DNA of 61,311 nucleotides, filler included, from Porpidia crustulata (Eukaryota): assembly GCA_964255105.1 (NCBI GenBank). It is 15 parts of 15 records of this genome, joined end to end, with 100 filler letters (N's around TTAATTAATTAA, not from the genome) between each part and the next. Parts side by side here need not be neighbours in the genome. Positions count along the whole stretch, not along the records: positions 36,944 to 40,940 come from CAXUWE010002181.1; positions 41,041 to 45,028 come from CAXUWE010002182.1; 13 more parts are not named here. One strand, 5' to 3'. Position numbers and translations under genes: made by a program. The notes beneath the pieces were generated by a model. That model saw only the letters and a list, made by a program, of their open reading frames with translations, was not told the origin of the DNA and did not search any database. Below, one piece after another: positions 1-61,311 of the stretch (the stretch's first letter is position 1; every line of letters starts with the position of its first letter).

Positions 1-128
1 AAAGGGAAAAGGAATAAGAGAAATGCCACCTCGTTTCGCCAAAACCGCAATTTTACAACTCCATAATCTACAAATCCCACAATTTCACACTATCCAAAAC
101 CAACAAACCCCTCCCCCCAACCAAATCC

Positions 129-1000
129 TCACAAATGCCCTACAATCATCTCCGTCGCCGCCTCCGCAGCCGCATACATCGGCGCCTACAAATACGCCGC
201 CAACGACCTCGCCAACACGCCCGCGTCCACGACCCGCAAACCACACACGCCGTACACGCGGCACTCGCTATCAACGACTTTACCCATATTGGCGGTGCCG
301 GCGGCGTGGAACCAGGATCTCGAGATGGCGTTGGCGCGGGCGTCGAGCTGGACGTTCGATGAGGCGGAGGTGATGCGCGGCATCCCTGGCAGAGAGGTTT
401 CGTTTTCGATATAGTTATTCGAGGGGGGTGATTCCATGGTTTGCAGGGCGCGGCGCATGCCGGCGCGGATGACGGCGCGGTCGTGCGCGGTGGTGGAATA
501 GCGCGGGTTGAGGGTGGGGTTGGCGGTGGCGCTGTTGCTGTTCCAGACGAAGGTGAGGGTGCCGCGGGGGTGTGTGGGAAAGATGCAGAGGACGCCGGCG
601 GTGATGTGGGTGCCGTCCGGGGGGGCGGCCATGACGGCGTACATGACGGTGATTTTGTAGTCGGAGCGCGGGCCGGGTGTGAATGTGGTTTTGTCGGCAG
701 TGGTGGCTTTTTGGGGATCGTCGTCGGGGGCCGCGGCGATTGCTATCCAGTCCATTGAGTTGCGGGGGGTGTATTCAGGCTTGTTGAAGGCGGGCGAGCC
801 GAAGGCGTGGCCATTTTCGGGGTTCTTGAACTTCCAGACGATGTTGATGGAACCGTGGTCATTCAGGTGCTGACTGACGGGCAATTCGATGATCTTTTTG
901 ATACTGAATTTGAAAAGCTTCGGAGAGCATGAGGAGCTGTGGCGTGCGGAGGGCGCCACAGCTGAGGATGACTTCTTTCGAGGCTATTAGACACTGACCA
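129..1000 (-). pseudogene. GMC (glucose-methanol-choline) oxidoreductase fragment, disrupted
   Basis: KEVILSCGALRTPQLLMLS, then a frameshift near 920 to ELPVSQHLNDH (GIGP missing); C-terminal SWFHAAGTANMGKVVDSECRVYGVCGLRVVDAG; in-frame TAG at 186-188 followed by APMYAAAEAATEMIVGHL* (TGA 129-131); N-terminal FAD-binding GxGxxG region absent. Confidence 0.8.
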
Positions 1001-1165
1001 CTGTGTATGCAGCTGTCAAACATAGTCAAAGTCCTGCCAGACAGCTTACCCACACAAAGTATGGTAATAGTGGTGCTAGGGCTGAACTGTGTGATCAGTT
1101 ATTGTGACCGAAGGATACGGAAGTAATGCTATATATAATCGAATGAATAAGCCGCAATCTCAGAC

Positions 1166-2120
1166 CTAGAACTGCTGATTGAATTTCTTCCAGAATGTAT
1201 AATATGCAGAACCAAGAGGGGTATTTGGCTCCTTATTTGGTGGTTGTAGCCAATTTTCTTCAACTTCGGCCAAAAAGGAATTGAAAGCGACCTTGAGATC
1301 ATCTGAGAGGGTTCTTCCTTGCGCCATCATAGTGGCATGAGCGTTCAGTACAAGAAATAATCCTCCATCATCACCCGCAGAGTCTATACAGATGATCAGC
1401 TTTCGCCATGACGTGTGAATAAGCGATCCGCGTACGTACGAAAGTTCAAGACTTGCTGATATTCTAAGCCGTATAGCTCCCGATATATGCTTCTGTCGGT
1501 GCGTTGGTCGCGATCGAACAAATCAGCATCCCCAACCGCATCGCCTTCGTGAGCTATTAGATTTCCCTCCCGAATCGCCTTTGAGCCTTTAAGCTCTCGC
1601 ATGGCCTTGATATCTCTCTTGTAAATGTCGAAAAACCGTCTTCGAATGGAGAGATAGCCTTCTGAGCTTTGAACCAGACGTCTGACACGACTTTCCAGAG
1701 ACAAGATCATTTTTTGATGCTCGTCGATTTGGCGTGTCTTCTGCTCATCCTTGCTCATTAGGATATCCACCTTCTCATTAATTTTCTTCAGCTTCCCTAG
1801 AACCACATGTACTCCCGAATTTGCGTAGACAAGATTGTTTCCGACTTGTCCTGTTGTGATACGCTCAGCTTCATCTCGTAAACGCGATTTGACTACTGAT
1901 TCAGGATCCGGTTGAGACGGAACGTCAAGCTCTACGAAAAGGATTGCGTGGACATCGATAACCTAATCTGATTAACTCTAGGATTTACTCAAGGGTTTAG
2001 ACAAAGACAAAGATCACGTACCTCATCATCTGACTCGGAAGGCGTGTGTGGTAGATTTGCGTGAATACTCTCCACGTCTAAGCGTCCACTACTCTCAGGA
2101 TTCCAGGCAAAGACGTAGTC
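1166..2120 (-). CDS. Uncharacterised spliced protein (coiled coil plus GNLIAHEGD...LYG domain); 5' end unresolved
   Basis: In-frame exons about 2120-2022, 1962-1440 and 1384-1166 joined by GT-AG introns (e.g. 1963-2021); ORF 1396-1806 is the central exon; stop TAG at 1166-1168; start exon not identified. Confidence 0.65.
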
Positions 2121-2356
2121 CTGTTAGATGGGTATTACTGGGGTATTGGGAGAAAAATGAACTGAACAAGGCCTTGATGTGAGGATAGAAAAAATTAGTC
2201 GGATGTTCCAGCAAGCTAAATACCTTGTGCCTACCTTAGTGCCCGAGGCTGACTAAGCTCTTTGAAGCACGTTACCTTGCAAAGCGGCGAAAATGCATGA
2301 TCTTGATAACCCATCGAACAACACTACCCCAGGGCTTGAATACTGTACATGAATGC

Positions 2357-3470
2357 ATGGATCAAGATGTTGAGATCAGGCAGCAAGTGCTTAACAGTAT
2401 AATCCAGGAAGTCAAGGCATCGACGAATCCCACAGATGGCAATGACCCTTGTGTGATCTGCCTCGACTCCATCTCCGAAAGCGCTGTTGCGTCTCCCTGC
2501 CGTCATCACAGCTTCGACTTCCTGTGCCTTGTGAGCTGGCTGCAAGAACGTCCAACGTGTCCCCTATGTACGTGGTCCTGTCCTTGGCGTCTGGAGGGGG
2601 GCTTTGAAATACGGAGCTACAGTGACTGACGATCACGCAGGCAAGGCCGAAGTCGACAGCGTCGAGTACGACTGGCAGTCTCCTGAAAATTTCAAGATCT
2701 ACAAGATTACGCCAAAATCTACCGCAAAATCAACTAGTTCTCCATCAACACAAAGAGCCTTTCCAAACGGTATCAATCAACGGCCTCGACCTAACCCTCG
2801 AAGACGAAGCAGGCGCCCATTGTTATTAAACCCCGACACTGCCCTCACTCGACGCAGAAACATCTACCGCCACCAGCTCTACTCATCCCACGTCGGATCG
2901 AACCGGCTCTCGCGCTTCCGCGACCTCAGCCCCCACCTCTTCGCCACCGACGAAGACCTCATTTCACGAGCGCGCAAGTGGATCAGAAGGGAACTGCAAG
3001 TTTTTGAGTTCTTAAGCTCCCAGGACCGCGAAGCCGAGGGCGTCACCCGCCGAGCCGGCAACGCCGAGTTCCTACTCGAGTACATCGTCGCCATCCTCAA
3101 GACCGTGGACATCAAGGGTAGCGGCGGGCAAGCGGAAGACATGCTGCAGGAGTTTCTGGGCAGGGACAACACCAAGTTGTTCTTGCACGAGCTCAGGGCC
3201 TGGCTCCGAAGCCCGTACGTTTCGCTGCAGGACTGGGATCGTCACGTGCAGTACGGGGAAGACCCGGATGGGAGGAGGTTCGAGGACAGGAAGCAATCTC
3301 AGTTACTCAATCAAGAGCGCATCCCACATTCGAGAAGCGGCTCTTCCAGATATACCCGAGCGGCGGGCGGGGCGGCTGCCCGGCGCGGGGGCAAAGGATA
3401 TGTGCCCCCCCAAACTCGTCGAGCTTTGAATTACAGACAGGATCATATTGAACATGATAAACCCAGATGA
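2357..3470 (+). CDS. RING-finger E3 ubiquitin ligase (Topors-like)
   Basis: CVICLD...PCRHHSFDFLCLVSWLQERPTCPLC RING, completed across intron 2568-2640; downstream RARKWIRREL...FLGRDNTKLFLHELRAWLRSPY..L.DWD domain. Confidence 0.88.
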
Positions 3471-4020
3471 ACCACGACCCCGAACGCTTCGGCATACAAG
3501 TATAAACTAACCCGAGCATTAAACCAAACATAACAATATTCTAGCTTGACAAATCTGCTAATACATGGCTCTCCAACCTTCAACCCCCCTTCCCGGAACC
3601 CCCCGCACAAGCACGATCCTCGATACCGCCACGCGGTCCAGATACCGCAGTACAGCCATATCAACAGAGATATCCAGTCAGCAAGCACATTGCCAGTATT
3701 CGTCCAGAAATAGGGTATATATCTCGCAAAACAAGAAGTGACAGTGGGGCTGCGGAACGGAGGATAGCATGGTTCTTGACAGAATATGAGTATCGAAGAT
3801 GTATCGGCAAAGCCATATGCTTAATTACTGATAAGCTATATGGACCCTTTATCTCAAGCTTTGTTACATAGGTAGCAAACACGACGACCATGCAATTTCC
3901 CAACCCACCTTCGTCCCAAGCACCGTAATCGTTTCATCAACCACTAAACCATTCCCAAGCTCCAAACCGCACCCCTCTCTCCACAATGAAATCCCCCTCC
4001 ATCACCGCCTCCGCCCAAAC

Positions 4021-4120
4021 NNNNNNNNNNNNNNNNNNNNNNNNNNNNNNNNNNNNNNNNNNNNTTAATTAATTAANNNNNNNNNNNNNNNNNNNNNNNN
4101 NNNNNNNNNNNNNNNNNNNN
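4021..4120. other. Artificial contig linker N44-TTAATTAATTAA-N44 (first of 14)
   Basis: Identical 100-nt linkers also at 8135, 12245, 16351, 20452, 24551, 28649, 32747, 36844, 40941, 45029, 49114, 53182 and 57248; the core has stops in all six frames; intervening contig lengths are non-increasing. Confidence 0.99.
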
Positions 4121-4459
4121 GTTTAATTTAGTTTGTTGGGTTAAGTGTGGGGAAAGGGGGATTCGTTTCTTGGAATTGTATTTTGGAATTGTATTATTGG
4201 ATTTAATTTGGGATTTAGGGGGGTATATGATGGGATAATTCATTGTATTCGAGACGTTGCGTGTATGGCACGAGCAAACACGCTTTGGTTTGGTGGAATA
4301 GATGGGAGTTATGGCCCGTTGGGCGAAAAATGATATACCCTTCTGACCCACCGAAACGCCTCGCTAAAAGTACTAAAGTCAGAGCTTACGGCCTCGATGA
4401 AGCTCGGGGATCAGCCCTCTGCCATGGAGAAAGCCCGAAGATCAGCGAAGCGGTTGCAG

Positions 4460-5767
4460 TCAAGGATGACCAGGCAGTATCTCCATCAACTCCTCAGTTT
4501 CTGAGCTCATCTTCCAACACCCCGTCCTTGGCCCATCCCCCTTCCATCCTATCTTCTCTCCCAATTTATCGACCACGTTATCCTTGCCCACTTTTTCGAA
4601 ATACCTCGGTTTCCATTCAGTGCCCTCAATCCGCTCCCACTTCCGCATCTCCCGCTGCTGGCTCTCGATCTTGCACTTTTCTCTGCTCACCAGGTCCATG
4701 TTTCCGTCGAGGATTGCGGAGGTGACGTGATACCATGCTCTGCGAGATTCGAGGGGATCTTGTTTCTCCAGCGGAGGGAGTTTGATGGGTGTGGATTCAT
4801 ATTTGGCTCCGTCGAATATCTCGACAATTTTCTTGGTTTTGCTTTCCTTGATTGTGAACTTGTGCGCCCATTGTCCTTCGATAGTATATAGACTATCCTT
4901 CTCCCGACCTTCAGGAAATATTGACGCTGTGAACGACGTCTTTTTCCCGCCTAGCCATCCGCGACCGGAATAATCAATCTTGGCGGAGAAGCCGGAAGAT
5001 GATTGGATGTAGGTGGTCTTGCTCAACTCGATGGATGGACTCCCATAGATGAGACCTTCAATGTGAACGGGAGGAAGTGTGATGAGGTAGGTTTCGTTGT
5101 ATTTCTCGAGATGGAGGAGGGCATGACCGCATTGCTTGATACGGACAGTACTGGAGAAGGAGGTTTTTGGGGCTGTGTGGCCTTGCAACTGTGAAGATAC
5201 TGGTGTAAGCGCGCTCTGGAAGAAGTACAAGGCCATTAACTTACTCGGACCCCATGCTGTTTGTTCCAGATACAGTATGCTGTGACTGGCGGGTGATGGC
5301 TGGTGTTCTTTAGATTTCTCCCCACGCTCAGAGGACCAAAGTTCATAACATACCTCACTTGCTCAGACACTATCTGTGTGGTCCCCGCAGCGTCCTCCCA
5401 CTTTCCTAGGAATAATTCCCCCAGGAACGGATTCAACGGTTTCTTCTCACCACCAGTTTTTCTATGTCTATACGTTGTCCGCTGCCTGAGCGTGCTCAAA
5501 AACCACTTGAGAACCAACAATGTCCGTTTGGCAGGGTCTGATTCATTGGCAGGTGCAACGAAGAGGGAGGGTCGGTCGGCCCAATAGGATGAGTATTCGA
5601 CAAGGGAAGTTGTGGAGAGAATGAACGGGGGAGCGGCTAAAGAGGAGAGATCACCGGAAAATGAGGCAATTGACTTATGAACGTTAGAGAATTGGAGAGA
5701 TTAGGAAGACTTTGAGATTTTCACGTACTCGGAGGAAAGAACTCCAGGAGCCCTTGTTTTGGGCCAT
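4460..5767 (-). CDS. Oxysterol-binding protein, Osh4/Kes1-like
   Basis: MAQNKGSWSSFLR|SIASFSGDLSSLAAPPFILSTTSLVEYSSYW; EKKPLNPFLGELF; signature EQVSHHPP formed after splicing; QDPLESRRAW; three introns. Confidence 0.92.
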
Positions 5768-6958
5768 GGCAGGGGAGATCTCGTGGGTAGTAGAGTGAGG
5801 CATTTTGTCAAATAGTCAATTGGTAGTAGATGATTGAATATTTGACACTGGAGAGATGATGATTCCACTATGTCTGTGGACGGGTGTTGTTGCACAATAC
5901 ATGAGGTAGTCTGCATTATGGAACATATAGGAAAATTCATGCAGTAAACATGTGAAGGGTACTCGCACCCTGGCTGTAACAGAATAGGTAAGGAAGGCAC
6001 CTACGATAAGGGCTTGCAATGCCCTATCGCAGCCGCGGGGTCCGGTGACGCGTGGCGGGGTACATCACTCGAATTCACTCGGATCGTATAGGCTATAGAG
6101 AACTTTGATGAATTGAAACGAATGAAAGCGTTGAGATGACATGTGAAAGACAGATAGGTGATGATAGGTAGACATGACATCATACAATGACCACACTGCC
6201 GCGGTTTCTGGAGCCAATCGGATAAGCCTTTTAAGTCAGCCCTGCTGCGAACACTGAGGTCCGTCGTCGTGTCTCGATATCAACCATGCGGTTGAAGATG
6301 AAATCCACCCAATCCCATCCCTAAAGTTCCCGGAAGTCCCGCTGCAATTAGGCTTTGATCTTACCTAAATTGATCCAACACTTCAAGCAATTTTAAGCAG
6401 CCAGGGGGTGGGGGGTATCGGGTTTTTTCAACCGCCTGTCAACGTCGCGACACTGATGTGGAAGCCGTTTGTGCGAGGCATCCAGGTCCTCATGTCAACA
6501 TCATGGCCGTCGTGGGCTGACAATCCTTCGCTATCGTTGGAAAGGTGGTCAAAGTAGTGAACAGTCGGCAGTCGAGTGTCGTATGGAAGCTGAGGGATCT
6601 ATGGTGGATAGACCGCCAAAGGACGACCCGAATTCTTACCACTCGAGTCTGGCTGACAAAAAAGTTGCAAGTGGGAGCAGATTTGCCACGGCGCTCTTTC
6701 ATGGAAAAATTTGATTGCATACAAAGTTTGAACGAGGAATGTCGAATTATCGGAATTGCCTGATGACGACATACACATGTCACGACTATGACGTACATGT
6801 CCGCATATTGAAGCGTCGCCGTCGCCAATTATATATTGTCTAGATATATGAGAATGTGCAATTTTCATTCTATTTCTCACGATTCGTTGTTTCATCAACC
6901 GTTTCACAGTGCCACCTGAACATATTTCGAAAAGCTTCAAAGACTACCACATACCATC

Positions 6959-8134
6959 ATGGCCATGTCTCAGGGCGCAAATTTGGTGGAGAAGATGGCA
7001 GGACATGGCGACAATGCTGTTACGGAGCAAGACGTCACCAACCCCGGTCGTGACCGCGAGAGATTTGGCGATCCCTCGGGCGAGAAGATGCAGGCTTTGT
7101 GCTGGATGGGGAAGAACGAAGTGCAGATGTGTGAGTGGAGTTGACTATCAACCATTGTTTATGAATTTGCTGACGATGGTTATCTGCACCAGTGGAAACG
7201 CCCAAGCCAAAGGTGCTTGAAGATCGCGATGTTGTTCTCAAAGTCACTGGAAGTACAATCTGCGGGAGCGACCTGCATTTACTGCATGGTACGAGTCTCA
7301 TTGAATAAAAACTCAGAAACCGTCTGACTTCGATGGATAGGGGCTATCGTTGAATTACAAAAGGGAGACATCCTCGGCCACGAGTTCTGCGGGAGAGTCG
7401 ACTCCATGGGACCTGGTGTCAAAGGTCTGAAGGAAGGTGATCGTGTCGTTGCATCCTTTCAGATAGCCTGTGGCGACTGCATGTACTGCAAGAAAAAGCT
7501 TTCATCCCAATGCGAGCGGACAAACTCGAACACAATCGAGAACGCCATGTATGGTGGACGAACAGCTGGTATGTTTGGGTATTCGCACTTCACAGGAGGC
7601 TTTGCCGGTGGACAGGCCGAGTATGTTCGAGTACCATTCGGCGATGTGAACCTGCTGAAGCTTCCGGACGACGTTCCCGATGAGAAGGGGTTGTACCTTT
7701 CGGACGTACTCTCGACTTCCTGGAATTGCGTCGTAGATACAGGAGTCAAAGAGGGCGACGTGGTTGCAATTTGGGGAGCCGGACCGATTGGACAAATGTG
7801 TGCCCACATGAGCTTTATCAACGGCGCTAAGCGTGTCATTATCATCGACGGTGGCCCAGCCGCCTGGCGTTTGGATTTTGTCAAGTCGAAGATTCCCAAA
7901 GTGGAAACGCTCAACTACACTGCGTTGCCTCGTGGGACTTCAGTAACGTCAAGGCTCAAGGAAATGGAGCACGGTGGTCCTGACGTTGCTCTTGAATGCG
8001 TCGCCGGTGAATACGCCAAAGGATGGGGTCATTACTTCGAGATGCTTCTCGGTATGGAAACCGATACCTCGGAAATCGTCAACGAAATGATCACCTCCGT
8101 TAAAAGCTACGGCCGCTGTGGTATCACCGGCGTC
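6959..8134 (+). CDS. Zn-dependent medium-chain dehydrogenase (formaldehyde dehydrogenase-like), 3' partial
   Basis: TICGSDLHL, GDILGHEF, structural Zn motif CGDCMYC...C, GGQAEYVRVP, NAD-binding GAGPIG; two introns; truncated by contig end. Confidence 0.9.
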
Positions 8135-8234
8135 NNNNNNNNNNNNNNNNNNNNNNNNNNNNNNNNNNNNNNNNNNNNTTAATTAATTAANNNNNNNNNN
8201 NNNNNNNNNNNNNNNNNNNNNNNNNNNNNNNNNN

Positions 8235-9478
8235 AGGCTAGACTGACCACGGCGTTTGTGTGGCCGCGGAGCGTCATGGCGGAAACGGTGGTGGCGGAGG
8301 CGCGGGGGTCGACGAGGGTGATGTGGCGGGCTGAGGTGCCTGCGGCGAGGAGATTGAGGGCGGGGAGGGCGGTCATGGAGAGCAGAGCGTGCGAGGTCAG
8401 GCGGGTATCGACAGGAGTGCCTGTAGGGAGGTCCCAGGTTTTGAGGCTGTGGTCCCAGGAGGTGGAGTATGCGACTGTAGGGTCATTGGGGGCGAATATG
8501 GTGTCGGACACGGGAGCAGAGTGGGACTGAAGGCGCGAGAGGGGGCCACGTTGGGGGATGGATGTCGCGGGGCCGAGTTTCCGGCGTTTTGAACTTCGAG
8601 TTGTCGAATTGGGGAGAAGAGATGCTGGTGCGGCGGGAGCGTCGGATTTTTTAGTGGACCAGAGGGCGAGGGAGTGGTCCGCGGAGGCGGAGAGGATACG
8701 GTTTAATGGGGCATGGATGGCGAGGGAGTCGATTGTAGATTTGTGGCCGTAGAGCTCAAGATAGGGTGTCAAGGAGGCGGCGAAGGAGGATGGATCTTCG
8801 AGGTATTTCCAGAGTCTGACGGTGCGGTCTAGGCCGGACGATGCGATTTGGGTTGGAGAGATGAATTTTGCGGATTTTATTGAGGAGACATGCCCACCGT
8901 TGCTTGCTAGGGGTGAGGTAGCTATGATTTCAGAGGACATATTCCATACTCGCAAAAGCCCATCATAGCTTGCCGAGAGTATGCGCTCCTGGGCAGGCCG
9001 TTGGTGACCTGCACTGCTTGCCCATCGTCCCACCGAGGAGGTACTAGAGAGCACGTCCACCGAGCTTACCCAGTCGTCGTGTTCGAAAGACGCTAGGTAT
9101 AGCGGTGGTATAATAGCACGCACATACTCAACAGTGAGTGTTGTCTCGGATGAGATGCCACTGGATGTGAGGTATTCGTCTATCGAACTTCGTAAAAACG
9201 TGCCATTGATGAGGAACTCGAACGGTATGGGTTTTTCGGTTTCGAGGAGGGTGTTGACGAGGGTGGAGAGAGCATAGCGACGTAAATCTGTCCAAGTATT
9301 AGGCTTGCGCTTTGCTTCGGAGTAACTTCTTCGGCTTACTGGTGTTTACGAGGATTGGGCCTGTCTTTTCTGGCAGGGAGATATCGGCGTCGCGGGTTGT
9401 CAATTGTAGCTTGACCTGCGTTGAGTTCAATGGGGAAGGTTCGTGACTAGCAGATGAGACAACTGTATCCGTAGCCAT
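8235..9478 (-). CDS. YTM1: Ribosome biogenesis WD40 protein Ytm1/WDR12, 3' partial
   Basis: N-terminal NLE/UBL region ([33 protein letters not shown]...TLTVEYVRA) then [10 protein letters not shown] and WD repeats; one intron near 9290-9340. Confidence 0.93.
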
Positions 9479-9934
9479 ACTTGAATGTCAGGACAAATTT
9501 CAACAGAAGGCATCCAATATGCATTCAGATAAATTTACGTCGGCCGAGTCGGTGCCATTGACGCAAAATCCGCGATTAGGGCTTCAGGGGCCTAGGATGA
9601 TCTTTTGCTACGATTAAATCGCCCTCAGTTCGCTCACTTTGACTTTCCCTCCCTTACGTTTGGTGGCTACAGCCCTCATAACGTTGATAGCCAATTCTTG
9701 CCTAGCAATCTCAAAGATGAATAAGTACAGAAACACACTATATAAACAATATCTCTTCTCAAAGCCAACACAATATGTACATAAACACCAGGTACGGGAA
9801 TATAATTAGAAAAATCGAATGTCATCATAGCAAGCACCATCAGCCCACCTCCGAGCGCCATGTTAGCTATCAGAGTGATCGCGTTTGCCCACGCCTTTCC
9901 CCGAGACCAACACCGAGCCCTCCCTGTTTACACA

Positions 9935-11372
9935 TCATACCTTCTCAAAATCGTGCCTCCATTTCCCCTCGTTCTCAGTGTTGAGGGTAACGGTATCCAC
10001 GCTAGACGGTGGCCAGCCTTCTTTGCTCGCTGACCTCGGAATCTCAAAATCACGCGGCCAGGAGGGATTGCAGACCTTGCGAGCACTGCCAGTCGCCGCC
10101 GAGTTCGAGCGGATTTTCTGCAGCCTATCCATACTGTGGCTGAAGAGAGGGCGAAGGGTTGGAAGACAGGCACTGACAATGGCGATTCCTAATTCGACTA
10201 GGGTCCAGATGATGGTCGAACTGTCAGACCCTGGTAAAGTCAGTTTTATGTGCTTTTTCTTTAGCCATTAACAGGGGCTATGGCGGTTGAGGGGTAACGA
10301 ACAGCTGGTGTCTGACAGTGAGAGACTGTGGATAACAACAGTGCGGTAGATGCTTGCGAAGCAAACGCTACGAGTCGATGAGTCATTAGTGACTTGCATT
10401 GTAATGACCGAGTTTTGTACTCACAAGCCACCGAGGAGAAATATGCCCATTACTTGGTATCTTTCTTTCCTCGTTTTCTGGAGACGCCATAGCAACGGCA
10501 TAGGCAGAAAGAGAATCACGAAATCAGTGACCACGTTGAGCGCAGCTATGATGGTGGCTCCAAGTTGTGTATTGATACATCTCCGGTGGATTGTTGGTTC
10601 CCAATTCCCTTTAATTGGCACGCATTGGAAGATGGCGCCAAAGGTCTGGGCGATACTGTAGCATAGTATGAATGTGGCAACGCACCACAGGGTGATGACG
10701 AAAGGCCTGCTGACGGAAAAGATACGGCGGTAAAAGAGAAGGATCGAGAATTTGATGCAGGCCTAGAGAGCGTTTAGTGAGCGTTTCCCTTTCTTCAAAG
10801 TGAAAATCGGCCACGATGCACAACCACAGGTATGAACTTGTAAGACACGTAAAATTCATCATTACATTTCATGTGGAGGCATTGATAGAAAAGTATACGC
10901 TTACCATGGCAGCATTGTAGACAGCTTCTCCAATAATGATTGTCTGATATCCAGATATTCAGCAGTTGAGCTCCATCAAGGGAGAGACATGCATACCAGT
11001 GCGATACTTTCCGGGTGTTTGATCAAAATGGCATGTTTTCCCAGTCCATAGTGCACCGATATAAAGTTGTCCACCATCACAAGAGCTGTGAATATCTGTG
11101 GGCTCGAGCTTGTCAGCCACTGATGAGTAGTGAAGCGTATGGTGGTGCTCCAATGGACATTTCGAATCAGCCTTACTGACCAGGGCTACTACAATGAACC
11201 AGTCGTCGGCCTTGATCGGGGCCTTCTTAATTCGTCGAGCAATGAATCGCAGGGTAACCGCAATACAAGCAAGAACGAAACATATCACGTGGGAAGCGAT
11301 TATGTCGGGGGCTTTGTTCTCGTGAATGTGTGCCTTCTGATATTGGATCTCAGCTGGAGAAGGGGCCGCCAT
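9935..11372 (-). CDS. PTH11-like (rhodopsin-domain) integral membrane protein
   Basis: AVTLRFIARR...ADDWFIVVAL, IKFSILLFYRRIF, QCVPIKGNW...C, NVVTDFVILFLPMPLLWRLQ, IIWTLVELGIAIVSACLPTLRPL spread over several exons; 3' end approximate. Confidence 0.85.
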
Positions 11373-12110
11373 TCTGCGTGAGTAGTCTCAAGTATACGAC
11401 AGCTGCGGTGAATCTTCCGGATCGAATGCCGGAAAGCTGATCACAGAGAGGGAGAAAGTGGTGCAAAGTTGTAACGATTATTGCTGCGTCTGGATACGGA
11501 AGACGTTGAGCTATGCTGATGAGGAACGGTATGACTATGGACCGAGCATGTACGACCTACCACTGTTATATATGGAGTTGTGGAGTAGTGATCAAGGCTC
11601 CGGGACAGGGTCTCCCGTCTCTTGAGCACGTCGTCTCCACCATCTGAATCCATTGATCAACACTCGACGCTCGTAAACGGTAGTTCGTCCGCCTACACCA
11701 GAAGAGGCATCGATTGGATCAGCTTTGATCGTTCCTGACGCCCCGCATGGAGAAGATTGGTGGGAGGTTAGGAACAAACCCCGGAATTGCAGCTGGTGAT
11801 TGGTGGATGCGTACTCCGACAAACTGGTACACCTTCAGCAGCTCAGAGACGGTTCGATTGGGACTTAGTTTCCCAGCTAGGAGATTTTGATTGCGTCCTT
11901 CTGGCTGTACGTGGCCTGGCACGGCCCCGCACAAACATCGATGGCTGACGCTCAGACCTTCTGGGGCGGAGGCCGTAGAACATGTCAACACAGCAGACGT
12001 CTCCAATCTGGCTTCTAGTTCAGACCGGTGTCAAACGCTGGCGTCGATATCCTATTTACTAGCACTTCAGGTTGCACCGAATACCAGTCTATCGATTATT
12101 ATCTCTTGAT

Positions 12111-12154
12111 TATTGTTGACTATTGTTGACTATCGTTGACTACTGTTGACTATT
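12111..12154 (+). repeat. 10-bp tandem repeat (TAYYGTTGAC) x4
   Basis: tattgttgac tattgttgac tatcgttgac tactgttgac tatt. Confidence 0.9.
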
Positions 12155-13844
12155 AGTGCTACGGTACCCTACAAAAAGCCACTGTCGTTCTAATTCACGC
12201 GCCCTGTGCAGAATAAGGTTGATCGTAATTTCATCTTCAAAGGGNNNNNNNNNNNNNNNNNNNNNNNNNNNNNNNNNNNNNNNNNNNNTTAATTAATTAA
12301 NNNNNNNNNNNNNNNNNNNNNNNNNNNNNNNNNNNNNNNNNNNNGAACGTGGGTGGGTGGCTGTAGATGTGGCTGTGATCTCGCTTACTAGCGCGGCACA
12401 GCCACACTTCCCACCCCTAAGCAATAATTGAAGCCCAAAATGCGATGTACAAGCTAGCATGGTGTAGCTCGTCAAGAGGAAGTGGGCAGGTAAATCCTCC
12501 ATATTTTGGCGCTAAATTCTTCAGGGAGTACTACGTAAGGTAACCGCATACTCTATAACAATACACAGCCAATCATACCATGACACAGAGTGGGAAAAGA
12601 TCCGGATTCCGAAAAAGCTACTATTGCCTACTACCATACTCGAGTAATGCTACTTCAATCCGGATCGGTGTAACCTCGACGCCAGAAAACGGCATTTGTA
12701 GAATTAGACACCGCATTCAGTCAGTTCAGGGGTAAAGAAGCAATGATCGCCCGCGTTCCCCCACCATCCCGCTCACTCCCACCACCTTATTTGATTCCCT
12801 GCCTCTCACTATCCGGACACAGCACATCATTACCAAACAAACTCCTTCCTTGACTCGACTCCTTGACGTAGTGGGATGCACGCGCTGACAATTATCGCAA
12901 TTATAGATGAAGGGTGAACGTGATGTCGCGATGCAACGGAGATCGCACTGTTCTTGCCAAGCCGGGGTCGATCTGAGTTTGAGCTGAGGTCTGTAAGCCT
13001 GAATGACCCGAGATCAGGCCAATAATGGGAAGCGCCATCTCTTCGTTAAATTCATTGGTCTAGCCCTGTAGCAAGACATCCAATGATGATGAGTGCAAAC
13101 TGTACGATCCAAACCTGGGGTCTAGCGTGCTCTGTGTCCTCGGAAGGCTTGAACCTTGAACCTGTTCTGTCCGACCTGTTCTTCATAAAGATGCCACTAC
13201 CCCCCACGCCGTCCATGGTTCCACCCATAAATCAGCGCAATCCCGTGCCAATTCTCCGATTGTACCTCCATACCACGAGAAAGTCTGCGAACAGGAGCTA
13301 CTGGAAGCAAATATCCAGGTCGACGTGTGTGCTGGTGTCATCTGTGCAGTGCCGAGGTGACATTCGTCATTGTGTGAGGTCTGCGAAATAATGGAAATCT
13401 GGGGGAATAACGAGACGCAACACGGGAGTATCATTTAACTGCGAAGCTGTGAAAGGAGAATTGGCTGTAGGGAGGAACGGCAATTAAAGTTAAGTAATCG
13501 GGTTCACAGTTGTCGTTATTATTGGGTGCTGGCCCAGGCTTCCGGTAAAAGCCATTCTGAAGTAGGCATTCTTGTTTGAGTAGGTGCAACTTTCAATAAA
13601 ACTTCCTCGTTCTTATTGTTATTCACCCCTCGTTGATCCCCTAATTCATAATCCCCCGCTGACACTCCACAGACTACGTACTGGCCTACAGCGAAATTTG
13701 ACCATCTCACCATTACTTATCAACCGTACAGGCTGGTCCTGTCTTGATATTTGCCTTTCCCGCCTTGTCTTTGCAAACATCGTAGATCGGCCTGCTGTTG
13801 AGTGTAAGGGATTACTGTACTTTACTTTTCAACTAATGTATAGA

Positions 13845-15786
13845 ATGTCAACCACTCTCATAACATTTCGGCTGTACGTTTGAACTGGTCCTGTACCCAC
13901 ATACTCCAATTAACACCTTCCTAGACAAATCTCTTCCTCGGTTCGTTCCGTGGATATCCTCGGATCCTGGGATAATTTTCATCAACCTTATCCATTGAAG
14001 AGGGATAGACGTACAGGTTCTGGGGATTGGCGGGGATGTCACACGTTCAAAGACATTACCTGTGATGGAGATCTGTCAGTAATGCCGATACGGCGGGATG
14101 GGGGTCTCATGATGGGTGGAAAGTACTGGTATTATGTACGTCGACAATGTCCGAGCTCAATCCCACTACAGCCTGCTTACTCAATTCCAGTACTTGCTCG
14201 ACGGTGATATTGAGTACTATAATCCTGCAGAGCCGTCGACCATGCTGTGTCCTTTTATCCCTGGCCAGGCCGTCAACGTATTGGATGTACCGGTGCAACC
14301 AAACGACGGGGAAGAATTTATTCGCGACAAAGCCATGAGCTCCCCTGCTTCTACCGCGTATACCATGGATCCTAAGGCCAAATACCAAAATCCGAAGCCC
14401 TCTGTACAACAAAAACTTAAGCCCATTGCTGAAGCCTCGACCCAGAGTTCTCGATCAGTCATCCCGAAGTACTTTCCATTAGCGAAAGTAAGGAGCTTAC
14501 CCGCTTTGTTTTCTGCATCTTCAGGCGTTGCACAGCCGACCAAACTTTCCTCAGGATCATCGCATAGAAGCAGGACCGCTCCGCCAGCGATTTCCAAGCC
14601 ATCTCCTCCTACAGCTTTAAAGAAATCAGAGGCCATCATGTTTACTAGTAGTGATGAGAAGCAAGATCTTCAATTCGGAGCCGAAACTACATGCGAGAGC
14701 AGAGCGAAGGATCTAACCCTCGAGAACAATCTAAATCTGGACCCTGGCAGCAGGCTCTCGAATTCTTATCAGGCAAAGAATTCCATCTTGAACAGCAGCC
14801 CTCTGAGACATGCCGTTAGCGCACGATCAGTCGAAACTGATGCACATCCTCAAGTAGCTCTGGCGAACAATACGATCCTGGTGCCCTCCATTCCACAAGC
14901 ACCTAATAAGTATCCCGACATCTCTCTGAAAGGCGTGCCTCATACGGACAGTTACAATATCCCCGAAGCCCTTGATCGTGCCTGTCGTCCGATCCCAGGA
15001 TCTGCCTATTATACCCCACTTGAGCAATTGCGGGAGCACAACTCTTTCTTTGCAGAAACCACACCCAAGTCCTGGGACGATATGCCAACTGAAGTGTCAA
15101 TGGATGCACCACAACCAATTATAGATCAAACCTCGATTCATCCGCTTCTGAGGTGTAAGTCAGGTTCTTCGTATGATCTGACGTTGTCAGATGTCAAATC
15201 ATCTAAGCCATCTGAAGACGTCCGTTTCTCACCCGATACTAGCTTTCTTGAAGACAGCTCGGAATACGACCCGCAGAATCCAGAAAGATCAATTTCTTCT
15301 TCTGACAACACCCAAGAAATTTTCTCGGTGGGCCTCGCAGCAAGTACTGTCCAGACCGAGGCCACATCCCCATATCATCTTTCACAGACCATGTCTCCAT
15401 TGAAAAGTGATTTTGGAGATGGTTTATTGGACTCGAGTAACGACTACAATTCCGACGCGGTCTCGAATACTATAAGAGAACTCGAGAAACTCCACATTGA
15501 ACCTCACTTTGAAGAAACTTCCATACGACACCAAGCTTCTCCATACCGAGCTTCAGGAGGCTTCGAAGGCTATATTTTGCCGGAAGATGAGCAGTCGTCC
15601 GCATTGACTTTACGAAATCTACCCAGCACCACATACAAATCTCCCAACAGAGAATCTTCATTTTCTCAGCACGGTAGCAAAGATCTAGTACGTTCCTGGA
15701 ACGATGGCTCCGAACATCGCATCAACATGACCGCACTAGACGAGCTTGTCGAAGACCTCGGTTACCTCGGTGAGATGATCATTTAA
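13845..15786 (+). CDS. Protein with N-terminal CBM48/AMPK-beta-like glycogen-binding domain and long Ser-rich disordered tail
   Basis: Exons 13845-13873, 13925-14135, 14191-15786 give MSTTLITFRLQISSSVRSVDILGSWDNF...GLMMGGKYWYY|YLLDGDIEYYNPAEP; GT-AG introns with consistent phases. Confidence 0.78.
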
Positions 15787-17259
15787 TCCCTCTCGAGCAA
15801 TGTACGACTATCACTTTACTTTCCGCTGTGCATTACTGGCGTTTATTCCCACGGACATACATATACCCGCAAGGCGCATATACGCAGGAAACAGCGCTAT
15901 ACTAATAAAAGGTTCATACTCTAATTCGTGAAAACGGACTTGCCGCAAATGTTATACGGAGTAAACAAAATTCTTCGATCTTAAAAGATGTGGAAATGAC
16001 TTTACACTGTGCGAGGCGATAAATAATAGACGCTGTGATTTGGGGCCGGCTCGATGGGTTAGGCGCTTTGTATCGATATCGCTCGTGTGATTTAGATCTC
16101 GAATGAAGATTACATATCATCATCCCTCTCAGCGCTGTGCTTCCAATGCAGCTATTGTATTAAAAGAATCGGACCGGCGTCCTGGATGAGATCTTTGTTT
16201 TAGTGTGTAGTCTAGATTGACTCATGCTTCAGTTGCTTCTGCTTGTACTTGCATTTTTCGCTGCTAAATTCACCTTGTGCTTCCTACTTTTATTTTCTAG
16301 CTTCCCCTATCCTCTCCCACTTGGGCCTCCTCTTACCCAACCCCTATCCCNNNNNNNNNNNNNNNNNNNNNNNNNNNNNNNNNNNNNNNNNNNNTTAATT
16401 AATTAANNNNNNNNNNNNNNNNNNNNNNNNNNNNNNNNNNNNNNNNNNNNGCCATAGGTTGAGTTTTTGTTAGTTTGTGCTTCGGGCGTGACATCAAAGC
16501 AAGCTGTGGTGACTGGTGAGATGACCAAGTTGCCAGAAGGACGGCAATCCTTGTACACTCGAGGTTGCTGCGAGAATGACAGGCTTGATTGTAGACCACG
16601 ACCTCTCTTGCAGTAGTGCGATGCCTCTGGGGCCTCAACGTGTACAAGTTCAAGGTACGCGACCAGAGTGGTGTCCACGATGGGACAGACCAGCCAAAGT
16701 CATTGGTAATTCCTGAGGGTTGTGCGGCTTCGGGGCTGTAGTTGGCTGAGCCGGGTGGATGCACCTAGAGCTTAGTAGTCTGGGTGGGCCTTGAGTGGTC
16801 GTTAGTCGACTTCAGCAATAGATTAGGCACAGAAGGGACGTTTAGGGACTTGATCCGGGAGGTGCTCTTGCTCTAGCGGGATGCTCTATCATCTACACCG
16901 CCAAGATTCGTCAAGCGTCCAATGCTTCTCGTATGATTGATGGTTTAGCTATCAAAGAGGCTTTTGTGCGGAAAGAGCCAACAGAAAAAAAGTAGACTCC
17001 CGTTATATGATGGATTTAAGCTCTGCATCCCACTTCAAGTCGACACTAGAATCAACACTCCAGAGCTCACGCGACTTCCTCCATTTCGCCACTTTCTTGA
17101 CTTTCTACATTCAATGGTCCATTTGACCCATCATGTATAAAGTGTGACACCTTTACCGCCCACTGCCTCTACATAACTTACCATGAGAGCAGCCTGACAT
17201 TTACTTACAAGGTGGTGATCCGGCGTTTGGGGATGCTATCTGCCTCTTCCATATCCATA

Positions 17260-20187
17260 ATGTCTTCCTCCATCATAAGCTGGACATTTCAGCCATGGGT
17301 TTCACATGAGACCGCTCAGAACATTCTTGTATACACTCATTATTCTTCTCCTATAATTCTCATCACCTTCTTTCTTGCCGCCTTTACTGCTCATAGTATC
17401 GCCACGGCCTCCGTTGACGCCGTTGTTCGCCCTTCAGCAGATCAAACAGGACCGGGCGGGAAACCACTGCCGCAGAAAGCCGCGCCATCTGCAAAGGATA
17501 AGCAGCAAAGAAAGGCTCTGGACTTTAGCCGTGGGAAAACATTACTGTTCGAATGGCTGTCGTTAGGCACTAGCCTAACATTCATTGGTAATGCTGTGGT
17601 TGTCATTCTACACACTCTCTTCGACAGAAAGGACAACTGGTGGTGTGGTGAATCTGTAGTAGTATGTCTTGACCTAGAAAAGACTCTCGAGACGACAGCA
17701 CTGACTTTCTCCCCGAAGATTTACGTAGTGGCCTGCTTCTTCGCCTACACCCTCTTCCTCATATCCCTAATCGACACAAAGCCGTCTCCAACCGTGGCAC
17801 ACCTTCTAACATGGCTGGTAGCTCTAGCGCTGGAGTTGATTTTATTTGGAGCATCTCTTACAATTTACACCTCCAAGCATCATGAACCAAAAGCAGGTAC
17901 TCCTGAGGGTGGTCTATTAAGAAAAGGAGTTACTACTTGGGAAGGCATTGAGATCCTTATCGACATTCTACGTATACTATTGCTGGTTGCTTTGGTGGCT
18001 TTCTACGCGTTGTTCGTAACGCTTCGGCAAGCTAAGAAGCGGAGACTCGGTCAGGAGGAAAATGGAAGCCCACAAGAGTCAGCTTGTTTACTTAATGGGC
18101 ACGCAATGGGGAACGGTACCCCCAATGGCCATGCGTATGGTACCACAAACCCTTCCCCTCAGACAAAACCAGAAACGTCTGGCTGGGTTCGACCAACTAC
18201 AATTCCTTCGAAGAGTTGGTGGGAATACATCCGAGGATATTCACTATTCTTCCCTTACCTCTGGCCTGCCAAGTCACTCAGGCTACAAATCACAGTTGTA
18301 GCATGCTTCTTTCTCGTAATGCTAGCCCGAGTGGTCAACGTCATGGTGCCGATCCAAGCCGGCGCGATCACCGACATCCTGACAGGAAAACATGGAACAT
18401 ATTCGGGGCTACCATGGGGTCAGATACTCTTGTACATTCTTTATCGACTGCTTCAAGGTAACAACGGTCTTCTGGGGGCACTAAGGGCAACATTATGGGT
18501 GCCAATCAGCCAGTACTCTTACCAAGAGCTCTCTACAGCCTCATTTGAGCATGTACATGGCCTAAGCCTAGATTTCCATTTGGGTAAGAAAACTGGAGAG
18601 GTGCTCTCGGCTCTTAGCAAGGGAAATTCAATCAACACCTTTCTTGAACAGATTACCTTTCAAGTGTTCCCCATGCTCATTGATCTCGCGGTCGCGATTG
18701 GCTACTTTCTTATCGCCTTTGACGCTTATTACGCTCTCGTCGTTACTATCGTAACCTTCGCCTATCTGTACCTCACCATTCGCTTGGCCCAGTGGCGCGC
18801 GGAAATCCGTCGAGAAATGGTTAATTCTAGTCGGCAGGAGGACGCGGTCAAGAACGACTCCATGGTTTCTTATGAAACCGTGAAATACTTCAATGCCGAG
18901 CAGTATGAGTTCAATCGATATCGTGGCGCCGTGCAGGATTTCCAGAGAGCCGAATACAAAGTTCTCATATCTCTGAATATTATGAATGTCTCGCAAAACC
19001 TAGTTTTCATGCTAGGCCTATTGATCACCTGCTTCATCGCTGCGTATCAGGTCACGACTGGTCAGCGAGATGTCGGGAGATTTGTCACTCTCTTGACTTA
19101 CATGGCTCAGCTTCAGGGCCCGCTGAACTTCTTCGGCACATTCTATCGCTCCATTCAATCTGCCATGATCAATTCAGAGCGCATGCTCGAGCTTTTCAAA
19201 GAGCAACCCACTGTTATTGATGACCCAAACGCCGAGGTCCTCTCGTCTTGCGAGGGTAGAATCAACTTCAACGATGTCGCGTTCTCCTATGATCCAAGGA
19301 AGCCAGCTCTCAACGGTTTAACCTTTCATTGCGCTCCTGGAACAACAACAGCTCTTGTTGGCGAATCCGGTGGCGGCAAGTCTACTGTCTTTCGCTTGCT
19401 TTTCCGGTTTTACAACATCAAGAACGGGAGCATACAGATTGATGGTAGAGACGTCAGAGGACTTACAATAGACTCCTTGAGGCGACACATCGGCGTTGTA
19501 CCACAAGACACAGTTTTATTCAATGAGACGCTCATGTATAATCTCAAGTATGCCAATCCTTCTGCCACGGACGAGCAAGTTTACGATGCTTGTCGTGCAG
19601 CCAGCATCCACGAGAAGATCTTGAATTTCCCCGACGGCTATCAAGCTCGTGTTGGAGAACGTGGGCTAAAGCTGTCTGGCGGAGAGAAACAGCGTGTAGC
19701 AATTGCTCGCACCATACTCAAAGACCCACGGATCATTCTCCTCGACGAAGCAACAGCAGCTCTCGACAGTGAGACCGAACAAAACATCCAAACTGCCCTG
19801 GATAAGCTCTCTCAAGGTCGTACGACTCTTGTCATAGCACATCGCTTATCTACTATCACCACCGCCGACCAGATCTTGGTGCTCCATTCAGGTAAAGTAG
19901 TCGAAACTGGCACACACGATCAGCTTCTGTCACTCAAGGGCCGTTATGCAAGCATGTGGCGCAAGCAGATTCGAGCACAGAAGGCTGCAGAGGAAGCGAA
20001 GGTCCTTTCGGATCGCGCGGAGCAATTACGGAATGAAGCGCAAGGGGGCGATAGCCCTAGCCAAAGCGAGGACGAGAGGAAGGGTGGCAAGAAGCGGAGA
20101 CCATCGCGAGGATCCTTCAGCGGCGCACGTAGGCCAAAGACCGATGGTGGCTCTAGTGCGCCCACTATGCCTCACGGCCACCCCTGA
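17260..20187 (+). CDS. HMT1: Half-size ABC transporter, HMT1/ABCB6-like heavy-metal tolerance protein
   Basis: N-terminal extra TM domain, LSLDFHLGKKTGEV, Walker A GESGGGKS, signature LSGGEKQR, Walker B ILLDEAT; in-frame 57-nt intron 17662-17718; start codon uncertain. Confidence 0.9.
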   Translation: MSSSIISWTFQPWVSHETAQNILVYTHYSSPIILITFFLAAFTAHSIATASVDAVVRPSADQTGPGGKPLPQKAAPSAKDKQQRKALDFSRGKTLLFEWLSLGTSLTFIGNAVVVILHTLFDRKDNWWCGESVVVCLDLEKTLETTALTFSPKIYVVACFFAYTLFLISLIDTKPSPTVAHLLTWLVALALELILFGASLTIYTSKHHEPKAGTPEGGLLRKGVTTWEGIEILIDILRILLLVALVAFYALFVTLRQAKKRRLGQEENGSPQESACLLNGHAMGNGTPNGHAYGTTNPSPQTKPETSGWVRPTTIPSKSWWEYIRGYSLFFPYLWPAKSLRLQITVVACFFLVMLARVVNVMVPIQAGAITDILTGKHGTYSGLPWGQILLYILYRLLQGNNGLLGALRATLWVPISQYSYQELSTASFEHVHGLSLDFHLGKKTGEVLSALSKGNSINTFLEQITFQVFPMLIDLAVAIGYFLIAFDAYYALVVTIVTFAYLYLTIRLAQWRAEIRREMVNSSRQEDAVKNDSMVSYETVKYFNAEQYEFNRYRGAVQDFQRAEYKVLISLNIMNVSQNLVFMLGLLITCFIAAYQVTTGQRDVGRFVTLLTYMAQLQGPLNFFGTFYRSIQSAMINSERMLELFKEQPTVIDDPNAEVLSSCEGRINFNDVAFSYDPRKPALNGLTFHCAPGTTTALVGESGGGKSTVFRLLFRFYNIKNGSIQIDGRDVRGLTIDSLRRHIGVVPQDTVLFNETLMYNLKYANPSATDEQVYDACRAASIHEKILNFPDGYQARVGERGLKLSGGEKQRVAIARTILKDPRIILLDEATAALDSETEQNIQTALDKLSQGRTTLVIAHRLSTITTADQILVLHSGKVVETGTHDQLLSLKGRYASMWRKQIRAQKAAEEAKVLSDRAEQLRNEAQGGDSPSQSEDERKGGKKRRPSRGSFSGARRPKTDGGSSAPTMPHGHP

Positions 20188-21872
20188 TATCGTGTGGAAC
20201 ACAGTTGCAGCGGAGGATGGTGGATGATGGAGCTTCATGAGAAAGGAAAACACACAAGGTCGAGCAGGGAAAAGGGGGGGATGATTTAACGAAGTGACGA
20301 AGTCAAAAAAACGCTCAAATACATTTCTCTAGCGCGCAAGCTCTGGATAAACGATACAACTCCCGGTGGTACCTTAATTCTTTCTTGTTCTTTCTGAAAG
20401 CGAGCTCGGGAATTTTTTTTTTAACAAAAAAGATAGGCGGGGGACATGTTCNNNNNNNNNNNNNNNNNNNNNNNNNNNNNNNNNNNNNNNNNNNNTTAAT
20501 TAATTAANNNNNNNNNNNNNNNNNNNNNNNNNNNNNNNNNNNNNNNNNNNNGGGGAAGTAGGGGGGATAGGGGGTGCAGGGAGAGTAGGAGATTTAGGAA
20601 GGTGGGAGGAGTTGAGGGTGAAGTGGGGGTGAGGTGAGCAGTGGCGCGAGGATCAAGAGGAGGCAATTACATCTTCTAGGCGGTAGACGGGAGGCCTTTG
20701 GATGACACTTTTAAAAGGGGTGTTTTTTGATCGAATTAGAACAGAGTGCAATTGCTCGAAATTATTGTTCAAGCACCGATTTGAAAAGGGAGAGGCTTAT
20801 AACCCTAACACTAAGCCCCATATGGGTGACACTAAGCCTCATATCTGGGGGGGTGTACGAGTATGTAAAGGGTATACGGTTAGTATTTCCCATAAACAAT
20901 GGTGGGGAGCCGCAAGTCATTGCCCGTTGTGACGAAGACCAATCGGTATGACCTCCGTCGGAACTGACGGAATGGCATTTCTATCATTGCATATTGCATA
21001 GCGAATTACCATGATGACGCAAGATCACATTCTTAGCCTGTCGGTAAACGTAATAATAAAATATCACTATGCTAATCCCAAAGCATCCCGCAATATCATC
21101 GAGCCTTTTCGTCTGATAATGGGTATATAGAACATCTGTATCATTGTCGCGCCTCCAACGACAACACAGCAAGATTGCATACTTGCCGATTCGAGTAACA
21201 AGACGTCGTATGCTGTCAGTGGGCCCGAGAGCGCGGAAACCCCTTTCTCTTAGCTCCCGGATTGAGTGAAATGACTCTGTTCGGTGGGATCGCCGTGCTT
21301 CAGCCTGGAAGGTCATGTCGAACATTCTACTACCGAGAATTGGGACATGATCGTTGCTACCAGCTATCAACCTGTTAGCGACCTCAATGTAGTCGTATCC
21401 GACCAGAGAGGCAGTTGCGACAATGATAACCCTAATGACCATCACCTAAGAGGTAACCCAAGTAGCACCTCTGACGATAGCCGATAGCCAATGATATCGA
21501 ATTCGTCGACCTGCCGCCAGCCCTAAGCTTGGGGTACCCGAGGGCCTAATGTAGAAAGATGAAGTAATGCAAGGCGTGGTAGCAGAATCGAATCACATAA
21601 TATTAATCCCATCTTTAACCAACATCTGACAAGGCGCACAGCATCGTGTTTTGCCACATGCCATGGCTCTTGACTCTCACTTCCTCTCAGATACGACATC
21701 TTCTAGGAAATAAATGCGCAAAGCATTGTCTCCCTCGCCACTCTCCAGAAGATACAGCACCGCATCGTCCAATAACTCTTCCGACACCTTATTTGGCTGC
21801 TGTATGGAGCTTCGATTCAGGCCAAAGCTTGTGATTTGCTGACTTGGTCAAACCTCGACTCAACAGTAAACC

Positions 21873-24087
21873 ATGGACGTTGATGGATCTAGTTCTCAAA
21901 ATATTGCGTCATCTGCTGGAAGTAGTAGTATAGGGCATAATGGCTTCGAGTCCGCAACATCCTCTGCGACAAGGCAAGACGGTACAGAACCATCCGGCAG
22001 TGGAGGTGGTCCTACCGGTAGGAAGCGAAAAGTCCCAGATTCGGTAACACCAAACGCTTGCACCAATTGCAAGAAGGCCAGGGCAAAGGTATACGGTCCT
22101 TGCCCGCACTGTCATGTCCGAAATGCTAAACCGTGATTCTGGTAGTGTGATGGGGCCAAGCCTGCTTGTAAGAGATGTATCCATCGACATGTCCAAGACG
22201 AATGCCGTTACGACGTACACGCCAAGACAGCCAAGGAGCAGATGATTCGTGAGATTCAACGACTTCAACGGAAGAATGAAGATCTAGAGGAAGAGAATGA
22301 TACACTCGGAGAGAAGAACGAATGGATCGAGATAATAGTGAATTCGCTCAAGTCCGATGCGCAAGGGGCGGAGATTATACGTCGCTTGAAACAGGGCGAG
22401 AGTCATCAGGTTATTGCAGAATGGCTTGGTCGACCAATAACGCCCAACACCATGGCGTTGTCGCCGGCATCGGAATCTCAACTCAGCCGAGCTATCGAAA
22501 GATATCACAAAGACTTGGTGGAAAACCATGAACCTCGATATTGGACGAATGTTACAAACGATAACGTATTGATCGAACATCTAGTTACCTTATATCTTAC
22601 CTGGATTCACCCATCTCACATGCTCTTTGACGAAGTCCACTTCATGGAGAGTTTCCATGCATGTTCTGATACATATTGTTCGTCGCCACTGGTCAACGCT
22701 ATATGTGCCATGTCTTGTCATATCCTTCATGGAGTGTGGGAGAATGACGATGACCGGATGGCAGGTAGCGAGTCTCTTCGAACCCAATTCATGGATGAAG
22801 CGAAGGCACTGATGGCTACACCGGAGTATACCAAGATGACCGTCATACAAACATATGCGATCATGTTCCTGGCGGGGCTGGGTTCTGGGCATGGGCTTCT
22901 GGCATCCTCGCATCTGCGGTTGGCAACCGAGTCGTTGGTGAGTAAACACAACCGTGAGCAGTCTTCGGAGTCATCAGAGGTTGCTTCATGGGGTCTTCTC
23001 ACTCTTCACACGTATGTTGCAATCCTTGTCCATTGTTATTTGGAGACTGACCAGCACAGTGCATGGTCCGGGCTGATATTTCAGAAGCCAACCGCTCCCA
23101 TCTCGACGCATGCAGCCGTTTTTATCGACATTGACTGCCATAAAGATGATGGTCCATGGCGCTTCTATAAGGAGGTAGGCGACATCGAGGAGTCACGGCG
23201 ACCAAGCTTTCTATTATTGACAGCGCATGAACATGCCAAACTATACCGTATCATTCATGAGACTATCCTTGTGCTTTGTGGTAGTCGGGGCAAAGTATCT
23301 GCTCATCACATGCTAGTAATCTATGAGAGGTATTTGGAGTGGAAAGAGCAGTTATCGCCTCCTTTACCGGACGTGAATGGAGATTTCGAAGCGCTGCCCC
23401 ACGCATTGTTCTTACAGTAAGCCCTCTACTACTTTGTGATGTTCAAGCTCACCGTTCTACCTTAGCATCCAATATCATGCGGCGCTTCTTCAACTTTTCC
23501 AACCTCTGTTACATCTTGACAGATATCATAAGGCATCACATGATTTCTTGAAAGCCATCGTGATCAAGCACGCAAAGATAGGTCTGGAGCTTTTAACGCA
23601 ATATCGAGCCGCACATACCTTTCGCTATTTATCACCTATCATGCTATTCTGCATTGTTCACATCTGCGACGCTCTGGTCGGTTATGATGGCCAGAGCGGG
23701 GCTGCGATAGAGATTGCGCGCTTCTGCTTGGAGGGTCTTGAAGAGGCCAAAGTTGGCTATCCGCTTGCTGGCCCTCTCCAGAAAATGTTTCGTATAGCGC
23801 TAGATGGCTACAATATATCAATACCAGACGAACTTGAACGGCTCTGTGGACCCTCGTCGAAGTATGGGCCTGAAGAATTGCTGGACGCATGCACACGATC
23901 TTCATATCAACAACCAATAGCCCATTTACTCCCGAATATCGGTCCCAGGGTTGCGCAGGATTTCATGGACGAATGGCAGAAACGGTGTGGAGATCGACCA
24001 CTGCAGGATACAGCGATGGAGTCTTCGGGAAATAGTAGGATAGAAAGACAAAAGTCAATGCAGATACACGCACTGCTCAACAAGTGA
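21873..24087 (+). CDS. Zn(II)2Cys6 transcription factor with fungal-specific TF domain
   Basis: ACTNCKKARAK|CDGAKPACKRC...C across intron 22089-22145; coiled coil; WTNVT...LVTLYLTW.HP middle region; introns near 23012-23059 and 23417-23466. Confidence 0.9.
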
Positions 24088-24784
24088 ATCAACGGAAAAC
24101 GACCTTACGAATGCATATAATACCAGGCCGGGCGAAGGTTTGTCCTATTTTAGCCGCTGGCGTTGAGGATGGAGGATACCTTGTATATCGAAATTGTGTC
24201 TCCAGGAAGTCTCATGTATTATTAAAAATCTAGCTGAGCGATAGGATCTCGGGGTGCTTGGATTTCTTGCTTGTGTGTATGAGCCTTAGATGTCTAGCCT
24301 CGTCTTTGGGATTTATTATCTGAAGACCTTGACTGGCACGACATTTAACATCGCCTTTGGTGTCTTGGATTTGTCTTGACCTAAGTAACCCTACCCTAAT
24401 CTAGCCCTAATCGAACAGCCCTAGACTTAATGCTTCATGTCAACAAAACTGTAGTATAAACAACACAGTATCTAAATCTAAGACCTAGATGAGCAGATCT
24501 CGAGCCGCAGCTGCCGTAACCCGTGCGTTACCATACAAGTACCTCTTCCCNNNNNNNNNNNNNNNNNNNNNNNNNNNNNNNNNNNNNNNNNNNNTTAATT
24601 AATTAANNNNNNNNNNNNNNNNNNNNNNNNNNNNNNNNNNNNNNNNNNNNCGGGTTTGGGGTGTGCACGGGACCGGAACGTGCACGGGCCCGGGAATACT
24701 CCTATAGGTTGGATTTGCCGCGCCGAGCGCGGGTCTTTGTGAGCATCAATCGGCGGAATTTAAAAGCTCCATGACAGACAGAGC

Positions 24785-27700
24785 ATGCTCAACTCATCCC
24801 GAATCCTCCCTAAATCATGGTCTTCAACTCTTCAGCTACCAAAGTCTACTTTTCCTGCCAGAGCTTTACTTGCAGACCGTTCCAAATATTTACAAAGATG
24901 CACAGATGACCTCTATGCCTGGCAACGCCTGCGGCTAGGCCAAAAAGAACGCTTTACACTACATGATGGGCCACCTTACGCAAATGGAAGCCTGCATATT
25001 GGACACGCACTGAATAAGATCCTCAAAGATATAACATGCCGCTTCCAGCTTGCCCAGGGCAAGATCGTGGACTATGTCCCTGGATGGGACTGTCATGGAC
25101 TCCCCATTGAGCTGAAGGCTCTGGAGAAGCGAATTGACCTCAAGCAGCAGGCAAATGCGATAGCTATCAGAGAATCTGCCCAGAGACTGGCACAAAACGC
25201 TGTGGAGGACCAGAAATGGTCATTTCGGGAATGGGGAATCATGGCGGATTGGAATAATGCTTGGAAGACAATGCACAAGAGTTTCGAGATTAGTCAATTG
25301 GGCGTGTTCAATGAGATGGTTAAAAAGGGTCTAATATATCGAAGGTTCAAGCCTGTATACTGGTCCCCGTCTTCGCGTACAGCTTTAGCTGAAGCAGAGC
25401 TAGAATACAGAGAAAATCACATTTCTACTGCAGCATTTGTGAAGTATCCTTTGCAAAACGATTTACCACAGCTAGATGCTGTGCGGCAATTTGGATCAGG
25501 AGAAGTCAATGCTGTCATCTGGACGACTACTCCGTGGACACTGCCAGCCAATAGAGCTATTGGCTATCATTCTGAGATAGACTACGCAGTCGTCAATTCC
25601 GTCACTCATGGCCTCTTACTTCTCGCTGAATCAAGGATCGAACATGTTAAGGCGGCATGTGGAGAGGAGCTTGAGGTTATAGCTATTGTCCAAGGTTCGC
25701 AGCTTTTAGGGACTACCTATAGCGATACTATCTTTCGTCAGAACAACCCAGCACAACCTTTCTTACACGCTGATTTTGTATCTGCGGACTCCGGTTCGGG
25801 TTTAATCCATCTCGCACCCGGTCATGGTTCCGAGGATTATGACTTATGTCTTCGACATGGAATAGATGCATTCGCTCCTGTTGACGATGACGGATGTTTC
25901 ACCGCTGGTGCGTCGCCGGATCAGCCAAGCATCCTCTTAGGAAAGCCAGTACTGACCGAAGGTAATAAATCGATACTTGATTACTTGACTAGTCGTGGAT
26001 GTATTCTTAACCACCATGGATACACGCATAAGTACCCATATGACTGGCGAACGAAGAAGCCAGTCATTCTTCGTGCAACTGAGCAGTGGTTCGCAGATGT
26101 AGGTGAAATTCGAGAGACAGCTTTGCAATCACTTGAAGTGGTTAATTTCATCCCTCCAGGAGGAAAAGAGCGTCTCAGAAGCTTCGTCAAAAACCGCAGT
26201 GAGTGGTGCATTTCACGACAACGAGCATGGGGTGTACCCATTCCTGCACTATACCATAAGGAGACAGGCCAAGCGGTATTAACTGAGGAGAGTGTTTCTC
26301 ATATCATTTCAGTAATGCAAGATCGCGGACCAGATGCATGGTGGATCGACGATGAGAGCCTCGATGGCCTGTGGACCGCACCGGGCCTGCGAGATAAGTT
26401 TCCAGAGTCCGCGTACAGAAGGGGTACAGACACAATGGATGTGTGGTTCGACAGTGGATGCAGTTGGACACAAACGAACACAGGTCGAGACGGCAGCAGC
26501 CATGTTGCAGACGTCTGTCTTGAAGGTACTGACCAGCATCGCGGCTGGTTCCAGTCAAGCTTGTTGACCTATATTGCGTATCAGAATAAACTTTCGACGG
26601 AAGCATCCCCCCGAGCCCCGTACAAGACCCTGATTACACATGGGTTTACATTGGATGAACACGGTCGAAAGATGAGTAAGTCTATCGGCAACGTGATATC
26701 TCCAGACGAGATTATGCAAGGGACACTTTTACCGCCGATTGTAAAGAAACGTAGGGTGAAAGACGCCACTGTGGTTCCCGAAGCACCAATATCGTACGAT
26801 GCCATGGGACCTGATGCTCTACGTCTTTGGGCTGCCAGCTGTGATTACTCAAAGGACGTTGTTGTTAGCCAGGCAGTGTTGAAAGCAGTTAATTCGATCT
26901 TGGTCAAATACCGGGTTACCTTCAAAATGCTTTTGGGCATACTGGAAGATTTCTCCCCAGCGACTGAAATGAATGAGCTGGAAACTGTCCATCAAATCGC
27001 TCTCATACAGCTCAGAAAACTTCATACAAATGTTCTCCTATACTGCGAGAGGTTCGAGTTCAATAAAGCTCTTGTTGATATCAACAGGTATATCACCATT
27101 GATCTTTCTAGCTTCTATATTGAGACTATCAAAGACATTGTCTATGCCAACGAAAAAAGCTCCGAGTCCAGACTGCAAGCCCAGTTTACATTGTATCAGG
27201 TCTTTTGCCAACTTCAAGCGATGCTGGCACCTGTGACACCCTTGCTGGTAGAGGAAGTCTGGGACTACGCACCAAAGCAGATTCAGCACCTGCAGCGGAC
27301 AATGTTGACGAACGACAGTCATGTTCAAAGTCACAGTGCCTGGCGTAATGAGCGACTTGAGAAGGACCTACCATTCTTAATGTCAGCCAACGCTGCAGTC
27401 AAGACTGCCCAAGAAGCAGCGAGAAGTGAGAAGAAGATGGGCTCATCACTGCAGTCTGACGTCCTATTCCAATGTCAAAGTTTGACAGCGAAAAGTGCAA
27501 AGTCTGCATTCGAACTATGCAATCGCTATCGTGCCGATCTGGAGACACTAACCGTGGTGTCCAACGTAGAAATTTATGCCGGCGCCGTACCTCCACATGT
27601 CAGCGCCGCCAAATGGTCCTACCAGGTAGACTTTGAAATCGATGGATCGAGAGTAGTTGCACATATTTACTCGCCCCAGAAAGCGAAGTGTATCCGATGC

Positions 27701-27844
27701 TGGAAATATACGGCACCGGTCGCGGTGGAGGAGCATGAATCTCTATGTAATCGGTGCGAAGGAGTGGTGGAGAAGCTCAGAAGAAACAGGCCGGAGCTCT
27801 TCCAGAATTCGCTGAGTGCTCACGGCACTACTGCTGCTGCTTGA
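24785..27844 (+). CDS. ISM1: Mitochondrial isoleucyl-tRNA synthetase
   Basis: HDGPPYANGSLHIGH, GWDCHGLPIE, WTTTPWTLPAN, WCISRQR, EGTDQHRGWFQS, KMSKS, C-terminal CIRCW...C..C zinc motif (bacterial type-1/mitochondrial IleRS); intronless, 1019 aa. Confidence 0.95.
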   Translation: MLNSSRILPKSWSSTLQLPKSTFPARALLADRSKYLQRCTDDLYAWQRLRLGQKERFTLHDGPPYANGSLHIGHALNKILKDITCRFQLAQGKIVDYVPGWDCHGLPIELKALEKRIDLKQQANAIAIRESAQRLAQNAVEDQKWSFREWGIMADWNNAWKTMHKSFEISQLGVFNEMVKKGLIYRRFKPVYWSPSSRTALAEAELEYRENHISTAAFVKYPLQNDLPQLDAVRQFGSGEVNAVIWTTTPWTLPANRAIGYHSEIDYAVVNSVTHGLLLLAESRIEHVKAACGEELEVIAIVQGSQLLGTTYSDTIFRQNNPAQPFLHADFVSADSGSGLIHLAPGHGSEDYDLCLRHGIDAFAPVDDDGCFTAGASPDQPSILLGKPVLTEGNKSILDYLTSRGCILNHHGYTHKYPYDWRTKKPVILRATEQWFADVGEIRETALQSLEVVNFIPPGGKERLRSFVKNRSEWCISRQRAWGVPIPALYHKETGQAVLTEESVSHIISVMQDRGPDAWWIDDESLDGLWTAPGLRDKFPESAYRRGTDTMDVWFDSGCSWTQTNTGRDGSSHVADVCLEGTDQHRGWFQSSLLTYIAYQNKLSTEASPRAPYKTLITHGFTLDEHGRKMSKSIGNVISPDEIMQGTLLPPIVKKRRVKDATVVPEAPISYDAMGPDALRLWAASCDYSKDVVVSQAVLKAVNSILVKYRVTFKMLLGILEDFSPATEMNELETVHQIALIQLRKLHTNVLLYCERFEFNKALVDINRYITIDLSSFYIETIKDIVYANEKSSESRLQAQFTLYQVFCQLQAMLAPVTPLLVEEVWDYAPKQIQHLQRTMLTNDSHVQSHSAWRNERLEKDLPFLMSANAAVKTAQEAARSEKKMGSSLQSDVLFQCQSLTAKSAKSAFELCNRYRADLETLTVVSNVEIYAGAVPPHVSAAKWSYQVDFEIDGSRVVAHIYSPQKAKCIRCWKYTAPVAVEEHESLCNRCEGVVEKLRRNRPELFQNSLSAHGTTAAA

Positions 27845-28225
27845 TTGTACTGTAAGACCTTGATTTAATATCTTCTAGTTGTTGTATACCCCTTTCATAG
27901 CTAGCCGAACGGACCTAAGAGGTCATTTTTTTCACGATCCATCCATTGCTCATCAATTTTTCACTTAACCTGCTTTTACGATGTTGCGTCTGTTTCTACG
28001 ACTTTCTGTTGGCTCGGTCTACTCCTCTTTGAGTTCCTCCCGTTGCGCAATGTTGACTCCTTGTCTCTACCCACATATTTCAAAACAAACAACAACCCCT
28101 TCCGTCTATCCATAAATCAACAAACCCAACCACAACATTTACACCCCTCCATTTTCACCACAAACCTTCATTTCCATACCATTTCCCACAAAGCCCTCCC
28201 CCATCATCATTTCTAAACTTCCACC

Positions 28226-28486
28226 ATGTCCTCAAACAACACCGACCTAATTGCAACCTTGAACGCCGAAGTTGCAGAATTGTCCGCTCGACTCGAAGAC
28301 CAAAAATGGAACCAAGAGCTCTTGGCTTTCCTTGGCATGTTGCAGACCCAGAAGATTTTCAATTTGGAAATTGAGTTGAATGCTCTCAAAGAGCGAATTA
28401 GCGCTTTGTCGGCTTCGTCTTCTGGTGAAGTCGGTGCTATGGGGTATGCATCGGAATCACCCAACCCCCTCCAGAACACCTCTTAA
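28226..28486 (+). CDS. Small hypothetical coiled-coil protein (86 aa)
   Basis: Good start context CCACCATGT after a C/A/T-rich leader; heptad pattern (LNAEVAELSARLE, LEIELNALKERISAL); no recognised family. Confidence 0.4.
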   Translation: MSSNNTDLIATLNAEVAELSARLEDQKWNQELLAFLGMLQTQKIFNLEIELNALKERISALSASSSGEVGAMGYASESPNPLQNTS

Positions 28487-28748
28487 CTAGGATCACTAAT
28501 CGGTATCTAGTATCTCCTCCGCTCCCATTCCACATCCAAACGTCGATATCACCACCTCCTTTCCTCCTCCAACCACATCTACCGCCCGCAAGTCTTCCCC
28601 CCCCAAACCTTCCAACCTTCCAAACCCCACTCCCACCCTGACAAGAACNNNNNNNNNNNNNNNNNNNNNNNNNNNNNNNNNNNNNNNNNNNNTTAATTAA
28701 TTAANNNNNNNNNNNNNNNNNNNNNNNNNNNNNNNNNNNNNNNNNNNN

Positions 28749-29586
28749 GGGTGATGGAGAGGGGGGATGTTTTTGGGATGGGGGCAGGAGGTACCCGAAT
28801 TTGAAGCCGACTTGGGCGCTGTGAGCGTGAAAGCGGCGGAAGAGCTCGTCGGAGGCGGGGTGAGGGATGGATGGGTTGGGGGAGATGCCGTACCAGGAAG
28901 TGATGTCTTTGTCGTCCCATTGGAGATAGCCGCATGGTTCTGAAGGGAAAAATTGGGAGTCAGCGTTTGAGACGATGGATTTAAGGTGCGTAGGTCACCG
29001 TACTTGCACTCTACTTCGTCAGGAGAGTATGGACCTACTCAGCATTTTGATCAGATTTTCCAAAATTGGCCCTGGATCACCATCCCTAACCACAAGGGCA
29101 AATGCCCGGACATGTACGATATCATATTTGCCGACCAAGTCCTCGGGAATGTCTGCAAAAATATCCATGGTCTTGAGAGTCATGTTTTCCGGCAACAATT
29201 CAGCGGCTGGGAATTGAGAGGCAGATATATCGAAGCCGTCAAGCCGAAAGGTTCTGGGCACTTCTTGCGCGACGTCGATGAGCCAGCAGCTATTCATGTC
29301 AAGAATAGACAGGGCGCAACACTGGATGGAGGTGGAAGTTTATAATGCTTACCCATTTCCAGTCCCAATATCGACAATATTCATATTGATGCCGGTGACG
29401 GGAATTGAGGGATGGATATTGTAGCGGAGGGTGTATTTCCACATCCATTGCTGGAGATGTAGTCTGCTCGGAGACTGAAGATTAATCACTGCCAACATAT
29501 AGAGTAACGAGGACAGACCTTGCTGATGCTCTATATCCACGACTTAGCATGTAGCGTTCCTTTGTAGAAGTATCATTGCTGCCCAT
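28749..29586 (-). CDS. SAM-dependent methyltransferase (fungal class I, LaeA-like family), 3' partial
   Basis: YMLSRGYRASARLHLQQWMWK...IHPSIP...VDIGTGNG motif I; LDGFDISASQFP; GKYDIVHVR; multiple introns. Confidence 0.85.
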
Positions 29587-30641
29587 ATCTTCGACGGGCG
29601 CACTGTGTTGACCATAGGGTGATGCAAATTACCGGTGTAGACGACTTACTGCTAGAAGGGAAAGCTTTGATGATTCAGGTGACGGATAGAATGAGATCCG
29701 AGATGAAGAGTGAGAGGGTGAGCTTCCATGTCTACATACGTCACGTTGCATCACTCGATTATCATCATCTATAAGAGGAAATACATTCACTACCGCTAAT
29801 AAGGCTTAGTAACACAAGATGACCTAATGAACAGAACGATCAGGCGTGTGACTAAGTTTTTGACAGACGCATGCATCAGAGCTAAGTAGGAAGACGAAAA
29901 GAATATTAAAATGCTGAGTCGCGTGTAGGAACACTCATGAGGCAAGTCAGAGTTGTATCGTGCTTTTTAAAATACTTATTGAAGTGTTCAGAATCAGTAG
30001 AAATGTATGAGATTGTCGATCAGAGGGTGATTCTGGGGAGTGATCGTGCAAAAGCGAAAGAGGAAACAACTATTACCAGAATGTTCACCAACATCGTTTG
30101 AACCGAATCAGGCAGGCTGTCAGACCCTCTGTAGATTTGAAGTTCTTGCCAAAGCAGAAAGTCTAGCGACAACAAAGATGAATGGAAGTGCAAAATATCT
30201 TGAACGTACATTCTAGCGTCAATTCTGCCTAAAGCGGTGATGGGTATCGCAAGGATCGATATATAAGACTTTCCGGAGAATCCTACGATAAGACATTCTT
30301 CAAACGACTTTGTGGCTTCGCGGGAACCTGAGACTGGCAGGAGCATACACGATCTGTGAGCTGTGTAGATGAGCTTGGCTGTTAGCTCTGTCGGTGTCTT
30401 TGCAATGCCACATCTAACATTCAACTCATGGTTAGATCAGTGCCCGACGTGGATCCATGATACGGTGTGTAGCCTCCGCAGAAGATTTCTGTAAGATTGA
30501 GCAGTGTATTGAAGTGGAAACAGCAAGCAAGATTGTCCATGCCGACGAAGGAAATCATATTGCTGTAGCAACATTTCCCCATCATCGCAGAGAGACGTGT
30601 TAACGCGCTCTGAATGCATAACTCTCGCGGATTCCTGCTTT

Positions 30642-30770
30642 TATTCACCCCCAGTCCGATTACACCCCCAGTCCGAAAACAGCACCTAGGGTTAGGGCTA
30701 GAAAATATATAGAGCCCTAACCCTAGGTGTTGTTTTCGGACTGGGGGTGTCATCGGATTGGGGGTGAATA
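30642..30770. mobile_element. Fold-back/MITE-like element with 58-bp inverted arms
   Basis: Arms 30642-30699 and 30713-30770 are reverse complements with 3 mismatches; 13-nt loop; TA at both outer ends. Confidence 0.7.
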
Positions 30771-31109
30771 CGAGTACCTTGTGTAAAGTCAGGCACAACA
30801 TCTAACGGAAAGGTCCAGTGATAGGTCGTGCAGATGAGTCAACATAAGCTCGATGAATATGTAGACCACATTGGGATTAAAAGCTCAAGTCTTTGCTTGG
30901 AATTCGGGAACGAGGGACGTTGGAAATCTCCGCCACATGAGGCTGAGGGCGCTAGCGGATTTTTATGTTTTCCTAGAATTGTAGTCTCCTAACATCAATT
31001 AATACATCTACACATGTATTTGTAACAGACTAAATGGTGATGGAATGGATATATGCAATCGATAACCCACACAAATATACACACCATCGAACAAAAGTCT
31101 ATTAACCAC

Positions 31110-32299
31110 CTATCTAGGCAGCAATTTGTGATTCTGCTTCCCCCATTTCATCTGATTATCCATCTGATCAAACTTCTGCGAATTCGCCCCCTTTGCAGCC
31201 ACCCACTCCCTCGCCCGGCGAGCCACCGCCTCACTTCTCTGTGCCTTCTTCTCAGCCAAGACGAGCGCCTGCCGCTGTTGCACCGACACGCCTAGCATGC
31301 TCATCTCGTCACGACGCCCCAGTTGTCGGCCCGACGTCAGTTGTCGGCCTGACGTCAGTTGTTGGCTTGGCACCAGCTGCGACCCGACAACCAGTGACGA
31401 CGATTCTGCATCCTCGGAACCCGGGGGCACAGCTCTCATCGTCAATGCCGCAAGACCCCGTTTCCTGGATACTTTCTTAGTCGCGGGAGCATCACATCTC
31501 GAGCCGATCACCCTGCCAGAGGCGAAGCGGATCTCCGTCGTTGACAGGTCATTCGGGCGTTCCTGCTCCAGCGCGGCGGTGCCGTCCTCGTCGGCCCTTT
31601 GCGGGCTCTCCCAGAAGTCGAGCAGTTCCGGCTCCCTGTCCAAGTTCAAGAGACAGTGTGCCTTGTCCCTCATGTGGCTCTGTATGCTCCGGGTCGAGGG
31701 CTTCGTGGCGCCGCAGTAGAGGCATTCGTGCCACGCTCGGACCTCCGTGGCTAGGTACCCCACGAAGCTCTGCAGATCTACCACCATGTCCGGGTCTGGG
31801 ATGGACATCCCGTGGGCTGTACGCATGTGCTCGAGGTTCGTTGCAAAGCCGGCGTCGTCGCATGCAAAGCCTTGGCTACAGAACAGACATTGGAAGGGCG
31901 ATGCGCTTTCCTCGCCCTCGTTGTCCGAGATTTCCTCGTCGCTGCTGCTTCTGCTCCTTCTGCTGCTGGCACATACCTTGCTGGTAGATGCCTCGCTGAT
32001 GTCAGGCTTTTTCTCGATCTGTAGGTTGAATGCATCGAGGGGAATCGGCGGTAATGATGCAATGCGCCGCTTGATGTTGTACACGCTATTCTGATGTCAA
32101 TTCTCGAGATCTAGACCATAGTCGTATCGATTTCGACGTACTGCCATGGCTCTTTCATGTGTATGCGCTGCTCCTGCCCATTTGGGAAGGATATCTGGCA
32201 CGAAGTGCATGAGTAGCTTGTTGATGGGAGTGGAGAGGGAGGTTTCTCAGTATGGTTATCGGCATTGGTGTCCAGGCTGGAGGACGTAGTGCTTAGCAT
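31110..32299 (-). CDS. C2H2 zinc-finger protein, Rei1/ZNF622-like (TRI15-type paralogue)
   Basis: CTSCQISF...QRIHMKEPWHVYNIKRRIASLPPI after intron 32086-32141; CLFC...NLEHMRTAHGMSIPD; ECLYC...IQSHMRDKAHC. Confidence 0.85.
31320..31365 (+). repeat. 18-bp coding tandem repeat (QLTSGR units)
   Basis: cagttgtcggcccgacgt cagttgtcggcctgacgt cagttgttgg. Confidence 0.85.
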
Positions 32300-32846
32300 T
32301 GCTTCAGTGATAACTAGAGAAGAGGAAGATCAATTGAAGATGTTCGTGACCGCAATGATGAATTGATTGCTCGTCCTTATATATGCTCTACGCATGAACT
32401 AGCTTTGAAGACGTTCTGTTGCTCCCTGTCAGAGAGCTACCACGGATGGACAATTCCGAGTGCATTGCAGACACAGCCGACCGAATTGAGTCATAATTCG
32501 CGATCGAAGAACTTGCAAGCATAACCACCAGCATAGTTGAATACCTATAAAACTATATGACTCTACCTTACCCTTTGAAATTCCCGTCCATCTCACAACT
32601 TCCCGCACAGTCATCGAATAAGATTCATAGATTACCACATTAGGAAAGGTCATCACGATCATCATGCGCCGTGATTATTAACCGATCCATCCGATGCTAA
32701 ATCAAATTCGGACAAGTTACTTTGGAGTATTGATACTGGTGTATATNNNNNNNNNNNNNNNNNNNNNNNNNNNNNNNNNNNNNNNNNNNNTTAATTAATT
32801 AANNNNNNNNNNNNNNNNNNNNNNNNNNNNNNNNNNNNNNNNNNNN

Positions 32847-34102
32847 GTCGAGAACGCCGCGCTGGAGGTCCGGGTCCGAGAGGCGGGAGAAGATGTAATG
32901 CGCGAGGCGGCAGGCGAGCGGGTTGCCGCCGAACGTGGTGCCGTGGTCGCCTGTGAAGACGCAGATGGCGACGTCTTCGGAGACGATGGTGGCGCCGATG
33001 GGGAAGCCGTTGCCGAGGGCTTTGGCGGTGGTGAGGATGTCTGGGTGGGCAGCGGGGGGCAGGATCTGGTGGGCCCAGAGGTGGCCGGTACGGGAGAGGC
33101 CACATTGGATTTCGTCGTAGATGAGGACGGCGCCGACTTGGTTGCAGCGGGTGCGGAGGGCTTGGAGGAAGGAAGGGGTGGCGACGTTGACGCCGCCTTC
33201 GCCTTGGATGGGCTCGACGATGACGCCACAGGTTTTTTCCGTGATGAGTTCGTTGATGCTTGCTTCGTCGTTGTAGGTCCCGTACTTGAAGCCAGGGATC
33301 ATTGGTGAGAAGGGTTTCTGATATTTTGGGTTTGGCGTGGCTGATAGAGAGCCCATGGTCCGGCCATGGAATGAATTTTCAAAGGAAACTATCTCATGCT
33401 GTTCACCTGATGGTTGCCGTATTTTGCCGACTTTGCGGGCAAATTTGATGGCGGCTTCGTTGGCTTCGCTACCGGAATTGCAGACAAAGACTTTGGAGGC
33501 GTTGTGCATGGATCCCGAGGCCCGGGTTTTGGTGACTATCAATTTCGAAAGTTCGCCAGTCCAAGGATTGTGGTATAGATTCGAAGTATGTACTAGTGTT
33601 CGAGCCTGCAACTGAGCTCTCAGTAAAATTCAAACTGAGCTGGAGATCATTATCTGACTTGCTCTGCTATCAACTTGCTCATCTCCGGATCACAGTGCCC
33701 TAACGCATTGACAGCAATGCCGGCAGTAAAATCCAGATATCTTCGATTCTCAATGTCCCATAGATAGCATCCTTCTCCTTTGACCATCATTGGCGGTGGA
33801 CGCACGTACGTGGCTACCATGTAGGGCATGTGCTGACCCACTATGGCTGCGGTCTGGGAATCTGAAGCAGGATCGGGAGTAGGTAGAGAGGCTTCTTTCT
33901 AGAACATATTAGTTTCTAGCATTGATGGGTTCAACATCCACGGCATACTCACCGGTATGTCATATTGGCTCTCTGGGGAGGTCGAAGTGGGAACGGCCAT
34001 GGCGGTTGCATTGCGTTTGGGATTTCTTGAAGTGACGGCAGCTATTAGAGCAGGGCCATCAAGACTCACGCCTGTTCTGCGAGCCGCGAGTCGTAGAGCC
34101 AT
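32847..34102 (-). CDS. ARG8: Acetylornithine aminotransferase, mitochondrial, 3' partial
   Basis: Basic presequence [70 protein letters not shown] lysine in [18 protein letters not shown]; two introns. Confidence 0.95.
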
Positions 34103-35216
34103 GTGAGGTTGTATGATTAATGGTGTATAGTGATAGCGTGCAAGTCAATTATCACGATCAAAAACAAATCTCGAATGTCAAATTTTAGGGTAGGGCTGAG
34201 TCTTATCGATTGAAGGGGGGTACACTAATCCGTAAACATAGCTAGTCCAGATATGGATTATCTGGGGAAAGCCGCAATTAGACCGCCTCAATTACCACTA
34301 GAGTAGGTAGGTATGTTATGTTAACTCGTTTTCAATTCAGTCGCTCTGAGGTAATTTACCATTGCGCTACCAACCCTGAGGATGATATGACTTGGAGATA
34401 ATACCTGCTTACACGTCTAGATGCGAGCATTCGCTTCCTGCTGAAGATCATAGAAACCATCGGCACGATTAGCACTCACGCACTCAACTCAGTAATAGCG
34501 CCACCTTGCTGCAGGGCGTAGTGTACCGGCGGTTTCAAGCATTGTGACGGCATATCCAACAATTCCTACGTCAGGATTGATGGTACGGTATTAATACATC
34601 CCACCAATTACGTCTCTCTCTCAGCTGACTCTGCCAGTAAATACAAGACTGCGCCCACATCCACCTTCCTTCGTAACACATTTTTCTCTCCCTTCTTTCT
34701 CTTCAATCATAGACCTTCTAGATGTTCACAAGATAGTCAATGATACCATTTATAAATTTCATGGAGCTTCATGACTAGCGGCAACACTTAAGCAGCCACG
34801 GATACTCAGCAGCCTCTAAACCGAGTAGCCTCGCTTGGCGGTCCTGGTCCTGAACCAGGTCCTAGTGGTGGGCGCCCAGGACCTTCTGACGTTTACCCTG
34901 ATCCAATTAAAAAAAAAAAGGTCAACAGAAGGACGAAAACATAGAAGCTGAGCATATCCCTCATGTAGATAGGGTTGTGGCTGAGTACGTTCAAGAAGTA
35001 GAAGAAATTCTAGAGGACAAAGATTTGAGTACACGTGATCGAAGGCATAAGCTGGACGAACTTATATTAAAACAAGATCAGCTAAGTAGTAAAAGGTCTT
35101 CCTCTGATAGTGACGAACAAGCCTTAAAGCGATATAGATATTTTCTAGATAGATATAGAGAAGTTCTCGAAAGTGGTTCAACTGAACTAGATAAGAAAAA
35201 TAAATTCCTAGCAATA

Positions 35217-36823
35217 ATGGCGGAGGAAAATGGCCACTCCAAGATCGAATCCAATTCTCAAGAATCTCCAAAACCTCCAAGAAAAGACGGGAAAATCGAA
35301 CTCAAGGAATCAGATTGTTACAATCAGCTGGGGTTTGGATTTCCAATATGGAAGAAATGGACCATCCTCACTGTCATCTTCTGGGTTCAAATGTCCATGA
35401 ATTTCAATGCGAGCGTGTACGCAAACGACATCATTCCTCTATCGGAACACTTCCACATCAGCGAGCAAGCCGCCAGAGTGGGACAGATGATCTTCTTGGT
35501 CGCATATGCATTTGGAAGTGAATTGTGGGCGCCTTGGAGTGAGGAGCTAGGACGATGGCCGGTCCTCCAGCTCAGTTTGTTCTTGGTCAATATATGGCAA
35601 ATCCCAGCCGCGCTTGCACCAAATTTCGGTACCATCGTCGTCGCCCGCTTCCTTGGAGGCCTCTCTTCTGCTGGTGGCTCCGTGACACTGGGTATGGTGG
35701 CAGATATGTGGGAGGCTGATGACCAGCAATACGCTGTAGCCTACGTTGTGCTCTCCTCTGTCGGTGGATCGGTACTTGGTCCAATTGTTGGAGGATTCAT
35801 ACAGGCTTACCTCTCATGGCACTGGAATTTTTGGATCCAGCTCATCTTTGGCGGTGTCGTGCAGGTCATGCACTTCTTTTTGGTACCGGAGACGAGAGCT
35901 ACCATTATGGTTGACAGAATAGCGAAGAAGAAACGCAAGGCGGGGGAGACGAATGTTTATGGTCCCAACGAATTTAAAGAGCACCGACTATCGATGAAGG
36001 AGATTCTCGTCATCTGGTACCGACCTTTTGAGATGTTCATCCGCGAGCCAATCGTACTTTGCCTGTCCCTGCTCAGCGGCTTCAGCGATGCCTTGATCTT
36101 CACCTTTTTAGAGTCCTACAGTCCTGTGTTCAAACAATGGGACTTTAACACCTACGAGGTTGGCCTTGCGTTTCTTCCCATCGCCATTGGGTACTTTATC
36201 GCCTATTTTTCATTCTTCCCATTTATCCACCGGCACCGGGCCATTCGACGAAAAGATCCAGACGCCCTTCAACCCGAAGCTCGTCTATATTGGCTTCTAT
36301 GGACAGCCCCTCTCGAAACCATTGGTCTCTTTGGCTTCGCCTGGACATGTCTAGGTCCGCCTCAAGTGCATTGGATAGCTCCCCTCATCTTTTCATCCTT
36401 AGTAGGAATAGCAAACGTAAGTACCCTTCCAAACTCAGCCCTTACAACCAGAACCGTCAAAGCTGACCCACCCGATAGTACTGCATCTACATGGCCACAA
36501 TCGATTACATGATCGCCTCCTACGGCCCTTACTCCGCCTCCGCCACGGGCGGCAATGCGTTGGCACGTGACTTCCTCGCCGGCATCGCCGCCATGTACTC
36601 GACTCCCTTCTACAAGAACCTCCACATCAAATACCCGCTCGAGGTGCCCACCACCATCCTCGCGGTCCTGGCGTTCCTGGTCACGATCCCGATTTTTGTA
36701 TTTTATTGGAAGGGGCCGGCGGTGAGGGCGAGGTCGAAGTTTGCGCAGACGCTGGCGAGCGATCGGAAGGCGCAGGGGGGGAAGGCGGTGGCGACGGAGG
36801 GGGAGAAGGCGAATGCGGTTTAA
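35217..36823 (+). CDS. MFS transporter, DHA1 (drug:H+ antiporter) family
   Basis: WKKWTIL, WAPWSEELGR, RFLGG, GPIVGG, WHWNFW, VPETR, RPFEMFIREP, PEARL, DYMIASY; intron 36417-36478; the frame is also open upstream to 34911. Confidence 0.9.
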
Positions 36824-37632
36824 GGGGAGGATATAATTTGTCCNNNNNNNNNNNNNNNNNNNNNNNNNNNNNNNNNNNNNNNNNNNNTTAATTAATTAAN
36901 NNNNNNNNNNNNNNNNNNNNNNNNNNNNNNNNNNNNNNNNNNNGCGCCCCCCAGCAACGCAAAAACCCACCCAGCAGCCAACCATCCCAACCCCTATACC
37001 TTAAAACCTTCACTTTCAGTTCACCATGCCAACACGATCCAAGCACGGGAATCAAGAGCATTGTGCATTGCCATTCGCTGGCTTGAGATGATAACGGGGA
37101 TGGCCAGACGCTCGACTGACTGATAAGACTCGAGGAGAGCGGTATCCATGGTTCTACACTTGATGAACTATCTAGCACGGGAATACACCATCATAAGGCG
37201 ACTACAGTCTCACAGACATTCGGATCATATCACATACGATCTCCTCGATTGAGATATCAAAGGGCAAAAGGGGGGCTATAGAGGCGTCACGAGCGTTGGA
37301 GTAGGTACAGGCACGAACAATGATGCTATCCATCCGGTTTTATTATCCTCAACTAGCCTACGTAACCTATGCAACCTTCCGATTAACCACCGCTGATTTC
37401 GACAATTTGGGGGGGTGTTTGTGCCTAAGATACATATGGAGATTCCCTAGCTTTGAATACGGAAGAACTAAAGTTTTGTCCAAATGAAGGCATGTGCAGA
37501 TTGGATGTGCTGAGACTCGGCTTGACGTTGGAAAAGCACAGTTATTTGGCCCTACGTTGACTGCCAAAAATGACAACGTTAGCTGAAGCTTGTAAAGTGC
37601 GAGGTGATCCATATGTACCTTGACGCACAAAT

Positions 37633-38286
37633 CTATAGCCTAGACCCGTGAATGACCTTGTAGTCAACCGCAAGCTCGCGCCCCCCGTCATTAATAACCA
37701 ACACCCTCACGCTCCCACGCCCATTAGCAAACGAATCGTTGAGTCTTGACCACAATCCGCCTTGATCAATGACCGGAAGACCTTGCTTGACATCTCCAGT
37801 CTCGGTCATGGCGACAACACGACCATCGTCACGGATGTCGAGGACACGGTATTGCTTGAAGACGGGACCGAGCATATTCTGCACGATGACAGAGGGAGAG
37901 GGGTTGGAAACGAAGCTCGATTCTTCATGGAGTTGCTTGGTGAAGAGGTCGACGCCGAGGTAACGATGCTGGCCAGTCTGAGCTGAAGTGGTAATACGAA
38001 TGACCTGGCAAGGACGGCCTTGGAGGATCAACAGGTCGCCAATGCGGATGTGGTGGCAGGGAATGGTGATGGTGTTGGGGCCAATGGGACGATCGATGAA
38101 GCGGACATTCTCACGTACACCTTCGCGCATGCGGGTGGGGCCACGATCTTCCTCGCTGATGACGACCTCCTCGTGGTCGTGGCGGTGGTGATGACCACCG
38201 TGGAAGGGATGCATCACGCGGTCGGCGGCTTTCTCAATACCGTGGCGGAAGGAGTGGTAACGGCCGTCGTCGTCGTAGTAACCCAT
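37633..38286 (-). CDS. hex1: Woronin body major protein HEX-1 (canonical AUG form, 217 aa)
   Basis: MGYYDDDG start, His-rich segment, eIF5A-like fold TITIPCHHIRIGDLLILQGRPCQVIRI...GVDLFTKQLHEESS, C-terminal PTS1 -SRL. Confidence 0.97.
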   Translation of the reverse strand: MGYYDDDGRYHSFRHGIEKAADRVMHPFHGGHHHRHDHEEVVISEEDRGPTRMREGVRENVRFIDRPIGPNTITIPCHHIRIGDLLILQGRPCQVIRITTSAQTGQHRYLGVDLFTKQLHEESSFVSNPSPSVIVQNMLGPVFKQYRVLDIRDDGRVVAMTETGDVKQGLPVIDQGGLWSRLNDSFANGRGSVRVLVINDGGRELAVDYKVIHGSRL

Positions 38287-38978
38287 GTTGGAGCGGCTTG
38301 GAGGATCAACGGTAGTCTCGGCTTCGATTTTGATATCTTCCTTATGAGACTCGGGGCGGCGACGCTCGTATTCAACGTCGTAGGTTGGCTGGACGCGACG
38401 ACGGTAATCACGCTCTGTAATATCGATTTCCTCTTCGTAACGAGGGACTTCGACGTCGATTTTTGTTTCTGTGCGGCGTTGATAACCTGGTTCGCGGTAG
38501 CTGTTGTGGGAAGAAATGTCAGTGGACGTTGGCTTGAGCTTAATTGAAAATTTCGTACGATTTTGCAGGGGGCTCGTTGGAAAGGGGGACAATCGATAAG
38601 ACTGGGCTGAACTTACCGTTCTCTGGAAAGCTCTACTTCTGGGAAGTGGTCTCTGTGGTGATGGTGATCTTTGTGGTGGTGATGGCGATCTTCCTCTTCG
38701 TAGACTGTTACCTCTTCTTTGCTGCGCGGACGGCGATTACGATCCTCTTCGTAAATGATCTCTTCCTTTTCGTAGCGAGTACGATCTTTACCGTGAGGAA
38801 GAGATGCGGAGAATGAGGAGATCCGACTTTCGTGACCTTCCCGTCCGTCGCGCGAAGCTCCTGAAGGAAGTTGGGCCTCTCCTTCTACTCTGACGCGAGT
38901 AGTCTCTGTGGCAGCGTCGCTCCGGTACGACGACGGGAAGACACTGAAAGGGATCGGGACTCTGGCGTCAAAGTCCAG
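38287..38978 (-). CDS. hex1: Putative N-terminal extension of HEX-1 (long isoform, candidate CUG start)
   Basis: Exon 38978-38617 (LDFDARVPIPFSVFPSSYRSDA...), intron 38616-38501 (GTAAGT...CTGAC...CAG), exon 38500-38287 in frame with MGYY; 192 codons with no stop and no ATG. Confidence 0.7.
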
Positions 38979-41414
38979 GATGACGGGTATGGAGGGAGTC
39001 TTTCTCGAATGCCTCTCGAACCGTTAGGCTAACAATTCGAAAGGAAGACAAGAAATGACTCTTCTTGTAGCGGAGGAGTGAGGTGAGAGAGAGAGAAGGT
39101 GAAGGGTGACGAGTTGCCAGCAACACACTTCAATCGCTCAGTCTTGTTGACGTTAGAGATTCAATCGTACAGTAATTCAAGGGGAATTGAGCTATGCAAG
39201 ATGATCTTGTGACGATCTTGTTGTAAACAACGACAATTGATGATTGGAGTGGTTGTGAGGAAGAAGTGGGAGAGAGTTGATTCCGCGTTTGTTACGACTA
39301 ACCAACTTAGCGTTGTATTTGTTTTTCCACCAAGTCGCCCCGGCAACAGCTGCCTTTAACCATGGATCACCAAGTACACCAGGAGTCGACTAGACTGGTG
39401 GACCACGGTGCTATATGATAATTCCTAGGGAATATAAGGCGGTAGTATGCCGTAACAATACATCAATTACTCTCCTCTTTTTCGGCCGTTCAGCTGGCTC
39501 CTTTGATGTTTGGAAATTTTTAGGTATCAAGGTAGCTAGGACTTCGTGGACAGTAGGTCGTGGCTCTCATCCATTGGCCTATAGCTGAGTCGATGCAGCC
39601 TTCCATTCTTTGGTTGATCCATGCTCAACAGTAGGGAGCTTACCATTGGGTGAGCCATGCAGAATGTGGCTTTGAGCTTATGTATTCGCAATCACATTTG
39701 CGATTACTCTTGGGGTTCACTCCCCATCCGCCTTAAAGCTGTCTAGTCTCCCCAATCTTGCATATAACGCTTCGTGGCGTTATGTTTTTCCTGATATCTC
39801 GTCAGAGTAAGTCTCTGCTCAGGATATATATAAAGACTACTTCAAATCCACACAATACGGGCGACTGCCATGCTTTTGTCTCCTACGTTGGACAGTAATG
39901 GGCCTTTTTGTAAAGGTAACTCCAATACAAAGTGTAAAAGTATACGCATTTAACCAATCCCTCATGACTATATTTTGGTCATTATCAAACAATACAGCCT
40001 CGATGTTCGAAAGCTCGAGCCTTAAGATTATGGCGGTCAGGAGCTGACAGACAATTACCAATTGCCGCTACAGTTCATAGCTCGCTACGATGACATCCAC
40101 AATTCGTGTTTCTTTGTATGCGCATAGGGCTATTGTGGAGACCTACTTGAAATCAAGTCTCCCGGCTCCGGAAAATTTCAGCTACTTTGCACCGTTTTGA
40201 GGCAGTTATACATAGTATAGGCAACTGCGCCGAATACATGGAGTTATCGGCTGGCGGCAAACGCTTGCTCAGCATAAATGCCTTCTGTTACGTTCAGACC
40301 TTCCCCAACATCCCCAGCAGCCCACCGGATCAAGGTGGTGCCGAGCCNNNNNNNNNNGGGTTGATGAGGGTTGACGGAGAGTTGATTTGTTGACACATCA
40401 GGTATGAAATTGATGACTTTGATGTTGTTATTAGAAGGAGACTATTTAGGGGATAAGAAGGAAAAGGGTCTGGGAAACCTCTGCTGACGTCCTCAGTCCC
40501 AATCAAACCCCCTAATTCCAAAATGATGAAGATCAATGAAGGTTGATGGAGGATTGATGAAGGGTTTAATTAGAGAAAGAAAGGATTCTTGGGGGAGAGT
40601 TCGCAAGGGTTAGGGAAGTGTAGAATTTCCGGAAAGAACGGGAGAGGGTATTCTTGGAGAGAGGGTAATTCACAAGGGAAAGGGGTGGGGTTTGTAGGGA
40701 AAAAAGTAAAAAGAGATCTGTTCAAGATTGAAGAGTTTTAAGATTCTTCGTTTCATGAACGTCATACAAGACTTAGAACTCTAGCAAAAGTTTGTCGATC
40801 TTCATTCTTCTTACTTTTTGCATAATGTTCTTCTAGCAGTAACAGCATTCATGCTAATTCTACGTATAATCTGGAAACAAGATTCTTGTTGAACAGGCAG
40901 GGTGACTGTCGTAGTATTGCTACTGAATTACGTACAGAACNNNNNNNNNNNNNNNNNNNNNNNNNNNNNNNNNNNNNNNNNNNNTTAATTAATTAANNNN
41001 NNNNNNNNNNNNNNNNNNNNNNNNNNNNNNNNNNNNNNNNGGGCTATGGGTATCGATTAGCCGGATGAGCGCGATTTCCTCGAAGGAGCGGGGCGGGATT
41101 TCTTGGTAGTTGCGGTGGAGGGGGATATGTGGGATGGAGAGGCTTCTGTTATTGCGAATTAGATTGAGCTTTTAAGTGTTATCTTCGGATTATCACGTAC
41201 GATTGAAGCGTTAGATGAAAGCTGGCGGTAGCTTGGTATTGAGAAGATTCGTGCTTGGGTTTGTCATGACGAATGGAGTGAGTTTTTTATTTCGTAGGAG
41301 CTGCACATACGCCAGGCATCCTGGCTTGATCTCAATCAATTCCAATGGGTAAGTAAAGCATCGACCGTATTGGTGTCATTTCGTGGGAAAGTTCTATAGC
41401 ATATACATATCGAA

Positions 41415-44227
41415 TCACGGCCAAAGTTAGTCCAGATCCCACCATTCCGCACCCAATTCAAAGTCGATGTTATCGAAATCGGTGTTGCCATTGGATAGCT
41501 AGTGGAATTTGTTTTTTGATTAATCAAAAGTGTACATTACAAGGTTATATGACACCGCATGTATGAGTGGACGTTGTGATGGTGCTGGGAAAAATTGGAT
41601 GGAAAGAGTGGGCGGGGACTTACGAATCCGTTGGTGTTGAAGGTGGTGGCGGTATGGCTTGGGAGGGGGAAGTTATTTCGAGAGGGTAGGCCGTCGGGTG
41701 GAATGTTGGAGTATTGGGTGGTTGTTCGCCTATCGTCAGCTATTGGGTGACCAGAGGAACGCAAAGTCTGAATATATATGATCAGCTGATGTTTTTGAGA
41801 TTCGCGGTTTGGCTTCCTTACATTATTACGGAACTACCCAGTTTGTCCCTGATATTCGCATCATCCTGGAGCCTCTGTCTACATTCCTTGATAATACTGA
41901 CGACTCCCACGCGCATCAACTCTTCTTTGTTTATTGTGGGATTGTTCGTCCTGATGGATTGTAAGATGATGGTAATGCACACTGGATCTTTCAAATCACT
42001 CCCTGGCTTGGCGATTCGACTTGCTAGGCTGCAAATGGTGTTTTCAATGCTTCTTGTCAAGCTAGCTTTCGACGATGTCGAGGTCGTTTCCAGGGGGTTG
42101 ACTTGAATAATCTGGTTGTTTTGCGTCTCTCCGCCTTCGCTAGATCCGATTTCATTATTTGAGGATGAGGAAGGTTGAGTCATTGCCATGATTTCCATAC
42201 ATAAACTGATTGCTGCTTGCACGATATCAGTTTTGCAAAAGGTATAAAATAGATCCCAGTATCTTTCGGACTTGATGATGTTGAGGTCCGCTACGTGTGG
42301 GTCAAAGGCGTCCTGATGTGAGAGCATAATCCGAGATGAATGGATGCAAGCATTTCGAGCCTCGTGAGAGCCCAACAAGGCAAGCTGCCGGTAGATGGAT
42401 AATGGAATTCGACGGCGGTACACATCGAGCAGAATCCGACCCAGAAGACGTCCAGGTCCATCGCTGTCACTGGCCGATGGTTTGTGGCATTTTATCTGTA
42501 GAATGTCTGGTATTTGTCGCACATCCTCCTCAATTTTCTTGCAATTCTTCAGTGTCTGGTCATAGCCAGATCCGATCCTACTGTTGTTGAAAGTGGCGAT
42601 TGTATCCAATCTCGACGGAAGAGATTTGGCTAAGATGATCTGGCATGCGGAGTCTGTCCACTCCTCGGATGGCCGGTTTGGGGGAAGCTTGGTCATGCCT
42701 TCGAAAAGGTCTATATCGTTGACATTGGCTGGGACACACCAGTCAACATTGACTCCTCGAATCATACATGGCATTCCACATGTCATTGAGATCTGGAGGT
42801 CCATTTCGGCTATTGTCATCCAAAGCCTTTTCCTCTGCTCCGACTCAAAGACACTAAGACTAGGGGACTCCGCAGGATCCCGATGTAGTCCGATATTCAT
42901 TGCAGATCTGACCAAAGCTCCACTCTCACTCCACGTCTCTTCCGCTGGCTCAAGGCTGATCTGGTGAGCGAGCAGGAGCAGGGTCTGCGTACGTATGGTG
43001 GAAAGTTTCATTCGATTCTTTCCGTGCAGATTCTCTAACCAATGTCTGACCAGCCCACAAGCCTTTGATGTATCAAAGTAGTTCTCGGGATTCTCACTAT
43101 CCATGGCGATAGGATCATATAGACTGGACGCAATTGCCATTATAAGGCACATTTGGGGCAGTAAGGGATCAGCGCGAACATTTGAACCATCTTTCTGAGC
43201 TGCCAAAAATAGCTTGTAGTCTTCAAGAAACGTTGGAAAATGGAGAATTCTCGATGTATGTTCGAAGTTATCAATATAAAGTCTCACAAGTCTATCGCAA
43301 ACCACCCTTGTAGGAATCATCCTAAGCATTTCATTAAGAGCAAAAGAATTACCAAGGGAGTCATTGTGCCTGTGATTTAGATCTTTCTTTAGTACAGCCT
43401 TCCGTATTGACTCGCAATCTTTCACCATAGCAGCCATTTTGGTTCCTCCGAAAACTTTTGAAGGAAACCTTTCGCCTCACCGAACTGCATCACTCAGCAT
43501 AGTGCTGAAATTTGCATTTGTCAAGCGATGAACTCACCTCACTAAAGCCCTCTTTTGATTCTGGCCATGGAACCGTGACCTTGATCCTTTCACATTCAAT
43601 ATACCAAGATTGGCGGGAGTATCTACTCCTTGCTTGGGCAAGATACTAACATTTCTGGATTCTATCGTAGGACCGCATGACTGGATGGCTAGCAAATGTT
43701 CAAGCCTATGAACCCGATCTTCGAGATTTTCAATGAGCTTTTTATTGTCGACATCCGTCACTTTTGGGGGTAGGAGACGCTTCCGCTGATGATATGAGCG
43801 AATTCCGGACATCTGGAAAATCTGTCATTCTATGAACCTTCCTCCGTTGCTGCTCACCCTCCAGCCCTAGATATTCGCTTGCTCCGGCTCAGGTAGTCCT
43901 CTCATCTTTGCTGTTGTAACTGCATTCTATGGAATGCCTACTTCTACTACATTGTTGACATGGCAAAAGCCGATCGCACTTGAGCTTTTTCCTCCTACAT
44001 TGACTACAAGATAGCGCCAAACGCGGGCGTTTAGGCGAAACTCGACGCATGCCATTTTCCGTCTCAATCCTTCTGCTGGGGATTGCTGTGTTTGGTCGAG
44101 CAGTCGTTAAATCATATTAGTTTGGCAGCAGCTCTGTTGAACAGACGCCACTAGGTTTTAAATCCGTTAAAGGATCATCTTTATGTTGCACCTCTTTTAG
44201 AACAGCACTGTCGGGCTGACGTTCCAT
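41415..44227 (-). pseudogene. Zn(II)2Cys6 transcription factor with disrupted 5' half
   Basis: Zn cluster CSQCRRKKLKCDRLLPCQQC...C at about 43920-44010; in-frame TAA 44117-44119 and TGA 43889-43891; apparent frameshifts near 43765 and 43438; intact 539-aa fungal TF middle region (GLHRDP...EQRKRLW) at 41818-43437. Confidence 0.7.
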
Positions 44228-45128
44228 GATAAACAGTCCTCGCTTCCAATCTTTGCCTAAGTGCCTTGAGAAGCGAATGACTATTGGACGTGGTCAGAAG
44301 TATTAGATACATAGCCTGATAGCCACCGAAACCCTTGAGACGCGCTAGACGCGTCGCTAGAGGAGGGTGGCACTGTGGTAGGGTGCCAGTGTGCCTTGAG
44401 CATCAATGGTGTGGTTCTGAACAGTCGCGGATTTTCAGTTTCAATCGTCTGCCAAAGGCGTACCTTGTACTCGACACATGGTTCCTCGGACTGTTCATCG
44501 TTGATAAAATAATCAGCCCAATGTCCGTCGATGCGACTTTCACCCGCCGCCTCCCGAAGATAGAGGTCAGTCGACCACGCCATTGTTACACGCCTCTACC
44601 AAGCATATCATTTCCCCGAATGGACCCCTGATGAGCCATTGGCATGAGCTGACAACCAATTCTACAAGCTGCATGCCCACCTCAGTGGAAGCATAAGCCG
44701 AGAATGCCTTCACGAGATTTGGGAGCAAAGGAAGGCCGAAGAGCCAGAATTGAGTTTGGAAGATCCGCTCGTTGCGATGCCCAGGGGCAAAGTTGACTAT
44801 GATATTAAGACGTATGATGAATTTCGCTGCTCGTGAATGGAGTTTTGCATCGCGACCAATTTCCTGAGCTTTACCATGACCTCAGCTCCTTACTAAGATC
44901 ATCTTCTCGTGTCTTAGATTCTAGCTTTCTACTCTTCGAACATGTTTTTACTCGATTCCCTCCATCAACACGCTCTTTCACCACACGAGATACTTTCCTT
45001 CCTTCTGACCCCCCCCCCACCAGATTCTNNNNNNNNNNNNNNNNNNNNNNNNNNNNNNNNNNNNNNNNNNNNTTAATTAATTAANNNNNNNNNNNNNNNN
45101 NNNNNNNNNNNNNNNNNNNNNNNNNNNN

Positions 45129-45900
45129 GGCAGCGGCAGTACGAAAATGATGAAATCTGAAGCTATATTCATGGACCCGTATGCGATGCCTGCTTCTGTG
45201 TAGCCGATGCAGTGACCCGGGGTGTTAGGATTCCAGTATTTGGAGCGCGGCGAGCAGCCGAAGATTTGAGTCCAAAAGTTGCTAAGGAGGTATCCACTGA
45301 CAAAGAACATTATCACCCATGTGAAGTATCGAAATGTCTTGTTGACGGCAAATAGACGGAGGTAAAGTACGAGAATGGACATTTTGTAACCCAGCAAGCT
45401 GATGAGGTAGATCAAATCGGCGTCATTGATCCACTGTAGTGGTATCATTTCGCTAAGCAAGAACCGAGGCCAGAGTTCGAGGATGTCTTGCTTACTTTCA
45501 AAAAAGCTGAGTTATGGTCCGGAACTATGTTTCGATCTGTAGCTGTCGTTCGTTGAGTAATTATGACTGCATTAGCGAGTCCCTCGTCCATGGCTTACAC
45601 AACCCTATGAGGACACTATATGCTATGCAGAAAAACTATTGCAAGATTAGTGGATATACAGGAGGGCGAAGAGCAACGGAAGATGTAATACCAGCGTGAT
45701 AGTAGCTATATCTAGTCTTCATAAGCTCATAGCCATCAAGGAAGAAGTTATAGCTAACAATCATCCCAACCTAGTGAGCGAAGAACATATATTCGAAGCA
45801 ATATGCGAAGCAGAATGAATATAGTTGAGATGGTAGGTAGTACGACGCATGCTGCCACAATGATAGAATCTCGACTCGATGCGCCAATTTCCACTGTCAT
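45129..45900 (-). CDS. PTH11-like integral membrane protein, 3' partial
   Basis: ILLRILLRIYVLRSLGWDD, GYKMSILVLYLRLF, IFGCSPRSKYW...GHC, NIASDFIIFVLPL; multiple introns. Confidence 0.82.
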
Positions 45901-47130
45901 TCTCAATTCACAGGGCAATACATTTGGCAAAGTCAAACGGGGAATCATTATTGAAGAAGCATTTTCTTTGATACATCAGTTTATCAATGACTGGGTATTG
46001 CATGAGGTACAGAGAAGCAGGTTCGCCTAGTGACACCATGTTGACAAGGCTGTAGGTAGCTCTTGAGTTGAGCATACTGAAAGCCAGCTTGTCGTTGTAC
46101 AGCGTCCAATGATTTCGCATGGGCTTCAGCTGAAAAATTAAGGATTCGGATTCGGGTAATCACCGTCGTGTAACCGTTGAAGATACGACACTGTCTATAA
46201 GAAAACACAAGATTCAGACTCGAAAACGGCTTGGGTTGGTTAACAGACGAGTACGTGCATGCTGTGGAAGGTCACATAATGTACGCTGCATGCACCAAAC
46301 GTCATGCATAGGTCAAGAAAGGAAGTCCGACAAGACCTATCTAGCTTGTTGCGGGCGGGAGGGGGCCGATGCGCGCGTACCCGTCCATACTCCACAAACC
46401 TTTTCAGCCTTGCCCTCATTGAAACCTCTTACGTTCTACTCTCTTCAGCTCAGCTCAGCTCTCATGGCGCTATTTGTAACCCCTGAACTGACTCTTTGGC
46501 CCCAAGGCTGATGAGCGAGACAGAGTTGCAAAAAGCCTTGCAGTTTTTGCACTGGCGAATCATCTTGCCTGATTGCCTTGTAACTTGGAATCTTGGAATC
46601 AGACGATCCCAATTATTTTTGCGGCGAAGATGCAGCAACATGTATATGATCAATGAGGGACTGTTGAGCAACAGTCGATGGACAAATTTCAAAAGTGAAA
46701 GCCTGTGAATAATGAGAACAACTGCGGCCCTAGGCTGTGGCTGGCTGGTCGACGACCCGGATCGCACAGATTTGTGCAAAAGGGGGCGGTCCATCTGCCT
46801 TTCCATCGATGACTCGCATTGCCGAAGCCCATGGGGTGCTAGAATACGGGGGCAGTTCTTGTACGCGTGATATGTTTTGAGGCTCACAGGCTGTAGAATG
46901 GTGGCCCTTGGAGCTAGCCGAGAGGGAACGTTTACCTAATCCTAGCGTGCCTAACACGCGTGGCCACTACGCCTAGCCACCCCTATGGTTACCTAGGTAT
47001 CTAGCAGGGTGCCTACCTAGTGACTTTTTGGCTAGCTTTAGGTACCCTATCGCTCCTATTACCCTACGCGCCTATCCACCAGTAAGCCAAACCCCAGCAT
47101 GTGAAAGACAGCAACTGGCGTAGGAATAAT

Positions 47131-49010
47131 ATGGCAGATCCCAACATCTGGTGTCACCTCCCTTTCGTCCTACTACCCTTGATAATTGAAAATACAGCGG
47201 ACCCTGAAACGCTTCGACAATGGTGTACTGCTACGAAGCAGGCAGAATCCACGCTGTTGCATCGTGTTGCACTTCGGGAAACATACAGAAAGTTTACTGT
47301 GAATAAGAAAGGGTTTCTAAGCGCCTTCAATTCATGTTGTCACCGCGGTGTGTCACCTGATTCTTGTGGGGGCGAGTCATATGCCGGTCAGTCCCTTGTC
47401 AGTCATTCTTACAAGAGTTTGAATTCTAGCCGCCGGAATGTACAAAACTACCGCGAGATTAGTCAATACATCAAAACGTTAGTATTGGACTTTTATTTCA
47501 CAGGCGTTGAATATCGAGATGGGCTGGTTGCCATTGAGGATGTCCAGCTTACACTGGAAACCCTGCTACTTCATACATCGGTCGAGGAGATTGAGCATGA
47601 TGGCAATATGTATAGTCTCTGGCTTGATCAAATAGTCAAATTATCAAGTTTGCGAGTATTGAAAATACGCGACACTCCTTGCACAGTACCATGTACTTGG
47701 GACGGCGATGCGCTGCGGGGAACTGGATGGCATACCAAGCTCAAGTGGGATGGATTATGCCAAATGAGGTCTCTCAGGGCGCTGTATGTATCTCAGCTTC
47801 TAGTCTCCGAAGCTTCAGACTTGGCACATGCCATCCGGCTGCTGGCTGGCCTAGAAGAATTATATGTTGGGGCCTCAAATACGCAGAAAGAAGACGACAC
47901 TTTGCCACTTTTTGTCGAATCATTTCTTGAAGCAAATAATGTTGCTTCTCCTAGGTCGTCGTTAAAGCGCCTTTCATTAGTTGATATCAAACACTCGTGA
48001 GCCCTTCAACCCTGCTTACCATTTTTCGTGATTGGCAGTGACCGGTCTACAGGGCAATACTTGACAGCGAAAGATTTACGACGTTGGAAGAACTCCCCAA
48101 GCTGCAATATCTGTACTTTAGCCTCCCCACGAGCGGATTCTTCACTCTTGACTTTCTTGAAACCGTCAATCCCGATAATCTCACTGACCTCACGCTCTCT
48201 ATATCCCCAATGTCGAACAACAATCCGCGCTGGAGAAAGCTGCAAGATGTGCTGACACGACATCGTGCGACATTGAGAACCCTCATGTTCTTAAATGCAC
48301 GGGAGATTCTAATTGATCACGTTCGAGACCTCTCCGCTACTTTGGTCTCATTCATGCATCCACGACAGCTCTATCTCGCGGGCTCTCCGTACTCAACTCC
48401 ATGGTGCGATGAGGAAACCAAACTTCAACAGCGGCAGCTCACAGCTCAAATCTTTGGCACAGCCTCCTCGCGGCTGACTTGGGGCTCTGGTATCAAACAT
48501 GTAAATATTGACCAAGTCAACCTTCAAGAGCTTTCAATCAATGCGATTGACCCTCTCAAGTTCAAGCTTGAACATCTCAAAATCATAATCCTCCGACCAA
48601 CGGCCGAACAACTATTCAACCCCCTGATCAACAGAGGCTATCGCTCCTTACCCTCTCCTCTCGAACCTTTTGGACCGGATCTTCCGGACGATATGAGCAC
48701 GGTGAGAGAAAGTCAGATCGCCGAAGAGATTGCCCATCAAGATCTCCAAGCTTTACGCATCGTCGTGGTCGGCCGGTATAGATACTGGGTGCAGCGACCA
48801 AAACCTGACAGGAATGATCGGAAAATCTGGTTTCTGCGCCGCGCGCTGGAGGATCCCGAGCAAGAAGCTGAGATTCTGCATACGATGGATAGAGATGACT
48901 GGGAGTTTTTGGCCGACAGATTCGTTGGCTTGGCTGAAGATGCGACGATTGAAAAGATACATCATGCAAATAGGGTGGTATATCGGAATGTGGATTTTTA
49001 TCCTACGTGA
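47131..49010 (+). CDS. Hypothetical protein with F-box-like N-terminus and LRR-like (RNI-like) body
   Basis: WCHLPFVLLPLIIEN...TLRQWC; repeats such as LSSLRVLKI, LRALYVS, LEELYVG, LKRLSL, LPKLQYLYF; two ORFs joined in phase by intron 47997-48051. Confidence 0.7.
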
Positions 49011-49213
49011 CTTCATGGCTATATACAGAGGACTTGTTGTGATGTACTAGCAGGGACCAGGGCGCTTAGGAATCAACTCTGCTTGCAAGTGAGATGTCAA
49101 CAACCATCAATTCNNNNNNNNNNNNNNNNNNNNNNNNNNNNNNNNNNNNNNNNNNNNTTAATTAATTAANNNNNNNNNNNNNNNNNNNNNNNNNNNNNNN
49201 NNNNNNNNNNNNN

Positions 49214-50192
49214 CGTATTATCATCAACCGTCGTGAAAATCATCGAATGGCTCAGCAGCTCGTCCCCGGCCTTCATCACATCCTGCACGCTCATGCCTAG
49301 ACTCGCCGCGATCCCGTGCACGTGCAGACCCTCGTTGTTCTGCGGGCTGTTCGCCAGCGTCTGGAACACCCGCTTCGCGCCCACGCTGACGTTGGGCATT
49401 TGGCGGCCGTTGCCCATGGTCGTGGTCGCGGTAGGATCTGGCTGGCCGGTGGCGTTGTTGGGTTCGGCTTTGACGGCGGTGGTGTCGAGGGGCCCGCGCG
49501 TGAAGTAGAGGTGCACGTACGTGGCTTCGAGGAGGTGCTGGGTGATTTGCATTTTGTCGGCGATGGGGCGGATGACGTGGGCGCCGACGTGGCGTTTGTT
49601 GTTGAAGGCCTTGAGGCGGCCCCAGACGTGGGCGTAGTCGTTTTCGGTGAGTTTGGGTTTTGGGGGATTGGCGGGATCGGAGGTAGAGGCGTCGACGTCG
49701 ATCCATTGTTTGACTTCGATGGTGCCGGTGCCGTCGTCGAGTTTGTAGGTGATGTTGGTGGCTTGGGTGGAGATGTTGCGGATTTGGCCGATGAAGGTGA
49801 TCTTGTTAGAGTTGTGTTGGTTGGTTGGTTTTTGGGGGTAGGTGTCGGGGGTGGAACATGTACCTGCATTATTTCTACATCATCGATACTAAATTCGCCT
49901 TCTTCGTGCGGTTGGCGGGCTTCGAGAATTTGTTTTATGGTGACTGGTCTGAGGGTTTCCTTGCCGTATGTGGGCTTGATGAGTTAGCAGGCTTTACTGT
50001 AATATGGAATAGCAGATAGCTTACCCTTCCCGGGGTAGTTTGGCTTCCACCTTGGGATCCGCTCATGAAGCCTCCACCACCTGCTCCGCCCTGTGCTCCA
50101 TACGATGTCGTGGTATACCCGCCCCCTTGATACTCTTGAAGTATAATATCTCAGTAGATGCTTGAGATTTGTATTGGGAAATTCCTACCCAT
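49214..50192 (-). CDS. RFA2: Replication protein A 32-kDa subunit, last codons missing
   Basis: G/S-rich N-terminus with SQ sites, TLRPVTIKQIL, OB-fold TFIGQIRNISTQATNITYKLDDGTGTIEVKQW, ITQHLLEATYVHL, winged-helix C-terminus EGLHVHGIA...IFTTVDDNT; three introns. Confidence 0.93.
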
Positions 50193-50329
50193 GGCGAATA
50201 TGTCTCCTCAATAGTACACTTCGCTGCTGGAAGTGACAAGCTGCAATTGTGGCGCACTCTGTCAAAGTGTTTGGTAAAAAATGCTACCATAGATGATATG
50301 CCACAAAAAGGTTCTTATTAGCTCCCAAA

Positions 50330-50406
50330 TCGCGTATTTTGGTTGTTTCTGGAGCCACAATTTGGACTCTGCTAGCTAGATGACGGTTGTTGATATATCG
50401 TCGCGT
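50330..50406 (-). promoter_or_regulatory. Two MCB-like ACGCGA sites upstream of RPA32
   Basis: TCGCGT at 50330-50335 and 50401-50406 in the RPA32/DBP10 divergent promoter; RPA genes are established MBF targets in yeasts. Confidence 0.4.
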
Positions 50407-50602
50407 GTTGGAAGCTCGGGAGACGTGTAAAGTGCTTTTACCCACCTGATCCGCGCTTACTACGTAGTAGTGCGGCCATTGTCGGCCCGAGCGTCTAGAT
50501 ATCCAAATGCAGGGATCACGGCCACATTGAAAAGTTCGTTACGATATCCATCCTCTTGCTATTAGAGTGAGGAGGACGTGTTCTTTATATGCTCCAATCA
50601 CA

Positions 50603-53181
50603 ATGCCTCATCGAGAACACTCGCCAGCGGCTTCCGAGAATGAGTTTGACATTTCCAAGACCCTCTTCGGCGATGGTAGTGGTTCTGATTCCGATAATGG
50701 GATGGCGCAGCAGCATCCTGATCGCAAAGCGCGAATGAATGCGCCAGATGGTATGATTGATCTGGAGGGAAATGTTTCAGATGATGCGGAATTTATTGCT
50801 GAGACGCAAGCTGCTTCAAATCGTAAAGCATCCAATTTAAAAGGTAAAACTGTCAAGAAAGGCGGTGGTTTTCAGGCAATGGGCTTGAATTCCAATTTGC
50901 TCAAGGCTATCACCCGGAAAGGTTTCTCGGTTCCGACGCCTATACAGAGAAGAACAATACCCTTGGTAGTTGACGGTCAGGATGTTGTTGGAATGGCCAG
51001 AACGGGTTCGGGAAAGACTGCAGCTTTCGTTGTTCCAATGATTGAGAAGCTCAAAACTCACAGCGCGAAAGTCGGAGCAAGAGCCTTAATCCTATCACCG
51101 TCTAGGGAACTCGCATTGCAAACACTTAAGGTCGTAAAGGAGCTCGGCCGAGGGACCGATTTAAAATGCGTACTACTTGTAGGAGGTGATTCCTTAGAGG
51201 AGCAATTCAATTTCATGTCAGCGAACCCTGACGTGCTAATCGCTACTCCTGGGCGATTCCTGCATTTAAAGGTCGAGATGGGCCTCGACTTATCATCTGT
51301 ACGCTACGTCGTATTCGATGAGGCTGATCGATTATTCGAAATGGGGTTTGCGGCCCAATTGACCGAGATTCTTCACGCTTTACCAGACGCAAGGCAAACC
51401 CTGTTGTTTTCTGCAACTCTACCTAAATCCCTTGTGGAGTTTGCTCGAGCTGGATTACGAGAACCAAATCTGGTCCGACTCGATGCAGAGAGTAAAATTT
51501 CTCCTGATCTTCAAAGCGTCTTTTTTACTTTGAAGAGTGCTGAAAAAGAGGGAGCACTGTTGCACGTACTGAATGACGTTATCAAAGTCCCAACAGGTCA
51601 GACAGACGTTGCCATTTTAGTCAAGGAAGAAGCGGTCAAGAACAATAAGAAAAGGAAACGAAGCGATAATGAAGGCCTGAAACCACGCGAATCTCCGACT
51701 GTTCATTCAACTATAATTTTCGCAGCAACCAAGCATGCAGTTGACTATCTTGCTACACTCCTACGTCAATCTGGCTTCGCGGTTTCGCATGCGTACGGAT
51801 CCCTTGACCAGACTGCGCGAAAGATGCAAGTGCAGGATTTTCGAACCGGCATGACCAACATTCTCGTTGTCACAGATGTAGCTGCCAGAGGTATTGATAT
51901 TCCGGTTCTCGCCAATGTCATTAATTATGATTTCCCTGCTCAACCCAAAATCTTCGTGCATCGAGTGGGGAGAACGGCTAGAGCTGGGCAGAAGGGATGG
52001 AGCTACAGTCTGGTCCGGGAGTCGGATACTCCTTATCTTCTAGATCTGCAACTTTTCCTAGGGAAACGCTTGGTATTGGGACGAGATGCGGGAGCTTCTC
52101 TAAATTACATTGATGACGTCGTGGTCGGTAGCATGGCCAGAGATCGTCTTGCAACTAGCTGTGAATGGGTATATAAGGTGCTCGACGAGGACGTGGACCT
52201 TGCAGCTCTTCGATCGGTGGCAGGCAAAGGCGAAAAATTGTATCTCAGGACCCGTAATTCTGCATCGAGTGAAAGTGCTAGAAGAGCAAAGGAAGTGACT
52301 GCGTCGAAGAACTGGATGGCATTGCATCCCCTATTCAATGACGACACAACCAACATGGAGATGGAGAGAGAGAAAATGCTTGCTAGAGTAAGCGGCTTTA
52401 GACCCACAGAGTCTATCTTTGAGATTGGGAAACGAGGCGCTGCTGGAGAGGCAGCTGAGATCATGAAGAAGAGAAGAGGAACCATCGATGCTAAGCGACG
52501 GAAGAAAGAGCAAATACAAGACGAGAATGAAGAACCGCGCTACCACGTACCAGAAGCAGATGATGTGCAGATCGAGACCGAAACAACGCCCCCAGAACTT
52601 GATTTGGACATGGCCTCGGCATCCGAAGAAGAGTTAGAAATAACCTTCTCCCAACCCACGATCGACAAGAAAAACCCCGACGTCCCCGCATACAAAGATT
52701 CCGAATTCTTCATGTCCTACATCCCCACCTCCCTCAATCTCGCCGAAGACCGCGGCTACGGCGTCCAGTCCGGCTCCTACAGCACCGCCTCACAAACCTC
52801 CAACTTCATCCAAGCCGCCCGCACCGTGACCATGGATCTCGCAAACGACGACGGCGCCACAAAATCCTTCGCCGAGCCCGCGCACTCGGGCATGCGCTGG
52901 GACAAGAAGAACAAAAAATACGTCGCCCGCGCCAACGACGACGACGGCTCCAAAGGCGCCAAAATGATCCGCGGCGAAAGCGGGCAGAAGATCTCGGCCA
53001 GTTTCCGCAGCGGCCGCTTCGACGCCTGGCGCAAAGCCAACAAGATCGATCGGTTGCCGCGCACGGGGGAGATGGAGACGCCGGCGAACGCGGCAAACCG
53101 CGGGGGAGGGTTCGGTGGGGCAATGAGATATCGGCATAAAGTCGAAAGGGCACCGAAGGAGGCGGATAAGTACCGTGATGA
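50603..53181 (+). CDS. DBP10: DEAD-box RNA helicase Dbp10 (60S biogenesis), 3' partial
   Basis: [51 protein letters not shown]-terminal WDKKNKKYV...[16 protein letters not shown]. Confidence 0.95.
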
Positions 53182-53281
53182 NNNNNNNNNNNNNNNNNNN
53201 NNNNNNNNNNNNNNNNNNNNNNNNNTTAATTAATTAANNNNNNNNNNNNNNNNNNNNNNNNNNNNNNNNNNNNNNNNNNNN

Positions 53282-53696
53282 GGGGGAGGGTGTGGTGGTT
53301 GTCCCGGATGAGGAGGATTTGCGGTTGGAGGATATTCCTCGAGCTGAGGATATTGGTGTGGTGGGTGGTTCTGAAAGGCAAAGGGATGGGAGCGAGGAGG
53401 GCTTGTTCGTGTCCGACGGTTCTGGGGAGGAAGGTTTGGGGTCACGGCGGAAGTCGTCGAGGAAGGACAAGGGGCCGCGTGGTGAGGAGCAGGGAAACGG
53501 GGCAGAGGATAAGAAGAAGATGGTGCTAAATACTACATACAATGGCTTCAGTATCTACGGGCGAATTCTGTGTCTGGTGGTGAAGAGAAAGGGGAATGTC
53601 AAGGGGACGGGCTCCGCAGTGGGCGCTGGGCAAGCGATGATGGAGGATTGGATTGCGTCTACGCAGATGTCGGATAGTCGGATGATGGATGAGTAA
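53282..53696 (+). CDS. 3' end of an uncharacterised fungal protein
   Basis: Acidic region then DKKKMVLNTTYNGFSIYGRILCLVVKRKG...GQAMMEDWIASTQ; open from contig start. Confidence 0.75.
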
Positions 53697-56600
53697 ATGA
53701 GCTAATTGTATTTGCAAAGGCGTCGTCCATGGTATCACGGTGATGTCCTGGGGGCGAATTTTGATTGCCGTGCTGGGGTGGGAGCTCAGCTTTGCCACAA
53801 TTCCTAAGCAGCTTCAGCTAAAAGCGCCTCTGGATAACGTGTGGCAAGACTACCCATCGGAGAGCCATAAATGATGTAGATCAAAAGATGCCTGGGCAGG
53901 TCTATTCCAAGACGTGGCAAATTCATGGCCGCACCTAAACGCCAGGGCAATTAATTCTCCGCGCTTGGCGTGCAGAAGCGAGCTGGAGTTGACAATATAC
54001 TAATTGGGGGCGAATCTGTCATGAAATTTCATACTTGTAATTGACGTGGTACCAAAGCGCGAGTTGGGGGCCATTCGTAGGATGAATCCAGCTATGAGCG
54101 GCCATTATTGAATCTTGTTCCCAGGCGGCATGCAGACTGCAATACAACTGATTCGATCAGATGGTCAAAATATGGGGCGACCACTTCGAATAGAAATCTC
54201 CCTGCTTATACTGCACTCGCTTCATGCCGCTGTTGGATGTCAGCCCTAAAGGAGAATTCCAGGTGTGTTTCAACCGGTCTTAAGCCCGTATCAAAAAGCA
54301 GGGCCGAAAAACAAGGTGCGTTGAGATACGTGTTGCCATGTGGCAGCCATAAGGCGAGGTGATGTATAATCTCCCAGGCACAGTTCTCCACGATCCACAC
54401 CACTTTGCTCGCCAAGACCGATTGAGTTTCGCACTGAGCTGAACAGCTTGCTGGTGCCATAAGCCACTGTACTCAGGGATCGGAGAACGGTGCACACCGT
54501 CTCAAGAGTGGAAAGCAGGATAATCGAGATGTGACGTCTTCCGGCCTTCCCGGTTGTTATTGCTCATATTTTTGATAATCCGGCCCAAGATCAGCCGAAA
54601 TCCTACGTTTGCTGTTGGAGTGCTTATGTCTCTTTGAAACTAAAAGCTAAGTACCTCTCTGGACACACGGCATATCAGATTCTCCAGGGTCTTGCGTCAG
54701 CTTCAACTCTTCGCCTATGCCTGTACTGGGTCGTTCGGGGTCCGAGCAGCTGCCCAATGTCAGCGCTGATTAGGACATTCTATGTAAATAGATACTTATC
54801 GCCGTCTTGAGTGATTTATCCGAGAGATTTGAGGCAGTCCGTGTCAGCAGTTGGTCACAATACCGCCCGAGGAACGATGAAGCGCCTCCAACCTAGAGGA
54901 TAATGTTGCATGCCTGCATGAGGTGTTTGCATCTATGTTGTGGGCTAAGTCTTGGTCCTGCGAGCTTATAATCTTCCGTGTGGTCCGATGCCCAAGACCG
55001 GACCGATCGATAGTTGTATCCCGAGAAACTATGAAATGGAAAAAGAGGCGTTGTTAGATATCCAAGATAGGGGCTGTTGAGCAGATAATGCCAAGCGGGT
55101 TCAACGGGACAATACGAGGCGCAAGGGTTGGGACTTAAATGACCGTTCCGAATCCGCTCATATCTACTCATCAAGAGGATGAAAGTTGTCAAAGCTGTCG
55201 CTTAATCGTTGAATATTCATCAAAGATCAAGGCGCATTCTATTTTAGGCGAGGAAAGTCATACCGACGCTGGGGGTGAGACCTATGAGGCTCATGAGGCC
55301 TATGAGGCCCAGTCGAGGCCAATTCCGAAATCACGATGGCACAGGCCTCGAATGCAGCGGCCAAGCCACACATTCACTTGTTCTTCGGGTCATCTGGAAG
55401 ACAATCTAAGACTTAATCGGGAATTGCTGTTGACGCCACCGCTAAACCTTTCCCTGAAGGGCTGACAGGCTGACAGGCTGACAGGGGGCCGATTGACCCA
55501 ACGCTATGGTTCTGGGAATTGAATGACTTTGATAACAGTCAGGGACCCTCTCTCTGTACGGGGATCAAGCATGTCGTGGTCGGGCGTGAATTTATAACTG
55601 TTTCAGTCGAGTACTTATGCAGAGGCATTTGATGAAACAGCTCGCTGTTGGGATGCAGCATGCAGGTTGTTGAATTAGCTGTAGAACGCGGAATTCTGGG
55701 TCAAGGTAAATCAAAGCCGGCGACCACTGATGAAAAGTAATTGGACGTTTTGGAGCAGACTGGCATACTACTAATACGTACCCTGTACCTTATGCTTGAC
55801 TGCATGTATTTGAGCCCCCAGATTTAGCAACTTTCGCCATCCTTGTAGCTGCAGCAATTCCACGTGGCCCTCGTGATCCCCTCCCCTGGTCGATCGGCGA
55901 TATCGACGAATGTCAGTAGTTCCCTTTTCATGTTGGTTGTAATACCTATTCACCTAGGTACTATACTAGGCTGATGGCTCATAGGTTAGGTATCTACCTA
56001 GGGGATATCTCACTTATGCATGAGTATGACTGTATTTTGAAGTTCCAATTCCAGGGGATTCGTCAATTGCCCCCGGTGAACCCTTGCAACGCCCAGACCA
56101 ATTGGCCAGTAATTTTCTTTTGTGCGACAACCAGTAACACACATCCCGTGGTCACTTCCACTCATTCCCATACCTGACTGTTGTTACACGGAAACCTTAT
56201 ACACATTGCAGTTGCATAAAGCCATACGTTTGGCATTAATTCAAACGTTCGTGGCAAATGAAAGCTTGTTAATCATGTTCGGGTATGACGACGACAGAGT
56301 TTCATCTTCCCCACGAGATTGGGATTGACGTTATCGGACGATGGTCTGCCTCAGGAGTTGGGGATTGGCGTTCAGGGGAGACAAGTCAAGCAAATTTCAA
56401 ACGCACGAGCACTTTGTTAGACTTTCGGACACGCGGCTCCTGGCAGAAACGATATCACGATCCATCGCCCCTCAGCTTAGCAATGCTGTTCGTAATCCAT
56501 GTCATTGGCCTGCATCATGATTCCTGGCTTTCGTGAGGGTGTGAGCAGTTCCTAGATCCTTCAATTGATGTGAGGTAGTATTAAAGTCTAGGATAGGAAT

Positions 56601-57347
56601 GGTGACACACGGACGGAGCAACTGTCGCCGTCAAGGCACCATGGTTCGACTTTGCCCGGATGGTGTGCGGAATTAGCCACAGAAGGAAACGAAGACATTC
56701 AATAGTCAACCCTCTAGTCTGGGGTGTGATTTGATATCAGCATAAGATAACGCTTTCCAATTTTCGAGATTTTGTGTGACTGCCTGCTTTACAAGCGAGT
56801 GGGCAACTGTTGACGAATATCAAAGAGCGTTCCTGCATTAGGCTCCACCATGTGTGAGTGGAGGGGTTGACATACGGAGTCTACAATTTGCCTCCATGTG
56901 CCACATCAAGGAGAATATTGAGAAACTAACGGCTAGAATCTATTTTGTGGTGTTCTGACCTCCAAATCCAAAGTCTCTCGGTCCATCTAAATAATCAAAA
57001 CAGTTACGTAGTCCAGCAGTTCAGCAGTCCAGTAGCTCTGTGTGAGATTAAAAAATGTAGAGCTTCGATTTACGATATCGAATCTGTTACGACCACTCAA
57101 TTAAGTTTCGAAGACACAGTTGCATGTAACGATGTTTGCATCAAATTTGAGGCCTAAAATTGGAATCAGAAGTTTGGATACGGCGATAATTGACGATTAT
57201 AATCTTACGAAGTCGCATCTTGGCTTTCTTAATTCCATCATGTGGCCNNNNNNNNNNNNNNNNNNNNNNNNNNNNNNNNNNNNNNNNNNNNTTAATTAAT
57301 TAANNNNNNNNNNNNNNNNNNNNNNNNNNNNNNNNNNNNNNNNNNNN

Positions 57348-57762
57348 CCTCTTCGCCTCCTCCTCCAACGCCGCCAATACCCCCTCGCTCATCTCACCGG
57401 CTCGCTGCATGAACCGATCCGGATGCGCTTCGACCCGGCGTTTCTTCGCTGCCGCCACGACTTCCTCGTGCGTGCTGGTCCAGGGCACCCGGATCGTGGC
57501 GTAATGGTCGTCCGGTCGCGGCGGGGGGGACGATGTTCGGGGCTAAATATTAAAAAACTTCTCAACTTGAATACTTGGATATTTATCAATGAGTGGGCGA
57601 TCTTACCGGCAACGGTTTCAAGGGCGCGGCTTTCTTGGGCCGGGGGTGGGAGTCCATGATGTGGGACATCCAGAGCCCGGCCGATGCCAGGACTTCGCCG
57701 CATATTTGGCAGAGGTAGTGGTGGTGTTGGGCGCAGTGCGGGCTGTTGATTGGTTCGGCCAT
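57348..57762 (-). CDS. C2H2 zinc finger plus J-domain (DnaJ-like) protein, 3' partial
   Basis: Exon 57762-57607 encodes YLCQICGEVLASAGLWMSHIMDSH; phase-0 intron 57606-57543; exon 2 DHYATIRVPWTSTHEEVVAAAKKRRVEAHPDR with HPD motif. Confidence 0.7.
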
Positions 57763-57983
57763 GTCTAGGGAAAGGAGTAAGCTTGGCTTGTGGATAAATG
57801 GAACGGTTGATATAAAAATTTGGGTTCTTTAGACTGGGTTGATGTATTATAATGAAAAACAAAAAGCTGGAGACGGTCGATCTTCTTATACTCCCACTCC
57901 CATGCTTTTTCGAAAGTTCGACATGGAAAATGGGCATTGCGTGCTGTGCGATCAGAGGCGAATTGGGTCTGAGTCATTGAAGA

Positions 57984-58061
57984 TTCCATGGATACAATGT
58001 CTGGGTCCTTGGAGCTTCCATGGATACAAGATTTGGGTCGTTGAGGCTTCCATGGATGCAA
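57984..58061 (+). repeat. 32-bp minisatellite, about 2.4 copies
   Basis: TTCCATGGATRCAA recurs at 57984, 58016 and 58048. Confidence 0.8.
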
Positions 58062-58416
58062 AGGAAGACCAGATTAGGTTTAGTTTGAAAGCCCACATTT
58101 TGCAAAATCTCTTGCCACACACGCAAGAAGTAGAAGAATCCATATCGTCAAACTCGATTCTCATCAAAAGCACAACTGTATCGGTAGAACACATCATCTG
58201 AACGCTCTAAAGTCAAGTGATGATGAACGAAACAGAAAAATTCGACCGAGACACTGTTAGATAACGTCGAATCATCGAAAATTCTTCTTGAAATAATCAT
58301 CAAATCTAATTGATGTTGGTGAGGATCGACTTTGCGGTATGGATTTTTTCTACTCCCCGCGTGCCACAGTCGCAAGAGCATCAACGCCAAGAATGGTATC
58401 TTCTTTTTTGAGTTTT

Positions 58417-59851
58417 CTACACCCACTCTATCGGGGTTTTCAGTACCCTCAACATCCTCCCTTCCCTGGTACCTTCCTCCGGCTCATGCATGTACATCCA
58501 CCTTGCGGTCAATGGTAAACTCATTAGCACGCTCTCAACCCTAGCTCCCGGCGTCGCAAGCCCAAAAGCTGTTCCTCTATCGTTCACGAGGTTGAATTCA
58601 ACGTATCTGCCTCTCCTCAGCTGCTGCCATTCTTTCTCTGCTTCTTTGAATGGCATGTCTTTCCTTTTCTCAATAATGGGCAGATAGCACGGCAGAAATG
58701 CCCCGAGGCAGTCTTTGACAAAGCTGAAGAGCTGCTCCTGATCCTTTTCGAAGACATCTAGATCGTCAAAAAATATCCCTCCTACCCCGCGTGACTCATT
58801 CCGATGCGGAATTCGGAAATATTTGTCGCACCAGGATTTGAACCGTGGGTAATAGGCTCGATCGTGTTTGTCACACGCTTCTTTGATGGTTTTATGGAAG
58901 TGGATGGCATCTTCGTCGAACAGATAGCTTGGAGTGAGGTCCGTACCGCCACCAAACCACCATGCATTACACTTACCATCTGCGTCCATTGTCTCAAAAT
59001 ATCGGTAGTTAAGATGTACGGTAGGAGCCATTGGATTGTTGGGGTGTAGGACAAGACTGAGGCCCGCTGCAAAGAACTCGAGGCTTGAAACGTCAGGGTC
59101 AAGCGCTTTATGATTGACACGCATTTTTTCAATTGCAGGGCGTGGGAGAGTGCCGTAGACGATTGAAGTATTTACACCTGCTTTCTCAAACGCATCTCCA
59201 CCTTGCAGAACGCACGAAACACCGCCACCGCCCCTTGGACGTGTCCATTTATCCATCTGGAATTTATGTGCAGGGTCGAGTGATTCAAGCGCCAATACTA
59301 TTTCTTTTTGTTTGGCCTCAATCAGGGCTTCCATGCGAAGCCGCATTGGAGAAGATTCGCTTATGCCTGATTCTCGCTTGACGAGCTCATCGCGGTCGGC
59401 GATTGAAGGGGAGTCGTTGAGCTGGATGGGAGAGGTGAGCTGGCATGTGTGATGGTCAGCTGCGAGCAAGAGAAAAGACATCTTGGAAGCAAACCATGGA
59501 ATATATAATGGAGCCGATCAAAACCACACCCACTGAGATACGCAGGTAGGGAGCATATACACGTTGCGGTGCTTGTTTTGCACTGGCACCAGAAGGAGGT
59601 GCTCCCACAGAGCCTAAGGGTGGTCCTTGGGGCTCTAGTAGGGCGACGGATTTGGCTTGCACCAGGGGCTTTGATTCCTGCTTTGGCTTCAATGGTAGAG
59701 GCTTTGTGATAGGCGTTGATGCCTTGCCATTTGAGTAAAGGCGGGCGTCGAGTCGTGCAGACAATAGAGGCCTTTGCTTAGAATGCACATCTCGAAAAAA
59801 GATCGTCCTCGTGCATGGAAAGTAATGTTTGCAATGTCTAGCTGACGTCAT
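58417..59851 (-). CDS. HEM13: Oxygen-dependent coproporphyrinogen III oxidase
   Basis: [56 protein letters not shown]; intron 59422-59494; N-terminal basic presequence plus hydrophobic segment. Confidence 0.95.
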
Positions 59852-60317
59852 ACTTCTATTTGGTGTTGTAATTAATCCAATGGACTGGAATCATATGGAA
59901 GCAGATTTATTACACTGAAAGGCTGTATAGAGAGAGAACTATTCTGGTTGTCTTCTGGCACCATCAGAGTGATAGAGAACGTCAATACCCGGGCAAAAGT
60001 ATTTCCGGATTGATTGATAAGGCTGAGCTAGAGCACATGACTAGACCATCACAAGCGGTGGGTCAACGGTCTTCATACAAAGAACTCATAATTATCACCA
60101 GGAAGACATATTCGAGATTGTGATTCATAGTCGCTCGTGATAAACATCAGTAATACATTTTTCGTTGTGTTTCGACACTTCGAGGTCATCCAGTATCCAG
60201 CTTACGTTAGCCGCTGGCTGTGAAGTTACTCATTCGCGGGGGCCTAATCATACCGCCGCTCTTCTTCTCATCTCCATTGCAACTTACATACCTTGGCTAT
60301 ATCTAAAACCCGATTAA

Positions 60318-60907
<590 letters not shown>

Positions 60908-61311
60908 AATCGATCGATGAAGCGCTTGCCCTTGCTGCGGATTACGAAATTGTGCATGCTCGGAACGATGGAAAGGGCGTTTTTAGTCGGCTCCCTTGTT
61001 TCTTTCCCTGTTTTTCGAGAGACGTGCGTATATTGATTTGAGTGGAATCGAAAGGAGGAAAGTATTCGAACAAGGAGGATGCAGCGATCGAGGACAGCCA
61101 CCCCCCAACCCAAGCTCCGCAATCTTCCATTCTTGGGTGCGGCAGATAGATGGTAACGGTGTCGACGCTCGGGGCTGTTGCTAGTTGATAATGAAACTCC
61201 TTACCCCGTTCGTTCTTTATCCAGTTCAGACTTTTCCCTCTGCTCACTAAACTTTCTTCCCAAAGATCGTCAAAGTAGTCTAGGTTCCGTGTTCCGCACG
61301 CAATACCACCA

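Follow-up and report, generated by a model that had tools for sequence, protein, structure and literature searches.

The hex1 gene of Porpidia crustulata probably (we put this at roughly 0.8) gives rise to two proteins from one mRNA: a minor isoform of about 409 aa started at a CUG codon, and the familiar 217-aa HEX1, reached by leaky scanning. HEX1 is a textbook self-assembling organelle protein, which crystallises into the plug that seals wounded fungal filaments and has been studied for wound sealing, development and virulence. Both the CUG-started isoform and the leaky-scanning origin of the short form had been proposed in an earlier note on this DNA. The proposal passed the comparative tests reported here and is strongly supported by them, although actual initiation by ribosomes at this codon, the proportion of the two isoforms and any function of the long one are inferred. 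The long form appears to have been missed by gene annotations as well as by the searchable open-access papers and preprints, in which no report of a CUG-started long HEX1 was found.

The gene lies on the minus strand of the window, that is, of the whole 61,311-nt stretch of DNA that was analysed, and all coordinates were re-checked and confirmed on that strand (Table 1). The short form starts MGYYDDDG at the ATG at 38286–38284 (context CAAC ATG GG), its stop codon is at 37635–37633, and its C-terminus reads ...VIHGSRL, SRL being the PTS1 tripeptide. It carries an eIF5A-like two-domain core, for which the Pfam models IF5A-like_N (3.3e-07) and eIF-5a (7.4e-07) each exceed their curated cut-off. 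The solved structure 8qlu_A from the PDB ("Woronin body major protein hexA") matches residues 72–288 of protein P0002 with an E-value of 3.1e-103, and its residue 1 aligns to the M of MGYY. Upstream of this codon, the open frame of 192 codons claimed earlier is present and crosses a canonical 116-nt intron (38616–38501), whose removal gives the in-frame junction ..GAA CG/C TAC.. (slash, junction) and whose position (..SRER/Y.EP..) is kept in most relatives. The first codon was correctly given as CTG (38978–38976); position −3 (38981) is A and position +4 (38975) is G. Between the CTG and the main ATG the mature sequence comprises 576 nt (192 codons), so that the long form would measure 409 aa; the codon counts bear out both sizes in the earlier note, about 409 and 217 aa. 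The in-frame TAA is also where it had been reported (39026–39024), and the frame thus stays open for 15 codons further upstream of the CTG.

Table 1. Features of the hex1 gene in the window, with the basis on which each was assigned.
Feature	Position	Strand	Basis
Canonical HEX1 CDS (short form, 217 aa, MGYYDDD...HGSRL) and stop	37633..38286	-	translation, Pfam, solved HexA 8qlu_A
Extension, exon-2 part (YREPGYQRR...DITERDYRRRVQPTYDVEYERR...TVDPPSRSN), in frame with main AUG	38287..38500	-	translation; motifs kept in relatives
116-nt intron within extension, GTAAGT ... CTGAC ... CAG	38501..38616	-	sequence; removed in relatives' transcript-like contigs
Extension, exon-1 coding part, begins (L/M)DFDARVPIPFSVFPSSYRSDA	38617..38978	-	translation, conservation, dN/dS
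Proposed CUG initiation codon, ATC CUG G	38976..38978	-	CTG in 80/80 loci; context in 41/41 clusters; Leu-codon control
In-frame TAA closing the frame, in apical part of leader hairpin	39024..39026	-	sequence, alignment, fold
Two-helix stem-loop in 5′ leader	38997..39060	-	fold, 41-cluster covariation
ATG-free sense-strand tract (leader, extension and intron)	38287..39360	-	ATG scan, simulation

The 192 residues of the extension begin MDFDARVPIPFSVFPSSYRSDA, and VPIPFSVFPSSYR is an example of its peptides. The exon-1 peptide matches 270 longer proteins among 580 candidates. The earlier note had mentioned a similar DARVPIPF block from other filamentous ascomycetes, and the block is indeed found there: it is present in 114 of the 120 longer-protein matches listed and, in a second homologue search, in 113 of 120 models of a divergent Sordariomycete-type group. 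Aspergillus nidulans carries it, as do Sordariales related to Neurospora crassa. Seven classes bear it (Lecanoro-, Dothideo-, Eurotio-, Geoglosso-, Leotio-, Sordario- and Xylonomycetes), as assigned from eight named species that were checked. A look-up of exon 1 in the ESM Atlas returned ascomycete clusters only, at 0.77–0.81, which is uninformative. In the exon-2 part, IDxTEREYRxR and TVDPP are motifs conserved in the extensions of relatives.

At the nucleotide level, dN/dS of the extension is 0.13–0.41 in 11 pairs, and its frame is open for 209–363 codons in 21 transcript-like contigs (16 clusters) despite many indels and repeat expansions. From the CTG on, identity in the 41-cluster alignment is about 1.0 at codon positions 1 and 2 and 0.5–0.98 at position 3; ahead of it, identity is mostly 0.3–0.8 without codon periodicity, except for the start context GxC AAy at −6 to −2. 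These values indicate that the extension is protein-coding and under purifying selection on its amino-acid sequence. Alternatively, the conserved upstream region could be an untranslated regulatory 5′ leader, conserved at the RNA or DNA level. Part of the leader is truly RNA-conserved, namely a stem-loop found in all three phases relative to the CTG, and synonymous divergence is lower in the extension than in the core in 8 of the 11 pairs, both of which speak for such a leader. The codon periodicity downstream of the CTG, the persistently open frame, the dN/dS values and the stops that close the frame upstream of the CTG make this explanation extremely improbable.

Beyond the block, the coding extension is probably a charged, His/Arg/Glu-rich, disordered tail. 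An AlphaFold2 model of the long form of the relative L045, built from a shallow alignment of 20 rows, has a mean pLDDT of 50, with values below 50 almost throughout the extension and a weak helix at 110–127; with so shallow an alignment, the low pLDDT is compatible with disorder. PTS2 signals follow the nonapeptide consensus R/K-L/V/I-x5-H/Q-L/A/F. By eye, the extension contains none; RVPIPFSVF has V where H or Q is required.

The first codon of the block is CTG in all 80 related metagenome loci, which, together with the window, form 41 clusters at at least 95% identity, and A at −3 and G at +4 are kept in 41/41 clusters. Eight other invariant Leu columns, taken as a control, use three to five codons each, and the overall share of CTG is 0.17. 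In 20 of the 80 loci the CTG is preceded, at a distance of just 3–4 codons, by an in-frame stop (for example TAG GTC GTC AAC CTG), and between that stop and the CTG these 20 loci contain no near-cognate codon. The earlier note had suggested checking whether coding conservation starts at a conserved near-cognate codon; it starts exactly at the CTG, and the alignment indicates that the conserved coding region has this conserved codon, in good context, at its 5′ edge. At the protein level, the first position of the block is L in 114/114 block-bearing proteins among the 120 matches listed. M is found at or adjoining this position in six database proteins (P0272, P0364, P0130, P0246, P0210 and P0198), where it may stand for a real ATG, for a TTG, GTG or CTG start written as M, or for an artefact of the gene caller. 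If the ATG is real, it would bear out the N-terminus and at the same time leave leaky scanning a poor fit for that lineage.

The only sense-strand ATGs near hex1 are at 39363 and 38286, and the resulting ATG-free gap of 1077 nt is the longest on either strand of the window, the runner-up being 575 nt. The claim that 38287–39360 holds no ATG in any frame, with over a dozen expected, is accurate: the mononucleotide composition predicts 13.6. Of 5000 sequences simulated with a first-order Markov model, 0.22% were ATG-free, a conservative figure, since the region's own depletion of AT and TG is carried into the model. The same holds across relatives. Between the CTG and the MGYY ATG, 22/22 contigs with a continuous long ORF have no ATG in any frame (18,162 nt; 196.6 expected), and their core CDSs contain 6–14 ATGs apiece. 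Among 18 genomic cluster representatives, the mature extensions have no ATG in 11,940 nt (132.3 expected), whereas the introns have 26 in 2,875 nt (34.2 expected), about the chance rate. The genomic loci L049 and L061 have no clean intron model, and where L061 has ATGs, the surrounding sequence is assignable to an intron solely through an alignment gap. In two sets of database models, the extension is Met-free in 111/112 and 112/112 cases. That the depletion persists in relatives, in exons and not in introns, supports its maintenance by selection, as the earlier note had supposed.

This depletion also bears on two other ways of making the short form. In other fungi, hex1 is reported to have alternative start sites and splice forms, which would favour a two-promoter arrangement with a long mRNA yielding the CUG form only and a shorter transcript, starting in or after the intron, yielding most of the 217-aa HEX1, so that leaky scanning would be unimportant. 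Shorter transcripts are compatible with the assembled contigs, and the accessible part of PMC7762394 describes another intron, further downstream, that is alternatively spliced. If leaked ribosomes had no productive destination, however, selection would not purge in-frame Met codons or out-of-frame ATGs; the absence of ATG from extensions of 576–1089 nt, seen in 16 independent transcript clusters and in 18 genomic representatives whose introns retain theirs, and the Met-free extension in 223/224 models, leave two promoters an unlikely explanation. A second possibility is that all HEX1 is made as a long CUG-started precursor, from which cleavage releases the mature protein beginning at MGYY, the AUG being a mere internal Met codon. 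This would reconcile a conserved extension with a small mature protein, with nothing direct in its favour, and it leaves unexplained the total depletion of AUG, the invariance of the MGYY Met and the context of its AUG (purine at −3 and G at +4 in 20/20 transcript-like contigs). Moreover, hex1 is highly expressed, for which a weak CUG start is ill-suited, and the precursor is very improbable.

Most of the 120 database models listed begin with M upstream of the block, and they assume that the extension is real and that an AUG in a further upstream in-frame exon starts it. A CTAAC-like site with AG dinucleotides near 39025 in the window fits such an exon. The upstream parts of these models, however, vary by species and have nothing in common before FERHSRK or NLDFDAR, and several JGI models are flagged as partial, starting inside the region. 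In the transcript-like contigs (16 clusters), the leader is contiguous, with an in-frame stop 3–54 codons upstream of the CTG, and it is ATG-free over 101–321 nt in 19/21 spliced contigs (16 clusters); L054 and L055, which belong to one cluster, have two and one ATGs there. Between about −250 and the end of exon 1, seven contigs are colinear with the genomic locus L027, with its 175-nt intron missing, and L043 is likewise colinear with L042, with the intron removed. The nearest upstream ATG is a median of 368 nt off in 23 genomic representatives, against 30 nt for the median control gap and 122 nt at the 95th percentile of such gaps. The CTAAC-like site, flagged in the earlier note as a possible branch point, forms the apical or loop part of a conserved hairpin and is retained in the mature transcripts of relatives. 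The AUG-bearing exon that the earlier note had named as a possible refutation is absent from the relatives' spliced transcripts; for the relatives an upstream AUG exon is largely refuted, and as an account of hex1 in general it is very improbable.

Taken in order, the proposed expression of the two forms would run as follows. Transcription of hex1 would begin upstream of 39060 (the ATG-free zone reaches 39360), and the intron 38616–38501 would be spliced out. Scanning 43S complexes would pass the stem-loop at 39060–38997 and, about 20 nt further on, reach the CUG at 38978 (A at −3, G at +4). A minority may start there with initiator Met-tRNA and produce HEX1 of about 409 aa. The majority would leak past the CUG, scan 576 nt kept free of AUG in all three frames by selection, and start at the strong AUG (CAAC AUG GG) to yield the 217-aa, crystal-forming HEX1. 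Both forms would end in the PTS1 SRL, and the long form may, as a guess, serve as a sub-stoichiometric subunit by which the HEX1 lattice is nucleated, capped or tethered. Two observations count against a long form: all solved structures begin at MGYY, and the HEX1 species in published purifications and blots are about 19–30 kDa. The searched literature yielded no evidence of a long HEX1 in ribosome profiling, peptide or immunoblot data from any species, peptides of the extension had 0 matches in the full texts of papers, and the literature on the T. reesei hex1 leader and intron held nothing relevant.

Several known systems resemble this arrangement. The weak upstream near-cognate start followed by a strong downstream AUG proposed for hex1 is also found for AAV VP2 (ACG) and VP3 (AUG), where it holds the longer subunit at a constant low proportion relative to the self-assembling major one, and the CUG forms of mammalian c-Myc, FGF2 and PTEN-L likewise start at upstream near-cognate codons. 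These proteins are unrelated to HEX1, for which stoichiometry and co-assembly are hypotheses. In the same subphylum, Pezizomycotina, cpc-1 has conserved non-AUG N-terminal extensions (Ivanov et al., 2017, mBio, PMC5487733). As far as the accessible part of that paper goes, cpc-1 shares with hex1 an in-frame extension conserved in amino-acid sequence and a conserved near-cognate start with A at −3 and G at +4, but it uses several near-cognate codons amid AUG uORFs, with CUG kept in 73/100 species and ACG in 98/100. By comparison with these portions of the cpc-1 account, hex1 has a single CUG (80/80 loci), mostly leaders without an upstream AUG, an AUG-free tract of 0.6–1.1 kb and a hairpin just upstream. 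The terms hex, Woronin and NCU08332 are absent from the text and the 10 supplements of PMC5487733 that were searched.

In Ustilago maydis, a peroxisomal 6-phosphogluconate dehydrogenase arises by non-AUG initiation (Kremp et al., 2020, PMC7214817). According to the part of the article available, this is, like the proposed hex1 product, a fungal peroxisomal isoform from near-cognate codons in an annotated 5′ UTR; its extension supplies a PTS2 and starts at AGG or AUU, whereas the HEX1 extension has no PTS2-like motif and both HEX1 forms carry PTS1. Hex and Woronin go unmentioned in that part of PMC7214817. Two forms of HEX1 itself that differ near the N-terminus are described for V. dahliae, where the intron that directly follows MGYYDD is alternatively spliced (PMC7762394). 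In the sections accessible, the difference comprises about 20 residues downstream of the AUG, compared with 190–360 residues upstream of it in the present form, and long database N-termini are viewed there as probable annotation errors.

If the long form is real, every study on the 176–221-aa protein covered one of two conserved products, deletion mutants lose both, and more than 200 database models have invented N-termini upstream of the block. It would also give a simple explanation for the "unexplained length variation" of Hex1 proteins mentioned in the available part of PMC7559983, and for the "annotation artefacts" of PMC7762394, likewise as far as its accessible text goes. With an invariant CUG, an AUG-free tract of 0.6–1.1 kb, introns as a built-in control and an upstream hairpin, hex1 would be an unusually clean natural near-cognate case, and this layout suits tests of how start-codon stringency sets isoform ratios.

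The upstream hairpin is a two-helix stem-loop that folds at −40.3 kcal/mol, with a z-score of −4.66. An 18-nt motif, TCGAGAGGCATTCGAGAA at 39019–39002, makes up its 3′ half and is unique in the window. In the 41 clusters, 95.5% of cells are paired, with compensatory changes at four pairs, and a search of 38200–39500 against Rfam gave no match at E up to 1. A stable leader hairpin should hinder scanning, which counts against a CUG start with leaky scanning. RNA structure near a near-cognate start has precedents: in structure-assisted non-AUG initiation as reportedly described by Kozak in 1990, the hairpin lies about 14–20 nt downstream of the start, and START is likewise said to be a downstream-hairpin-assisted form of non-AUG initiation. 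Unlike in these cases, a conserved hairpin 3′ of the hex1 CUG is unsupported (RNAalifold consensus −4.57 kcal/mol; 0/12 pairs with a compensatory change), and the conserved one lies upstream, with its base 22–29 nt before the CUG. Tentatively, and with more doubt than confidence, the stem-loop may be a cis-element that sets the share of CUG and AUG starts, either because it refolds just behind the ribosomes that have scanned past it or because it recruits an RNA-binding protein such as eIF3. The stoichiometry of a minor long HEX1 subunit, with a role in nucleating, capping or tethering the Woronin-body crystal, would thereby be fixed or else adjusted under stress. If so, an upstream-structure-assisted near-cognate start, ancestral to most filamentous ascomycetes, would govern the assembly of an organelle core.

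The hex1 core consists of two eIF5A-like domains (Pfam). Its best solved relative is 8qlu_A, 'Woronin body major protein hexA' (E 3.1e-103), whose own first residue pairs with the M of MGYY, the start of the short form. Judged by these matches, the core is HEX1. Upstream of it lies an open frame for which Pfam holds no family. The coordinates put forward in the earlier note for hex1, its intron, the CTG, the TAA and the ATG-free tract were every one correct on re-checking, and they are compiled below. From CTG to ATG the mature sequence measures 576 nt (192 codons), and 15 more open codons separate the CTG from the TAA. The sense strand of hex1 carries zero ATG from 39360 to 38287. This 1077-nt gap, for which base composition predicts 13.6 ATGs, is the longest on both strands of the 61-kb window; the runner-up measures 575 nt.

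Features of the hex1 unit in the window
Feature	Position	Strand	Basis or detail
Leader stem-loop, long two-tier hairpin	38997-39060	-	fold; TCGARAGGCATTCRAGAA is the 3' half
Exon 1 frame	upstream of the intron, as far as the in-frame TAA 39026-39024	-	sequence
CTG codon, L of LDFDARVPIPF	38978-38976	-	A at -3, G at +4
Extension intron, 116 nt	38616-38501	-	canonical GTAAGT ... CTGAC ... CAG; join ..GAA CG/C TAC..
Exon 2, upstream part of frame	open from ATG to 38500	-	in frame with main ATG
Short-form CDS, 217 aa	ATG 38286 to ...HGSRL, stop 37635-37633	-	translation

The neighbours are ordinary fungal genes, namely an MFS transporter, a fungal-specific transcription factor and an aminotransferase. 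Masked N stretches (1242 N in total) are regularly spaced throughout the window as pairs of 44-nt runs every ~4.1 kb, e.g. 36844-36887 and 36900-36943, with another at 40348-40357; none falls within the hex1 unit (37633-39360). The core CDS is uninterrupted, the intron just after MGYY being absent. In four Leotiomycete-like metagenomic loci (L042, L049, L050 and L061), ..GAT GAA GAT G/GTAAG occurs directly after MGYYDEDG, a site similar in sequence to the well-known, alternatively spliced intron of hex1.

A metagenome scan yielded 234 confirmed stretches, from which 80 loci (L001-L080) were retained; adding the window and grouping at ≥95% nucleotide identity gives 41 clusters. The first Leu codon of the LDFDARVP-type block is CTG in all 80 loci, and every one of the 41 cluster representatives has A at -3 and G at +4 (flank GxC AAy CTG GAC). 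On the 3' side of the CTG, codon positions 1 and 2 are near-invariant and position 3 is variable; on the 5' side, identity is mostly 0.3-0.8 without periodicity, the start context excepted. Eight further invariant leucine columns in these proteins served as the control, and each draws on 3-5 codons. CTG's share of all Leu codons is 0.17, yet the first column has it in 16/16. An in-frame stop lies just 3-4 codons 5' of the CTG in 20/80 loci (e.g. TAG GTC GTC AAC CTG), with no near-cognate codon in between. The dN/dS of 11 pairs is 0.13-0.41 in the extension and 0.005-0.19 in the core. Because of the CTG invariance, the codon pattern, the leucine control, the close stops and dN/dS, the invariant residues from D2-F3 on must be translated, with the CTG as their only plausible start. 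In 8/11 locus pairs the extension has a lower dS than the core (window versus L001, 0.36 versus 1.48), a hint that silent sites in the scanned tract are under added constraint, for example ATG avoidance or low structure.

A search with the exon-1 peptide returned 270 longer proteins at E ≤ 0.01; the 120 listed are HEX1 models of ~400-580 aa, the closest named model among them being that of the lichen fungus Schaereria dolodes (73% identity). The block xDF[DE][AG][RK][VI]P[IV]P is present in 114/120 listed models, with x = L in 114/114, and 111 of the 112 listed models showing both block and MGYY are Met-free in between. A profile of the extension found 161 representatives at E ≤ 0.001 among 1.84 billion. 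A divergent group (LDFEARVPVPFSIFPSTY...) belongs to the Sordariomycetes, with Colletotrichum, Xylariales, Trichoderma, Fusarium, Verticillium and Sordariales among its members; here the block occurs in 113/120 listed models (L in 111, M in 2) and the extension is Met-free in 112/112. According to the taxonomy of eight named species, the block occurs in seven classes of the clade leotiomyceta; Pezizomycetes and Orbiliomycetes do not figure among the models listed, which does not show that the block is absent there.

Upstream of the block, the database models are mutually discordant, each with its own ATG-bearing N-terminus. Several 'partial' models start at RHSRK, FERHSR or NLDFDAR, and some are joined to neighbouring genes (1441-1992 aa). 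The discordance is the behaviour of gene predictors when an ATG is compulsory. Six models of 907-1992 aa (P0027, P0028, P0030, P0085, P0067 and P0061) are apparent fusions with upstream neighbour genes, probably a further consequence of the missing ATG. Six other proteins (P0272, P0364, P0130, P0246, P0210 and P0198) carry M in the first block position or next to it (MDFEAR, MDFDAK, MDYDAR, MQDFDAR): two are full-length models, from Colletotrichum karsti and Clonostachys rosea, and four are short ORF calls. The codon behind this M may be a true ATG, a TTG/GTG or else a CTG rendered as M.

In 22/22 continuous long-ORF contigs (21 transcript-like, plus one genomic locus with an intron open by chance), the first ATG 3' of the CTG in any frame is that of MGYY. 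Their 18,162 nt from CTG to MGYY contain 0 ATGs versus 196.6 expected; their core CDSs (500-870 nt) contain 6-14 each. The mature extensions of 18 genomic cluster representatives, those with a single-intron model out of 26 loci examined, hold 0 versus 132.3 expected in 11,940 nt, and the introns removed from them 26 versus 34.2 expected in 2,875 nt. The other eight loci were L001, L008 and L034 (duplicates of counted clusters; the surplus ATGs of the latter two lie inside their predicted introns), L042 (ambiguous donors), L067 (ending short of the main ATG), and L049, L050 and L061 (single-intron model not obtained). Transcript L043, compared with L042, L049 and L050, places an intron at ~+281 to +509 (L049: +281 to +471), within which both L050 ATGs fall. 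The three L061 ATGs lie in an unaligned gap (+172 to +589), presumably an intron, of undelimited borders. The nearest ATG 5' of the CTG is at a median of 368 nt (range 114-499; 23 genomic representatives); among control ATG-to-ATG gaps farther 5' on that strand, the median is 30 nt and the 95th percentile 122 nt.

The best-supported model, to which we give a probability of roughly 0.8, is that one spliced hex1 mRNA serves both HEX1 forms. A weak CUG start in strong context would yield a minor long form, and leaky scanning over the AUG-free tract to the strong AUG would yield the major short form. The main rival is that short HEX1 comes mostly from a separate, shorter transcript. That origin fails to account for a purge of ATGs, in-frame Met and out-of-frame alike, that affects exons but not introns. 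We infer translation from the CUG, the isoform ratio, a role for the hairpin and a function for the long form.

In 21 contigs of relatives, 1.7-2.5 kb long (16 clusters), the intron is gone and the frame reads from CTG to HGSRL. Their leaders, 101-321 nt long, are ATG-free in 19/21; L054 has two ATGs and L055 one (a single cluster). These lie ~210-220 nt 5' of the CUG, within the first 40 nt, and may reflect a leader uORF or contigs reaching past the true 5' end. Seven spliced contigs are colinear with genomic L027 from their 5' ends through the end of exon 1 and skip ~175 nt bounded by GTAAGT...CAG; the 5' ends of four, which are assembly ends and not mapped cap sites, fall within 12 nt of one another, 245-256 nt 5' of the CTG. 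An upstream ATG-bearing exon fails in the relatives, because none of the contigs aligned to L027 has an exon spliced onto the leader.

The leader also contains a hairpin, which is an addition to the earlier note. The FERHSRK conservation 5' of the block is, by its sequence pattern, at the nucleotide level and not that of a peptide. The 18-nt motif TCGARAGGCATTCRAGAA, which occurs once in the window, lies 40-48 nt 5' of the CTG in 40/41 representatives, in all three phases, and in 14 of them in-frame stops intervene. A 121-nt window segment with the stem-loop has an MFE of -40.3 kcal/mol (z -4.66; 0/200 shuffles as stable). The consensus of the 41 representatives has two 7-bp helices, CUUCUUG/CGAGAAG and CCUUUCG/CGAAAGG, with 95.5% of cells paired versus 36-66% after a shift of the partner by 1-3 columns. 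Both-sided changes occur at four pairs, e.g. columns 45-104 (CG 13, UA 10, UG 8) and 60-90 (UA 26, CG 6, UG 6), and 0/500 shuffles reached the covariation score. The frequent G-U pairs are consistent with sense-strand RNA only. Across L001-L080 the element spans ~-85 to -22 relative to the CTG, its base 22-29 nt 5' of the CUG; Rfam gave no match, and no conserved hairpin was found 3' of the CUG. The CTAAC once considered a possible branch site sits at the top of this hairpin. Candidate roles are start-site choice, binding of eIF3 or another RNA-binding protein, and mRNA localisation.

The closest analogue is cpc-1, described by Ivanov et al. 2017 (PMC5487733), whose text and 10 searched supplements contain no mention of hex. 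Full-text searches of open-access papers and preprints returned no report in which non-AUG initiation, leaky scanning or the extension peptides are connected with hex1, HexA or Woronin bodies; pertinent 5' RACE or immunoblot results may exist in subscription papers on hex1 gene structure (T. reesei, A. oryzae, A. fumigatus, M. oryzae, N. crassa). In three papers on Hex1, long database N-termini are blamed on faulty annotation (V. dahliae, PMC7762394), most of 460 Hex1 entries are given as 405-534 aa with the 'mature type' left open (Metarhizium, PMC7559983), or a model of ~490 aa or more is used without comment (A. flavus, PMC6371581).

The extension varies in length between 192 and 363 residues. 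Conserved within it are an invariant N-terminal motif (M)DFDARVPIPFSVFPSSYRSDA, VEGE..LP...RVGREGHE, an acidic/basic EEVRVYE region, ..SRER/Y at the intron, IDxTEREYRxR..P.Y, and TVDPP directly before MGYY, which is tandemly repeated in some lineages. Since near-cognate initiation, by its established mechanism, puts Met first, a CUG-started HEX1 should have the N-terminus MD-. AlphaFold2, run with a 20-row alignment, gave pLDDT <50 over nearly the whole extension, which is compatible with disorder, though weak evidence for it. Lineage-specific tandem peptide repeats, such as REEVRVNETTVDPPRFQ and QQDVEFVQTSRTAPQPSQARFG units, occupy its middle and C-terminal parts in L022-L030, L044, L047, L054, L072, L075 and L079. 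Close relatives differ in the number of copies, and the resulting extensions of 209-363 aa are always in frame and ATG-free.
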